A stretch of DNA of 62,939 nucleotides, the filler included, from Reticulomyxa filosa (Eukaryota > Protista > Foraminifera), in NCBI GenBank assembly GCA_000512085.1. It is 16 parts of 16 records of this genome, joined end to end, with 100 filler letters (N's around TTAATTAATTAA, not from the genome) between each part and the next. Parts side by side here need not be neighbours in the genome. Positions count along the whole stretch, not along the records: positions 41,240 to 47,690 come from ASPP01022436.1; 15 more parts are not named here. The stretch is one strand, 5' to 3'. Positions 1 through 62,939 of the stretch are shown piece by piece. The notes under the pieces were generated by a model, which ran no database searches, was not told where the DNA came from, and worked only from the letters and a program-made list of their open reading frames with translations. Position 1 is the first letter of the stretch. Each line of letters starts with the position of its first letter. A program made the translations under genes and the position numbers.

Positions 1-1032
1 TTTTTTCAATTTTTTTTATCCTTTTTTTCTTTTTTCATCTTTTTCTTTTCTCTTTTAATCTTTTTTTTTCTTTTCAATTGTCACTTTTTTAATTTTTTTT
101 CTTTTAATCTTTTTCATTTTTTTTATTGTCTTTTTTTAAATTTTTTTTTCATTTTTATTTCCAACTTTTTTTTTCTTTTATATTTCTCATTCTTATTTTT
201 TTCATTTTTCTCAAATGAATTTTTCCCCCTTTTTTTTTCCAACAAATTTTCCCCTTTTATTTTCTCCCAATTTCCTACCAACTTTTCCCTAATCTCTTAA
301 ATAGAAATAAAAATATAAAATAAAAAACCTTCCAATCTTTTTTATTGACTCTTGAACCCTATTAATATAATCACAAATTGAAATAATTTTTTTAAAAAAA
401 AACAAATAAAAATATACATTTGCTGATGAGCTAAAAGCTCTAATTTCAATTATCTATTTTTTTTTTTCTTTTGTAATGTTGAGGGGGGGGACAAATAAAT
501 TTTTTATTGATGGGGGCGTGCCTATTGAAAATCACACAATCATTTGATAAAAAAAATTAAAAAAATAAAAAAAAAAAAAGATTCAAACTCTTTTATTTTA
601 TTTTGGATGCGGGATGGCTTCAACCCCAAAATTTTTCTTTGTAGTGAGTTGGGATGGGACGTACAGATTTTTTATTTTTTTTGGAAAGACGGGTTAAGGC
701 TATAATTGCAAAAACAAACAAAATTAATTATGTTAAAAAAAATAAATAAATAAATAACAAACCGTTTTTACTCCTTGCGGAGACGGGGGGCCTTACCCCA
801 TATTCAACATATATTTTTTTTATTTTGCCAAAGGATGCAATGCATCCAAATGAAAAAATTATTTTTTTTTATCTGAGTGCGAGATCTGTTTAAAAAAAAA
901 AAACAAACACTATTTTAAGTTGCAAAAGTATTAAAAAAAAGAACAAAGACGTACCAGTGCTTTGAGAGAGAGCAATATCACCCTAATTACGAACTGTTAC
1001 GAAGAGACAACCAAAGAAAAAAAAAAAAAAAA

Positions 1033-1132
1033 NNNNNNNNNNNNNNNNNNNNNNNNNNNNNNNNNNNNNNNNNNNNTTAATTAATTAANNNNNNNNNNNN
1101 NNNNNNNNNNNNNNNNNNNNNNNNNNNNNNNN
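1033..1132. other. Artificial contig linker N44-TTAATTAATTAA-N44 (first of 15)
   Basis: Identical 100-nt spacers with stops in all six frames at 1033, 10635, 15844, 26081, 28964, 30805, 31934, 33979, 39765, 41140, 47691, 49405, 50589, 57165 and 60288. Adjacency across them has no biological meaning. Confidence 0.98.
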
Positions 1133-1578
1133 GTCATACTGACTCCATTGTGACGTAAGTAGTCTCACTACACAATCTTTGTTTTGAAATTTTGTAATGA
1201 CATATATTTAGTGTTTTCCTACTATTCTTTGTTCACTAGCACAAACAAAGAATTTCATTATTTCATTTCTTTATCTAGTCTTTTTCAATTTACTATTTTG
1301 ATTCAGTATAAAGATTTGATTAATTGATCAAATTGAAAATACAATATCCTAAATGCGCTATAAAATACGAACTATGCAAAAACTTTAACAAGTACAAACA
1401 AACGCGCTCCAATTATTTAACTTTTAACATTTAATACAAAGCCACAATTTAATGAACAGCGATTTTTACTTGTTTGTTGTCGAGAATGTTTTTTGCTACA
1501 GATAAGTACTGAACTAACAGTTTAGTCCCGTTTTTGTTGATGAATTAAAAAATTTGGGGTCATTTGGCCAACCAAGAT

Positions 1579-4500
1579 ATGTCCCGCGTGCCCATTTCCC
1601 CAGAAGAATGTCTAAATCTGACAAAAAAATGGTGGGGTAAGAAATTGGAACATGGAGATGTGTGGTATGCAGTAAGCCGCAAATGGTTTTCACATTTTTG
1701 CCACTTTTGTGGTTTTCACGACGACAAGAGAAAGCCGCAGTATACAGAAGAGACAAGGGAAAAAGAATATCCACGACCGCTGAACAATGGAAACTTACAG
1801 TCATCGACAAACCCGTTGCAAATTCGAGAAGATGCAATAGAGCATCGGGACTTTGTTTGGGTGTGCAAAGAGTTATATTCGTTATGGACAAAGGATTGGT
1901 TCGGTGTGGAGAAGGACTCGCCAGTATTCGAAAGAGACGTTATCCGACTGGGCTTTGATTCGACGATCTCGGAACTGCGAATCGAGCAGTTCCCAGTGTT
2001 TATCCGCGTGTGTACGTGTGATGAGAAAGGACATCCCGACGAAGTCACGGCGAAAGTATGGCGAGTGGCCCGCGACGACACGTTGCAGCGATTACTGGAC
2101 AAAGTGAAAGAGGAATTGGACAACGATTGGTCGGGCGGATTGGACGGGCCAGAGGCGCGAATGTGGTTCAACACGAACATTGACAATAAGAATAAGACCG
2201 ACCCAAGTCAGGAGGCCGGTGTCACGGACGCCGAATTTATAAAATGGGACCCCTTTCGATCAGACGGACAAGCTGATGGCAATGCCGATACATCGTTGAA
2301 TGCAAGTACAAGTACGAATACAAATGCAAATACGAATACAAACAACAATGACAATAATAATAATAATAATAATAATGACAATAATAATAATAATAATAAT
2401 AATGACAATAACAAGACCAATCTAAATACAAATACAAATGCAAATGCACGACACCTGGGTAGCAACAGCGACGACGAGTACGGAGAGAGCAGCAGCAAGG
2501 ATCTGGCGAATGACGGATGGGTGCTACTGAACGAAGGCGACCTGAGGACGCTGATAGGAAACATTGATCTGAATCACAAGACCAGCGACTTGCATTTGCA
2601 GACATATTATATGGTGGAGGTTCAAGGGGAGTTTGAAGACTGGGTACGTCCCACGCCGGTGTGGAACTGGCGCGAGTTCATTCGCGTGGGCGACCGACTG
2701 GACGTGTACGACTCGAAGGAGGACCAGTGGTACAAGGGCATTGTGATATCGATCGACGCGAGTCGTCCAGAAATGATCAAGATCCATTTTGAAGGGTACG
2801 ACGCCGAGTTGGACCAAGAGATTGATCGCAACAGCGACAGACTGGCGGAAGGCGGGACATACGTTGCGGACAACTATGGAGATGTCGACGACGTGGGACA
2901 CCATTATGCAAACACAAAAAAATGGAATGACATTGGCAGCGGAGGAGGTGGAGGTGGTCATTGGTTTAATTTCCATGGATCCAATGTGTCCATGTATCGT
3001 GACAATGCTGTACCACCAAAGACTCCTGGATGTGTGGGCTTTCGCAATCTCGGCAACACGTGTTTTTTGAACAGCACGTTGCAATGTCTGTGTCATTGCG
3101 CGGTACTGTGCGATTACTTTGTGCACGGCACGTACCAGCGAGACATCAATGTGGACAATCCCTTGGGATGGAAGGGCGAAGTCGCCAAGTCATTTGGAGA
3201 GTTGCTGAAGAAGTATTGGAGTGATCAGTATAATATTCTGGCGCCCAACGAGCTGAAAGACACTATTGCCAAAGTGCAGCCGAGATTCTCAGGCTTCCAA
3301 CAGCACGACTCGTCTGAGCTGTTGCAATTCTTGTTGGACGGATTGCACGAAGATCTAAATCGAGTAATCGACAAGCAATTCATTCCCAAGATCGAATCCG
3401 ATGGCTCCAACGACCACGTCGTGGCTGCGCAGTCGTGGCAACAGTATCTGAAGCGAAATGACTCCATCGTCGTAGACACGATCACGGGCCTGATGCGCTC
3501 CAATGTCCATTGTCCAACATGTCACAAGGTGTCTGTCACATTCGATCCCTTTATCTTCCTCTCCGTGCCGGTGTCCACCAGACATATCAAAGACAAAATG
3601 GTCCAGATCACTGTCGTGCTAAAGAATGCACAGCCTCCTACCACCTATGCTGTTCGCGTTCAATGCTTTGCGAGCATTGCCGAACTGAAGGAAAAACTCG
3701 TTGTCGAAATCAAACGTGCCTCTTCTGTGCTTATCACTGCAAGTCAACTCGTCGTGGTCGATCTTCTCAACTCGCGCATTCACAATCTCTTTGAAAACTA
3801 CGCGTGCGTAGATGAAATCTCTGCGCATGACGACATTTGGGCATTTCAGGTTGGTTCCGACGAAGAGATCGTCTCCCAGCTGTCTCACATTGTCAGCACT
3901 TCTCAATCTGTTGAGACTGAAACCACGCAAGACGGAACAACTACCCAAAACAAAGACCAAAAAAACAGATTTCGTATCGTCAGCATCTGTCATCAAGTCA
4001 CCGAACGAAGCGAGTATTTGCACATTCGCAATCAATTCAACATCAAAGACAAAGGCATCCCCTTGCTCATCAAACTGCCCGTCGAACGCGACATTTCTTG
4101 CAAATGGCTTGAACAACAATCGTGCAATTGGCATCGCCTTACTTTGACGACAAGCAAATGGAGCTCTATTCCAAAAGCGACGAACACATTGATCAAACTT
4201 GGGCCGAACAACAGCAATTTACTAACTACGACGCCAGTGACAATGACAATACCAATGGTAATGATAACGACAATGACAGTGACGCTCCTGCAAAGTTGGA
4301 CTTTTCTTCTTCGGATGATGAAGTCTTTCTTGCATCTGCACAAAGTGAAATTGAAAGGCAAAGCAGAAACGAAAAGGAAAAGGAAAAGGAAAAAGAAAAA
4401 GAAAAAGAAAAGGAAGATAAAAAAGGACAATGAAAAAGAGAATGAAAAGGAAAACGAAAAAGAAAAAGAAAAAGAAAAAGAAACAAACAAAAATGAAACA

Positions 4501-5307
4501 AAAATAGAAAAAAAACCACCTTATGAAATTGTCTTTGTTTCTTATTCCGCTTCCACAATTTGTGGTATTTGTAAAGATTTCAAATGCTCTGGTTGCAATA
4601 TCAAGAAACTCTCAACAGTCAAATTATCAAACAATCTCGAGTCATTTCGCATTATCATTCGATGGAGTGTATATGCAAATGAATGCTTCAAACACGATTT
4701 ATTCCTCAAACCGATCAAGGATGCGTCTTGTGACGTCGAAATTGAAAAAAAGGAAGAAGTGAATTCCATGACCCTTCAGGACTGCTTTAATGCCTTTACT
4801 CAAGAAGAAACGCTGAGCGAAATGGATGCCTGGTATTGCAATCAATGCAAACAACACAAATGTGCCAACAAAAAATTAGAGCTTTGGAGCTTACCTAAAA
4901 TTGTTATCATTCATCTCAAACGCTTCACTCAAAGTGGTTATTATCGTGAAAAGGATACAACCCCTGTTGTTTATCCACATAGCTTAGACCTGTCTCCATG
5001 GATTTCCAAAACCAATGAGCAAAGGGAACAAGGACACAATAGCTACGAGTTATTTGCTGTCAGTGTACATTCTGGGTCATTGGGAGGAGGGCATTATATT
5101 GCCTTTGTCAAAAACATAAAGAGTAAGGAATGGTTCGAATGCGACGACAATCTAGTCTTTCCTGTTGACGAGTCCAAAGCTTTGACACAAGATGCATATG
5201 TACTGTTTTATTCCAAACAAGACAAATCCGACAAACAACCTGAACTTTCAGCCACTACCTCTCCTGATCTCCCTGTTAATCCAATCAATGACAAAGGAAG
5301 CACTTAA
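1579..5307 (+). CDS. Ubiquitin-specific protease, USP4/11/15 type (DUSP, UBL-like region, Tudor-like insert, split UCH catalytic domain); intronless
   Basis: First ATG at 1579 (MSRVP). DUSP-like WYAVSRKWF...PRPLNNGNL; Cys box GFRNLGNTCFLNS; QQHDSSELLQFLLDGLHEDLN; CxxC pairs; IIHLKRF; His box HSGSLGGGHYIA; AYVLFY. Confidence 0.95.
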   Translation: MSRVPISPEECLNLTKKWWGKKLEHGDVWYAVSRKWFSHFCHFCGFHDDKRKPQYTEETREKEYPRPLNNGNLQSSTNPLQIREDAIEHRDFVWVCKELYSLWTKDWFGVEKDSPVFERDVIRLGFDSTISELRIEQFPVFIRVCTCDEKGHPDEVTAKVWRVARDDTLQRLLDKVKEELDNDWSGGLDGPEARMWFNTNIDNKNKTDPSQEAGVTDAEFIKWDPFRSDGQADGNADTSLNASTSTNTNANTNTNNNDNNNNNNNNDNNNNNNNNDNNKTNLNTNTNANARHLGSNSDDEYGESSSKDLANDGWVLLNEGDLRTLIGNIDLNHKTSDLHLQTYYMVEVQGEFEDWVRPTPVWNWREFIRVGDRLDVYDSKEDQWYKGIVISIDASRPEMIKIHFEGYDAELDQEIDRNSDRLAEGGTYVADNYGDVDDVGHHYANTKKWNDIGSGGGGGGHWFNFHGSNVSMYRDNAVPPKTPGCVGFRNLGNTCFLNSTLQCLCHCAVLCDYFVHGTYQRDINVDNPLGWKGEVAKSFGELLKKYWSDQYNILAPNELKDTIAKVQPRFSGFQQHDSSELLQFLLDGLHEDLNRVIDKQFIPKIESDGSNDHVVAAQSWQQYLKRNDSIVVDTITGLMRSNVHCPTCHKVSVTFDPFIFLSVPVSTRHIKDKMVQITVVLKNAQPPTTYAVRVQCFASIAELKEKLVVEIKRASSVLITASQLVVVDLLNSRIHNLFENYACVDEISAHDDIWAFQVGSDEEIVSQLSHIVSTSQSVETETTQDGTTTQNKDQKNRFRIVSICHQVTERSEYLHIRNQFNIKDKGIPLLIKLPVERDISCKWLEQQSCNWHRLTLTTSKWSSIPKATNTLIKLGPNNSNLLTTTPVTMTIPMVMITTMTVTLLQSWTFLLRMMKSFLHLHKVKLKGKAETKRKRKRKKKKKKKRKIKKDNEKENEKENEKEKEKEKETNKNETKIEKKPPYEIVFVSYSASTICGICKDFKCSGCNIKKLSTVKLSNNLESFRIIIRWSVYANECFKHDLFLKPIKDASCDVEIEKKEEVNSMTLQDCFNAFTQEETLSEMDAWYCNQCKQHKCANKKLELWSLPKIVIIHLKRFTQSGYYREKDTTPVVYPHSLDLSPWISKTNEQREQGHNSYELFAVSVHSGSLGGGHYIAFVKNIKSKEWFECDDNLVFPVDESKALTQDAYVLFYSKQDKSDKQPELSATTSPDLPVNPINDKGST
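2343..2412 (+). repeat. (AAT)n coding microsatellite, poly-Asn in the USP
   Basis: Run of aataataat interrupted by gac, read directly. Confidence 0.9.
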
Positions 5308-5850
5308 AGACATTGCATTCTTTATGTTTCTCCAAACGATACAATTTGTTTTGTTTTGTTTTTGAAAACACATTTTTGGATCAATTTTGCTTTGTATTTG
5401 TGGTCTTGCAAGACACAAAACATCATTCGTTCATACCAAACAAAGGTAGCCATTTGTCTAAACAATATAAGCCAATATTCATTGCACTCATAAAATATGA
5501 ACTTTGTATTTTCATGCCATCCTTTTAAACTTCACGTAATGTGCAATCTTGTAAATATTGCTGACACTACAAATGCTGTGGGTATCAGAAATGACAAAGA
5601 ACCAAAACAAAATTTTTGATGAAAAAGTTAAAGCTTTTTTGCGAAAACTCAAGTTGTCACTTGTTTCAAACAAGAAATGCGATATTTAATTTGTTTGTCC
5701 ACAATTCCTTTCAATTTAGATCCTTCAAGAAAATCACAAAAGAAGATATACAACAAAGTATTTTGATGTTTGGTGTTCGCCAGTGTTTTTAGTCTAGAAA
5801 TGTTCATTCAAGATTTATTGAATCACTCCCGGTATCTTGCGTCAGAATAA

Positions 5851-7343
5851 ATGGGGAAAAAAAAGATCTTATTCCTAATTTTCGCTTGGATATGGCTCGC
5901 ATTCGTACTTTTTGAATTATTTTCATATCTTCCCCTAGACGTTGTGACTGACGAGACCAACAGACAACAAAAAATTGAGGAGGATATGATAATACCCATA
6001 CGCACGAATCTAAAAGAAATGAAAGAAACATTGGATTGCTTTGTTGCACAGTTCCAACCTAAAAAAAAAGTAATGTTTTGAAGCCTCAAAAGAATCAAAA
6101 TTGGGAAATAAAAACGTTTGAGATCAATGGCGAGACCTTTGAGAGAGCCCATGAATGGTTTTGGTACAGTGTGAGCCAAGGAAAAGTATACTTTTGTCTC
6201 ACTCTCACAGACTTTGGTTTTGGAAATGCGTTATTACAATATTGGACAGCCAGGGCTATGGCTTTCTATTTTCAGTTGGACTTTGCGATGGATCGAAATG
6301 TTTGCCGATCCTTGCTAAAGGAAGTCAACGGAAGCATCATACTCGATGTCATGGACATTTTCTTTTTTCAACAAAAGGCCTCCAATTGGCAAAATGAAAT
6401 TCACAGTTTTCACCCCTCTGAAGTGGTGTTATCTAATCAATTTTCTCATTCTGTGCCCTTCCAAACATATCAAATGGATGCGGCCACAGAAGAAATAAGT
6501 GACGTGAAGATACTAGCCAATGAATGGAAACAAATGATGCACAAATTGGTCAATATGAAGACCATGTCTTTAAAATTCCCCCACGCATCCAATTCGCATT
6601 TGTATTTGGTGGTCAATAAGATTTTTTTGTCGCAAATTTATCAACAAGAGTTCCGTTCTCTAGTCAAACAACAAACAAAGCCCCTTTTCCTCTCCGATTT
6701 GGATTTGGTGATTCACGTACGTTGTGGGGATATTTTATTTTTGAAAAATGTCACAAATTTGCAAAGCTATGGCTTTATGACTTGTGGGTATTATTACAAA
6801 GTTTTGAATGGTGTCAACTACTTAAATTGGTTTGAAGAGATCCAAAGACAGTTGGAGAAGAAACACAATGTGAGCATTGGAATACATATCATTTCCCAAT
6901 TGAGCACTGCGTCAGTTCATTTTCAAACTGAGAATGATAATATCAATTCTTGCCATTCTATTGTCACTGCATTACAAAATTGCATTCAAAATTTCATATT
7001 TCAAAAATTTTCACAAAGTGATTTACGTTATTTGAATTTATATTGGAATATTGCCAAAGAAACTACCATTAATCAGGACTTTTACAAAATGATACTAGCG
7101 CCTTATCTTATTTGCTCACCGTCCACATTTTGTCTAATGGCTGCCTTGGCCAATTCTCAAGGCCGAGTCATGCTTCCTGCCAATTTTGTGATGCAATCTG
7201 TGCAACGATTATGTCCTCAAACCAAAGTACAAAACCACTATCTTATGGCCGAAAAAGAAGTCAATGAATTTAAATTATCTCTTTCTCAATTCAAGGGACA
7301 GTGGTCTCTCCAACAAATCATCAGTTATCTGTCTCAACATTGA
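5851..7343 (+). CDS. Type II membrane glycosyltransferase, GT11/alpha-1,2-fucosyltransferase-like; one frameshift in the A9 run at 6061-6069
   Basis: N-terminal TM helix in ORF 5851-6081 joins ORF 6078-7343. Motifs GFGNALLQY, VIHVRCGD and DF...SPSTF resemble GT11 GLGNQ(M/L)FQY, HVRRGD and NSTF. Confidence 0.65.
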
Positions 7344-8995
7344 CCTCATTGGAAATTACATTACTTTCATTTGTTTGCAAATCTGTCGATAAAACCTTAT
7401 TTACGATAATGTGAAAAGAAAGCGATTTGATTGCCTATTACATTGAATTTAGCAAACAATCCATACGGAGGTCGAAATTCAATCCTCAAGTTTTGTCGTA
7501 TTGATTTTTATATTAATTTTTTGATGCATTTGATAGTGATTCACTGGTTTATTTAAAACAAGCTCCACTTAAGTGAGATATTGTCAACACTGTATCTTTT
7601 TTAAAGTAAAATATGAGAATTTTGAATAGTGATGTTTTCTATTGGTATTTCAACCTGTTAATATATTTATGTATAAGAAATCATTTTATTGTTTTTTTAC
7701 AATGTGTGAAAGGCATCGCTCAGCCGTTATAAAGAAAAACACTTTTTTGCGATTGTATAATATACATAACTTCAATACTTTATCAAGATTTTTTATTGGT
7801 TCTCTTTTTTTACACTTTGGTTTGCCTAAATTATTCTAATCTTTTCGAACTATCATGAATTAGGAAGACAAAAGTGGCAAAGTTTGGCCACATCAGTATG
7901 AAGAAAGAGATGCAGTGCAATTATTGGCCATATTTGCACTTTTGCTCTTGTTTGTATTGAAATTTTTTAAGTTTTTATTAAATTTTATGTTATAATTGAA
8001 ACTTGTTTTTTATTTTTTCGCACTATATGCTGTTGTACGATAAGGCAGAGTTATTCGCAAGTTTTAGTGCTTTTCTAAAAAAAATGCGAGCTTTAAAAGA
8101 ATTGTCAAACAATTTCGAGTGAAACTGCAATTCGATAAGCATCGATTCATTACACGAAGTGAATACAAAATTTGTATTATTCCAGCATCGGCGAATAAAG
8201 ATACAGATTTAGTGTCACAATCAAATACTTGAATAGCATTTATTGTCAAACATTTGCATAGCATCTAAAAGAGATTAATTAGAATTTTTATGAAAATGTC
8301 GAAAATACATCAAATTTTTTCTTTATATAGAAGCAAGGCGCCGATCTGCGCTAATACGTACAAACAAACTACCATCCTTATCATTATAAGACATAGATTG
8401 AAAAAGCGTACTAAATATACAATTATAAAATAAACAACGAATTTAGTTTATGACATAATTTTAAAAAAGAAAATTTTGTTTAAGTATATCGAAAAATTAT
8501 TTGAAATGAATTTTCAACACATTTTTCGATGAATTTTACAAGTTGTTTGATAATTTTTGCCATTGTTTCAGGTTACTATATCTTATTTCCAATAAACAAA
8601 ATTATCAGGTTCGATCAATTGAATTGAAAATAAGGCAACAATTCATTGATTGCTGCTCGCCATGCTTATATAAATGCTTGGTAATGTAGACATTCAATCA
8701 GAATGTTCCACAGTTTCTTCATCATCTTCACACAATTTACAATATGATGAATTAGCTTTTGATCTTGAATATAAATATATTAGTCAAGCTTTACATGTAA
8801 AAAAAATGCAATTAACCCACTTCATTAACTAGCCTCACTAAAAAAGTTGTATTTTGAAATAAATTTTAAGAAAATGCTTGCGCTAGTATCTTAAGATTCT
8901 GACTAAGTATCGTAAAGACAAGTATCTGAATAAAGCAAAGAGAAACCACTTGAAAACTTTTCAACTAGTATTTTTGACAACTTATTTGCAGTTAA

Positions 8996-9334
8996 GTTTC
9001 GGAAGTGTAGTCTTCGGTTCATCTAGTGTGTTGTGTGACTTTGGGATATGGAAGTGCTTGTTTAAACTTACAGTGTATCTTGAAATAAGTTGCTTTAAGA
9101 GTACCGAGGTGCAAACTTTTGGTAACTGGGATAGTAACCTTTTACTGGAACCGGGAGGCTTGTGGGAGACGGTCAAACATTGACTTCGTTAAGAAATGTT
9201 CAACGCCTTTGAGAAATTAGCAATATCGAGGCAAATATACAGTTTTTGTGTTTGACGAACTCCGAGTGTCGGGCAACTTCTACTGAACCTCGGGCAAAAC
9301 CGAAACACACTAACTGATAACTACACTTTCGAAC
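8996..9334 (+). ncRNA. Candidate ~340-nt structured RNA (alternatively a fold-back MITE)
   Basis: Nested complementary segments 8998-9011/9320-9333, 9024-9032/9304-9312, 9104-9113/9284-9293, 9172-9180/9248-9256 and 9205-9212/9226-9232. Several mismatches are G-U wobbles on the + strand. Confidence 0.5.
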
Positions 9335-10030
9335 ATATGTGACACTAGTGAACTATCAAATGCCAGTATAAATGATAGCATTGTAAATGGACATAGATAT
9401 GGAATTGGATCAGAAATGACGTCGAATAATGATATGGACGTCGACACAAATGGCACAAGACGAATAGCAATAAAACGAAAGAAGCCAGGTGATTAACTAA
9501 CTGATGACATTGCGAAGAAAGCAAAAAATAAATATTCGACATTTCAAATTGTATTACAAAGCTAAGGTATGCAATAAAACGAAGAAAAGAAGATTAGTGA
9601 AATTACATTTGAAAATGTGTAAGAAAAATATGCAAGTTCGACGATAATTTATATGTACGATTGTAGTCACTACAATCAAGTACAAAGAACTTAAATCAGC
9701 AACATCAATGATTAAGTTCATTTGATTGAAAAACAAGAATGCGTTGTACATTATTTGTTCTTTTACACTTGATGTTAATGAGCAGCTAATTCAACTAGCT
9801 CAAAATTTCAATGGTGCCAAAGATGGACAAATTGAATAAAAAGAAAACCAAGATAGTAAACAAAGAATTGTAAGTCAAGATATGATATTTATCTTAAGAC
9901 ATTAAAAAAAAAAATTATATGTGTATATCACCATTCATCGTCATTGACTAGCTAAAAGCCAACGATCCGGCATTTCATTTAGATGGTAGAAAGCACTCAC
10001 GCCAGCAACGTGCGAGCCGAGGCCCCGAGC

Positions 10031-10128
10031 AAGAAAAGGCAACTGAAGGCCTGGAAACTAAAGAAAAGTCACCCGAAAGCCGGAAACCAAAGAAAAGGCC
10101 ACCGAAGGATCGGGAACCAAAGATAAAA
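10031..10128 (+). repeat. Degenerate ~29-30 bp tandem repeat, about 3.3 copies
   Basis: aagaaaaggcaactgaaggcctggaaacta / aagaaaagtcacccgaaagccggaaacca / aagaaaaggccaccgaaggatcgggaacca / aagataaa. Confidence 0.75.
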
Positions 10129-10734
10129 ATGCTTCAGCAAATATTATGTTTGTTTTACTTTATTTTTGAGTGCAATAGTTTTGTTTAAATTTGTAAGTGG
10201 TGGTAACTGAGAGTGTTGGATTTTATCCCAAAGGAATCCTCTGAGCTGCGTAGAGGTAAGGCAAGGCTATCAAATGTGTGATATCACATAAAGTTTTGGG
10301 AGTTAAGTTGATATCATTTTGAAATGTTATAAAAGGATGCAATCTCTATATTCACCTAAAAAAATTTTAAAATAAAATTATTGAAGCTTGAATGTTACTT
10401 TTTGTAACGTATTACATTGTGTCCAAGTTTGAGTGAGGTGCTTGTTTTACAATATTTTCACTTTTATCAATTCAATAAATACATTTTTTTTTGATGAATT
10501 GCAGGGGGGCGTGTCAAGTGTTGGACTACTCTCTTGCTTCATCCTCAACTCGCACCGTTTTTGCACTATCTACATGCTTAAACTTAGGTCTAAAAAAAAA
10601 ATTATATTTACTCCATTCATCATCAATATTTATTNNNNNNNNNNNNNNNNNNNNNNNNNNNNNNNNNNNNNNNNNNNNTTAATTAATTAANNNNNNNNNN
10701 NNNNNNNNNNNNNNNNNNNNNNNNNNNNNNNNNN

Positions 10735-10771
<37 letters not shown>

Positions 10772-10839
10772 ATTTGTTCGTTTTTGTGTTTTGCCATTAT
10801 TATTTTTTATTTTTTTAAATAAATAAATAAATAATAACA

Positions 10840-11930
10840 TTTTCCATGAGGTCTCGTCGATGGGATTTGTAGACACACTGATAAGGATGTTGCTTTGATT
10901 TTTAGCAACGCCATAATCGGTGGAATATATCATGTAATAATTTCCAGTAGTATTGTCAAACACTAAGTTTGGGTTTCGAATATTATCATTATCATCATTG
11001 TCATTATCATTATTTTTATTCTTATTATTGAAATGGATAAAACTCCGTTTCATGCTGTCTCCTTGTTTGGCTTGCAATCTTTGTCGACTTGCTATTGCCT
11101 TGGCACTCCATTGTTCCATTTGTTTCGAGTGGCTCGTTGCATTTAGTTTATCCATTATCGTGTTGGTCGGTGACTTGATCAAGCTGCACGAGCCGTTCTG
11201 CGGATTACACTCGGTAAATGACATCTTCTCCATCGTCGTTTCCAAACACAATGCACATGTCTGACACAATTAATACACACACACACACATCGATGATCAA
11301 GAGAACATGAAAAAAAGTTTCATCAACATCCACACCCTTTTTCTTCCCCCTTTTTTTTTTTTCTCCCTCTTCTTATTTAATGTGAATTTTTTGGTTATAC
11401 GTTGCACATTATTTGTGCACACATACACAGACAACCTGATACATATATGTATATATTTATATACATACATGTGTGTAAATGTTTATGTGTATGTATATAT
11501 ATACTCACACACCAAATTGAAACAGTTTTTGCTGAATGACCAATCCTTGCTGGAACTTCGTCGCGTTGGATGGACTCAACCATGTGGCGTGTTGGATCAT
11601 TTGTGAGTTGTTGCTATGCGAGTCACCAAACACTGCTAGTTGAGATATATTTGAGCTTGTACTCACCGTGTATCCGTATGTGCCGGTGTAACTATTACCA
11701 CTTTCGGACGCACTTTCGACTAACGGAACATTGGTGTTCATCGGATCGTCGTACAAACCGTTGTTGGTTATATTCATGACGCCCATGTTGTCTTTTGAAA
11801 TTGTAAACAACATACACCCAAAAAAATTCTGCAAAAAGCTTAGCATTATTCCTTTACAATTGATCAAAATACACCCATATACAAATGTAACAAGAAAATA
11901 AAAGTCTGCAGCAAAAAAAACTATCTCCGT
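10840..11930 (-). CDS. Probable secreted protein with a five-bladed beta-propeller glycosidase-like segment (GH130/GH43-like); multi-exon, 3' partial
   Basis: Hydrophobic N-terminal stretch; exons in ORFs 11505-11867 and 10679-11269; RNPNLVFDNTTGNYYMIYS...ILISVSTNP...W resembles propeller blade motifs. Start uncertain. Confidence 0.4.
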
Positions 11931-12350
11931 AACACTTCCACAAAGTGAGTGTGTAAATCAATATTTTCATTTATTTACAAGCGTCTGTTGGTATATTTGC
12001 AAGTATGTCAAACTCTTGACTGTCTTTCCATTGTTAAATCTTCAAATATTTACAAAAAAATCTTCATCTTTCCATGTGTTTAATACTTTCTTCTTCATCT
12101 GTCGATAAACATGATTTTAAAAAAATTGTGAACTTTGGCAGTGCAAACTGAGAGGCTGTGCTACTCTGTAGCAGTATCGTGTTTAATATTCAAAGTAAAA
12201 TATGATATGTGAGACAACGCTTCACACGTAAACAATGGAAAAATAAAAATGAAAGTATTAATTACATTTATCATTAAAATATATTTGTACAAAAGACAAT
12301 TTGCAAAACAAAAACAGCGAGAGGAAAAAAAAACGCGAAGCATTTTTTTT

Positions 12351-14839
12351 TTATTGGTGTGACCATTGGTATAATCCAGGTTGATCTTGCAGCCTGATCA
12401 TTGGCGTAACTGGATTGGAAAAGGAAATGTTTACACCCGAAGTCGTTGGCACTGTGAACATGCTTACATTTGGTGTCAAGCTGTTTCCAAAGGGCATCCA
12501 CAACTGAGGATAGTGTACCATTGTGGTCTGGTCCTGAAAAAGTGGGGTAGATGTTGGAGGCAGAGCACCCATTAACATCAAGTTTTTTAACACGGGATCA
12601 TTTGCTTGCAAAACACAGCTTGCGGTCCATTGTGGCTATTTATTTGTTTATTTTATCTTTTGTTTTTTTTTCAACTGAGCCCTGGTATCGAAGGAAGGAA
12701 GTGTTTAAAAGGGTTCTTACTTGCTCAAAACTTACATTTAATATGTTGGTATTTGGGGTAGTTGTAATACGATTGTTATTATTTTCTATTGGTTGCGGTT
12801 CTATTGTAACAAACAAAACGAAAATTTTTCAGTACAACAATGATAAATAAAACAAAACAAAAGTCAAGTCACTAAACGAGGCAAAACCAACGCTTTTTCT
12901 GGTTGATGTGTGTTGCCAAAGTTTCGCCATTGTGTAGAATCACTTCGCATTGTTTTTGGAAGCTGCTGCAGGTTGTTGTCTTTGCTTCGAAAAGCTGTGT
13001 GCGATCGTAAATAATATTTCGCACGGCAGCTGTCAGGACTTTGTGCTTGTTGATTGTTGTTCGAAGCCTGCAAGGTAGGAGAAATGTAACTTTGTGATTT
13101 TGGCAATGCATCGCATTCAAATTTTGCGCGTGAATGCTTGTAAGCCGAGTTATTATGTGGCTGAGTTCTTTGTCGAAATGTGTGCATTGGTTTATTTTTG
13201 GATTTGTTGCTCCTGCTTTGATTGTTGTTTCCAGCTGGGTCAATGTTTGCTCTCGAAAAACGCGCACTGAGCACCGGGCAAGGTGGTTTTGTTTTTGACT
13301 GGAGTTGAGGAGTCTTAGCAGATTTGTGGAAAAATTGTCTTGCATCCAACAGCCCAGATCGCGACTCAAAAGTAAACTTTTGCCCAAGGGCTTGCAACCG
13401 AGAGTCTTTATTAAATAACGGAGACAATTCTTGTGCTCGGAATGCGCAAAGTTTTTTACGCTGCTTGTTAAAGTCATACTGATGCATAGCGCAAATACCG
13501 TCATTTGCATGCATTCTTCCACGAACACATTTATTGGCTTGACTCTGTAATAAAAAAACATTACATTTTGTTTCAAAATATTAACGCTCTTGTGATCATA
13601 ATTAGGTCTTTAAAAAAATTGCAACGTATATACGTAAACAAACTTGCGATTCAAAAACCACGAAAGCACTTTTCAGGTGTCTGAAATCACTCATGTCCAC
13701 GTTACCACTGGAATGAGGTACAGTTTTTGCAAAGCATGGCAATAACGTCGACTCTGTTGTGTGGTCAACATGACTCACACTTATACGTAACGCTGAAGCA
13801 TTCTTGTTATCACTTTTGCTTGGTTTCAAAGTCTCCATGACTGGCGCTACGAGCTCACCTTGGGTACTGCCAAGTACTATAGGTGATTCTAACTGACTAA
13901 ATTGTGGGCAAAATCTCCTTCGCATCACTGCTTCGGCTGTCTCGCGATCAGGGGGAGACAGTTTCTCTGTTGTTGCTTTCTGAGCATCTTTGTATACGTT
14001 TTTGTTTAATTTGAAAAACGTACAAACAATGCATAACACCTTTAGCAACATTTCAAATTTCAAAAACGAAAAAAAAAAGATGCAAATTAAGTTTGAGAAC
14101 AATTATTTTTATGACATTACCACGGATCGTTTCGTTGGTATTTTTTTCAGTTTCGTCCAAAGGATTGAGTTCCGACGAGTTGTTTGGGGTGTCACTTTCT
14201 TTTGGCTGTTCATATCCATTGTTAGGAGTATCCAAAATGACGCTTTTGACTACTCCATACAAGGAGCAAATTTTTTCCACATCTTCCTTGGTAGTGTTGG
14301 GAGGTAAGCCGTATAAAAACACAGTGCGACGCAAGTCTTTATGTGGTTTGGGTTTAGGGGGACTGAAATCTAATCGCTTCACTTTGGTTGCGTCCGCATT
14401 CAATACTAGCATCTTTGAATTCCTGATGGACTCCACAACTAATTCGTGACTTATTGTCAGAGCCTTGATTTTGGTCAAATTTTCCACTGTTGTTAGCGGC
14501 ACCCAAAATTCTGGGTCTTCATGCATACAAGATAACAAGTAATTGTCCATGTTCAAGTTTTCATCACCGAAATGGTACTCCACTTGAAATTGGATCTAAC
14601 ACATTTTTAAAAATTTGGAAAACGATGTGTTAATCGCTCCTTTCGAGTACACACAAGAACATATAAATACAAACAAAGCTTGTAACCATATTTCTCAATG
14701 CAAGATCATTGTTCATAGTGCTATCACTGCTGTTATTACAAACATTTGCTACTTCTTTGTTGACATCATCTTTCACAGGCTCCTTAACAATAGCTTCAGA
14801 TTGATTGTTCTGATTTTGATTCATTGAAGAAGCTGACAT
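12351..14839 (-). CDS. La-related RNA-binding protein (La motif plus RRM), multi-exon
   Basis: QVEYHFGDENLNMDNYLL...WVPLTTVENLTKIKALT is a La motif. RRTVFLYGLP is RNP2; SAFVVFES (RNP1) lies in a later exon. Confidence 0.88.
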
Positions 14840-15404
14840 TGTAGGGCAGCTAAGATAGGAACAGTAAAATGTTTTTGGATTGGTGATGTCAAATTGTCAA
14901 CGCTTGTTATTGTAAACTTGCTTTCACCGTTTACAAACAAACACAAAATCTGATATTCTTTCCAAAAAAATAAATTTTGTATGATGAGTCAAAAATGAAG
15001 TCTACAATGCTCAAAATTGCTTTTTTTTATTACCATAGGATGTAATGATTTGATTTCTTTTTCCTAATGCATCTTACTTGTCACATTAAACTGCACTATC
15101 AAAAAAAAAAAGTAATCGCTTGATTTTTGTTAAAAGTGACTTTCAATTTTAGAAAAAGAAATTAAGAATCTTTTTGAATAGGGTTATTTTGTTTGTCTTA
15201 CAAAGCAAATGGTAAAGGCTTATAACGCATCAATGACGATGCGTACGAAATGGAACTAGGAAGATGCTTTTCAGACATATAAATGTACAAATAACAACAA
15301 CACAAAAAAAAAAGCCAAAGGTATCAATATGTATGTTGATCTTACCTTTCCCCCTCTAGCCCAACAAGTAAGAGCGCAACACCAACAAGTGCGATAATAC
15401 AAGT

Positions 15405-15640
15405 TCATAGTCCTGTTTCAATTCTTGTTTCTAACTTTGATATGTTTCTCATTCTCTGAAAGGTGAGTAATTGTTTGTAATCATCTGTTCTGACAAAACG
15501 ACTGTGGCTATCTCGCATTAAATGCACCAACTCCTCGATAACTGGTTGGAAAAATAGTGTCCACAGTTTGCTATCAGCATCCAGGAATACATTTTTTTGA
15601 TAAGGGATTGTATACGAGTTCCTCATGTGATAACTAATAT
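15405..15640 (-). CDS. C-terminal exon of an RGS-domain protein (5' partial)
   Basis: FQPVIEELVHLMRDSHSRFVRTDDYKQL fits the C-terminal RGS helices (F...E+..LM..DS+.RF+.S..Y). Confidence 0.65.
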
Positions 15641-16068
15641 TAACTGTTCCAAGTGCGATTATAAATTAATACATATACGCATTTTGAAGTTGATGCGAAT
15701 GTACGTGTAACCGTCAATGTGCATACGTCAAACATAAGATACATTTTACGATAGGGAGAAAAAGAAAAAAAAAAAAAAAAGAGAAAGAAAACATTTAATA
15801 ATATACAAATAAATAAATACAAAAAAAAAAAAAAAAAAAAAAANNNNNNNNNNNNNNNNNNNNNNNNNNNNNNNNNNNNNNNNNNNNTTAATTAATTAAN
15901 NNNNNNNNNNNNNNNNNNNNNNNNNNNNNNNNNNNNNNNNNNNGAAACACAAAAAAAAATAGTAGAAAGGGGGGGGGGGGGGAGAGAGAGAGATATGACA
16001 GAAATATTTTATTTATTTGAGAGGGAGAAAAGGAAACGTTGAAACACTTTACAAATAACACTTAACAG

Positions 16069-18031
16069 ACATCACGATATGCTTTTGTGGAATTTGATAG
16101 CCGTGAAGCAGCACAAAAGTCGTTTAATAAATCAAGAACAATGCTGTTTGATCGCCCAATAAAAGTTGGACCGGCGAATAACCCAATCTTCAAAAAAGGG
16201 GGACTGTTTAGTGCTCCTTCAGCCATGGTGGGGCCATCGAATGCGACACTGGGTGGCTTGAGTTCGTTTTCAGGGTCCTTGGGAGGCAATCTTTTGAACA
16301 ACACGACGTCCACCCCAGGAGGAGTGGGCACTTCAAACCCTGCCATAGGAACCAGACAAAGCAACGCACTGGGACTGATCGGATCACACGCCGGTATGGG
16401 AACTGTGGGAGTTGGTCTCATGAATCCTTTGATTTCTCCCAACAATTTGTTATTGGCGGCGTTGAATTATCAAATGACTGCACAGCCGCAAGCCTCAACC
16501 GCATCATTGCCTGTCGACAATGGTGATAAAGCTCAAATTCCAACTAAAAAGTTTTGTTTCACAAACCATACGTAGACAGATATACATATGTGTGTATATT
16601 TGTTTATATACACTATATACCTATTATCATGCATGTGTGTATATACACATAAGTATATGATATTACATGGTATATACATATTTATATTTATATGCGTGTG
16701 TGTTAACCTACAACTTTGTGCTATTGCAACATAGGGAGGAAAAGAAGAGTAATAGCTCGCGTGAGACAAGTGAGTCAAGGTCACGATCCAGACACTCAAA
16801 AAAAAGTGATAAGAATTCTTCATCCAGACATGGACGATCTCGCCATCACGACAAAGATGTAGACATGTTACTGTATAGATCACATCGAAGCAGTCGTCGT
16901 AGTGTTGATAATGACAACAAGAGTAAACGCAATCAGCGCGAGAGGGATAAAGATAGACAACGCGAACGCAACAGGGATCGTGATCGACGAAGAAGTCGCC
17001 GCGAGTCTGACAGTGACGACAGTGAAAAAAGTCGACATCGACACAAACGCAAACATAAAAAGTCACGCCGACACCGACGTCGTCATGAAACTGACTCGGA
17101 TTCTGAGGGTATGGTTTCTTTTTTTTTTTTTTTCCTCTTTCTTTTCTTCTTTCATTTTTGCGCCTTGAACCTTATTTCTAGGTTTTTTTTTTTTGCTATT
17201 TTTTGTTTTTGAAGAGGAAGAAAAAATAATAATAAAAAAACAAATTGGTCAAACTTTGCGACATAAAACATATCGACAAACAAACACATTCACAAAATTT
17301 AACCAAAAAAAAAATGAATGAAATTGATGTCTTGCTTGTTTTGCACTGTTTTGTGGTGGTGGTGGTGATTTATGTGCTTGGGTTTTTTTTTTGCTGCTCA
17401 ACGAACATTGCAGATTGAAGACCTCTAAATTGCCCAGAGGACTGGTGAAAAAGCAAGGAGAGAGAAAAAAAAAACAAAACACAAAACACAAAATATAATG
17501 ATAAGTAAAAAAAAACCCAAAATTTAAAAGTATAAGTGACAATAAAAAATAAAAAGCAAAAAATATTTCAAATATGAAAAAACTGTTAAGTAAGGTTGTG
17601 ACTTTGATTGGGTTTTTGTTGTTAATTTGTTGACGAAACTAAAATAGCGATGTTTGATGATTTTGTTTGTGACTCAATAACTACTTTCAGATTGTTACTG
17701 TTGTTTGTTGAATCGTGTATGCTGTGCTTAAAAAAAGACTTTTGTTTGTAAATAAATTATTTCTATAGATGAGGACTCCCGCAGTCCAAGTCGACACAAG
17801 AGTGACGGAAAAGGCCGCTCCGATGAAGAATATGATGACGATAGAGAGCGCACTCATGAAGACTCAAGTGCCAGTAAAAGCAGAAGCCGCAGTCGACGAA
17901 GAAAAAAAGAAAAAAATTCAATGAATGACAAGCAGCCTGAAAAAGATAATCAAAGTGCAGTAAATACTACCGTTCATATGTCAAATGAAACAGATATCAA
18001 AATGCTTCCAATCAATCCACCGGTCTCATGA
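16069..18031 (+). CDS. SREK1/SRSF11-like splicing factor (RRM plus RS/RD-rich tail), 5' partial, multi-exon
   Basis: RYAFVEFDSREAA...LFDRPIKVGPANNPIFK (RRM); RS/RD-rich exon ~16734-17108; last exon 17770-18031 ends PINPPVS*. Confidence 0.75.
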
Positions 18032-18664
18032 TCCTCTTAAACCTTTTTCTTCTCTGAAATAGTACACAATCAGGCTTACCTCAATTTTTGTTTGTTTGTA
18101 TGAACATTCAAGGACAACATTTTTTAGCAAACCATTTTGAAAAATGAGATTTGGGTTTGATTGCATTGAATGCTATCATCAAAAAAATTTAAAAATTATC
18201 CTACAGCTTTTGAAAGACAAATTTTGTAATTTTCAATATCAAACGTAAATCTTTCTTTAAAGGCATTCATTTTGTATACATCAACATTAACAAAATTTAA
18301 GAATATCTACATTACCATATTTTTAAAATTTTAAGAAATTGGTAAAATCGTGAGTTTAATTCTATGTTTATTTGTGATTGATCCCAACCAGAATACCCTT
18401 AAAAACAACAAAGATCGACATAAAAAAAGTGTATATTGTCATTGATCTCAAGCTAATCAAAAGTAGTAAAAAATCAGCAATAACAAAAAAAGGAGTCAGG
18501 AAGAAAAAACTTGACTTCGTCCTTTCTTGGACTATTATAAAATATGTGGTATTTGCTTGTTTCAAAAGGCCAAGGTCTGGGAAAAAAAGATAGGACAGAG
18601 GTTGTTGGAATGGAGAAAAAAATTGAGAAAACAAAAGAAAACAATTTACAATTGTACGTTGATA

Positions 18665-19846
18665 TTACCAAAAGAAACAGAAAATGAGAATGAGCACAAT
18701 GCTGAATTCATGTTGAGAAAAGAGCCACCGCCGCCATTTTGAGAAGAATGTTGGATTGGTTGGGGCTGTTCTCGCCTGTGTGGATGAGCCTATTTTGTGA
18801 GAAAAAAAAATTGTAATGAAAAGAGGAAAAAAAAAAAAGGTATAATTTTTTGAACAAATCGTAAAAAACAAAAAGAAAGCAAGCAGTAGAACTCCATCTC
18901 TTCCACGTATAGCATTAGAAACGACGGCAAAATGATTGACTAAGCAGATCCATTCCTCTTTGGTACCACCTTTGTCTGGATGGTATATTCGTGCATACTC
19001 TCTGTATCGTTGAGTGGCACTGTCAATATTGACAGCATGTGGATCATTAAAATCTCTTGGAGAGAACCCGAAATATTCCAAAGATAAGTGCAGCGTTTTG
19101 TCTAATTCGTGTCTGTTTTCTCCATCTTCGGGGCTCCACCATTCTTCAAACTTATCATTTGTTAATTTGCCTATTCCTATACTACCACATACCCCACCGA
19201 CTATCGAACCTACCACTGTTCCAGTGCCAGGAAATATTGCTATCTCACATCAATTTTGTTTACATTTTTTTGGAAAAATATTTTTTACAAATTTTTTTTT
19301 TTCTGTCCCTTTCCCAATGACCCCTTTTTTTTTTAAAAAAAAAAATAAATTAAAAAAAAATAAAAATACCGGTGCCAATAGTCGCTCCGACAGTGGATCC
19401 TCCAGCACCTCCAACGACTGAGGTGGCGTTAACGGTTGTGTTTCGAACGGTTCGTCGGCCGAATTCGGCAGACGAAATGCTTCCTTTTAACCAACGAACT
19501 GTGTCCGCTGCGCACTGACAGCCACTTACAACAATGGCAGAATATCCGCCTACTTTTATCGTCTCGCTTACCATTTCGACACCATTTCCTGCACTATTAA
19601 AGATATTTGTCCCTATCGCAGCTGCGACAACACTTGGGGCTGGATTCGTTGCTACAATTCGCACTGGGTTGGCTGGAGATAGTACAGAAACTATTCCTGT
19701 ATCGGTCCGTTCCGTTGGGTGTCACCAAACAACTGATGAAAAAGAGGCAACATAGATACATATATATATGTAAAAGCTTTCGAATGAAAACCAGAGTTTT
19801 CGTCATGTTTTTCCATTGCAAGCGAAATCTTTGCTCCAGCAGCCAT
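18665..19846 (-). CDS. Glycine-zipper membrane protein with a C-terminal J-domain (DnaJ)
   Basis: VVGGAGGSTVGATIGT...PGTGTVVGSIVGGVCGSIG glycine zipper; YREYARIYHPDKGG HPD motif; hydrophobic tail. Start uncertain. Confidence 0.75.
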
Positions 19847-20129
19847 CTTGATATCGATGAAGAGTTTTTTCCATGATTTAGGAACCCGGAAAAAGCAACA
19901 ATGAGTTTTCAAGAAAAGTTCTATCTACTTCCTCTGTCAAGCGATTCTTTAGGTAAAAAAATATACCTAGAACAATAGAAGAAGTTTTCTCCAGCAAAAA
20001 AGTTAACTAGACAATTTTAATTTTTATTAAAGCGTGGTTAATTAAATGTTTAAAAACTCTTTACAATTTTTATCTTTAAAATTTGTATTCTACACAGAAA
20101 AGGCATATTTAAAAAAAATGTGGAAATGT

Positions 20130-20860
20130 CTATTTGTGCCACCACATGAAGAAGGGATATGTTGTCCCCAGCCAAAAAGCAAACGCAGTGATGAAATCAT
20201 AAACCCCAAACACAACAATAGGTAGCATATATCTAAGAAACACCGGATTACGAAGGATTGCACAAAGTCGATTTTTTCTTTGTGTATCACTATCACTCTT
20301 CGCATACAAAGAGATGTAAGCTCTGGCGGCGTCACTCTCGTTCATATTAATAACCTCTGATCTCTTTTTGTTTCTAAAACAAAAGATGTTGTGCAAACTA
20401 CTCTTCCATTGTTTATAACAGCAAATCAAATAAGTCAATAACATCAATCCATTTACAGTTTCGGTGTCAATCAGCCATACGACTGATGGTTTTGCATTAC
20501 AAAAAGGACATTTAGGTCCACTAATATTATGAACATTGCAACGATTCCAACCTCCTATTATATTTCCCCCCCCCTTTTTTTTTTTACCATTTCTCATATA
20601 CAAGACATTGATATACCTTTCCAATTGAAAGTACAGCCACATTGAAACAAAAATCCACAATATGGATTATGGAATGTCCAAGAAAACCAATAGATACCAG
20701 CGCACATTAACACGATTTCAAGCGCTCGAAAAAACCATACGTATCTTTGATAAATTGCTCTGTCTTTAAAGCAACTATGCTTTGAGGACACTTCGGACAT
20801 GAAATCATCATCATTCCTATTCTGAAATAAATCAGTATTTGCGACATTTGGAGAGAGCAT
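20130..20860 (-). CDS. Uncharacterised Cys/His-rich multi-pass membrane protein; one intron (~20555-20613)
   Basis: Spliced motif FHNPYCGFLFQCGCTFNWKGGWNRCNVHNISGPKCPFC between hydrophobic helices. Confidence 0.7.
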
Positions 20861-21273
20861 CCGAACTTTGAGCGATATATTTAAAATTCAGTTATAAACG
20901 AGACAAAAACAAATTGTTGAAAACTTGCTTGGCATTGCAGTCACAAACCTTTAAACTTATTTCGCTTAAATTAAAAAAAAATTACAATTTTTTTAAACAT
21001 CAATAAAACGTCTAGCAATTGCCTTTTTATCAATGACAAAAAAAATAATCCAAAAATGATTTTGTGGAGGAAAAAATAATAAAATAGAACAGACACTTCA
21101 TCTGGTTGAAGCTCCTCAAGTGTCTTGAATTTAAACAACTGAGGTAAGAGACTGATAAAGTATCTGGTCTATTATTTTGAAACCACTACTGTTGATGTAG
21201 TTATAAACCTCGTTATTGTCTTTTATAAGTTTTCGGCATACTTTTTTTTTTGTGCCCCAGAACTAGTTAGAAA

Positions 21274-22951
21274 ATGTTACCTAAGTGGTTATTGCTTGCT
21301 CTATTGTTTCTAACTTTAAAAGCAGCGAACCAAGATTTTGTGAGAAGTTTGAATAAATCCAGTTTTGCTGATTTTGTTTCATCTCATAAGCGTGTTTTAG
21401 TAGAGTTTTACACACCATGGTGCGAGCACTGCAAAGCGATGCAATTAGAATTTGAAAAAGCTGCAAAACGTTTGCAAAAAGATGGAGCAGAGACATTTTT
21501 AGTGAAAATTGACATTTCAGAGAATAGCGATCTCTCAGCAAAATATTCTATTAACAATTTGCCAACAATTAAATATTTCGTGAATGGAGATTTGGAAAAA
21601 GCAGAGGAATATAATGGAGGAAAAAAAGAAGGAGATATTGTCACTTGGGTTGTGAAAAATGAATTACCTGTCGTGACTATCTTACAAGCATCTGAAGTGG
21701 AAGATTTTACAAGGAAACACAAAATCTGTTTGATTGCATATTTAACAGGAGATGCAACCTCAAATTCTGCTATTGGTGCGGTGTTTGAAGTGGCCAATGC
21801 AATGCGAGAAGAAATTGTTGTTGGATTAGTTCAATCTGAAGATGGTTTCTGAAACTTTATTTTGTTTATATTGGACATATATATATATGTATATATATAT
21901 GTATATGTACATATACATATACAAATATTTGTATATGTATTTATATGTGAAAGGAGTGATACAATTATATCGCCAGTTTGATGAACCACAAGTTACTTTT
22001 CAAGACGAAATTAGTGCACCACGATTGAAAGAATTTATTAAAGTAGAGAGATTTGCATTATTTAATCAAATTTCAATAGCCAATTTCCAAGAGTATATTG
22101 AGCGTGGAATTCCGATTGTGTGGGTCGCATTAAATGGATCTGATCCTCAACAACTCAATGCTGTCAGCGATACTATTCAAAGCATTGCCAAACAATGGAA
22201 AGGAAAGATTTCATTTGTTTGGATTGATAACAACAAGTATGGTCAGCGTGTGGAACACTTAGGTATCCTCTTTATTTGTTCATGTATGCAAATGATTGGG
22301 AAAAAGAAAGATAGAGTCATTAATACATGCATAACAATTAGATTAAAAAAAAAAAAAAGGAATAAAGTCAATACCAGGAATAATAGTGACTGAAGATGAA
22401 AATATAAAGTATTTGTTTGAGGGAGATCTAACAAACAAGAACGAGTTGCAAGAATGGATTGCAAAGTATATGAATGGACACGTTGAAAGATTTTTTAAAT
22501 CACAAGACCCACCAGAAATAAATGATGACACAGTTCTAGTTTTAGTTGGTATGTGATGGATATATACATATATATATGCGTCTATATATATGTATACAAT
22601 AATATAAATCATGCGTATATTAAAATAACAGGCAAAACCTTTGAAAATGTTGTTGGAAAAGACAAACATGTATTTGTCAATTTTTATGCACCATGGTGTG
22701 GACATAGCAAGAAACTAGAACCAGAGTATGATAAAGTTGGAATGGCATTTTCAAATTCACAACATATTATCATTGCAAAAATGGATTTAATGCAAAATGA
22801 TTGTTCTCAAAAAATTCAATCATTTCCTACACTTATTTTTTATCCAAAAGGATCAAAAAATGGCATTCAATACAATGGAGGACATATTGCAACTGAAATG
22901 ATAGACTGGTTACATATACAAACACCTGAGAATATTAAACAAGATCTTTGA
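21274..22951 (+). CDS. PDI: Protein disulfide isomerase (a-b-b'-a'), 4 exons
   Basis: Signal peptide; FYTPWCEHC; FYAPWCGHS; C-terminal KQDL. Introns 21845-21953, 22263-22359 and 22549-22631 restore the frame. Confidence 0.93.
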
Positions 22952-23485
22952 ACGTAAAAAGATAAATTGTATTTGCATTTTTTTGTTGCCACGTGCACTG
23001 ACTGCGACTATGATAACAGTAATATCATTGTTTTGTTTAATGCCCAGCACAAATATTTGATAATGTTTTCTTAATTAATTTTGATTTGTGTTTTACACAA
23101 AAAAGTTTTATACTTAATTTTCGTACAATTATCTTTATTTTATGAACCAATTAAGCTTGGAATAAGCAACACAAACGACACATTACCAATGTAACACACG
23201 ACCATGTGCACTTTTTTTGGCAGTTATGTTCACACCAATAATGTGAGAAAACTGCTTTGATTCTGATGTTACTGTTTATACATTTAAAAAAGCTTTTTAC
23301 AATTATTGTGAATTTTCAAAATGATAAAACAATAATTGTACGTTGGATGTTAAAACGATTTGAACAAAGATACATTTATTTTTTGTACGATAAAATTTTC
23401 TTTGTTCAAGAGAGAACTATTTACATTTTGAGATTTTTTTGATTGTATTTAATTAAGATTTTTATCTTAAATATTATTTTTTGGA

Positions 23486-24545
23486 TTATTCCCAAATTCG
23501 AATAGTTTGATCCCAAGACCAAGATAAGATTTGTTTACCATTAGGTGAAAATTGAACTCCAGTTACAGTATCAGAATGATTTTGTAATCTTTCCATTTCT
23601 TGACCTGATTTGAAATCCCATAATCGAATAGTTTTATCATAAGAACTAGATATAATAAAAAGAGAATCAAATGAAATTTGTACATTTGTAACACCTTTTT
23701 TATGACCTTGAATTTGTTTAAATTGTTTTCCTGTTATTAAATCCCATAATCCAATTGTTTTATCCAAAGAAGATGAAATAACAATATTTTCATTAAATGA
23801 AAATTGTGAATTCGTAACAACTTTTGAATGACCTATTAATTGTTGTATTTCATATCCTTTTCGAATATCCCATAATCTAATAGTTTTATCTAATGAACTT
23901 GAAATAATTTTATAACCACTTAAAGAAAAATTTATATTTGTTATATAATCTAAATGTCCTTCCATTTGTTGTATTGATTGTCCAGATCGAATATCCCATA
24001 AACGAATTATTTTATCTCTTGAACATGAAGCAATAATACAATAATTGGGTGATACTCGTATTCCTGTTAATCCAGTTGAATTAGTATTAAAATTTTGAAT
24101 TACCGTTCTTGAATTTAAATTTGATATTTTTATTGTATCATCTGATGAACAGGATACAATATTATTATTATCATGTAAAAATTGTACTCCCTCAACACGA
24201 CTTATATGTGGTTGTAAACGACATTTTACTTTTCTAATTTTGTATCAAAAACTAAAATTGAACCTTGTTCAAAACAAGATACAATATTACTACCATCTGA
24301 TGAAAATTGAGCTTGTAATACTATACCCGAATAACCTCTGAATATACTTATTTCTTTAAAATAACTGACCTTTTATTTTTTTATATTAACAAAATAATAT
24401 ATATATGTATACATCTTTAAAAATTAATATATTTTTTAATTAACATAATTTGCAATCATATCATTAAATTCCTTAATCCATCCACGACGGGTACATAAAA
24501 TACGAGACCAATTACTTATAAGTGTCTTAACTCTTCTTTTTGTCT
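23486..24545 (-). CDS. WD40-repeat protein of an expanded family (frameshift near 24240; possibly a pseudogene)
   Basis: Multiple GH...SSSxDKTIRLWD repeats; upstream exon VKTLISNWSRILCTRRGWIKEFNDMIANY. Confidence 0.85.
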
Positions 24546-25076
24546 ATTATATTGTCATTTGTGATATATACATATATAATAGAAATTAAACATTTTATGT
24601 GTAATGTATACCATGCTTTTCTTTGAATTTTTCAGTTCATCCTCACTATCGTCTTTTTGAACATTCGATGCCAACCACTTTCTTTGACGTTTTTTGCTTC
24701 GTTTTTTTTTGTAAGGGTCGTCTTTATTCATCCTTTAGAGTTTGTTGTAAGAGAGTAATATTACAAGAGTATTTCCACTTTGTTTTTTTTTCCCTCCCCC
24801 TCTTGCAGTGATACCACAAGTTTTCATAAAATGAAAAATTTCTGGCAGCAGTAAAAAGACAGTCTTTTGTTACATTTTATGTCTCTACGTATTTCAATGT
24901 AGGTAAAAAAAAAGGTAATTGAATAAATTGACAGTGCACTTGTAGTCATCAAGCTTTTTGAAAAATCATTGTTACAAATCAACTAACACTAGCACTTTAA
25001 AAACTGCCTCTTTGAATTTTGACAACACTCTACTAGTTTTAAAAAACAAAGAAAAAGTTACTTTAAAAAAAAAAAA

Positions 25077-26080
25077 ATGTTACTTTTACCCGAGGAAGAG
25101 ACAAAGAATCCAGGCGTTGAAGATGGGCTAAGTTTTGAGCAGGCGTGCTTTAGCACAGAATGGATATTACAGACAAGTGAAAAAAAAGAGGCCACTCATT
25201 TAGCTTGTTTTATTTGCAGAAAGACAGTAAACACGCCAGTCAAAATTACTTGCAGTCAACATAACGATGTCGACAAATTATTAATTGTTGGAGAAAATTG
25301 CTTGAAGCAACACCTGGAAAAAAACAACAAATGCCCAATTGATAAGCACGACGGTTGCCAGTACACAAAAAACGAGGCTGCACAAGTGCAAGTGAATGCT
25401 TTAACTGTGATATGTCCAAGACAATATGAACGAGCATTGAAGAAAGCAGTAGAAGGCCAGAATGAACAAATACGGTGTGATTTCAAAGGAAAAATGCAAG
25501 AGTTGAACAAGCACTTGAATGGAGATTGTTCATTGAGACCAGTTGAATGTATGTTCAAACAGTTTGGATGCACTTACTCGTGTTTACAAGGTGAAATGCA
25601 ATCACATTTGGAGTCCAACATAAGTTTCCATCATAATTTGACCTTAATGCAACTCAAGGAAATGCAACAAGCCATTCAAAAGGAGCGAGTTAGGCCACGT
25701 TTTTTTTTTGTTTTTTTTTTCCAAAGATACATTTAACAAAATACATACAAACAATGATATCCGAATAGGAAGACATACAATGTGAAAAAATGGAACTACA
25801 ACAGGAAAAAATGAAATTAAAATGTGATATTGACATATGTAAGCAAGTTATGTGAATTCATCTTGATGGTGATGGTGTAGGTTATTTGAAACTGTGTAAA
25901 AGAAAAAGGATATGTTTGTGTATTGACATATAGGAAAATGAAAGACAAGCAGAGATGTTAAAAAACGCGGAACAAGACATTGAGTTGTTTCATAAACACA
26001 ATGTTAGCTTGGTCAATGAGAATGCTTCGTTGAAAAAGCAAGCACAGCAGGGACATAGAGAAGAGTTGATAGTTTTCATA
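25077..26080 (+). CDS. RING-like plus TRAF-type zinc finger protein with coiled coil, 3' partial
   Basis: CFICRK...TCSQH...GENCL...CPIDKHDGC; CDFKGKMQELNKHLNGDC...CMFKQFGC...HL...H. Confidence 0.88.
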
Positions 26081-26180
26081 NNNNNNNNNNNNNNNNNNNN
26101 NNNNNNNNNNNNNNNNNNNNNNNNTTAATTAATTAANNNNNNNNNNNNNNNNNNNNNNNNNNNNNNNNNNNNNNNNNNNN

Positions 26181-28963
26181 CACAATGACCCCACATGGCT
26201 GACAATACAAAGTGGACGTACCACCACAACGACAGCAATTGAGCAAAAATGAGCAAACGATCTCCCCGCAATTTCGACACAAAAAATGGACAAGTATATA
26301 TTATATTATGTATATGTGTAGCTCTACATCTTACCTAAAATTTTGTAGAAACATTTTTCTACTTGAAAATTATCTGATAATTATTTTTCACTTTGATCTT
26401 ATGTAATGAATAGAAAACAATCAAATTGAGTGGAAAAATGCATTGGACGATGTGGTCACTGGTGTATCGAAAGGTCAATTGCTGGTTTGCGATTCGTTAA
26501 AATGGGATAGTCCAATGAGCTGAAGTGGATCAGCAATTTAAAAAAAAAAGTTATAATTTTTTCATTTAATAATTCAATACTTTTTCATCTAAAAGAACAA
26601 CACAAAAACACATTATCTTTAAATATAACATTTGTAATTTGAAATAATCAATAGATGCAAAGTAAGTGATGCGCAATTGAATAGCGATACCAAATAAGTA
26701 TTGCTCGATCTTGTGGTGGACATGGCGCAATGGAAGATCGTCGTCGAATCAAATGATTGATCTAAGTTATAATTGATTTTTTTTTTGTTAATAATGTTAC
26801 ATTTATTTAAATATATACGTATTTAAACAATAAATATGTACATATTTTTTTTTTTTGTATAGACAATGGACCAGATGCAAAAAAAAAAGGGAGTAGAAGA
26901 CAACACAGTCTCCGAAAGGAGTGAACAAGGTTTGTCTATTTTTCTTTTTTTAAAAAAATGTTCAAATGTTGTGTATTTGTGTAATAATAGTTACCGGTCA
27001 ATGTTGTTATGTTTATTATTCCCCCTCCACACACACAAAATGGGGTTGAAGGCCATCCCGTTTACGAGATTAGGGCTAGAGGTATGATATATATATATTC
27101 CTTTTATTATATAATGTAAATGTGTGTATGTGTGATAATAGGAATTCCCCCGCACAAAGAAAAAATTATTTATTTTTTTGGTCCCCTCCCAATATATAAA
27201 CAAATAAAAAAAATTGTTTGAGTGTCTTTATATAGGAAAAAAAAGTGATGGACTCGAGCTCCAATTGGTATATATATTTTTTGTTGTTTTTTAAAAAATA
27301 AAAAAATTTGATTGTGTGTAAATAGATGCAGAACGCAAACAGGTCCAGATCCAAAGACGTTATTTTAAAAAAAATTGTGAAAGGTGGTGAGGGAAAAAAA
27401 GATAAATAATAAATAAAAGTGGGAAAAAAAAGGGTGAAAAAGAAAGAAGGGAAAAGAAAAATAATAATTGAAAAAAGGGAGGAAAAAAGGAAGAATAAGT
27501 AAAGAAGGGAGGAAAATAGGAGAATAAAGGATAAAAGGGGAGAAAAAAAAGAATAAAGTAAGTAGAAAAAAAATTAAAGAAAAAAGAAAAAAAAAGATTA
27601 CAATTATGATTTTTTATAAGTTGGAGTAATAATTCCAAAAAATAATTGTATACTGGCAAATGCCAGCATTAATAGTTAAGTAAAAAAAATATTTTGTATA
27701 TAACATATTAAAATAAAAAATATAGACAGCAAACAAGTAACAATAAAAAACATATACTATTACACGTATTCTCACTTTCAATACTACTTGTGTGTGTTTC
27801 TCTTTTTTTTTTGCAATACTGTTTTTTTTAATTATAGATGGCAAGGAAAAACGAAAGTAGATGTCGTGCGTGTGAAAAATAAAAAAAAGAAGATGAATGA
27901 TCGTCAATAGGTGTTTGTGGATGGAATGTTATAGTTGTCCCGGACCAACAAGTATTGATTAGGTTTTATATTTCATTTTAATTCAAAGAAATTTAAAAAA
28001 ACAAAATAAAAAAAAGATTGTTATCAAAATAAATTTATTTGATATACAGATTTGGAGCCGAAGTCTTGTGTTTAGTTTGCATATCCGGAAGAAACCTTTT
28101 AGGAATGAACACGACTGATCTGTCGTACAGTACCGTGGAGTCTCGATATTATGAAAACCGACGTCATGTGCAAAGAAACCGACACATCAAAAGCATTGTG
28201 GATGTGTGGCTTACTCGAAGAATCATTTCGAATACGAATGCCCACTGATATTGTCAATGATGCAAAGAGCGCATTTGTCCAGCTGTAAAAAAGTTCCATT
28301 TGAGGAAGGAGACTGAAATAGTTTGTCACTACCCTAGGGATATTGTGTGCCGACTTTGTCCAAATACCAAGGAGATATGGACTATTAATTTGATCTATTT
28401 GCAAAAAGAAGACATATTATGGAATTGTATTGTAGTGTTTTTATTTAATCTCCAAGCAGTATATAATGGAAATCTACATTGCATGCGCCATCACCGAGGC
28501 CTTTACTCGCAATCGCATCATCACCTTTTATTAGTCATTTCGAGTCAAATTGTCATAGTACGTAGGGATATAACTACCCGTTGAAGAAATTGATCACAAC
28601 AATTTCTTGTTTCAATTCGGAACCACATTACGATTTACCTTCCAATCAAACATGAGTATCAATGCGGTTCGGGATATTGATTGTGTTCCAAGTGGATCGT
28701 TGGAAAGAAACGTGCAATGCATGTGGTTTAATGACTATAGCGCAGTCCATCATTTGCTTGTAATCCAAGTGGCTCTCCATTGTCATTCGTGCGATCAAGC
28801 AATGTCAAAATGTACTAGCAAATTTGGGCACGTATTACAAAAAGGCCACATTCAACCAAAGGAATATATCCCCGATAATTGAATGTTACCTCCAAATTGT
28901 CGTACCAAATACGAGTGAAAAAAAGCGTCATATTCGGGAAGTAAATAGATATTATTTCAAACA
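26181..28963 (+). pseudogene. Decayed multi-exon gene remnant of unknown family
   Basis: GC-richer, codon-like blocks (about 26181-26295, 26413-26540, 26655-26760, 28050-28940) are separated by intron-like AT tracts but contain many stops and frameshifts. Confidence 0.4.
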
Positions 28964-30904
28964 NNNNNNNNNNNNNNNNNNNNNNNNNNNNNNNNNNNNN
29001 NNNNNNNTTAATTAATTAANNNNNNNNNNNNNNNNNNNNNNNNNNNNNNNNNNNNNNNNNNNNCATTAGAAATATTGAATTTCATTTACAACAATAAAAG
29101 AAAGAAAAAATGAACAAATAATTGCATGATTGCAATGTGGACCAGGTTAAAAAACGAGAAACGGAAGTGTATGTACTGAAAAAAAATCTTTGCTTGCTCG
29201 ACATGGCAAAGACCAAGCGAAACTCAATAAACTAGACTGTCACGTGTTAATACTACAGTCACTATTGCAGCAAGCAAATCAATAAATCCGATATCTTGGC
29301 AAGCGGTTGATACAGGCAAAAACCTTTGTGAATGCAAGGCCTGGTATATCAATTAATTTTAACATCTCCAGCATCAACACAGATAGCAACAATAGTAATT
29401 TCAATTATACGAATAAAACAATGAACAAAGAACAAACACAATTGTCGGAGAAATTGTTGAATACGTTACGAAAATGGTTTTACTGCTACCAACTACAATG
29501 ACATTGGTAATTGAAAATTATTAGCATAACATATTAACTTCTTATCACTACAATTTTATTATTAACTATATTTTTCATCAAACAGTACTTTGTCTTTGTC
29601 GACATAAAATAATTTTTTGTTTGTATGTACTTGTCGATGTACAGATATGAAATGCTTTGATTTTTTTTTTAAAAAGGAAATGTTCCACATTATTGCGGCC
29701 ATCAAACCGACTATTTTTGAGCATCATTTGTCCTCACCTGAACTTCAAGTTTAGAAACGCGATATTTTTTTTTTTTTTTGTAAGTACATGTTTAAAACTT
29801 TTTTAAAGAATAATGTTGTGGAATTGTCTTTAAAAAAAAAAAACGTACAAACACTAATTATCTATTTAAAAACAGTTTACACGTACGTACAATACAGATT
29901 AAAAAACAAGACTTTACATCCAAAGTATTATTTTTAAAACATGGGACAATTTACTTGGAAATGGTCGTAGAAAACATGGTTGTTGCTCCTTGGATAATTT
30001 TTATAAAAAGAAAATTCATTGGATGGGCCTAATGCATTCAACAAATAGCCCAAACACAACCAATACGTTTTCAACTCAGGATCGCCTTTACTAAGCCAAA
30101 TAATCTAATTATAAAAAGAGCGACCATACAACCCTTTTTTTTTTTATTTGAAAAATAGAAATAATGTCTTTGTTGACATTGCCTTCAATAAATAATTTTT
30201 TTGGACCAATTTTGGTGTTTTTTATTATTTGGTTATGTTCTAATAATTGATGTTTTTTTGGACTTTGATTTTTATTTTGAATGATAATTAAAAAAAGGAC
30301 ATGAACCAATTTAATCAATACCAGACCAGCCAAATGTCATAACAAATGTTTTTTTTTTCTGAAAATGAAAAATGATGACTGCAAGACGTTGTTGAGTTTT
30401 TTCAAAACTGGGTCATTTTTTGTGGTTTTTGGGTCATTTTTGAACCGATTATCATAAAAAAAGTACTTTTTTTCCAAAAAAAAAATTTCCAAAAGTCTTA
30501 AATGGGGGGGATGTTGTTCAAATTTTTTTATGCTGGTTTTTTTAATGTGTCTTTTTTGACAACCAAGAATACCGCTCCAGTGTCATTTGTTCAAAGAAAA
30601 GAAACGAGAAAGAGTGTTAGAAGCAAATCATGGAAGTAAATAGTCGAATGACAACATTGTGGAAGTCAACTCAACGACAGAAGACTCAAAGATATAACGA
30701 AACGAAGAACAATAACTCAACCATTGAGCCAGCAGTTAAAAAAGATCAAGTGATTGGTTGGCAAGTATGTTGTCCACATAGTCGAGCACAAGATTGTGCA
30801 ATTGNNNNNNNNNNNNNNNNNNNNNNNNNNNNNNNNNNNNNNNNNNNNTTAATTAATTAANNNNNNNNNNNNNNNNNNNNNNNNNNNNNNNNNNNNNNNN
30901 NNNN

Positions 30905-31716
30905 CAAAATTGGTAAATGGAGTGGATTTTTTGTTGGTAACTGGAAAGGAGCAAAATATAAAGCTTGAGAATAACAAATGGCGCGATTTCAAGTTTGGAG
31001 TGTATTTATTGGGAGATTACAATATATTGACAGTGAATTGCGATCTAGACATGGGCCATTTGAAGCTCAAGACCAGTCATTTATGGATTGCAAAGACCTG
31101 TTATATATCGTGCTCTAAATTAGGCTATCCATCTGAAAAAGGACCTGGCAAAGGTGAAAATGGCTCCAAAGAGCTACGTGGAGGCGGAGGGGCAAGTTAT
31201 GGTACAAAAGGGCGTACATTTAATTTTGTGAATAGCCACGGAAAGAATGGTCAATTATATGGAGAAAATACATTACTGAAGGAAATTCATTTTGGTAGTG
31301 GAGGTGGCCGTGCAAAGTACAAGTCCTATCCTTTGAAAGGAGGAAATGGAGGAGGGATCATTGAAATTATTGTGCAACAACAAATCATCAATGATGGTTG
31401 CATCGAATGCGATGGAGATTGTGGAATTTGTATGAGCTATCTTGGAGGTCTCAAAAATGTTGGAGCTGGTGGAGGAAGCGGTGGCTCTATTCTTATTGTG
31501 GTGCAAGCTCCATCTAATGTTCCTCAAAAGTTTGGAGTGATCAACTGTTTGGGTAGAGGCAGAGCTGGACATGGAAGAATTGCCATTTATACCAGATGCA
31601 ACATGAGGTATAGATCTATCTCCGCTATGCCATCTTGCTATCTTTCAAGTTTAATTCCAAAAGAAGAGTTTATTATGAAAAGAGATAGAAATGTTCTCCA
31701 AACAAGTAATAATTAA
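30905..31716 (+). CDS. Glycine-rich domain protein (expanded family), 5' partial
   Basis: LGYPSEKGPGKG...GGGGASYGTKG...FGSGGG...GGNGGGIIEI...GGGSGGSI...GHGRIAI; open frame to stop at 31716. Confidence 0.8.
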
Positions 31717-32107
31717 TTAAAATAACACTGAAATTGTTTAATTTATGTTATTTTATGCTTAAAAATTTGATTTTAATGATTCTAGAATAATGAATGGAGT
31801 GTTTAAAAATTACAAACACAATTTGTTGATTTCTGTATTTCATTTAGACAAATGTATACACTTGATTGAGAGAGTGAATAAACACAGCTTTATTATTTCT
31901 TTTTTTTGTTGTGTGATCAAGAAATAATGCCAANNNNNNNNNNNNNNNNNNNNNNNNNNNNNNNNNNNNNNNNNNNNTTAATTAATTAANNNNNNNNNNN
32001 NNNNNNNNNNNNNNNNNNNNNNNNNNNNNNNNNTTTTTTTTTTTGAGGGTAATGCTCGTGTTTTTTTTTTTTTTTTTACTTTTCATTAACAACAGACGGC
32101 TTAACAT

Positions 32108-32511
32108 TTCTGTGTGTCATTGTGCTGCGCCACATTGGTCGCAGTCAACTTCATTTGTTCAATCTGAACAGACATTGCTTTATCTTCCAGTATACTGCTA
32201 TCCATTTCCTCCTTTGTTGGATGGCTGTGTGCTTCCTTTGCGTCACTGCTCTCACTTTCAGTGTCACTCTCACTGTCTATGTATCGCTCAATATTGACAC
32301 CGGTAATCGGCGCAGACACAAATTCCATGTGCTCAGGCTTCGCCATAATTACTGTGTCACTATTTACCAGTTGCACAGGGTACCTTTGAGAAAGCTTACG
32401 AAAGTCTCCGGCTATAAACCCGAATTTGTTATTGAATGATTGATTGGAGCGCAAGTTTACAATGCGCACTTGCGTACCAAATTCGTACATTGGGACGGTC
32501 TGATCTGCCAT
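32108..32511 (-). CDS. First exon of a protein with an N-terminal SH3-like beta-barrel, 3' partial
   Basis: MADQ...GTQVRIVNLRSNQSFNNKFGFI...RYPVQL...IMAKPEHM resembles the G..V.I.GL....NG..G...RY.V......KP.NL module. Confidence 0.6.
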
Positions 32512-34078
32512 GATAAACTTAAGACTTTTTATCCACAAATAAAGTTTCCCGTTGATTTTTTAGTAAAAGTACCTGATCAATGAACTACAAAATGCGTTTA
32601 ATCAAATTAATGTTAACAAAGTGTTCATGTAGAATAAAAAATAGTTATTGAAAATGGTATTATCTTTATAAAAATAGCTCCTAAAAGGATGAATGCATAG
32701 CGTTGTCTCTGTAACTGCTTAAAAATAAACAAAAAAATTATATATCCAAATTGCACATAGAAAGAAAACAGCTTGTTTTTTTTAGCGCAATTCGGAGATA
32801 ACAATACTTGCAAATATTTCCAAAGATATTTGAAAAAGATTTTAAAATGAACAACTACATCAAAAACGAAAACGAAAGAAATAAGATACTAACCAATAGT
32901 ATTTTTATTTCGAACTCAATGCAAAATGGATGTACATCCAAAAAACTAATACGACTGTCAATAGATTTACGAATTGCAATTGTAGAACCTTATCAAAAAT
33001 TGCTTAGACATTATGTCTCATTTTCAATAACAAAAACAAGAATCTTTAAATTTATATTGACCAATATTATATAAGCCAACTGAATTACGAAATATATAAA
33101 TACTGTAATAACGTACAAACATATATCATGTTATAGTTATCACAACAATTATAAAAAGAAAGAGGTAGTGTGAATAGTATATGATTCGATTAAAAACTGA
33201 ATACATTAAGGCAAAAATGTAAATTGAATGAAACAATATTAAATTATTATATCGTTAGTCAAAAGCTCCTCATTAATTCACACACATTATAATTCAATTG
33301 AACAAGCAAGTCAACAAAAAGAAAATGGAAAAGTGTGAATTTGTTTTCTGTAAGAAACAATAATCAATATTATCAAAATTAAACAACTATATACCAAATA
33401 TATTTAAAGATCAAATTGAAACAAGTATATAAAGTTTCTTTGAAAAAAGAAAACGAAAAGCTAAATTTTAAACTATATGAAAATAGACTTAACATTTTAT
33501 CGAAAGTAAAAAATGTGGCAAAAATAGATTGCAAAAATGAACAAATTACAATAATATAAAATGAGCAAACATCAAAATGCAGCTTGTTGTTAATATTGTA
33601 GCTTATTGAATATGTACAAGATGCAAACATATAACTTATTGCTCAAGAAAATGTAAACTTGATAATTTTGAAGATCATAATTGTCAACTATTTCAAATAG
33701 ATTGAAGACACTGAACTAAATAATATCAAAAACACTACAGTCAAAACAATAAATATTACATCAGTACAAATAAATTTTCTCTATTATAAATCGTTAGATC
33801 AATTAATATGACTTGTGCACACTGTGCCATTTGGATTAGGTTTATGCTGATCAAGTGTTAATAAAGAATATCACTAATTAAAATAAATTATCGAAATAGT
33901 TTATTAAAGTTGGCTCAACATGTATATGTCTTAGGAGGTATTGTCTGATTTTTGCTTGTAGTAACTCCATTCCTTGTTNNNNNNNNNNNNNNNNNNNNNN
34001 NNNNNNNNNNNNNNNNNNNNNNTTAATTAATTAANNNNNNNNNNNNNNNNNNNNNNNNNNNNNNNNNNNNNNNNNNNN

Positions 34079-34118
<40 letters not shown>

Positions 34119-34164
34119 GTATGAATGTGTGAAGGATCTTTGCTCTCCACTAAAAAAAACAATA

Positions 34165-34380
34165 AATTTCTCCAGAAATTTCCTGCAGAAAATTTTGCCT
34201 TTTGCATTTTTGAAGCTATTTCTTCTTCAATTTAACTGAAATCACCATCGATGATACATTTCTATTTAAGGGCATTGGTGCCATGGAAGCTGTTCCTAAA
34301 AATACAATCCGGTTAAAAAAAGCTTGTTTTGGTTGTGGCGGATTTTTTTTGTCATTATCCTTTGAATCAGTCTTGGACAT
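34165..34380 (-). CDS. Ribonuclease Z (ELAC-type metallo-beta-lactamase), 5' exons only
   Basis: IVFLGTASMAPMPLNRNVSSMVIS, then micro-exon EISGEIY; this matches the RNase Z N-terminal LGT...P...RN motif. Confidence 0.8.
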
Positions 34381-35116
34381 GGTATTAAAACAAAGTTTTG
34401 ACCAATGACACCTCAAAGAAAATGATGCCAATAAATGTAATCGGGCCAAGGATATTCTTGGAAAACAACCCAACATTCTCAAAAAAGCTGATACACATTT
34501 AGCCGCATAGATAAAATATCTCTTCTTTTATTGCATTTGTTCTCATGTTATTCTTTTCATTTTGTTCTGTAGGAAAAAATTGACAGATAAAACAGCGCTT
34601 TACAAGGAAAGAGATTCCTACATTTTAAAATCTAGCTTATCGTAAAAAAACGAATAGCTACTATAAAATTAAAGTTCGAGTATACTTTTAAAAAATGGAG
34701 CAAGTCCAAATAAAATAAAAGAGTTTAAAAATTGTACATAATATGACGTTTTTTCTCATTATTTTATTCAAATGTTAAAAAAATTTTGGAAAGAATTGTC
34801 GTGTACATTTTTAATTTGTTCATGAAATAATTGTATTCTTTCTTTTGAGACTAAAAGACAAGATTTTTTATTTTTTGGTCTCTTTACTTTTTAATTTAAA
34901 AGATTTATTGTATTTCTTTCTATCAACAGTTTCTATTTGATGGAATAGGCTGTGAAAATGCTTATGCTTATGATGAGAACGTACCGAATATATCCATTTT
35001 TTGTTGCTTGTATTTAGGACCAACTTGGTTGCAAACTTACTTTGGACAGGGCAAACTCTTTGAACTGAAGAAGGGATTTTCGAAGAACAATAATCAACAT
35101 TCCTAGAATCCGATCT

Positions 35117-37252
35117 ATGTCCGTAGAAGAAGAACTTTGTGGTTTGGGCTTCGAGCGTTTTTGGGTTCTCCAAGCTTTAGAATTGACTGGGAACAGCAAA
35201 GATCTTGCGATTGAATGGTTCAACTCCTTTTCGTTTCTTTTAGAAAATGAAATTGGAAAACTGTAATCGACTTTTTAAAAAAAACATGGATTTTTTTAAA
35301 AAAGGCTTATTTCTGATGAATTTACAAAAGCAAAGCAAGAATATGAAGAGATGCAAAGAGAACAAAGCACAAGAGTGAATGAAGTACCGAAGCAAGGACC
35401 AGTTCGAAGCAAAGGAGAAAGCATCGGATTCCACGAGGATGTCGAGCTGATCGGAGGCTCCGATAGTGACGAGAACATGATTGCCCCAAAGGATAAAGAC
35501 AACAGTAATGTTCAAAATGAAGAAAATGGAGGAGGTATACTACTTATATAAGCCACAAATATAAAATGTAATATAATAAACTCAGTTACAAATGTAGCAG
35601 ATTGCATATTGCAATCACTTTGTGCTTTTTTCACATATACATATATATATATACATATATATAAAATAAAAGCATACATGCTTTCAAATAATGTTATACG
35701 TATAAACAAACAAAAAATTTTGTTTAACTGAAACGGAAAAGATGAAGAAATCGAAGTTGAATGGAGTGTAAAGAGTAATGAGAATGACAACGAGACATTG
35801 GGCAGGGAAGAGAGTGTGGAAAATGTAGAGTTGATTAGTAATGGGGCTGAAGTGATTAAAGTCCGAACGAGCATCCCATTAAAACCACCAAGCGACATCC
35901 ACCTCAATTCCAAAGAAGCAAATGACATAAGCAACGTTAGTACGAATATCAATGGCAGCAATGATCCACCCAAGTCCGAGGCAATTGAGCCACTTTTGGA
36001 TATTCCACCAAACGAACAAGTTTTTTTTTTTTAAATTATTAAAAAAAAAAAAGGATCAAATTTTTAAAAAAAAAAAAAAATTAAATGTGATAGAAAGAAG
36101 CAGCGATCGAATGGCAATGCAACACGTGCGGCATGACGAATTTGGATTCAGCAAAGAGTTGCACGCGATGTCAAAAGTGGCGACCGTCGGAGAAATGTTG
36201 GGAGTGTGTGGTATGCACATTTGTGAACATGGAAATGGACCAGTTGTGTCAGATGTGCCTTTCGTACAATCCATTGGTACGACGAGCGTCCAATTCCTCG
36301 GCCTCGCTGCATCGTCTGTCGATGGACAAGAAGAGCGAAAAAGACTCCACGTGGGCATGTCCGTCGTGCTCGTACTTGAACATGGCAGCCACCAAAGGGT
36401 GTCTGCTGTGCGGCTATGAGCTCGGACAAACCGTCGTGGTGGGCGAGTCCCCATATCAGACCCAACAATACAATGGACCATCAGCACCACCACAGTCCAA
36501 GTCTAATCTGTTGGATATCAATGACTTGCAGCTGCCCGATCCGCCGCGACATGGCAATAGTTTTCACGACTTTGACGACTTTGATGAATTTGATGACAAT
36601 GACAATGACAATGACAGCGACAATGACAAGAACAAAGACAAAGACAAGACAAGAATAAAGCCAGTTCCAATCGTGGTGGAGGCAATCGAGGTGGACAGCA
36701 AATGGTAATGCTTGAACGCAAGAAGAAACCCGCAAAACAAAAAGAGCCCAGTCAGTCGGTGATCGATCGCAGAGGCTCCGACGAAATGTCTTCCATGCTT
36801 TCCTTGGATCATTCCTTGCAACAATCGTTCCGAGGCGGCGTCGTCGATGCCTCCATGGAAAAAGTCGTCAGTGATCAAGTTTGTTCTATTTTCTTCTTTC
36901 ATTGGCTCTAACTTTTGCCAACAAAAATAATGCGATACATACATATACATATGTACATATACATATATATACATATATATTTATATATATGTATATGTAT
37001 ATATTTATATAAACAAGTCGGATTTCGGCATTGGAGCCCTTGTAGAAGTATACTCTGCAACGAAGCAGCGGTGGATTGAAGGGAAAATCGAAAAAAAAAA
37101 GAAGGATATGTTGTGTGTGAAATATGAGCAAAACATGAAATGGCTGAAGCCTAGTTCCAAACAATTGAGAAGAAAGCAGAATAATGTGTCTGAGAAAGTG
37201 AATAGTAATGGATTCCAGCAAAGTGAAAAGGAGAAAAAAGAAAAAATGAATG

Positions 37253-37283
<31 letters not shown>

Positions 37284-38573
37284 GCAACAACAAGTGCACA
37301 ATGAATCACAAAATAACAATGGGATGAATGGATTACCTTCATTCATCCCATTATCCACGGAAGACGCCATTGTGAAGCTGAATGCCAATTTAGTCGACGT
37401 TGCCCCAAGTGCGCCGGAGATGCCTCACGTGGAACAAGAGGAAGAGCAGCAACAGCACGATTTCGCATTAGCGGTTCAATTAGGACAAGCGGACGTAGAT
37501 GTAGATGTTGATGTTGATGTAGAAGCGGGACAAGTCGAACACAGTTCCATTGAAAAATCAAACGAAAAAAGAAACAGTGGAACGACAGGAGTCGTGGCTT
37601 CTGCTCCTCCAGCTTCTGCCTCCATTTCTTCTTCAGCTGCTCTTGCACCACCTCCACCTCCTCCAGACGAATATTACATCATGGCTCTTTCGAAGAAAGA
37701 GGCTCGCGACAATGGCATTCAAGTATCAGATTCGCCCAATGTAATGGACGAAAAAGTGACGGACAATGGAGTAAACGAGTTTGACTACACCGTTACATTT
37801 GCAGAGTCAGTGCTGGGACTCGAACTCAGTCCCGACTTTTCTGGGAACAATTGTGTGGCCACACGTTGCATGTCCGAATATTCTCAGGACAATGTCGACG
37901 AAGGCAGTGTCATTCTTTCCATCAATGATATTCCTGTTCATGGCTGGACGTATGACGCCATTCGCGACGCTGTGAAAGAGGCCATCAAAAGCCCTCCGGT
38001 CACTATCACTTTTCGAAACAAACTAGACGCGCAACACGACAATGTATCCAATAGTTATAAACAATGGGTGGACAAAGAAAGGGGATATCTAAAAGTCAAA
38101 GTCATCGCCGGAATGCAACTCAAACATGCCGCTTCCTATACCGTTGTCCAAGTCGGAACTGCCAAACTATCCACCCGTTCTATTTCCAAGAATGAACATC
38201 CCGAATGGAACGAAACTGTCACTTTCAAAAATTTTAGACCTTCTTCCGATAAAAGTTTAGATACATACATGTATATATGCATATATGTACAAATACATAT
38301 ATATACGGTTATAGCTTTTCACTCATTATATTCTTTCATTACTCTTTGAATCACATTCTTATAGAGGCAACTGTACAAGTATTTGATCACAACAAATTAC
38401 GAAAAGACAAACTCATTGGACAGGCAGAGTTTAACTTACCTTTGGAATTCAACAAACTCCAAAGGGAAACGCTGGACCTGAAATCTTCCAAAGGAAAACT
38501 ATCTGGTATTCTCATTCTTCATGCCATTATTGTCAGTAGGGATAATACCATTAAGCACTTGAAAAGATTTTAA
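35117..38573 (+). CDS. Multidomain protein: UBA, 3x RanBP2-type zinc finger, Tudor/Agenet-like, polyQ, PDZ, C2
   Basis: MSVEEELCGLGFERFWVLQALELTGNSKDLAIEWL (UBA); three W.C..C...N......C..C fingers; GALVEVYS...WIEG; LGLEL...ILSINDIPV (PDZ); LKVKVIAG...HPEWNE...VFDHNKLRKDKLIG (C2). Introns include 35218-35304 and 36020-36093. Confidence 0.85.
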
Positions 38574-39864
38574 TTTTCTACACTTTCATATCTTTTTTCC
38601 CCTTTGTTTTTTCTGCTCCAAACTAAAAGGGACATTAGTTTCTTTTGTGTTTTTTTCTCTCAACAAAAATAACATAATGCTGACACATCAAACTCTCAAT
38701 TAAGTTTTGCAAATATAACAGCAATTTTACTGAAAATTGTGTGAGATTGTAAATGCGTGTATATCAGTCACAAGAGTGTTCTGAACACTACTGTTAATGC
38801 TTGGATGGCACATTTTTTGAGAGGAAGTAATTAAAGTAGAACATTTCATTAGTTTTAAACCACAAAACAAATTACAAATACCGTGCTCTTCAAAGCAATG
38901 CCTTAATGATCAACCTAATCTTTTTGTTGCTCTCGTTTGGAAACTCCGTACTCTATAGGGATGCTTTTGAAAGGCCCACGGTAAAAGAAATAGGTGCAAG
39001 TTAACAAAATAATTTTTGACTTGTGAAAAGATTTGCTCATGATTAAAACAAGGAACCTTATTTTGGAAGACGACATATCAAAAAGCAATGCTTTTAATGA
39101 TATCTCATAACTAGTGATTAAAAATGTGTTGGCCTTAATAAAAGTCAAAAATTAAAGATTAAACACTGAATCCATCTTTACAAAATGGATGATAAAGATA
39201 TGACTAAAAGAATGACTAATAGGATAGACAATAAAAGTGAAAAATTACAGTTGGATTTCACACGACCGAGAAAAGTTCAATTTGAATAAAGTTGCAAATG
39301 TTCGCAAATTGCAGATTGCACGTTCAAATATTATGATATACGTCTATTAAATGCAATCGGAATAATGTACGATTAGCACATATTATTAAAATAAACGATG
39401 GTGGTTGAGAAGAAGTACAATAACCAATAGTAAGTTGACTTTACTAATATTTAAATTTTAACATTTGGATCCCAATTAATTAATATATTACATCAGTACA
39501 TGTCTATGGAAGAAAATAAATTATATACATAAATACAAAATAATATGAATAACAAATATTGCTCCTTCAGACTGTGGAAGAAGAAAGCATTGGAAATCCC
39601 TCTTTTGTCAAAAAAGTAAAATACAAGTACTTTATTTTTTTAACTAATCGGGGTCCCTTGCGCGATCATCGAGAAGTCCATTGTTTATTATTTTAAAAAA
39701 AGAACAAACAACAAACATCCAAAAAGCGGTGATATTGAATGACAAGATTGTTGTCACCCAAATGNNNNNNNNNNNNNNNNNNNNNNNNNNNNNNNNNNNN
39801 NNNNNNNNTTAATTAATTAANNNNNNNNNNNNNNNNNNNNNNNNNNNNNNNNNNNNNNNNNNNN

Positions 39865-41139
39865 AATAATACTATGAACAATGACAATAATAGTAATAAC
39901 GATAATTGCAACTATCGAGACGACTCATTTGCCAAAAAAACAGTAATGAAAGACGGCCTGAAAGAGCTGTCGAACAAAGATGGTAATGAGTACATTGAGT
40001 ACGTTCCACCGACAAATGAAATAGAGGACGTTGGCATTGTAAAAAAGTTTTGATTGAAACATGAAACGTCTTTTGCCATAAAAAAAAAATTATTTTTATT
40101 TGAGTCATTTTTCCTCTTCTTTTTTTTTTTTTTTTTTTCCCCTTCAAAAAAACAGAGTGCATATATTTGTTTATCTGTCCGTTTGGATACGAGAGTTGTC
40201 AAGAAACATAAGATCTTCGCTGTTGTGTCCAAACTTTACAGTGGAGATGTCCTGGAATTGTCCGGCACAAAGCGACGCAAATTGATGTCTGGCGACGACT
40301 CCAATCTCAATTCTAATTTTAATTCTAATTCTAATTCTAACTCGAATTCCAATGTTAATGCCAATGCCAATGCCAATGCCAATGTCAATGTTAATGTCAA
40401 TGTCAATCTGAATGACATGTCAGCAGACAAGCAAGTAATACCAATGCTATCCCCACATTCATCACAGGAGGACATGTCTCTATCTACTTACGAAAGCGGC
40501 AATGGTCTGAAGAACATCGAAGTCCTTTCGAAATCCAAGCCGCGGACAACCCGAACCAACTTAGCGTACAAATCCGTGTCTAATGCTTCGTATGGCACAC
40601 TCCACGGCGCCTCGACGCACTCGCTCCTTCCCAACGACCCATGGTCATTGTCACAACCGCCCACGGCTGCTTCGATGGCATTGCCCAATACACCTGCTCC
40701 CAACTTGCTCGCCGCGCCCGCGACGCCGCAAAGCATGTACTCCGGTCGCACGGACACAACAGACCCTATTCCATGCACGTATCCCCACACACGCGTGGAC
40801 ACCTGCATGGAAGCATAGCTACGTACCCAGTCGCATCTCATTGTCCCATGGGCGTCACCACACAAGGCTACAGTTTGCCGTCGTCCGGAATACCCTTCAC
40901 TCTGACACCACGCTTGATCCACACGACCTCCACCTCGTCTAATACTTCCACCACTGCCACACCCGCGTCTGTATCTTCTTCCTCCACATCCGCAACAGCA
41001 TCAGCACTAACGCCAACACCAACATCGATGTCCATGCTACCACTGGCAACTGCAATTCCAACTGCTACTACAACATTGTCATCAACAACAACAACTACTA
41101 CTAATACTAATACTAATACTAATACTAATACTAATACTA
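39865..41139 (+). CDS. Fragment of an uncharacterised low-complexity (N/S/T/P-rich) protein, partial at both ends
   Basis: Coding-like exon ~39865-40038, an intron, then ORFs 40054-40818 and 40641 onward that overlap through an apparent frameshift near 40745. Confidence 0.5.
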
Positions 41140-41239
41140 NNNNNNNNNNNNNNNNNNNNNNNNNNNNNNNNNNNNNNNNNNNNTTAATTAATTAANNNNN
41201 NNNNNNNNNNNNNNNNNNNNNNNNNNNNNNNNNNNNNNN

Positions 41240-43040
41240 TCCTTTTCCTTTTTCTTTTTCGTTCAATCCTTTATTTTCGCTCTCAGTCTTTGATTTCTCT
41301 TGTCCAACTTGTTTTCCACCTTTTTGACTTTCCAGACCACTGCTGCCGCTTTCGCTCTTCAGCTGCTGCTGTTGATGTTGCTGTTGTTGTTGTTGTTGAT
41401 GTTCACATCCTTTACCTTCTTTCTCTTTGTGCTTACTCGTGATATCTTCACTTCTACTTTCATGCTTTTCTTTCAACTTTCCTTTGTTCTCGCTTTCTTC
41501 CTCTTTGCGACTGCTGCTGGTCTTCTCTTTTTGCTGCTGCTCTTCTTTCAGGCAGGTCGTCTCCTTGCCCTCTTCCTTGCGGCTGCTTTTTTCGTCGTCT
41601 TTCTTGCCTCCAATCGCCTCCGATTTTGCCACGCTCTCTTGCTTCGAGTCGTAGCTGCCCGACACGTACGAATTCAACAATGTTTTAATTGCAAGCCAGT
41701 CCTCGTTTTCTGGCATCTTTACCTTGTCTTTTTTAAATCCCAAAAAAAAAAAAAAAACAAAAAACAAAATCAAACCAATTGATGAATGGTGATGTTTTTG
41801 AGAAAGAGAAGAGAAAAAGGGGGGGGAGGAGGAAGAGGAAAAAAAAGCAACGACAAAAAAATCGAAAACACCCCTCCCTTCGTTTCAACCCCCCTGTTGC
41901 TACCCTCCCTTTTTTTTTTTTCTCTTGCAAAAATGCACCCCCACATTAATTAACAAAAAAAAAAAAAAAAAACGTAAAAAACGCACTTTCTAGAATTTCT
42001 TTTGCAGACACTTTTTGTCCATAAAAGGCACTGTTGCACTCTTCTCTGACCACCAGAAGATCTCCTTTAACGGAAACGCCAATGAACGCGCCTTTGGCTA
42101 CAGCATAAGATAAGATAGGCGCCATTTTAGCCTGAGCGTTGGCGGCAATGGAAGCATGAGCGTTTCTGCCAAAAGGACCTGCGGATACATTGACGTCACC
42201 TCCCAGTTTCAGCTGTCCACGGCTCATAAATGTTTCGACCGACTCATGGTCAAACAATACCATCAAGTAGTCCACTTTGGATACACCAATCTTTTTTTTT
42301 TAAGTGATTTATTTTCAAAAAATAAAAAAAACAAATTGTATTCCAACAAAACCAAAAACAAAAAAATTCGTTCACACTCAACTTCGAGACCCCAACTGAC
42401 ACCAGCAGCTCCTATTTTGTTGATTGACACAAACACGTCACGTTGTTGTCCATTTCATTAATGTAACAGAAAAGAAAGAACCCCCCTGTTTCACAAAAGA
42501 AAGTTCTGTACATGCGTTCTTCATTACAAACTCCTTTCTCTCTTCCCCCCCCCTCTTTTCTTGTTATACGTGTTTTTTAATGAGGCTCAAAAAAAAAAAA
42601 GATTGAGAAACAGTTGTCCATTTTTTTCGTTGTTGGACATTAGAAAACGAAAAAACAAAAGACAGCTTTTTTTTCATACCTATTGCCAACGGTGGAGACC
42701 AACTGCCATCCGATACTCGGGACAGCACTACGCCGGAGCCCATCTCTCCTCCTACTCCTAAACCAGCCTTAAAAATAGTCATAAACACAATGCCTTTCGC
42801 TTTTTCCAATACCGTAATTGGAATCTGCTTCTCTATTCCCACGTCGGGGCCCATGAACGCCTCCAAACTCTCACGAGCTTGCTTTAGTAATTTCTCCATT
42901 TGTAAGCGATCATTTGATTTGTCTTCAAGCTCGTTGTACTGCTTGCTAGCTTTGCTTTCAACGCCCTCATACTGCTCTTTCATTTTTTTTTCGTACTCTT
43001 TGCCACGGTCACCCGAGCTTGTAGTTTCGGTTTGAGACAT
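41240..43040 (-). CDS. SYLF (Ysc84/SH3YL1) domain protein with a charged tail, 3' partial
   Basis: QIPITVLEKAKGIVF...KAGLGVGGEMGSGVVLSR...WSPPLAI; GGDVNVSAGPFGR; SYAVAKGAFIGVSVKG...NSAFYG. Confidence 0.92.
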
Positions 43041-43385
43041 GATAAACGATAATTAAATTAACAACAGTATTAACTTAAGTGACTTTAAATTTTGTTTCAA
43101 CAAAGCACAACAAAACGCAACGATAACAAGTTTTTTTTGTTAACCCCCGTTCAGAGCAGGGGAGGATGAGCACACTTTTTGCATCATGTCATCAATTTTC
43201 TTTTTCTTTATAAAGGCACTGAGAAAAATAGTTTTATTTATAGTGTTTTGGCAATTAAGTGCAATAGAATAAAAAAATTGCAATGTAGTGCTTTTGAACG
43301 CGCCTTGAATCTTTGAAAAAACTCAAAAGGTGGTATATCAGTTATAGTCCATAAACTTTCTATTTTCGTGTAAAAGAACTGTAAA

Positions 43386-44235
43386 ATGTCTGATATTACT
43401 TGGAAGCCTTCGTCATTTGACACGTTTCGCCTACGTATGCAGGCTTTTTTGTTCCGCTTTGGACTGTGTACAAAGACAAAAGACAGTATAAGAGGGGCCC
43501 ACGAAGCAGATATTCTTCGAGTTCTCAGAAATTGGATGAAATACAAACAATACCATATGTCTGAGCCCGAGCATGCAGTGTATAAAAAAGCACTTTATTA
43601 CAAAACAGGAGGAACAATAGCTGGGGCATTAGTTCCGTGGGCTCTCGCCGCGACTTGTTAAGTTTTTTTCTTTCTTGAAACCAAGAGTCTTTTTTTCGAT
43701 GAAGAAAGAGAAACCGAAATTTCTTACTTTTCTTGTCCCAAAAGAGCTTTTTTTGTTACTCTTCTGAATAAAAACACTCCATTTTGCCACGGTTTCAATT
43801 TGAGCAGCTGTTTTTCGTGTATCTTTGACAAGTACCCCGACAAGAAGAGTATTAACCGGGCTTTTGAGTGGAGTACTCGGTTGGACATCCTATTGGGCCT
43901 TGTGTTCAATCCATTTGAAACAATTGCTTGGTTTAAACGACTCGCCATTGGCGTACGTGGCTTTTCATGTGTTGAGTCTTGATATGATTCATTATGTTTA
44001 TTTATTTTCTTGTGAAAATGAAATACAAACAATAAATTGAAAATAAAGAATGTGCCATCCAGAGTACACTCGATTGCGAGGATCATGGCAGACTCGATAC
44101 AATTTAAGTGGAATTGCATATAGATATTCTGATTTTAATTTGGACACCGTCATTCGCGAGAGAATCACACATGTCAATACAACTCCCAATCTATATATCG
44201 CTCAAAGTAATATCCACACATCGGCACCACAGTGA
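43386..44235 (+). CDS. Small two-TM membrane protein of unknown function, 3 exons
   Basis: Exons ~43386-43656, ~43808-43970 and ~44049-44235 appear to join, with two short hydrophobic Gly-rich helices. Confidence 0.6.
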
Positions 44236-44792
44236 ATTATATAACAAAATGATTAGTTTAAAAATAAAAATGTTGCAATAAATGATGATAATAATAACAA
44301 TTTTTAATATGCATTTGCTATCTTCAGATCTCATAGAAGCGAAGAAGAAAATTAACCAAAACTAACCATGCTTTTCCTTTAACCACGTCAAAAAAAATAA
44401 AAAGTCAAAAGTTAAACATTTTAATATAACTCTTTGCTCTGCAATGCTTGAAAGAGTATTTTCAAATCCGTTTATATTTATATGCTCGTTCCATTAACAT
44501 TTTTTCTTTTTTTGCATTGCAAACATTCGCTGGTCAGTTCATCTCTTGGTCCCCGTTTTTGGTGAAATAACAAAGTTTTGCTATCTTTGTTAAGCGAGCT
44601 GAAAAACAGATAAAACTGAACCAATATCTTTTGGAAACACTTAACTTCAATATGAATTTTACCTAATCCATAATGGTGATTAGACCAAAATTATAAATGA
44701 AGAAAAAGATTATTTTAACATAAAAAAATGATTGATAAAGAAATTTGATATAGTCCCATAGTTTGATATATATTAAATAATAAAAATAACTC

Positions 44793-44957
44793 GGTCTAGC
44801 TTGAGGAAGCTAAGAGAAACTAATGGAAAGATCAATAGATTAATACTGATGTGTGTGTGATCCGGAGCACATGTGCAACAATGTTAATTTAAGTGATCTT
44901 AGTTATTATGTGACCTTAGTAGCGATTTAGTAGTAGGTTCGACTCCTACCTGGACCA
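44793..44957 (+). ncRNA. tRNA-like RNA: acceptor stem and T-arm with a long hairpin in place of the D and anticodon arms
   Basis: GGTCTAG (44793-99) pairs with CTGGACC (44950-56) followed by discriminator A; T-arm GTAGG-TTCGACT-CCTAC (44933-49); T-run from 44963. Confidence 0.7.
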
Positions 44958-44962
44958 TTATA

Positions 44963-44972
44963 TTTTTTTTTT
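44963..44972 (+). terminator. Putative Pol III oligo-dT terminator
   Basis: T10 run 5 nt after the discriminator base. T-runs are common in this genome, so it is weak evidence alone. Confidence 0.45.
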
Positions 44973-46523
44973 ATATATGAAATTTACATTTTATAAATAA
45001 TAATAATAACATGTTATATAAATACATAAATCTATTGAACAATTACATTTACATATAATATACAAATTAAATTGAATAAATCGAAATGACAACAATATTA
45101 AGTTAATATAACTTTGTCATTGTAAATTTAATTCAAGATTTTACTATGAAGAGTAATATACTGAAACATTGTAAGTCCAAAAAGTTAAACAAACGTTATC
45201 AATATTAGTCAGTATATTAATACAATAAAAAACTATATAATATGACTTATTCTTGACTACGCTGATTTATTACTTTAAGATAACTAACAACACATTGATG
45301 ACCATTTCGCGATTGCGAATGAATTATGTAATGAATATAATGTAACTGTAAGGATATGTCCAAAACATCATTTTGAAAAGTTTAAAGATAACTCGATGTT
45401 TATTTATTATTTGAGTAAGCTAGAATCAAGTCAAATTAACAATAATAACAACTTTGATTATTGAAAAAATCTTATTAATACTTGTCCAGACATAATTATC
45501 AAGTTTTTATTCATCTATCTTTGTATAATCTATTAAGACTATGTTTGATATGAAGCTATGTCTATCAATGATGATAATGTTTGCAAAAAGATACAATTCT
45601 GACTTTATAAAGCTATAGTCATAGAATGTATTGTACTATATATCAAAGATGATCAATTATACTCATTGCGATCACATAAAAGTTATTGAACGTAATCTTT
45701 AAAGCTTTGCAATGCATACATAATCTAACGTTTTATACGCGATATTCGTTAATTTTGCTGATGAAAACAAAAAAAAACATTGGATTCTTCTTTGCTAAAA
45801 ATGCCACCATTATTTTGTGTTCAATATAGCAAGTCGTACCAATCATGCTGGAGAAGAAATAATACAAGTTCACAATTAATTTAAAAACAAAACTGTACGT
45901 ATTAACAAATAAAAAAAAAATTTGAGTTATTTTTTAATGGTATATTATCCATATATGTGGATAAAAACAAAGAATAAGTCTGTGATGATGTACACTTGGT
46001 GTTAGTAGCATATTCGTAGAACAAGATACCACACAAACATATTTTTCACACAAAGATCTATTTTATTTAATCAGCACTTCGATTTTCGAGTTCCGCAGCC
46101 TCTGTATGCTATGTTTTTTATTTTTAAAAAGATAGTCACGACTACAATTTGCTTATTAGATATTGTGCTGAACAGTTTATTGAAGAAACAATCGACCGTT
46201 GCGGAAGCTTTGATTGTTGTGAAAAGGTTTGAACTACAAATAATAATGTCCTTTTGCGAATGATTACTTTTAAGTAATTTATTACTGTATTAAACAAAAT
46301 GTTAAGCACATGCTAAGCAATGTCAACATAAACAATGTATTTTGTTCTTTGATGAATACTGTTTTTCAGATTTGTAGACATTAAAAAAATAAAATTAACA
46401 TTTAAAAATTAATTTTTTCTATAGTATTGTAATATATAATGGATAAAATTCTGTCAAAAAGTTAGCAATGCTCATCATCCCATTCCCTAGCAAGTAAATG
46501 AAAAACATAGATAAGCTGAAGTA

Positions 46524-47640
46524 TCAATTATCACTGACTGCGATACTATTTCTAAAAAATTTAATAACAGGTGTATTTGCACTCTTGCAAATTTTTGTCT
46601 CTTGACTCCTTTTGGCCGACGATAATCTGTTTTGAAAGTCTTTATCCTTGACTTGTGTGAATGTAATAAAATATTCTCCTGATTGTTCATGAAATCCAAA
46701 TTTGATTGCAGGTATCCCTGTTCTTTTGTACCAGCATCTGGGTACTCTTCTTTCAATGAGAAGTACAGTCGAAGCCCATTGCATCAGCCATTGCTCAGTT
46801 GCTTTTTCGCGAATTGATTCAGTTGTTTCAGTCTAAGAGTGAATTTCATCAAGCAAACAAAGTGCACTCGTTTTCCGCTTTCCGTTGTACAAAGAACAGG
46901 GTCATCTTCTTTAAAAAAAAAAACTACATACCATCACTGCAATCAGTAAATTCCATAACATGACCACTGACAGCAATGAAAAGGTAATGTAAATGCACTG
47001 AACAAAAGTTCTATCAAAAGTGGATTCGCCAAATTCGCTGAATCCTTGCAGCCCTAAACTGACTTGATAAAGGTTAAACATTTGTGCTATCCACTGTGAC
47101 AATACACTTTGTTTCGAAGAAGCAGCGTGTTGATTTAAATCGTTGCTCCTAATTAATAAAGCGGCACTGAAAGCCATCAATAGCATGATAAAAATGAAAG
47201 TGAATCTACTTACATCGCGCACCAATATTCTGGAAATAGCCAATACTAATCGACCAGTGGATTTTAAAGCTTGTGCAAACATTAAAGTATGTAGCCACTC
47301 CATAATCAACACCAGCACAAACAAAGCTTTTACGGTGTTGACCATACGTACTTTTTCATTCATTTCCTGCACAGCAATGTTTTTTCGTTGCGACAATATG
47401 AGAAAGGCAACGAAGCTGCAAATGTTGCTACTCCAAGAAGCTAACTTAAACAGACCTGTTACGGACAATGTAATTTTTTCATGACCGCGTTCAAAGTAAA
47501 TGTGCCAACCCCGCAAAAATCCGTGTTCGTCATATAGCAAATAAAACTCCCACAACTCAATAAATGTTACGAGTACAACTTTGCACGACATTGCCAACAG
47601 AGGCAATATTATCCAAAATGGGAAGTCATTATTGCTATTT
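46524..47640 (-). CDS. TRP cation channel, TRPV-like (TM region and TRP domain), 5' partial
   Basis: TGRLVLAISRILVRDVSRF...LWNLLIAVM / TETTESIREKATEQWLMQWASTVLLIERR. Confidence 0.85.
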
Positions 47641-47790
47641 TTTTTTATTTTTTTTTTTGGTTTGTTGACTCCAAACTTAATAAAAACAGANNNNNNNNNN
47701 NNNNNNNNNNNNNNNNNNNNNNNNNNNNNNNNNNTTAATTAATTAANNNNNNNNNNNNNNNNNNNNNNNNNNNNNNNNNNNNNNNNNNNN

Positions 47791-48676
47791 TCTTTTTTCA
47801 ATAATTCAAAATCTGCTCGATATTTGAGTGATTCTTGTTGAATATTATTTTTGTAACTTTTTCATTTCCTCTTCCTTTTCATCCCATTGTTGCTTCTGTT
47901 TTAAAAGTGTTTCAATTTGTAAATCTTTATTTGATTTCAACAATTGAGTTTCATTTCCTTGTTCTTTACTTTTCAATTTTAATTGTTTTATTTAAACAAA
48001 CAAACAAATAAAAGGCATTTATAACAATTGGATTAACTTCATTGAACTGACTCTGTTTTATTTTATTTTGAAGAATGTCAATCCAAATGTTTATTCATTT
48101 GTAATTGCAAATGTTGTTCAAAATTAAAATCAAATAAAATATCATCACCATTCAAATTCTTTAAATTTACATTCCAAAGGCTTCAAAGGACATTTATTTT
48201 TTAAATGTTCTTTCATTTCTTCAATCTTTCCTTTGAATTTACAAACATGTTTTGTTTCTGTAATTGTATCACCTTCTTTTGTTCTATCATCTGTCTTTTC
48301 ATTGAAATGATTTATAAATTGTCGGAGACATATCACTTTTAATTCACTAACAATATTCCGCAGTGTTCTTCCTTTTTATGTAAATGCAAGAACCGTGTTT
48401 ATCAATTGGACATTTATTATTATTTTCATTTAAATATTTCATCAGACATTTCTTACCAACTATCGGTGTGTCTTTACGATCTTCGTGTTCATTGCAAGTT
48501 AATTCCATTAAATTATTTGCAATTTGACCACATAGTAAACGTTAATTTAACAAGAACAAGGGGCTGCGTAAAGCTCAAAGTTTTTGGTGAAGAAATGACT
48601 AGTCTTACTAATGAAAATGAAAATCCAACATCACAATTGGTACTTTCTGTTTTAACAGTTAGTTGATCCGATCATT
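47791..48676 (-). pseudogene. RING/TRAF zinc finger family pseudogene
   Basis: LCGQIANNLMELTCNEH...CPIDKHGSC...VICLRQ...CKFKGKIEEMKEHLKNKCPLKPLECKF, followed by frameshifts and stops; paralogous to 25077-26080. Confidence 0.75.
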
Positions 48677-48699
48677 AACTTTACAATTGTTGAAATAAA

Positions 48700-49404
48700 T
48701 AGTCAGAAAAACAAGTCAAACTAATTATTGAACATTGGGTTCGGATTTTGAGTGTGAAGTTAGGATGGATTGACGATTTCAACAAAATTGTCCTCAAATA
48801 TGTTACGTCATTTATGTGCTTATAAAGATTAAATCAAAAATGAAAGATATTTGTTTACACAACAACAACAATATTAACAAATAGAAAATCAAATATTTTC
48901 AATTATTGAAAACTATAAAAGGACATGAAAATGCAATAAGAAGTATAAAATGTTCGGTCGATGGAAAATAAAATGATTACATCATCTAATGATAATACAG
49001 TTAGAATATGGAATGTTACATCTGGAAAACAAATAACAACTTTAAAAGGGCATTACAATATTGTTTATAGAGCAGAGCTGATGTCAAATGAAAATATTGC
49101 TGTTTCGTGTTCATCAGATAAAACAATAAGATTATGGAATGTACATAATAGAAGAAAAGAGATAATGAGATTACATGGACATTTATCTACAATATGGAGT
49201 ATAAATATCTCTCCAAATAATAATACAATTGTCTCATGTTCATCTGATAAAACAATAAGATTATGGAATATACACAATGGAAATGAGATAAAACAATTTA
49301 TAGGTCATTCACATGGCACAATTTTCATCTGATGGTGAAATGATTGTATCATCAGCTATTAATAATAACATTATTATATGGAATGTGAAATCAGGTAAAA
49401 AAAA
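48700..49404 (+). pseudogene. WD40-repeat family gene with frameshifts (~48967, ~49320), partial
   Basis: LIIEHWVRILSVKLGWIDDFNKIVLKY exon, then GH...SCSSDKTIRLWN repeats. Confidence 0.75.
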
Positions 49405-49512
49405 NNNNNNNNNNNNNNNNNNNNNNNNNNNNNNNNNNNNNNNNNNNNTTAATTAATTAANNNNNNNNNNNNNNNNNNNNNNNNNNNNNNNNNNNNNNNN
49501 NNNNAAAGAGGG

Positions 49513-49543
<31 letters not shown>

Positions 49544-49593
49544 GACGACCAATGACAAAGTTATATAAAATTAATCGACCAAGTAAAAAATAC

Positions 49594-50540
49594 CTGAAAT
49601 GTGGATTATATCCTCTCATTTGGAATCGCTTGCTTGGATCAACAAGCTCAAACCGCACAAACCCCGGATCTTCAAATGGGCTTCTGTTTTTAGCTGCTCG
49701 ATCCCCACGACCACGTCCACGTCCACGTCCACGACCGTGGCCATGAAAGAACTCTCTGTCTCTGCCTCTGTCCTTCCTCTTCTCTTTATTTCGTCCTCTC
49801 TCTCTTTCTCGGTCATGTTCATCCCCTCCGCTTCGGATGAGGTCTCTTCCTCTTTCTTCCATGCGCTCTCTGTCACGCTCTCTTTCGCGATCACGATTTT
49901 CCTTTCCTCGGTCTCGATACTTTTCTCTTTCTCTCTCTTTATTTTTATCTCTGTCTATGTCTTTGTCTCTGCCTCTTTCTCTCTCTCTCTCTTTCTCTCT
50001 GTCTCGATCTCTTTCTTTTCCTCTGTCTCTGTCGACATGAAGATCACGATCATCATTTCTATGGTCATAAAAAAGGGGTGATGGTTCATGATGGAAAAAG
50101 GAGGTGTTTGGCGGGTTTCCCAACGACCTTGGATAATCAATCGACGCACCAAACATCCCCATTCCCAATGGCGGTGGTGGTGCAAATACGTCATAACTAC
50201 CGTAAAGGCTTCGATTGCGACCTCTCCCACTACCACCACCACCACCACCACCACCACTACTACTACTACTACTGCTGCCGCCACTTCCGCCACGCCAATA
50301 TCCCCCTCCGCGACTCCGGTCTCTCCCTCTCCAATAACTCTGATGGTAAGGGCCGGGGAATCCACCCCGTTCATGGTCGTCGTGCGACCCATCCCCGTAT
50401 GCTCCCTGTTCAAAATGGAATGGAGGAGGGTAGTTGGTCTCGGCATCCCCACGATGTTCGCGTATGTAATAATAGTCTTCCGCAGTGTTGTGACGATGGT
50501 CGAGGCCATATTCACCGTCTTCTTGTTTTTTAGTTGGCAT
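49594..50540 (-). CDS. RG/Gly-rich and RD/RE-repeat protein exon (probably RNA-processing related), partial
   Basis: Open frame with YWRGG, poly-S/G, an (RD/RE)n tract and GRGRGRG. Confidence 0.65.
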
Positions 50541-50557
50541 GTTGTGTTTATTCCATT

Positions 50558-50588
<31 letters not shown>

Positions 50589-51291
50589 NNNNNNNNNNNN
50601 NNNNNNNNNNNNNNNNNNNNNNNNNNNNNNNNTTAATTAATTAANNNNNNNNNNNNNNNNNNNNNNNNNNNNNNNNNNNNNNNNNNNNGTCCCAGTCTAT
50701 CTCTTCTCCTGCCATTATAAGTAAATGAACTTTTCTAGAGTTAGTTTTAATTTTAGATTAGGTTTTTTTTTTTGTTTTGAAAGACACCTTTTTTCTTTGA
50801 AACAAAGACAGTGTTCCCAGGTCCGGTTCTACACTTGTATCATTCATATACGTTGACAAAGGAGTGTAATACCCTAGAAAGATTTCATAAAGATTTTTAG
50901 AGTCCAAGAATGATGCAAAACATATTAATTGTTTGGAGATCTGCTCGCAATAATAAACTGCAAACGCAAACTTAAACTTCTACACAAAATGTATTCCAGA
51001 GCGAAGGAAAGCTCAAAGAAGGAGTCCACTTTCACAAAGCGAAGGCACAAATGTAGTTCATTATATCCCGTCTGAGGATATGTTGAACTAGTAAATGGAG
51101 CAAAGTTTTTTTTTTTTAAAGACCCAAACATTTACCACCGTGTTCTTTTAAAAAAAAATTGTGTAGAGATGGCAAAGAAAAAGAAAAAGAGAAAAGGCTG
51201 GAGGCAGCAAATAGAAAATGTCCAATATTGGTTTTTAATAAAAAGGATCAAAGTATAAAAGTAAAAAAAAAAAAAAAAAAAAAATTTTTTT

Positions 51292-54200
51292 TTAGATGTT
51301 AGCAGCATGCTGTAAAATGCGAGCCATTTGAGCAAAATAGTCTTCAATATCATTTTCCAACGTGACAACGCCATGATTGATTTCTTTGATAAGTTTCTTT
51401 CTGAGTTGATTGAGTTGGGCTCTATCCAAAGGACAGTTGGACAAATATAGCGTCACTCTTTTGGTAATAATGGCTTGAAGACTCTGCAATGAAGTTTTTG
51501 CTAGCATGCGCCGAAGGGCTTGAACTTTATCCGTTTCATTTGCCATATCACTGCTAGTCTTACTTTCTTTTCTCTTTGCTTTGGGATCAGTGTTGTCGTT
51601 GTTGTCATTACGTTTATTGTCGTCTTGTGTAATGTCATTAATATTGCTACTGTTATTGTCATTGTTGTCATTATTCTTGCCATTATTAGCATTGGCATTG
51701 GCATTAACATTGGCATTGGCATTAACATTAACATTAGTGTCAGTATTGATATCAGTCTCACTGCCGGTCTCATCTTCGGCATAAAGAAGCGGGAGTAATT
51801 TATCCTGCGCCTGAGCATTTGTTGCGAAAAGTGGCTTTTTCTTGTGATCAACTCCCCCCTTTCGAACTGGAGTGATGGAAGCTCGAGGTATCCCCAGCAA
51901 GATCGAATTGAAACTGACATTGTCCTCGTTGACCATTTCTTTTTCCATGCTAAAGTACATACTTTCGCGCTCTGCGTCATTGGCATGTGTATCGACCACG
52001 CTGTATCTCTGAGCTCCTAGTTGGCTGATCTCGTCACTGCTGTATCGTTGGCGTTTTTTTTTTCGTCTCCCGAGTCCGTTCGAAGTGACACGTTCCAATC
52101 CAAGTACACGTCTTTTGTTTCTGATTTTTTCGACTTCTCCATGTTCCGCGTCTTGAGGTGCTAAAGAAGGCAACTAAACAATTTATTACAATTAACAAAA
52201 AAAAAATTTACATCTAACTCAGCTCTTTGTCGAAAAAAAAAAAAAAAAAAAAAGGGATTAGAGATGTGTGTATGTGTTTTTTTTTTTTTCTCCTCTTTGA
52301 AATAAAACACAAACATACAATTTGGAAGAATGAGACTTGGACGATGACTTTCGTCAGATTAATGAACATTGCCAAGAACAAAATACACCACATACAAATA
52401 AAAAATTGGCCCTCCCAATACATCCCTGTGACGTGAAACGCGTCAAACACTTGGTCTCCTACCATCAGTGCAAACAATGTTTTCGCAGTAATTTCCGGAC
52501 TATTGAACACAGGGTCGCCATCAGGCACACTAAAAAATATTGTGCCGCAGTATACGTACCCCATGTAAATGGGCAACAGCGCTATTATACTCTATAGAAG
52601 AAAAAAAAAAAAAAAAAAAAACGGGGGCAGGAAGGGGAAGAGGGGGGGGGAGGGGAGGGAGAGAGAGAGAAGAAAAAAAAAAATACATTAACAAAATCAT
52701 ACACATATATGTGTATAAGACTAATAACCTTACACGAAATAGAAAACAACAACATAAACATATACAGACAAGACGAAACTTCCATCAACGGTAAGGCGGA
52801 CTGTTGCAATGCCAAAAAAAAGGCGGCGAATTCGTGGCCTCTTTGCTCCACAGCGAAGATGATCATGCACCAGGAGATCAACGCGGCAAAGCCCAGCAAC
52901 AAACGATATCTCCAGTTGTCGTTTAGGTCGGAAATGTTGGTAATGTTAACAAGCACGCAAATAGCGGCAGCAAACGAAAGGACATGGGACAATGGCAAAA
53001 TGATGCGCCATCGCAAGAAGCTCAGCAGACTGCGGCACTTTTGATAGAAATTTTGCTTGGTCGTGCGATTGCAGCAAATGGCGGCAACTTGCGAATAATT
53101 TTTATATATAAAGCGAACAAACGAGCAAAGACACAATACCAACAACACCATTGCCACAAACATCCTTCCGGTAAAGTCTGGAGACTGTCCGTCCCACCAA
53201 TTCACGCGGTTGTCGGCGCGCTTCCAGTATATATCCATCGCGCTATGCACACGAGCGGCCAATGCATGGATATTCACTTTGTACGTGAGATGCCACTCCC
53301 ATCCTATCTTCAGCTTCGAATAATATGAGTAACTTTGTACACGCATTTCCAATTGCACCCGCTTTGAGTTTTTCATGTACATGTCCAGTGCACTAGTATC
53401 GTTATCGCTCACGTTCACATATTCTATCTTTTTTTTTTTTTAAAAAATAAAAAAATAAAAAATTAAAAAAAAAAAAAATATATATATATATGATATATGT
53501 ATATATGTATACATTTTTTTTGTTTGTTTGTTTTTATTGGCTGTTGTCATCTACCACATTACACACGTATACATATATACGTATATTTACGTATATAAAA
53601 AAAAAAAAATGTATTTGTGTTTTAATACCTAAAATTTGATAGTTGTTCGGGGTGAGGATGTACACGACCGGATCGTGATGTGCGTACAAATAAAAGGACA
53701 GCTTACACGAGGGAACTAACAACGTGGTACCGTTAGGATTGCTGCTGTTCGTCGTGGCTACGTAGATGTCACTTGGGTATTCGTAGTGTTGTACGTAGGA
53801 TGATGCAAGGTCAAAAAATGTGTTCACTCTTTTTTTCAATTCCACTGCCAAATTGTTCAGGTTCCACAACGCCTTTTCATCTCCGATTTCAAATATCTGA
53901 TTTTTTTGGTGTTTTTTTTTTTTAAAAAAAAAACAAATACTTCCCCCCCCCCCTCTCCCCCACTTCCCAAAAAAAAAAACTCATATAGGTCAATCGGGGT
54001 CACATTTCTTCAAACTTAACTCTGTTGAATGAGTACGTCGAATCACGAAAAAATGTACTCGTATCATGTCGGAGGTATATCTATTTTCGGTACAGTTACA
54101 CATTTCACATTTTAATATCTATATGCGTGATGTACAAACTATATTATACATATGTATATATTGATACAAAAAGTTGTTTGTCCACATTGGGAATGACATA

Positions 54201-54878
54201 CCAACACAATTATGGCAACAGCAATGAAAAACTGAAAGAAACCGGTCGTGCACAGCCGCGACCATCGAAGATTGGAAAAGAAGCTATGTGACGGAGCTTT
54301 CACCACTGATGGCTCTTGCAATGTCGGGTCCAATGCCTTTTCTTCTCTTCGCTCGTACAATGTTTTCTTTTTTTTTTTTTTTATTATTTATTTATTTGTT
54401 TATTTTGCATTGTTATTGTTTCTTGTGTGCTTTCACAATTTTTTCTAAGTCTTGTCTCAAGAAAAAAACAAAATAATAATACAAAGTAATCTTTGTCCAT
54501 TTTTTTTTTTTGCTTATGTTTTCTCCTTCCCACGCACATAAAAAACTTAACTACACCTTGCACTTCCGAAAACGAGAGGGATTCATCATCCGAGAGACTG
54601 ATTATTGACTTTTTTCTCAGTATTTGTGGTTCGTCTAATCATTTTTTTGTTTTTGTTTTTGTTTTTTGTTTTGTTTTTATTTTGTTTATGTTATTTTATT
54701 TTGCTTTCTGTTCATTATTTGGTATGTTTCTCAGGTCGGCTGTTCGACAAAAAAGTTTTGGGTCACGTTCAGCAGAACTTTCTTCGTTGTTGTTGACTGA
54801 AGAGACAGGACGCTTCTTGACAACGACAGCTGTCTTTATGCTATTATCTTCAAAAGGCAAATAATCGATTCCGCTCAT
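51292..54878 (-). CDS. Mucolipin (TRPML)/polycystin-type cation channel, multi-exon
   Basis: TM1, a large luminal loop, then TM2-6; PIYMGYVYCGTIFF...FNS...AKTLFALMVGDQVFDAF resembles TRPML LFSLINGDDMF. Confidence 0.8.
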
Positions 54879-55565
54879 TTTTTATTTTGTTTTTGCAATT
54901 ATTGGGACTGCTTGAATTTTTTAGCTGCAAGGGAACACAAAACACAGTGCAAGTCTAAGTGCCAAAGAAACGCCATGACGTCTCAAAATGCCATTTGACA
55001 AAATTACAGACAATATTTTCAAAGAAAGTATTCATAGATAAATTGCATCGAATAGTTTGTATGTCAATTTTTTTCATCGTTTCTAGAAGCTGTTTTTTAA
55101 AAACAAAATAATATATACTATAATACACACGTGGACATGCATTTTCAAATCATTGTGAGTTTCTTATTTTTTAATCTAAGAGTTAATTTAAAAAAGTTAT
55201 TATGTATACTCAATTGATAACTGTAAGTGATATGAGTTGTTTAATATTTGCAAAGATGTAGGAAAACAAACAGCCAGTGACAAAAGTTTTTAAACATCTA
55301 AGTAAGATATGTCAAATTCTCTTCAACTATCAAGGACTACACGAGCCCGACGATGTTTTAAACTATTTAGTTGGAAGTGATATTTTGCAAATGCACAACA
55401 TATGAAATTGTACATTTTTATAGAATAAGTTAAAAGAACTACCAGAAAAGCTGCTTGGTTGAGAAGTAAGCAGCTAACAATAAATGTTGTGTATGTATTC
55501 TCCTCGGAGAAATTCAGAGTTAAAAAAAGAGCAATTGTGCCATGCCAAAAAGCATGTATGTGAGT

Positions 55566-57001
55566 TTACAGAGTTGAAACAATTCGGACAGGATGAGCCT
55601 CCGTGTTGAAGACAAATACGTCCAAAGGAATTAAATTTGGATGAGAAAATAACAAATACAAGTACTTTAGAGTCTCTGCAAAAAAATAGGAATGCATAAC
55701 TCCGTTAGGGTCTTGTTTAGGAGAATGCCCAACACTTAAGACTGGAGTATATCCACCCCCTTCTGATGGATCCACACGGCAATGTTTTCAATGCTCTGGA
55801 AGATGTTCCATCCATATTCCCTCCATTTATTGTCTCCGGTCAAACGCCATAAATAAAACATTGTCTCCAGCGTTTCAGGTCGTAATATGTAAAAGTCTAC
55901 CCCGTTGTACGGCTCACCTTCTGAATATCTCATGAATTCCGGAGATAAGCCGGACTTTTGCTGTTTGAGCCCAATAATCAAAACACAAACTTTTTTTTTT
56001 TGAAGTTGAAGCAAAAACAAACAAAATAGCCAACCCCCCCCCTGCCCCCCTTCCCTCCAAGAATGAAAGGAAAAAAAGATTGCACACATAACCCTGGAAA
56101 ACATTTGGTAGCAAGTTTCGGCCAACTGTTTGGCTGCATCTGTGTGCCGCCGAACCATGTCATCGTTTTCGAGCACTTCATGCATAACACCTAATGCGAG
56201 AAGCCCTCCAGAAAAACAAGCCAACTCATCCATTTTGAGATCAAGTCGACCATCTTCCCATTCCGCAATAAAATACAGTCCAGTGTGCTTATTTTTTTGG
56301 TATAAATGCTCCAACATTCCTTCCACCGATTCAATGTACATTTTTTTCAAATACTCATCTTTTTTTCCCTCATAAAGGTAATATTTCAGTAAGTATTCAT
56401 AAAACGAGTCCCCCATTGCTCCCCAAGTGATGTGCCCGTTACGATATTGGACACGATTGGAATCAATGAAAATCGGGTATTGTCCGCGTAATGGCAAGGA
56501 CGGACCCCCTCTCATTGGGTCCATCTTTTTAAATACTCCCACCGCACTTTCGGCAAGAGATGGAGTGTTACTTCGATCCGCACAAGATTTGAACTCCAAT
56601 TGAATGGTGCCAACTTCTGCTAGTAACAATGAGCCACCAGTCCAAAATGCCGCATGTGCACTGCCACTGATTTGTTGTTGGATGTTCGAAATAATCAACA
56701 ACAAACACAAACAAAGCAAACAAATAAACAAAATGGACAACAACAAGCATTGATCACTTACGTGGCCAAATTTACTTCCGACAATGGAAATCCATTGCCA
56801 GTATTGAATACTGGAGACATCCGTTCTGCCAAATCTTTTGCTTTGTCCAAAAACACTTTGTTTTTTGTCAGATCATAGTTTGCCATCAATCCACCCAAAC
56901 ACCGAATGGTCGTTTCAAAAAAAGACACTGATTGATCTTTATTAAAGTCAAGAGATTTTTTCACCCATTTCGTCGCGTCCACGAACATTTCATTTAAACC
57001 C
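55566..57001 (-). CDS. Class I alpha-1,2-mannosidase (GH47), 5' partial; one indel near 55785
   Basis: SFFETTIRCLGGL; LAEVGTIQLEF; GAMGDSFYEYLLK; MDELACF; YILRPE; SYFFAETLKYLYLLF; FNTEAHP. Confidence 0.96.
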
Positions 57002-57264
57002 TTTTTTTTTTTTTTTTTTGTCAGCCATACAAAATCATAAGCAAATCAAACAAAAAAAAGGCCAATATGACAAAAGCCTGAAATATATTGTATCCCACAA
57101 GGTACGCGAATAAATACTAAACAATGGATATAATATCGGCATTTACACTCAGATATATATATATNNNNNNNNNNNNNNNNNNNNNNNNNNNNNNNNNNNN
57201 NNNNNNNNTTAATTAATTAANNNNNNNNNNNNNNNNNNNNNNNNNNNNNNNNNNNNNNNNNNNN

Positions 57265-57767
57265 TTTTTCTCAAAGGGATATGCAATAGATACTGAAATT
57301 GATGATTCAACATCTGATCATTTCCCCACAAATATGCAATCCTTTGAGACAACGCACTTTTTCCACTCCTTGCTTCTCCTTGAATATTAATGTGGCGTAC
57401 TTCTAATTCATTAATTGTTGTATCAATAGATTGCTCAGGATCATCAAATAATGGATACAACTTGTCTTGTGATTGGTAACATTGCTTTAATTTTTCTTTC
57501 GTTGCATTCAGCTCTCTATTCTCATTATATTTTTTTATTTCTGAAGTTTTATTTGTATCATTTGTTTCTTTGTTTTTTTCTTTTGGTCTTGAAGTTTCGT
57601 GTACTAGAATCCTTTCTTTTTTTCTGTTTTGTTTTGCTTTTCGAGCACCAGGCGCGCCCATGTTTTAACTTTTCCACTTGTGGCTGTGACAAAATTAAGA
57701 TGTAGACTTGTTTAAAATGTTTAGAGTTTTTTTTAACTAAAACTTTTGTTAAGTTGGATTTGTACAT
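57265..57767 (-). pseudogene. NACHT (STAND) NTPase N-terminal fragment, probably degenerate
   Basis: HINIQGEARSGKSALSQRIAYLW...FQYLLHIPLRK; frameshift relative to the upstream ATG at 57767. Confidence 0.65.
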
Positions 57768-58774
57768 GGTTTTGTTATTTTTTGATTGATGCTTCCACCT
57801 GAAAATTTATTTCAATTCATATCTGTAAACAATAGACTATTCAATAAAAATGTATGTGAGAAATGTTGCAGTTATGTTTTTCCTTTTTAATTTTAAATTA
57901 TAAAATTTGCTGTGCCTTTAAGTTTTATTTTCAAAGTCGTGCTTCTGCTGGAAAGAATTACTTTTTATTCAGTTGAGACCTAAGTTCGTGTTTGCACCCC
58001 TTTTTTTTTGTAACTGAAATTCAAAACAGACCTACGGCAGCAGGATTAGAAGCTTTAAGAGAAAATCAGTTGCTTGAACGGAATGCAGTTTTTTCTTTTT
58101 AGCAAACAATTGCTTGAGCAATTTTTCTTTCTGCAGACAAACTCAAATAAACAACAGATTGTTTACTTATATAAAATGCATACAATTTCAGATATTCAAA
58201 TGCATTATCATTTTCATATATCCAATCTAAAATCTTCAAATGCTATGAAACAATCAGCAACATTCTTTTCTTTTCTTTTTTATTTTGATTTCTTTTACCC
58301 CATTTCAGATTTGAATACAAATTAAGAAAATGTATACTACATGACCAATAAAATAGTGTATTTAATAATTGAATTTGATCTTATTGAAATACATCAATAT
58401 TGTCAATAAGAGAAGTGATAAATTGCCTTCTAACTAAGCCAAATTGAATCACCTTTCTTTTTTTATTATGCATCAATATTTGTCATGAGGCAACGAAACG
58501 TTTATTCTTGCTTTCATTTAAATTTTTTTTTATTTGAGATTTTTTTAATCCGTTCAGCTTTTATGTGATCAAGTTGCAATTAACTTGAAAAGAATTTAAA
58601 ATGAAGAACATTAACTTTTTGTCTGAACTATTGGAATATAATAAATAGCGCTCAACAAACTCAGTATTTCTACAAATCGTTTGTCACAAACTTTTTTTAA
58701 ATTTTCTTAAATTGGCTTTATTCCATTTGATGTCTAATAGAAAGTGGAGGGGACAAACGTAAGAAAAAAGATAG

Positions 58775-58906
58775 TCAACAGCTTTGGTTTATATTGGTGG
58801 CAATGCATGTATTAGATGCACTCCTAGCTGTGTCGAGTGCGAGTACATTTAGTTCAAGCAAGAGAAAAAGTTAAAAAAAAATTTGTAAAATGTAAAGTAT
58901 AAATGT

Positions 58907-58937
<31 letters not shown>

Positions 58938-59583
58938 GATAACAAAACTCTCAGACGAAGGAAAAAGAAGATCTTGAGCAGGATCAGGCGATGACGTGGG
59001 TGACGAAACAGGCATTTGAACCAAGCCGAACATCTTCTGTTTGACCCTGTTGAAAAACGACTCATAAGTGTTGGGTGCCTGTGGCGTGGTGGCATTGGAC
59101 TTGGCAATCTTTTTGGCCTTTGCCTCTTCGGCCTGCATGATTTGAGTCATGCGTTTTCAAAGTAGTTATAAAAAGGTTCGAATTGCACTTTGCAAATCAG
59201 TTCGTCCGATTCCACATTTACTTTTTGGATATTTGATTTTCACCGCGGTGGCAGTCAAGTGCAGATATTCTTTCAACACATCAGGAATTATTGGAGCTTT
59301 GCCTTGCACATTTGCATTTGCATTTGCATTTGCATTTGGATTAATCTGATTATCATTATGGCCATTCTCTTGTTCTTGTTGTTCTTTTTCTCTAGGCAAA
59401 GGACTCTCTGCAGGAATGAATTAGTTTGTCGATCTTCATCATCACCATCGATGACAGCATCAAACTCATCAAAAAGCTCGCAATAATTCATTTTTACACA
59501 CACACACACATTGTAAAATATCATCAGTAATGGCAGTATTTTCATTTACATTTGCCATCGCCATTGTCATGTCCTTGTCGATG

Positions 59584-59615
<32 letters not shown>

Positions 59616-60287
59616 CCGTGGGTCCATTTCCGTCATGGAATAGTGCCAGACTCTTTTGCAACATTGCTATTTCGTAATGCTTGTGCATCGAGATGCTTCA
59701 CCAGGTCTTGCTTCTCTTGCTCCAAGTGCGCGTTGCGATGTGCGAGCTTCACTACTTCATTGTACACTGACTGCGTAATCGCTGTGGCATCGTCCAACTG
59801 CTGCGAGTGTCAATTGCTCCAATTTGTTGCAATACTCTTTCAACTCTTTTCCACGTCGTCTTTCTTCTTGCAACTCTTCATGCAGCTTTTTATACACGCG
59901 GGATGACACTTTGCGATTTCCCGTTCAAGGGATAAGCGCCATGTCCATTCGCACCACCGCCTCGGGGGGAGGGTTTGCTGCTATTATAGTAATCATCGTC
60001 CTCTTCCTCATCGTCATAGCCATTTGCATGTCGATGATCATCATCTTCGTCTAATCCATCTCCCCCCAGAAGGGTGTCCACTTCCTCCGGGCTTTTTCGA
60101 AGTTCCACCAAACACTTCTTGTTTTACGTGTGCGCAGCTCTCAAACTCGGCCTCCTTTTCGACCATCTCTTGTGTTAACTTCTCCAATGTACTTCATATT
60201 TAAGCTTCTCCTCTTCCCGTACAGCTCGTTCAATAAAGCATTATCTTTGGTCAGAAGCTTCAAGTCGTGCTCCTTCATGTGCACCAT
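58775..60287 (-). CDS. Coiled-coil protein with a small C-terminal domain (VLKEYLHLTATAVKIKYP), 5' partial
   Basis: Heptad E/K/L-rich exons, acidic and His-rich linkers, several introns; end approximate. Confidence 0.55.
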
Positions 60288-60387
60288 NNNNNNNNNNNNN
60301 NNNNNNNNNNNNNNNNNNNNNNNNNNNNNNNTTAATTAATTAANNNNNNNNNNNNNNNNNNNNNNNNNNNNNNNNNNNNNNNNNNNN

Positions 60388-60423
<36 letters not shown>

Positions 60424-60424
<1 letters not shown>

Positions 60425-61078
60425 GGAACATCGTTGGCAAAGTTTGTATCTCCTGCTTGTTGAACGGTATATCCTCTCCACAAAAATGTTCCCAGTTCTC
60501 TGTATTGAAAAAATAAAACGTCCTCTGGCTCCCATGCTGCACCACTACCTACTTGTGCGGCTTCTTCTCCACGGTTTTCCATATAAAAGATGTCTTGCCT
60601 TGACGGTGCAAAATATAATATTTCTCATCAAATAAATATGTTTGCACCATTGTTTCGTACATTTTTATTGCTGTTTCTGCACTTACTGGCATTTTCCAAT
60701 TCTTGTTCAGTGGTTTGCCTGCTTCGCTCATTGTTCGAAACACTGGCCATGCTGGGTCCTTATTTGTGTCTCGCCACTATACTTATCAGTTGTTTTTTTT
60801 TTTTAACCCACCCCCTCCTACATATCATCACCGATCCTATTCTCTTCACCTCTCTAATTTTGGGTCATGCATTTAAAATGTTTGTCCATATAAAATATTA
60901 TAAGACTTCATGTCGTGAAGCGATATGCAAACGTAACAACAAGTTCATCGGTCAATGGCGCGTCCACTTGAAAGTATGGAGATTTTTCTCTCAAGGAAGG
61001 CTTAGCATTAAAACGCCAGGAAGAAACTTGTCTTAATGCTGGAACTTGAAGCTTTGGAATGAAACGTGTGGAGAACAT
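60424..61078 (-). CDS. BCKDHA: Branched-chain alpha-ketoacid dehydrogenase E1 alpha, mitochondrial; 3' partial; indel near 60585
   Basis: Presequence MFSTRFIPKLQ; MYETMV...HRQGKTSF(Y)MENRGEEAAQVGSGAA...DVLFFQYRELG. Confidence 0.9.
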
Positions 61079-61626
61079 TGAAATTGATATGCTATAATTC
61101 AAAAGTCGTGTGCAAAACAGAACTCCCAAAAGGGGTAATAGGTTGTGTTGGTGACGTTATAGTAGTAACGGCTGGACACTTCTTTTAAAAAAGTCGACAA
61201 GTATAGTATTTTAAATAAACTTGAAATGCGGTTTGCAAGTAAATAACAAGTTAGGACGGAGTTTTTTTTTTCCTCTCTCCCCGTCAAATGTTATAATGTA
61301 TTTTTTTGTTTGTTTGTGGCCTTGACTTGTAGTAATGTTTCGTGTAAAATCAATATCCACGAAACGATGCAGTTCTCATCTCTTTCTCAATCCAATAAAT
61401 AAGTGGGGTCAAGGTACATCACACCGGCAAAGTCTGGCGTATTCACAATGTGTCACCACTTACACAAATTCTGCACAGGGTGGCAGTCCATTAATATTTC
61501 AGCAAAAAAAGCACTTGCACTCGTGTAATTTTTTTTCCCTTGAAGGAAGAGAAAGGAGAGTGAAGACACATAAACACAAACAACAACGACAATAAAAATG
61601 GAATCAAAGGCCAAAGCGAAGACAAG

Positions 61627-62045
61627 ATGAAAGCATCACAAAGGACAAAAGTAGAGAGACGTAACAGCGAGTATGACATGGAAAAGGAAGTGCGAAATAT
61701 CGGAGCAAGATTGATGAGGATAGCATTGAAAGAAGTGTACGGTACGCAGATAGACGAGAGTGCATTTGCAAACGCCGTGAAAGAAAAGATGGGTCAATCG
61801 AAGCACGGTCGCGGACAAATAAGTGTTCCTTGTTTTGTGTTGGCAAAGCATTGTTCTAGCCCTCCTTCTCTCGTCGCTGACAAATTGGCCGAGTCTATTA
61901 ATTCGCAACTTCGTTCACAATCCAATGTCGATCATCCCATCCAAAAAGTTGAGTGTTACCAGAGGTGGTGGATATTAGAAAAAGTTTCAATTTGATTAGC
62001 ATTAACATACATAACATGATATATATATATATATATACGTATACA

Positions 62046-62076
<31 letters not shown>

Positions 62077-62939
62077 GCATATACATATATATATGTATAC
62101 GTATACATATATACATACATCAATAAAGGTTGATAGTTGTGGAGGGTATATAAATATGCATTTGTCGACGGAATACTTGGGTGGAATAATTGGCAAGATA
62201 TTAAACAAGGAAGATGGTTATTTGGACCAACTGCCGAAGACGAAAGCACGTGTGATGGTGGAGTATTCGCAACCGAATACACACAAAGCCTTTCACGTCG
62301 GACATATGCGCAACGTGGCGTTGGGCGATTGTTTGGTGAGATTGTATGAGCACATTGGCAATGAGGTGATTGCGGCCAATTACTTTGGCGACGAGGGTAG
62401 TCATGTGGCCTCGTGCTTGTGGCTGTTGCAAAAAAAGATGAGCGAACAAGACGTGACATTGGAAGAGCTCGTGTGCGAGTCGATGACCAAAGGAGAATGG
62501 CTGGGCACAACATACGCCGAATCCAAGCGATGGCTTGACCTAGCCACGTATACTCATTTGCCATTCAAGGGCGTGGTGGTGGCCAAAGTGCTGTCCATGT
62601 CTGAAATGCATCCTGGCGTGGACGCATCTCGCAATTACCGTGTGATCACACTGGACTATGGTCTTGCTCGTCATGCCACTGTCGTGTGCACTGGAGATGG
62701 CTTTCGTGTCAATGACTTGGTATCTTATGTCCCCGTGGGAACACACTTTCAGGGCAAAGTGGTGGAGCCTCGTCATTTCAAAGGACTGGTGTCTCATGGC
62801 ATTCTTTTGTCTGCTCGAGAATTGGGCATTGATCCTTCGGTGATGATGCATAGAGATACAACCAATACCTCTTCAAACATCCAACAAAGTAACAGCAATA
62901 ACAATAGCAATAACAATAAAAGCAAAAATAAAAGCAAAA
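61627..62939 (+). CDS. RARS: Arginyl-tRNA synthetase with an inserted OB-fold tRNA-binding domain; intron 61948-62128; 3' partial
   Basis: N-terminal domain PCFVLAK...GGYINM. Exon 2, missed by the ORF track, reads VMVEYSQPNTHKAFHVGHMRN...ANYFGDEG, then GVVVAKV...VVC...YVPVG...KGLVSHGILLSARELGI. Confidence 0.93.

Follow-up and report, generated by a model that had tools for sequence, protein, structure and literature searches.

The closest known architecture to the element described here is the tRNA-like domain of tmRNA, including that of the reduced mitochondrial tmRNAs of jakobids. In both, a 7-bp acceptor stem stands on a canonical T arm, an unpaired analogue of the D loop carries GG about 6 nt past the acceptor, and a long helix occupies the site of the anticodon arm. 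Intron-containing pre-tRNAs share with the element an internal B box, an oligo-T terminator and a helix extending from the position of the anticodon stem, and the likeness to tRNA pseudogenes and tRNA-derived SINEs lies in an origin from a tRNA gene, an internal polymerase III promoter and possible flanking direct repeats. Functional analogies are offered by vault RNA, a type-2 polymerase III small RNA with a terminal stem and a variable core, and by bacterial YrlA, a tRNA-mimic Y RNA: in these non-decoding RNAs a long helix is joined to A and B boxes or to a tRNA-like module. The topology of the element is the reverse of that of YrlA, whose acceptor-like stem is closed and whose two termini are located at the foot of its long helix.

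The element lies at positions 44793-44957 (+), in intergenic DNA of the foraminiferan Reticulomyxa filosa, within a window (the whole stretch of DNA that was analysed) of 62,939 nucleotides. Judging from its sequence, we tentatively propose that it is a tRNA-derived polymerase III transcription unit, the product of which would be a non-decoding tRNA-like hairpin RNA.

Genomic setting and predicted architecture

Positions 41240-47690 of the window constitute a complete 6451-bp R. filosa contig, ASPP01022436.1 (assembly GCA_000512085.1), on which an ORF at 46911-47606 (-) has 99% identity to 'hypothetical protein RFI_25906, partial [Reticulomyxa filosa]'. Called genes on this contig, all on the minus strand, comprise a YVC1_C channel-like gene (46524-47675), a gene for a 158-aa protein (42564-43040) and a low-complexity gene (41309-41716), and an uncalled exon at 41949-42275 (-) encodes a Ysc84 (Las17-binding) domain (domain E 1.7e-28). 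From the positions of the called genes and this exon, the element is surrounded by a gene-free spacer of ~3.5 kb. No ORF of at least 50 aa lies over it, the longest ORFs that touch it being 20-25 aa and the longest inside it on the plus strand 25 aa. Its G+C content is 36-39% versus 14-19% in both flanks, making it a local G+C island.

Other features of the same contig were recorded. At the Ysc84-like gene the assembly calls only the upstream 158-aa ORF (42564-43040, -), and because the Ysc84 exon (41949-42275, -) falls outside this call, the gene model seems to be truncated or split. Between the exons of this gene lies a stretch rich in purines and containing runs of G8 and C9 (41792-41934), which gave several weak matches to miRNA families (best MIR8643, 27.8 bits versus 135) and is probably low-complexity sequence; it takes part in a long imperfect inverted repeat of 31 nt (41809-41839 and 42532-42562, 692 nt apart) with 77% complementarity. 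In the spacer that holds the element, positions 44014-44137 (+) match the C/D-box snoRNA snoR120 below threshold (29.4 bits versus a cut-off of 55, E 0.41). The match is good at both ends, including the terminal ...UUCUGAUU, with a 51-nt insertion between them, and this sequence may represent a C/D snoRNA ~650 nt upstream of the element.

The ends of the element form the top half of a tRNA. The 5' acceptor strand GGTCTAG (44793-44799, +) pairs with CTGGACC at 44950-44956 to give seven base pairs, six Watson-Crick and one U-G, with predicted pair probabilities of 0.9-1.0; the 3' strand together with the discriminator A at 44957 spans 44950-44957 (+). The T arm (44933-44949, +) has a perfect 5-bp stem, GTAGG/CCTAC (44933-37/44945-49), and the loop TTCGACT, its predicted ensemble probability being only ~0.5. 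The 3' acceptor strand abuts CCTAC with no gap, and the T stem is stacked directly on the acceptor. In this the element agrees with tRNAs, which combine a 7-bp acceptor and a discriminator with a stacked T stem of 5 bp and a TTCRANY loop. CCA is not encoded after the discriminator, where TTA comes next.

Between these ends the minimum-energy fold replaces the lower half of the cloverleaf by an imperfect hairpin, hereafter the rod (44809-44920, +), held between two linkers. A 9-nt unpaired linker, CTTGAGGAA (44800-44808, +), stands in the place of the D arm, with GG as the 13th and 14th nucleotides of the element. The other linker, AGCGATTTAGTA (44921-44932, +), is 12 nt long and takes the position of the variable region in the fold. 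The rod, in the place of the anticodon arm, contains 43 pairs, 35 Watson-Crick and eight G-U, and closes on an 8-nt apical loop, GATCCGGA (44859-66); it is interrupted by 1-nt bulges, by 1x1, 1x2 and 2x2 internal loops and, close to the apex, by a single bulge of 2 nt. A D-like hairpin of 4 bp can be drawn (CUUG/UAAG, 44800-03/44811-14, with AGGAAGC as its 7-nt loop). It starts at position 8, not 10, and is incompatible with the base of the rod; its formation costs +2.9 kcal/mol, and its pair probability is at most 0.01.

The signals of a type-2 polymerase III gene are also present, namely a B box, an oligo-T terminator and a body free of internal T4. The exact B box, GGTTCGACTCC (44936-46, +), is the sole exact match in the window, and a T10 run that would serve as polymerase III terminator (44963-44972, +) follows 5 nt past the discriminator; a second short run, TTTT at 44989-92, precedes the downstream copy of a flanking repeat discussed below. 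TTTT does not occur inside the element, as is the case for just 39 of 592 nearby intergenic 165-nt segments (6.6%). The A box has the consensus TRGCNNAGTGG and usually lies at +8 to +19. Read from the sequence, a degenerate A-box-like motif, TAGCTTGAGG (44797-44806, +), matches this consensus only partially and is placed at +5 to +14, where its first bases coincide with the last of the 5' acceptor strand. The leader upstream of the element is AT-rich and TATA-like.

An initial annotation of this DNA had described an acceptor and T-arm minihelix joined by a stemless linker to a long helix, and this architecture stands. The acceptor, discriminator A, T stem, T loop with B box, and T10 run were all found where that annotation placed them, as were the helices it named in the rod; its statement that a D stem is absent holds as well, with the qualification that the improbable D-like hairpin above can be drawn.

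Comparison with tRNA and tmRNA

Searches with tRNA models gave no match to the element. ARAGORN made no call there in default, intron, relaxed-score, mitochondrial or tmRNA mode; two calls in mitochondrial mode fell elsewhere and look spurious. Rfam, searched at E values up to 10 on the contig and on a 216-nt segment, listed no match to tRNA, tRNA-Sec, tmRNA, Vault, Y RNA or SRP. Within the tRNA clan the top-scoring model was cyano_tmRNA, at 11.8 bits versus a cut-off of 70, and its match covered the T arm and 3' acceptor strand only. Relative to the tRNA family (RF00005), the D arm at positions 10-25 is absent, with the 9-nt linker instead, and the 5-bp anticodon stem with its 7-nt loop (U33, purine at 37) is absent, with the rod and its 8-nt loop instead. 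The checks with ARAGORN and covariance models that the initial annotation had proposed therefore identified neither a tRNA nor a tmRNA.

That annotation had also offered a tRNA with a very unusual intron as an alternative, and had named a canonical cloverleaf after intron removal as the result that would speak against a tRNA mimic. Every single segment whose removal leaves 68-95 nt was deleted in turn, and each of the 1890 resulting variants was run through ARAGORN. No canonical cloverleaf emerged; 19 variants were called, all weakly and all as tRNA-Leu(UAG). The Leu model needs the removal of ~44805-44880. Its D stem is a wobble stem of 3 bp, its anticodon stem combines three A-U with two G-U pairs, position 37 is U, and the variable region, 23 nt long, is unstructured. 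As a control, the acceptor and T arm were kept and the interior shuffled with dinucleotides preserved, giving 60 sequences, and the deletion scan was repeated with 1414 variants. At least one tRNA call was obtained from 34 of the 60, and at least 19 calls from 11 of the 60, so that the Leu(UAG) model is at chance level. Moreover, the end points of the Leu deletions, which run from the linker to near the apex of the rod, are not paired positions of the rod, and the model consequently leaves the rod unexplained.

Introns at defined sites were considered in the same way. A hand search found neither a D arm nor an anticodon arm, and no canonical 37/38 intron that would give a U33/R37 loop, and the rod fold contains no bulge-helix-bulge, that is, no two 3-nt bulges 4 bp apart. 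Were the rod itself the intron, nothing of it but its base could remain: removal of 44815-44907 (93 nt) leaves 72 nt with the stem-loop CUAAG-AUGUGAC-CUUAG, a His-like remainder with the anticodon GUG and A73, in which U33 and A37 are present and the D arm is absent. This reading was rejected as not significant, one stem plus U33 and A37 being too little without a D arm. An intact tRNA gene that simply acquired a hairpin by insertion is likewise excluded, because removal of the rod leaves 53 nt and because no deletion beats chance in restoring a cloverleaf.

A genuine tRNA gene carrying a long, structured, ectopic intron is accordingly very unlikely. The His-like remainder and the 19 Leu(UAG) calls would be its traces, foraminiferan tRNA genes are undescribed, and a report on Cyanidioschyzon merolae that describes ectopic tRNA introns (PMC3728597) provides a precedent. 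Canonical 37/38 introns and the ectopic introns of C. merolae and of nucleomorphs occur in pre-tRNAs from which the element differs in having neither a D arm nor a bulge-helix-bulge, nor a U33/R37 anticodon loop after removal of a canonical intron. Against an ectopic intron also stand the chance level of the Leu calls, with their 3-bp wobble D stem and U37, the lack of a bulge-helix-bulge at either set of junctions, and Rfam tRNA scores below 11.8 bits. The His-like model has no D arm, and we know of no nuclear tRNA of this kind. The intron alternative of the initial annotation is thus not borne out, the ARAGORN intron mode giving no call and the deletion calls arising at the rate of the shuffled controls, and the element is not a decoding tRNA.

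The resemblance to the tRNA-like domain of tmRNA, in which a stemless D loop is followed by a long helix, had been pointed out in the initial annotation and is matched by the predicted fold. The same annotation had reported that the G3-U70 alanine determinant is missing, and the 3-70 pair is indeed U-A. The element further differs from tmRNA in lacking a message-like domain, a tag frame and pseudoknots, and in its setting, a spacer in the nuclear DNA of a eukaryote, where a polymerase III terminator follows it. ARAGORN in tmRNA mode detected no message-like domain, and the interior is almost wholly paired with plus-strand ORFs of at most 25 aa; the element fails every defining test of a tmRNA that was made.

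It is therefore highly improbable that the locus encodes a tmRNA-like RNA reduced to its tRNA-like domain and relocated to the nucleus to act in the mitochondrion. This explanation draws on the common topology (acceptor, GG linker, long helix and T arm), on the tmRNA model being the best Rfam match within the clan, and on the mitochondrial genomes of retarians, which encode no tRNAs (PMC10127745), so that these mitochondria need RNA import, a circumstance with no direct bearing on the element. It is opposed by the U-A pair at 3-70, by the lack of a single-stranded message-like region or tag reading frame, by the negative ARAGORN result and an Rfam score of 11.8 bits versus 70 confined to the T arm and acceptor, and by the nuclear, polymerase III-type context.

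Fold strength and possible decay or duplication

The predicted structure is a property of the plus strand. On this strand the folding energy is -47.2 kcal/mol for the element as a whole (z -3.4), a value equalled by 0 of 200 shuffles, and -31.0 kcal/mol for the rod alone (z -4.2), equalled by 0 of 500. The minus strand of the whole element gives -29.9 kcal/mol (z -1.2), and that of the rod -19.7 kcal/mol, the same as the shuffle mean. The weak minus-strand fold therefore confines the structure to the plus strand, and the T loop and T run define the same strand independently.

A scan for the top half alone, defined as a T loop on a 5-bp stem with a 7-bp acceptor next to it and T5 no more than 20 nt away, found one site in the contig, and such a site was seen in 3 of 2000 contig shuffles. 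By a rough calculation, chance could produce the top half alone about once in a genome as large as this one, or a few times in a large genome. A chance origin of the top half and the rod together is not realistic.

The composition of the rod bears on whether it has been maintained or has decayed. Roughly one fifth of rod positions are non-Watson-Crick, whereas the acceptor and T arm retain all 12 of their 12 stem pairs without mismatch. Neutral decay of a DNA palindrome, taken as the null, would yield equal numbers of G-U and C-A mismatches; the transition-type mismatches observed in the rod are eight G-U and one C-A (one-sided p ~0.02), or five and one when the (TG)n part is left aside. The initial annotation had argued from G-U pairs that work only on the plus strand to selection at the RNA level, and the direction of this argument is upheld, with a statistical effect that is modest. 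This part consists of (TG)5 (44850-59). In addition, the 3' arm of the rod contains a 15-nt direct repeat, 44889-903 TTAAGTGATCTTAGT and 44906-920 TTATGTGACCTTAGT, with 87% identity, and the motif TTAGTAG occurs a third time at 44927-33, beyond the rod. Given this repeat and the third motif, pairing at the rod base could shift into other registers, and local duplication may have given rise to part of the rod.

The (TG)5 run and the 15-nt internal repeat are typical products of slippage. They would be expected if the element were a dead tRNA gene, its D and anticodon region destroyed by rearrangement and repeat slippage and its hairpin incidental, with nothing selected save perhaps residual TFIIIC binding. 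We regard this as a possible but somewhat doubtful account. Functional tRNA mimics are far outnumbered by tRNA pseudogenes, the element has a degenerate A box, and it is single in its contig and has no homologue in the metagenome, prokaryote and viral collections searched. A dead tRNA gene is harder to reconcile with the deletion test, in which no single deletion restored a cloverleaf above chance, with acceptor and T-arm pairs that are intact in 12 of 12 cases when ~20% of the rod is non-Watson-Crick, and with a rod that is stable on just one strand, the one that the T loop and T10 run specify without reference to the rod. Perfect acceptor pairing and a retained T arm also distinguish the element from known tRNA pseudogenes and tRNA-derived SINEs, as do the absence of a tail and the position of the B box at the 3' end beside the terminator.

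Searches for related sequences were negative, both for a further copy within the 6.4-kb contig and for a homologue in the metagenome, prokaryote and viral collections. The channel-like and Ysc84-like neighbour proteins have no R. filosa paralogues that would point to a duplicated contig. A metagenome scan with the 3' 21-mer of the element retrieved nothing but a phage-like tRNA array of 7-9 tRNA genes, present on two metagenome contigs. This array includes a degenerate tRNA-like gene of ~83 nt (L001 878-959, L002 336-417), which default ARAGORN missed and which was called as Leu(CAG) at a relaxed threshold only; its 21-nt T arm and 3' acceptor strand are identical to those of the element, and the alignment shows nothing further shared.

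The unit is bracketed by a 17-nt direct repeat, which could be a target-site duplication. The upstream copy, TAAATAATAAAAATAAC (44774-44790, +), ends 2 nt before the element, the downstream copy, TAAATAATAATAATAAC (44994-45010, +), begins just past the second T4, and the two are identical at 16 of 17 nt. Their score was reached by 0 of 140 natural, equally spaced flank pairs and by 11 of 1000 shuffles (p ~0.01). Such a repeat would be left by insertion of a dispersed tRNA-derived repeat copy, SINE-like or from another mobile unit, and the genome of R. filosa is highly repetitive. We nevertheless consider this origin unlikely, as the low-complexity AT flanks mean that the repeat may be due to chance, an A-rich tail is absent, a B box placed at the very 3' end and the preserved acceptor pairing are unlike the heads of SINEs, and the downstream copy is reached only if the transcript reads through T10. 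The dead tRNA gene and the dispersed repeat are nonetheless serious rivals.

Implications of a proposed non-decoding tRNA-like RNA

An undescribed polymerase III tRNA-mimic RNA, as suggested by the initial annotation, plausibly fits the sequence. For the transcription unit that we prefer, TFIIIC would bind the B box and the weak A-box-like motif, and polymerase III would make a primary transcript of ~175 nt ending in T10. The minihelix of acceptor and T arm is the main feature by which RNase P, RNase Z and the CCA-adding enzyme recognise their substrates. The two nucleases would trim the transcript to ~165 nt and the CCA-adding enzyme would append CCA, the product being a stable tRNA-like hairpin RNA unable to read a codon. 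This unit is favoured by the plus-strand fold, the sole exact B box, the rarity of the top-half motif in contig shuffles, the local G+C island and the gene-free spacer, and the predicted T-arm probability of only ~0.5 speaks against it. Because these end-processing enzymes act on acceptor/T-arm minihelices, a tRNA-like RNA of ~165 nt, possibly CCA-tailed, is to be expected.

The intact ends, the excess of G-U pairs and the absence of internal T4 lead us to lean weakly towards a fold that has been maintained at the RNA level. As to the intact ends, a uniformly decaying relic should show damage in the rod and in the 12 stem pairs alike. Counting against a selected RNA are the (TG)5 run and internal repeats of the rod and an A box that is both degenerate and misplaced. 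Maintenance at the RNA level could indicate either that the small RNA has a function or that this gene is the source from which a small family derives. The fuller proposition, of a functional nuclear non-decoding tRNA-like RNA that is made by polymerase III, matured by tRNA enzymes and possibly CCA-tailed or aminoacylated, with the rod as a protein-binding or small-RNA-generating module, is rather improbable on present indications.

A literature search on tRNA genes, tRNA introns, vault RNA and small polymerase III RNAs of foraminifera or R. filosa found nothing, and a 2025 study states that tRNA abundance data are missing for any foraminifer (PMC11980380). Should the element be a relic or a repeat, it would be nothing more unusual than what decaying tRNA genes leave behind in a genome rich in repeats. 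If it is functional, it would belong to a class that has not been described in foraminifera or, in such a form, in any eukaryote. If it is expressed and conserved, it would constitute a new eukaryotic tRNA mimic, in which the tRNA maturation machinery is used for a non-decoding RNA, and would mean that such genes are missed by tRNA finders.
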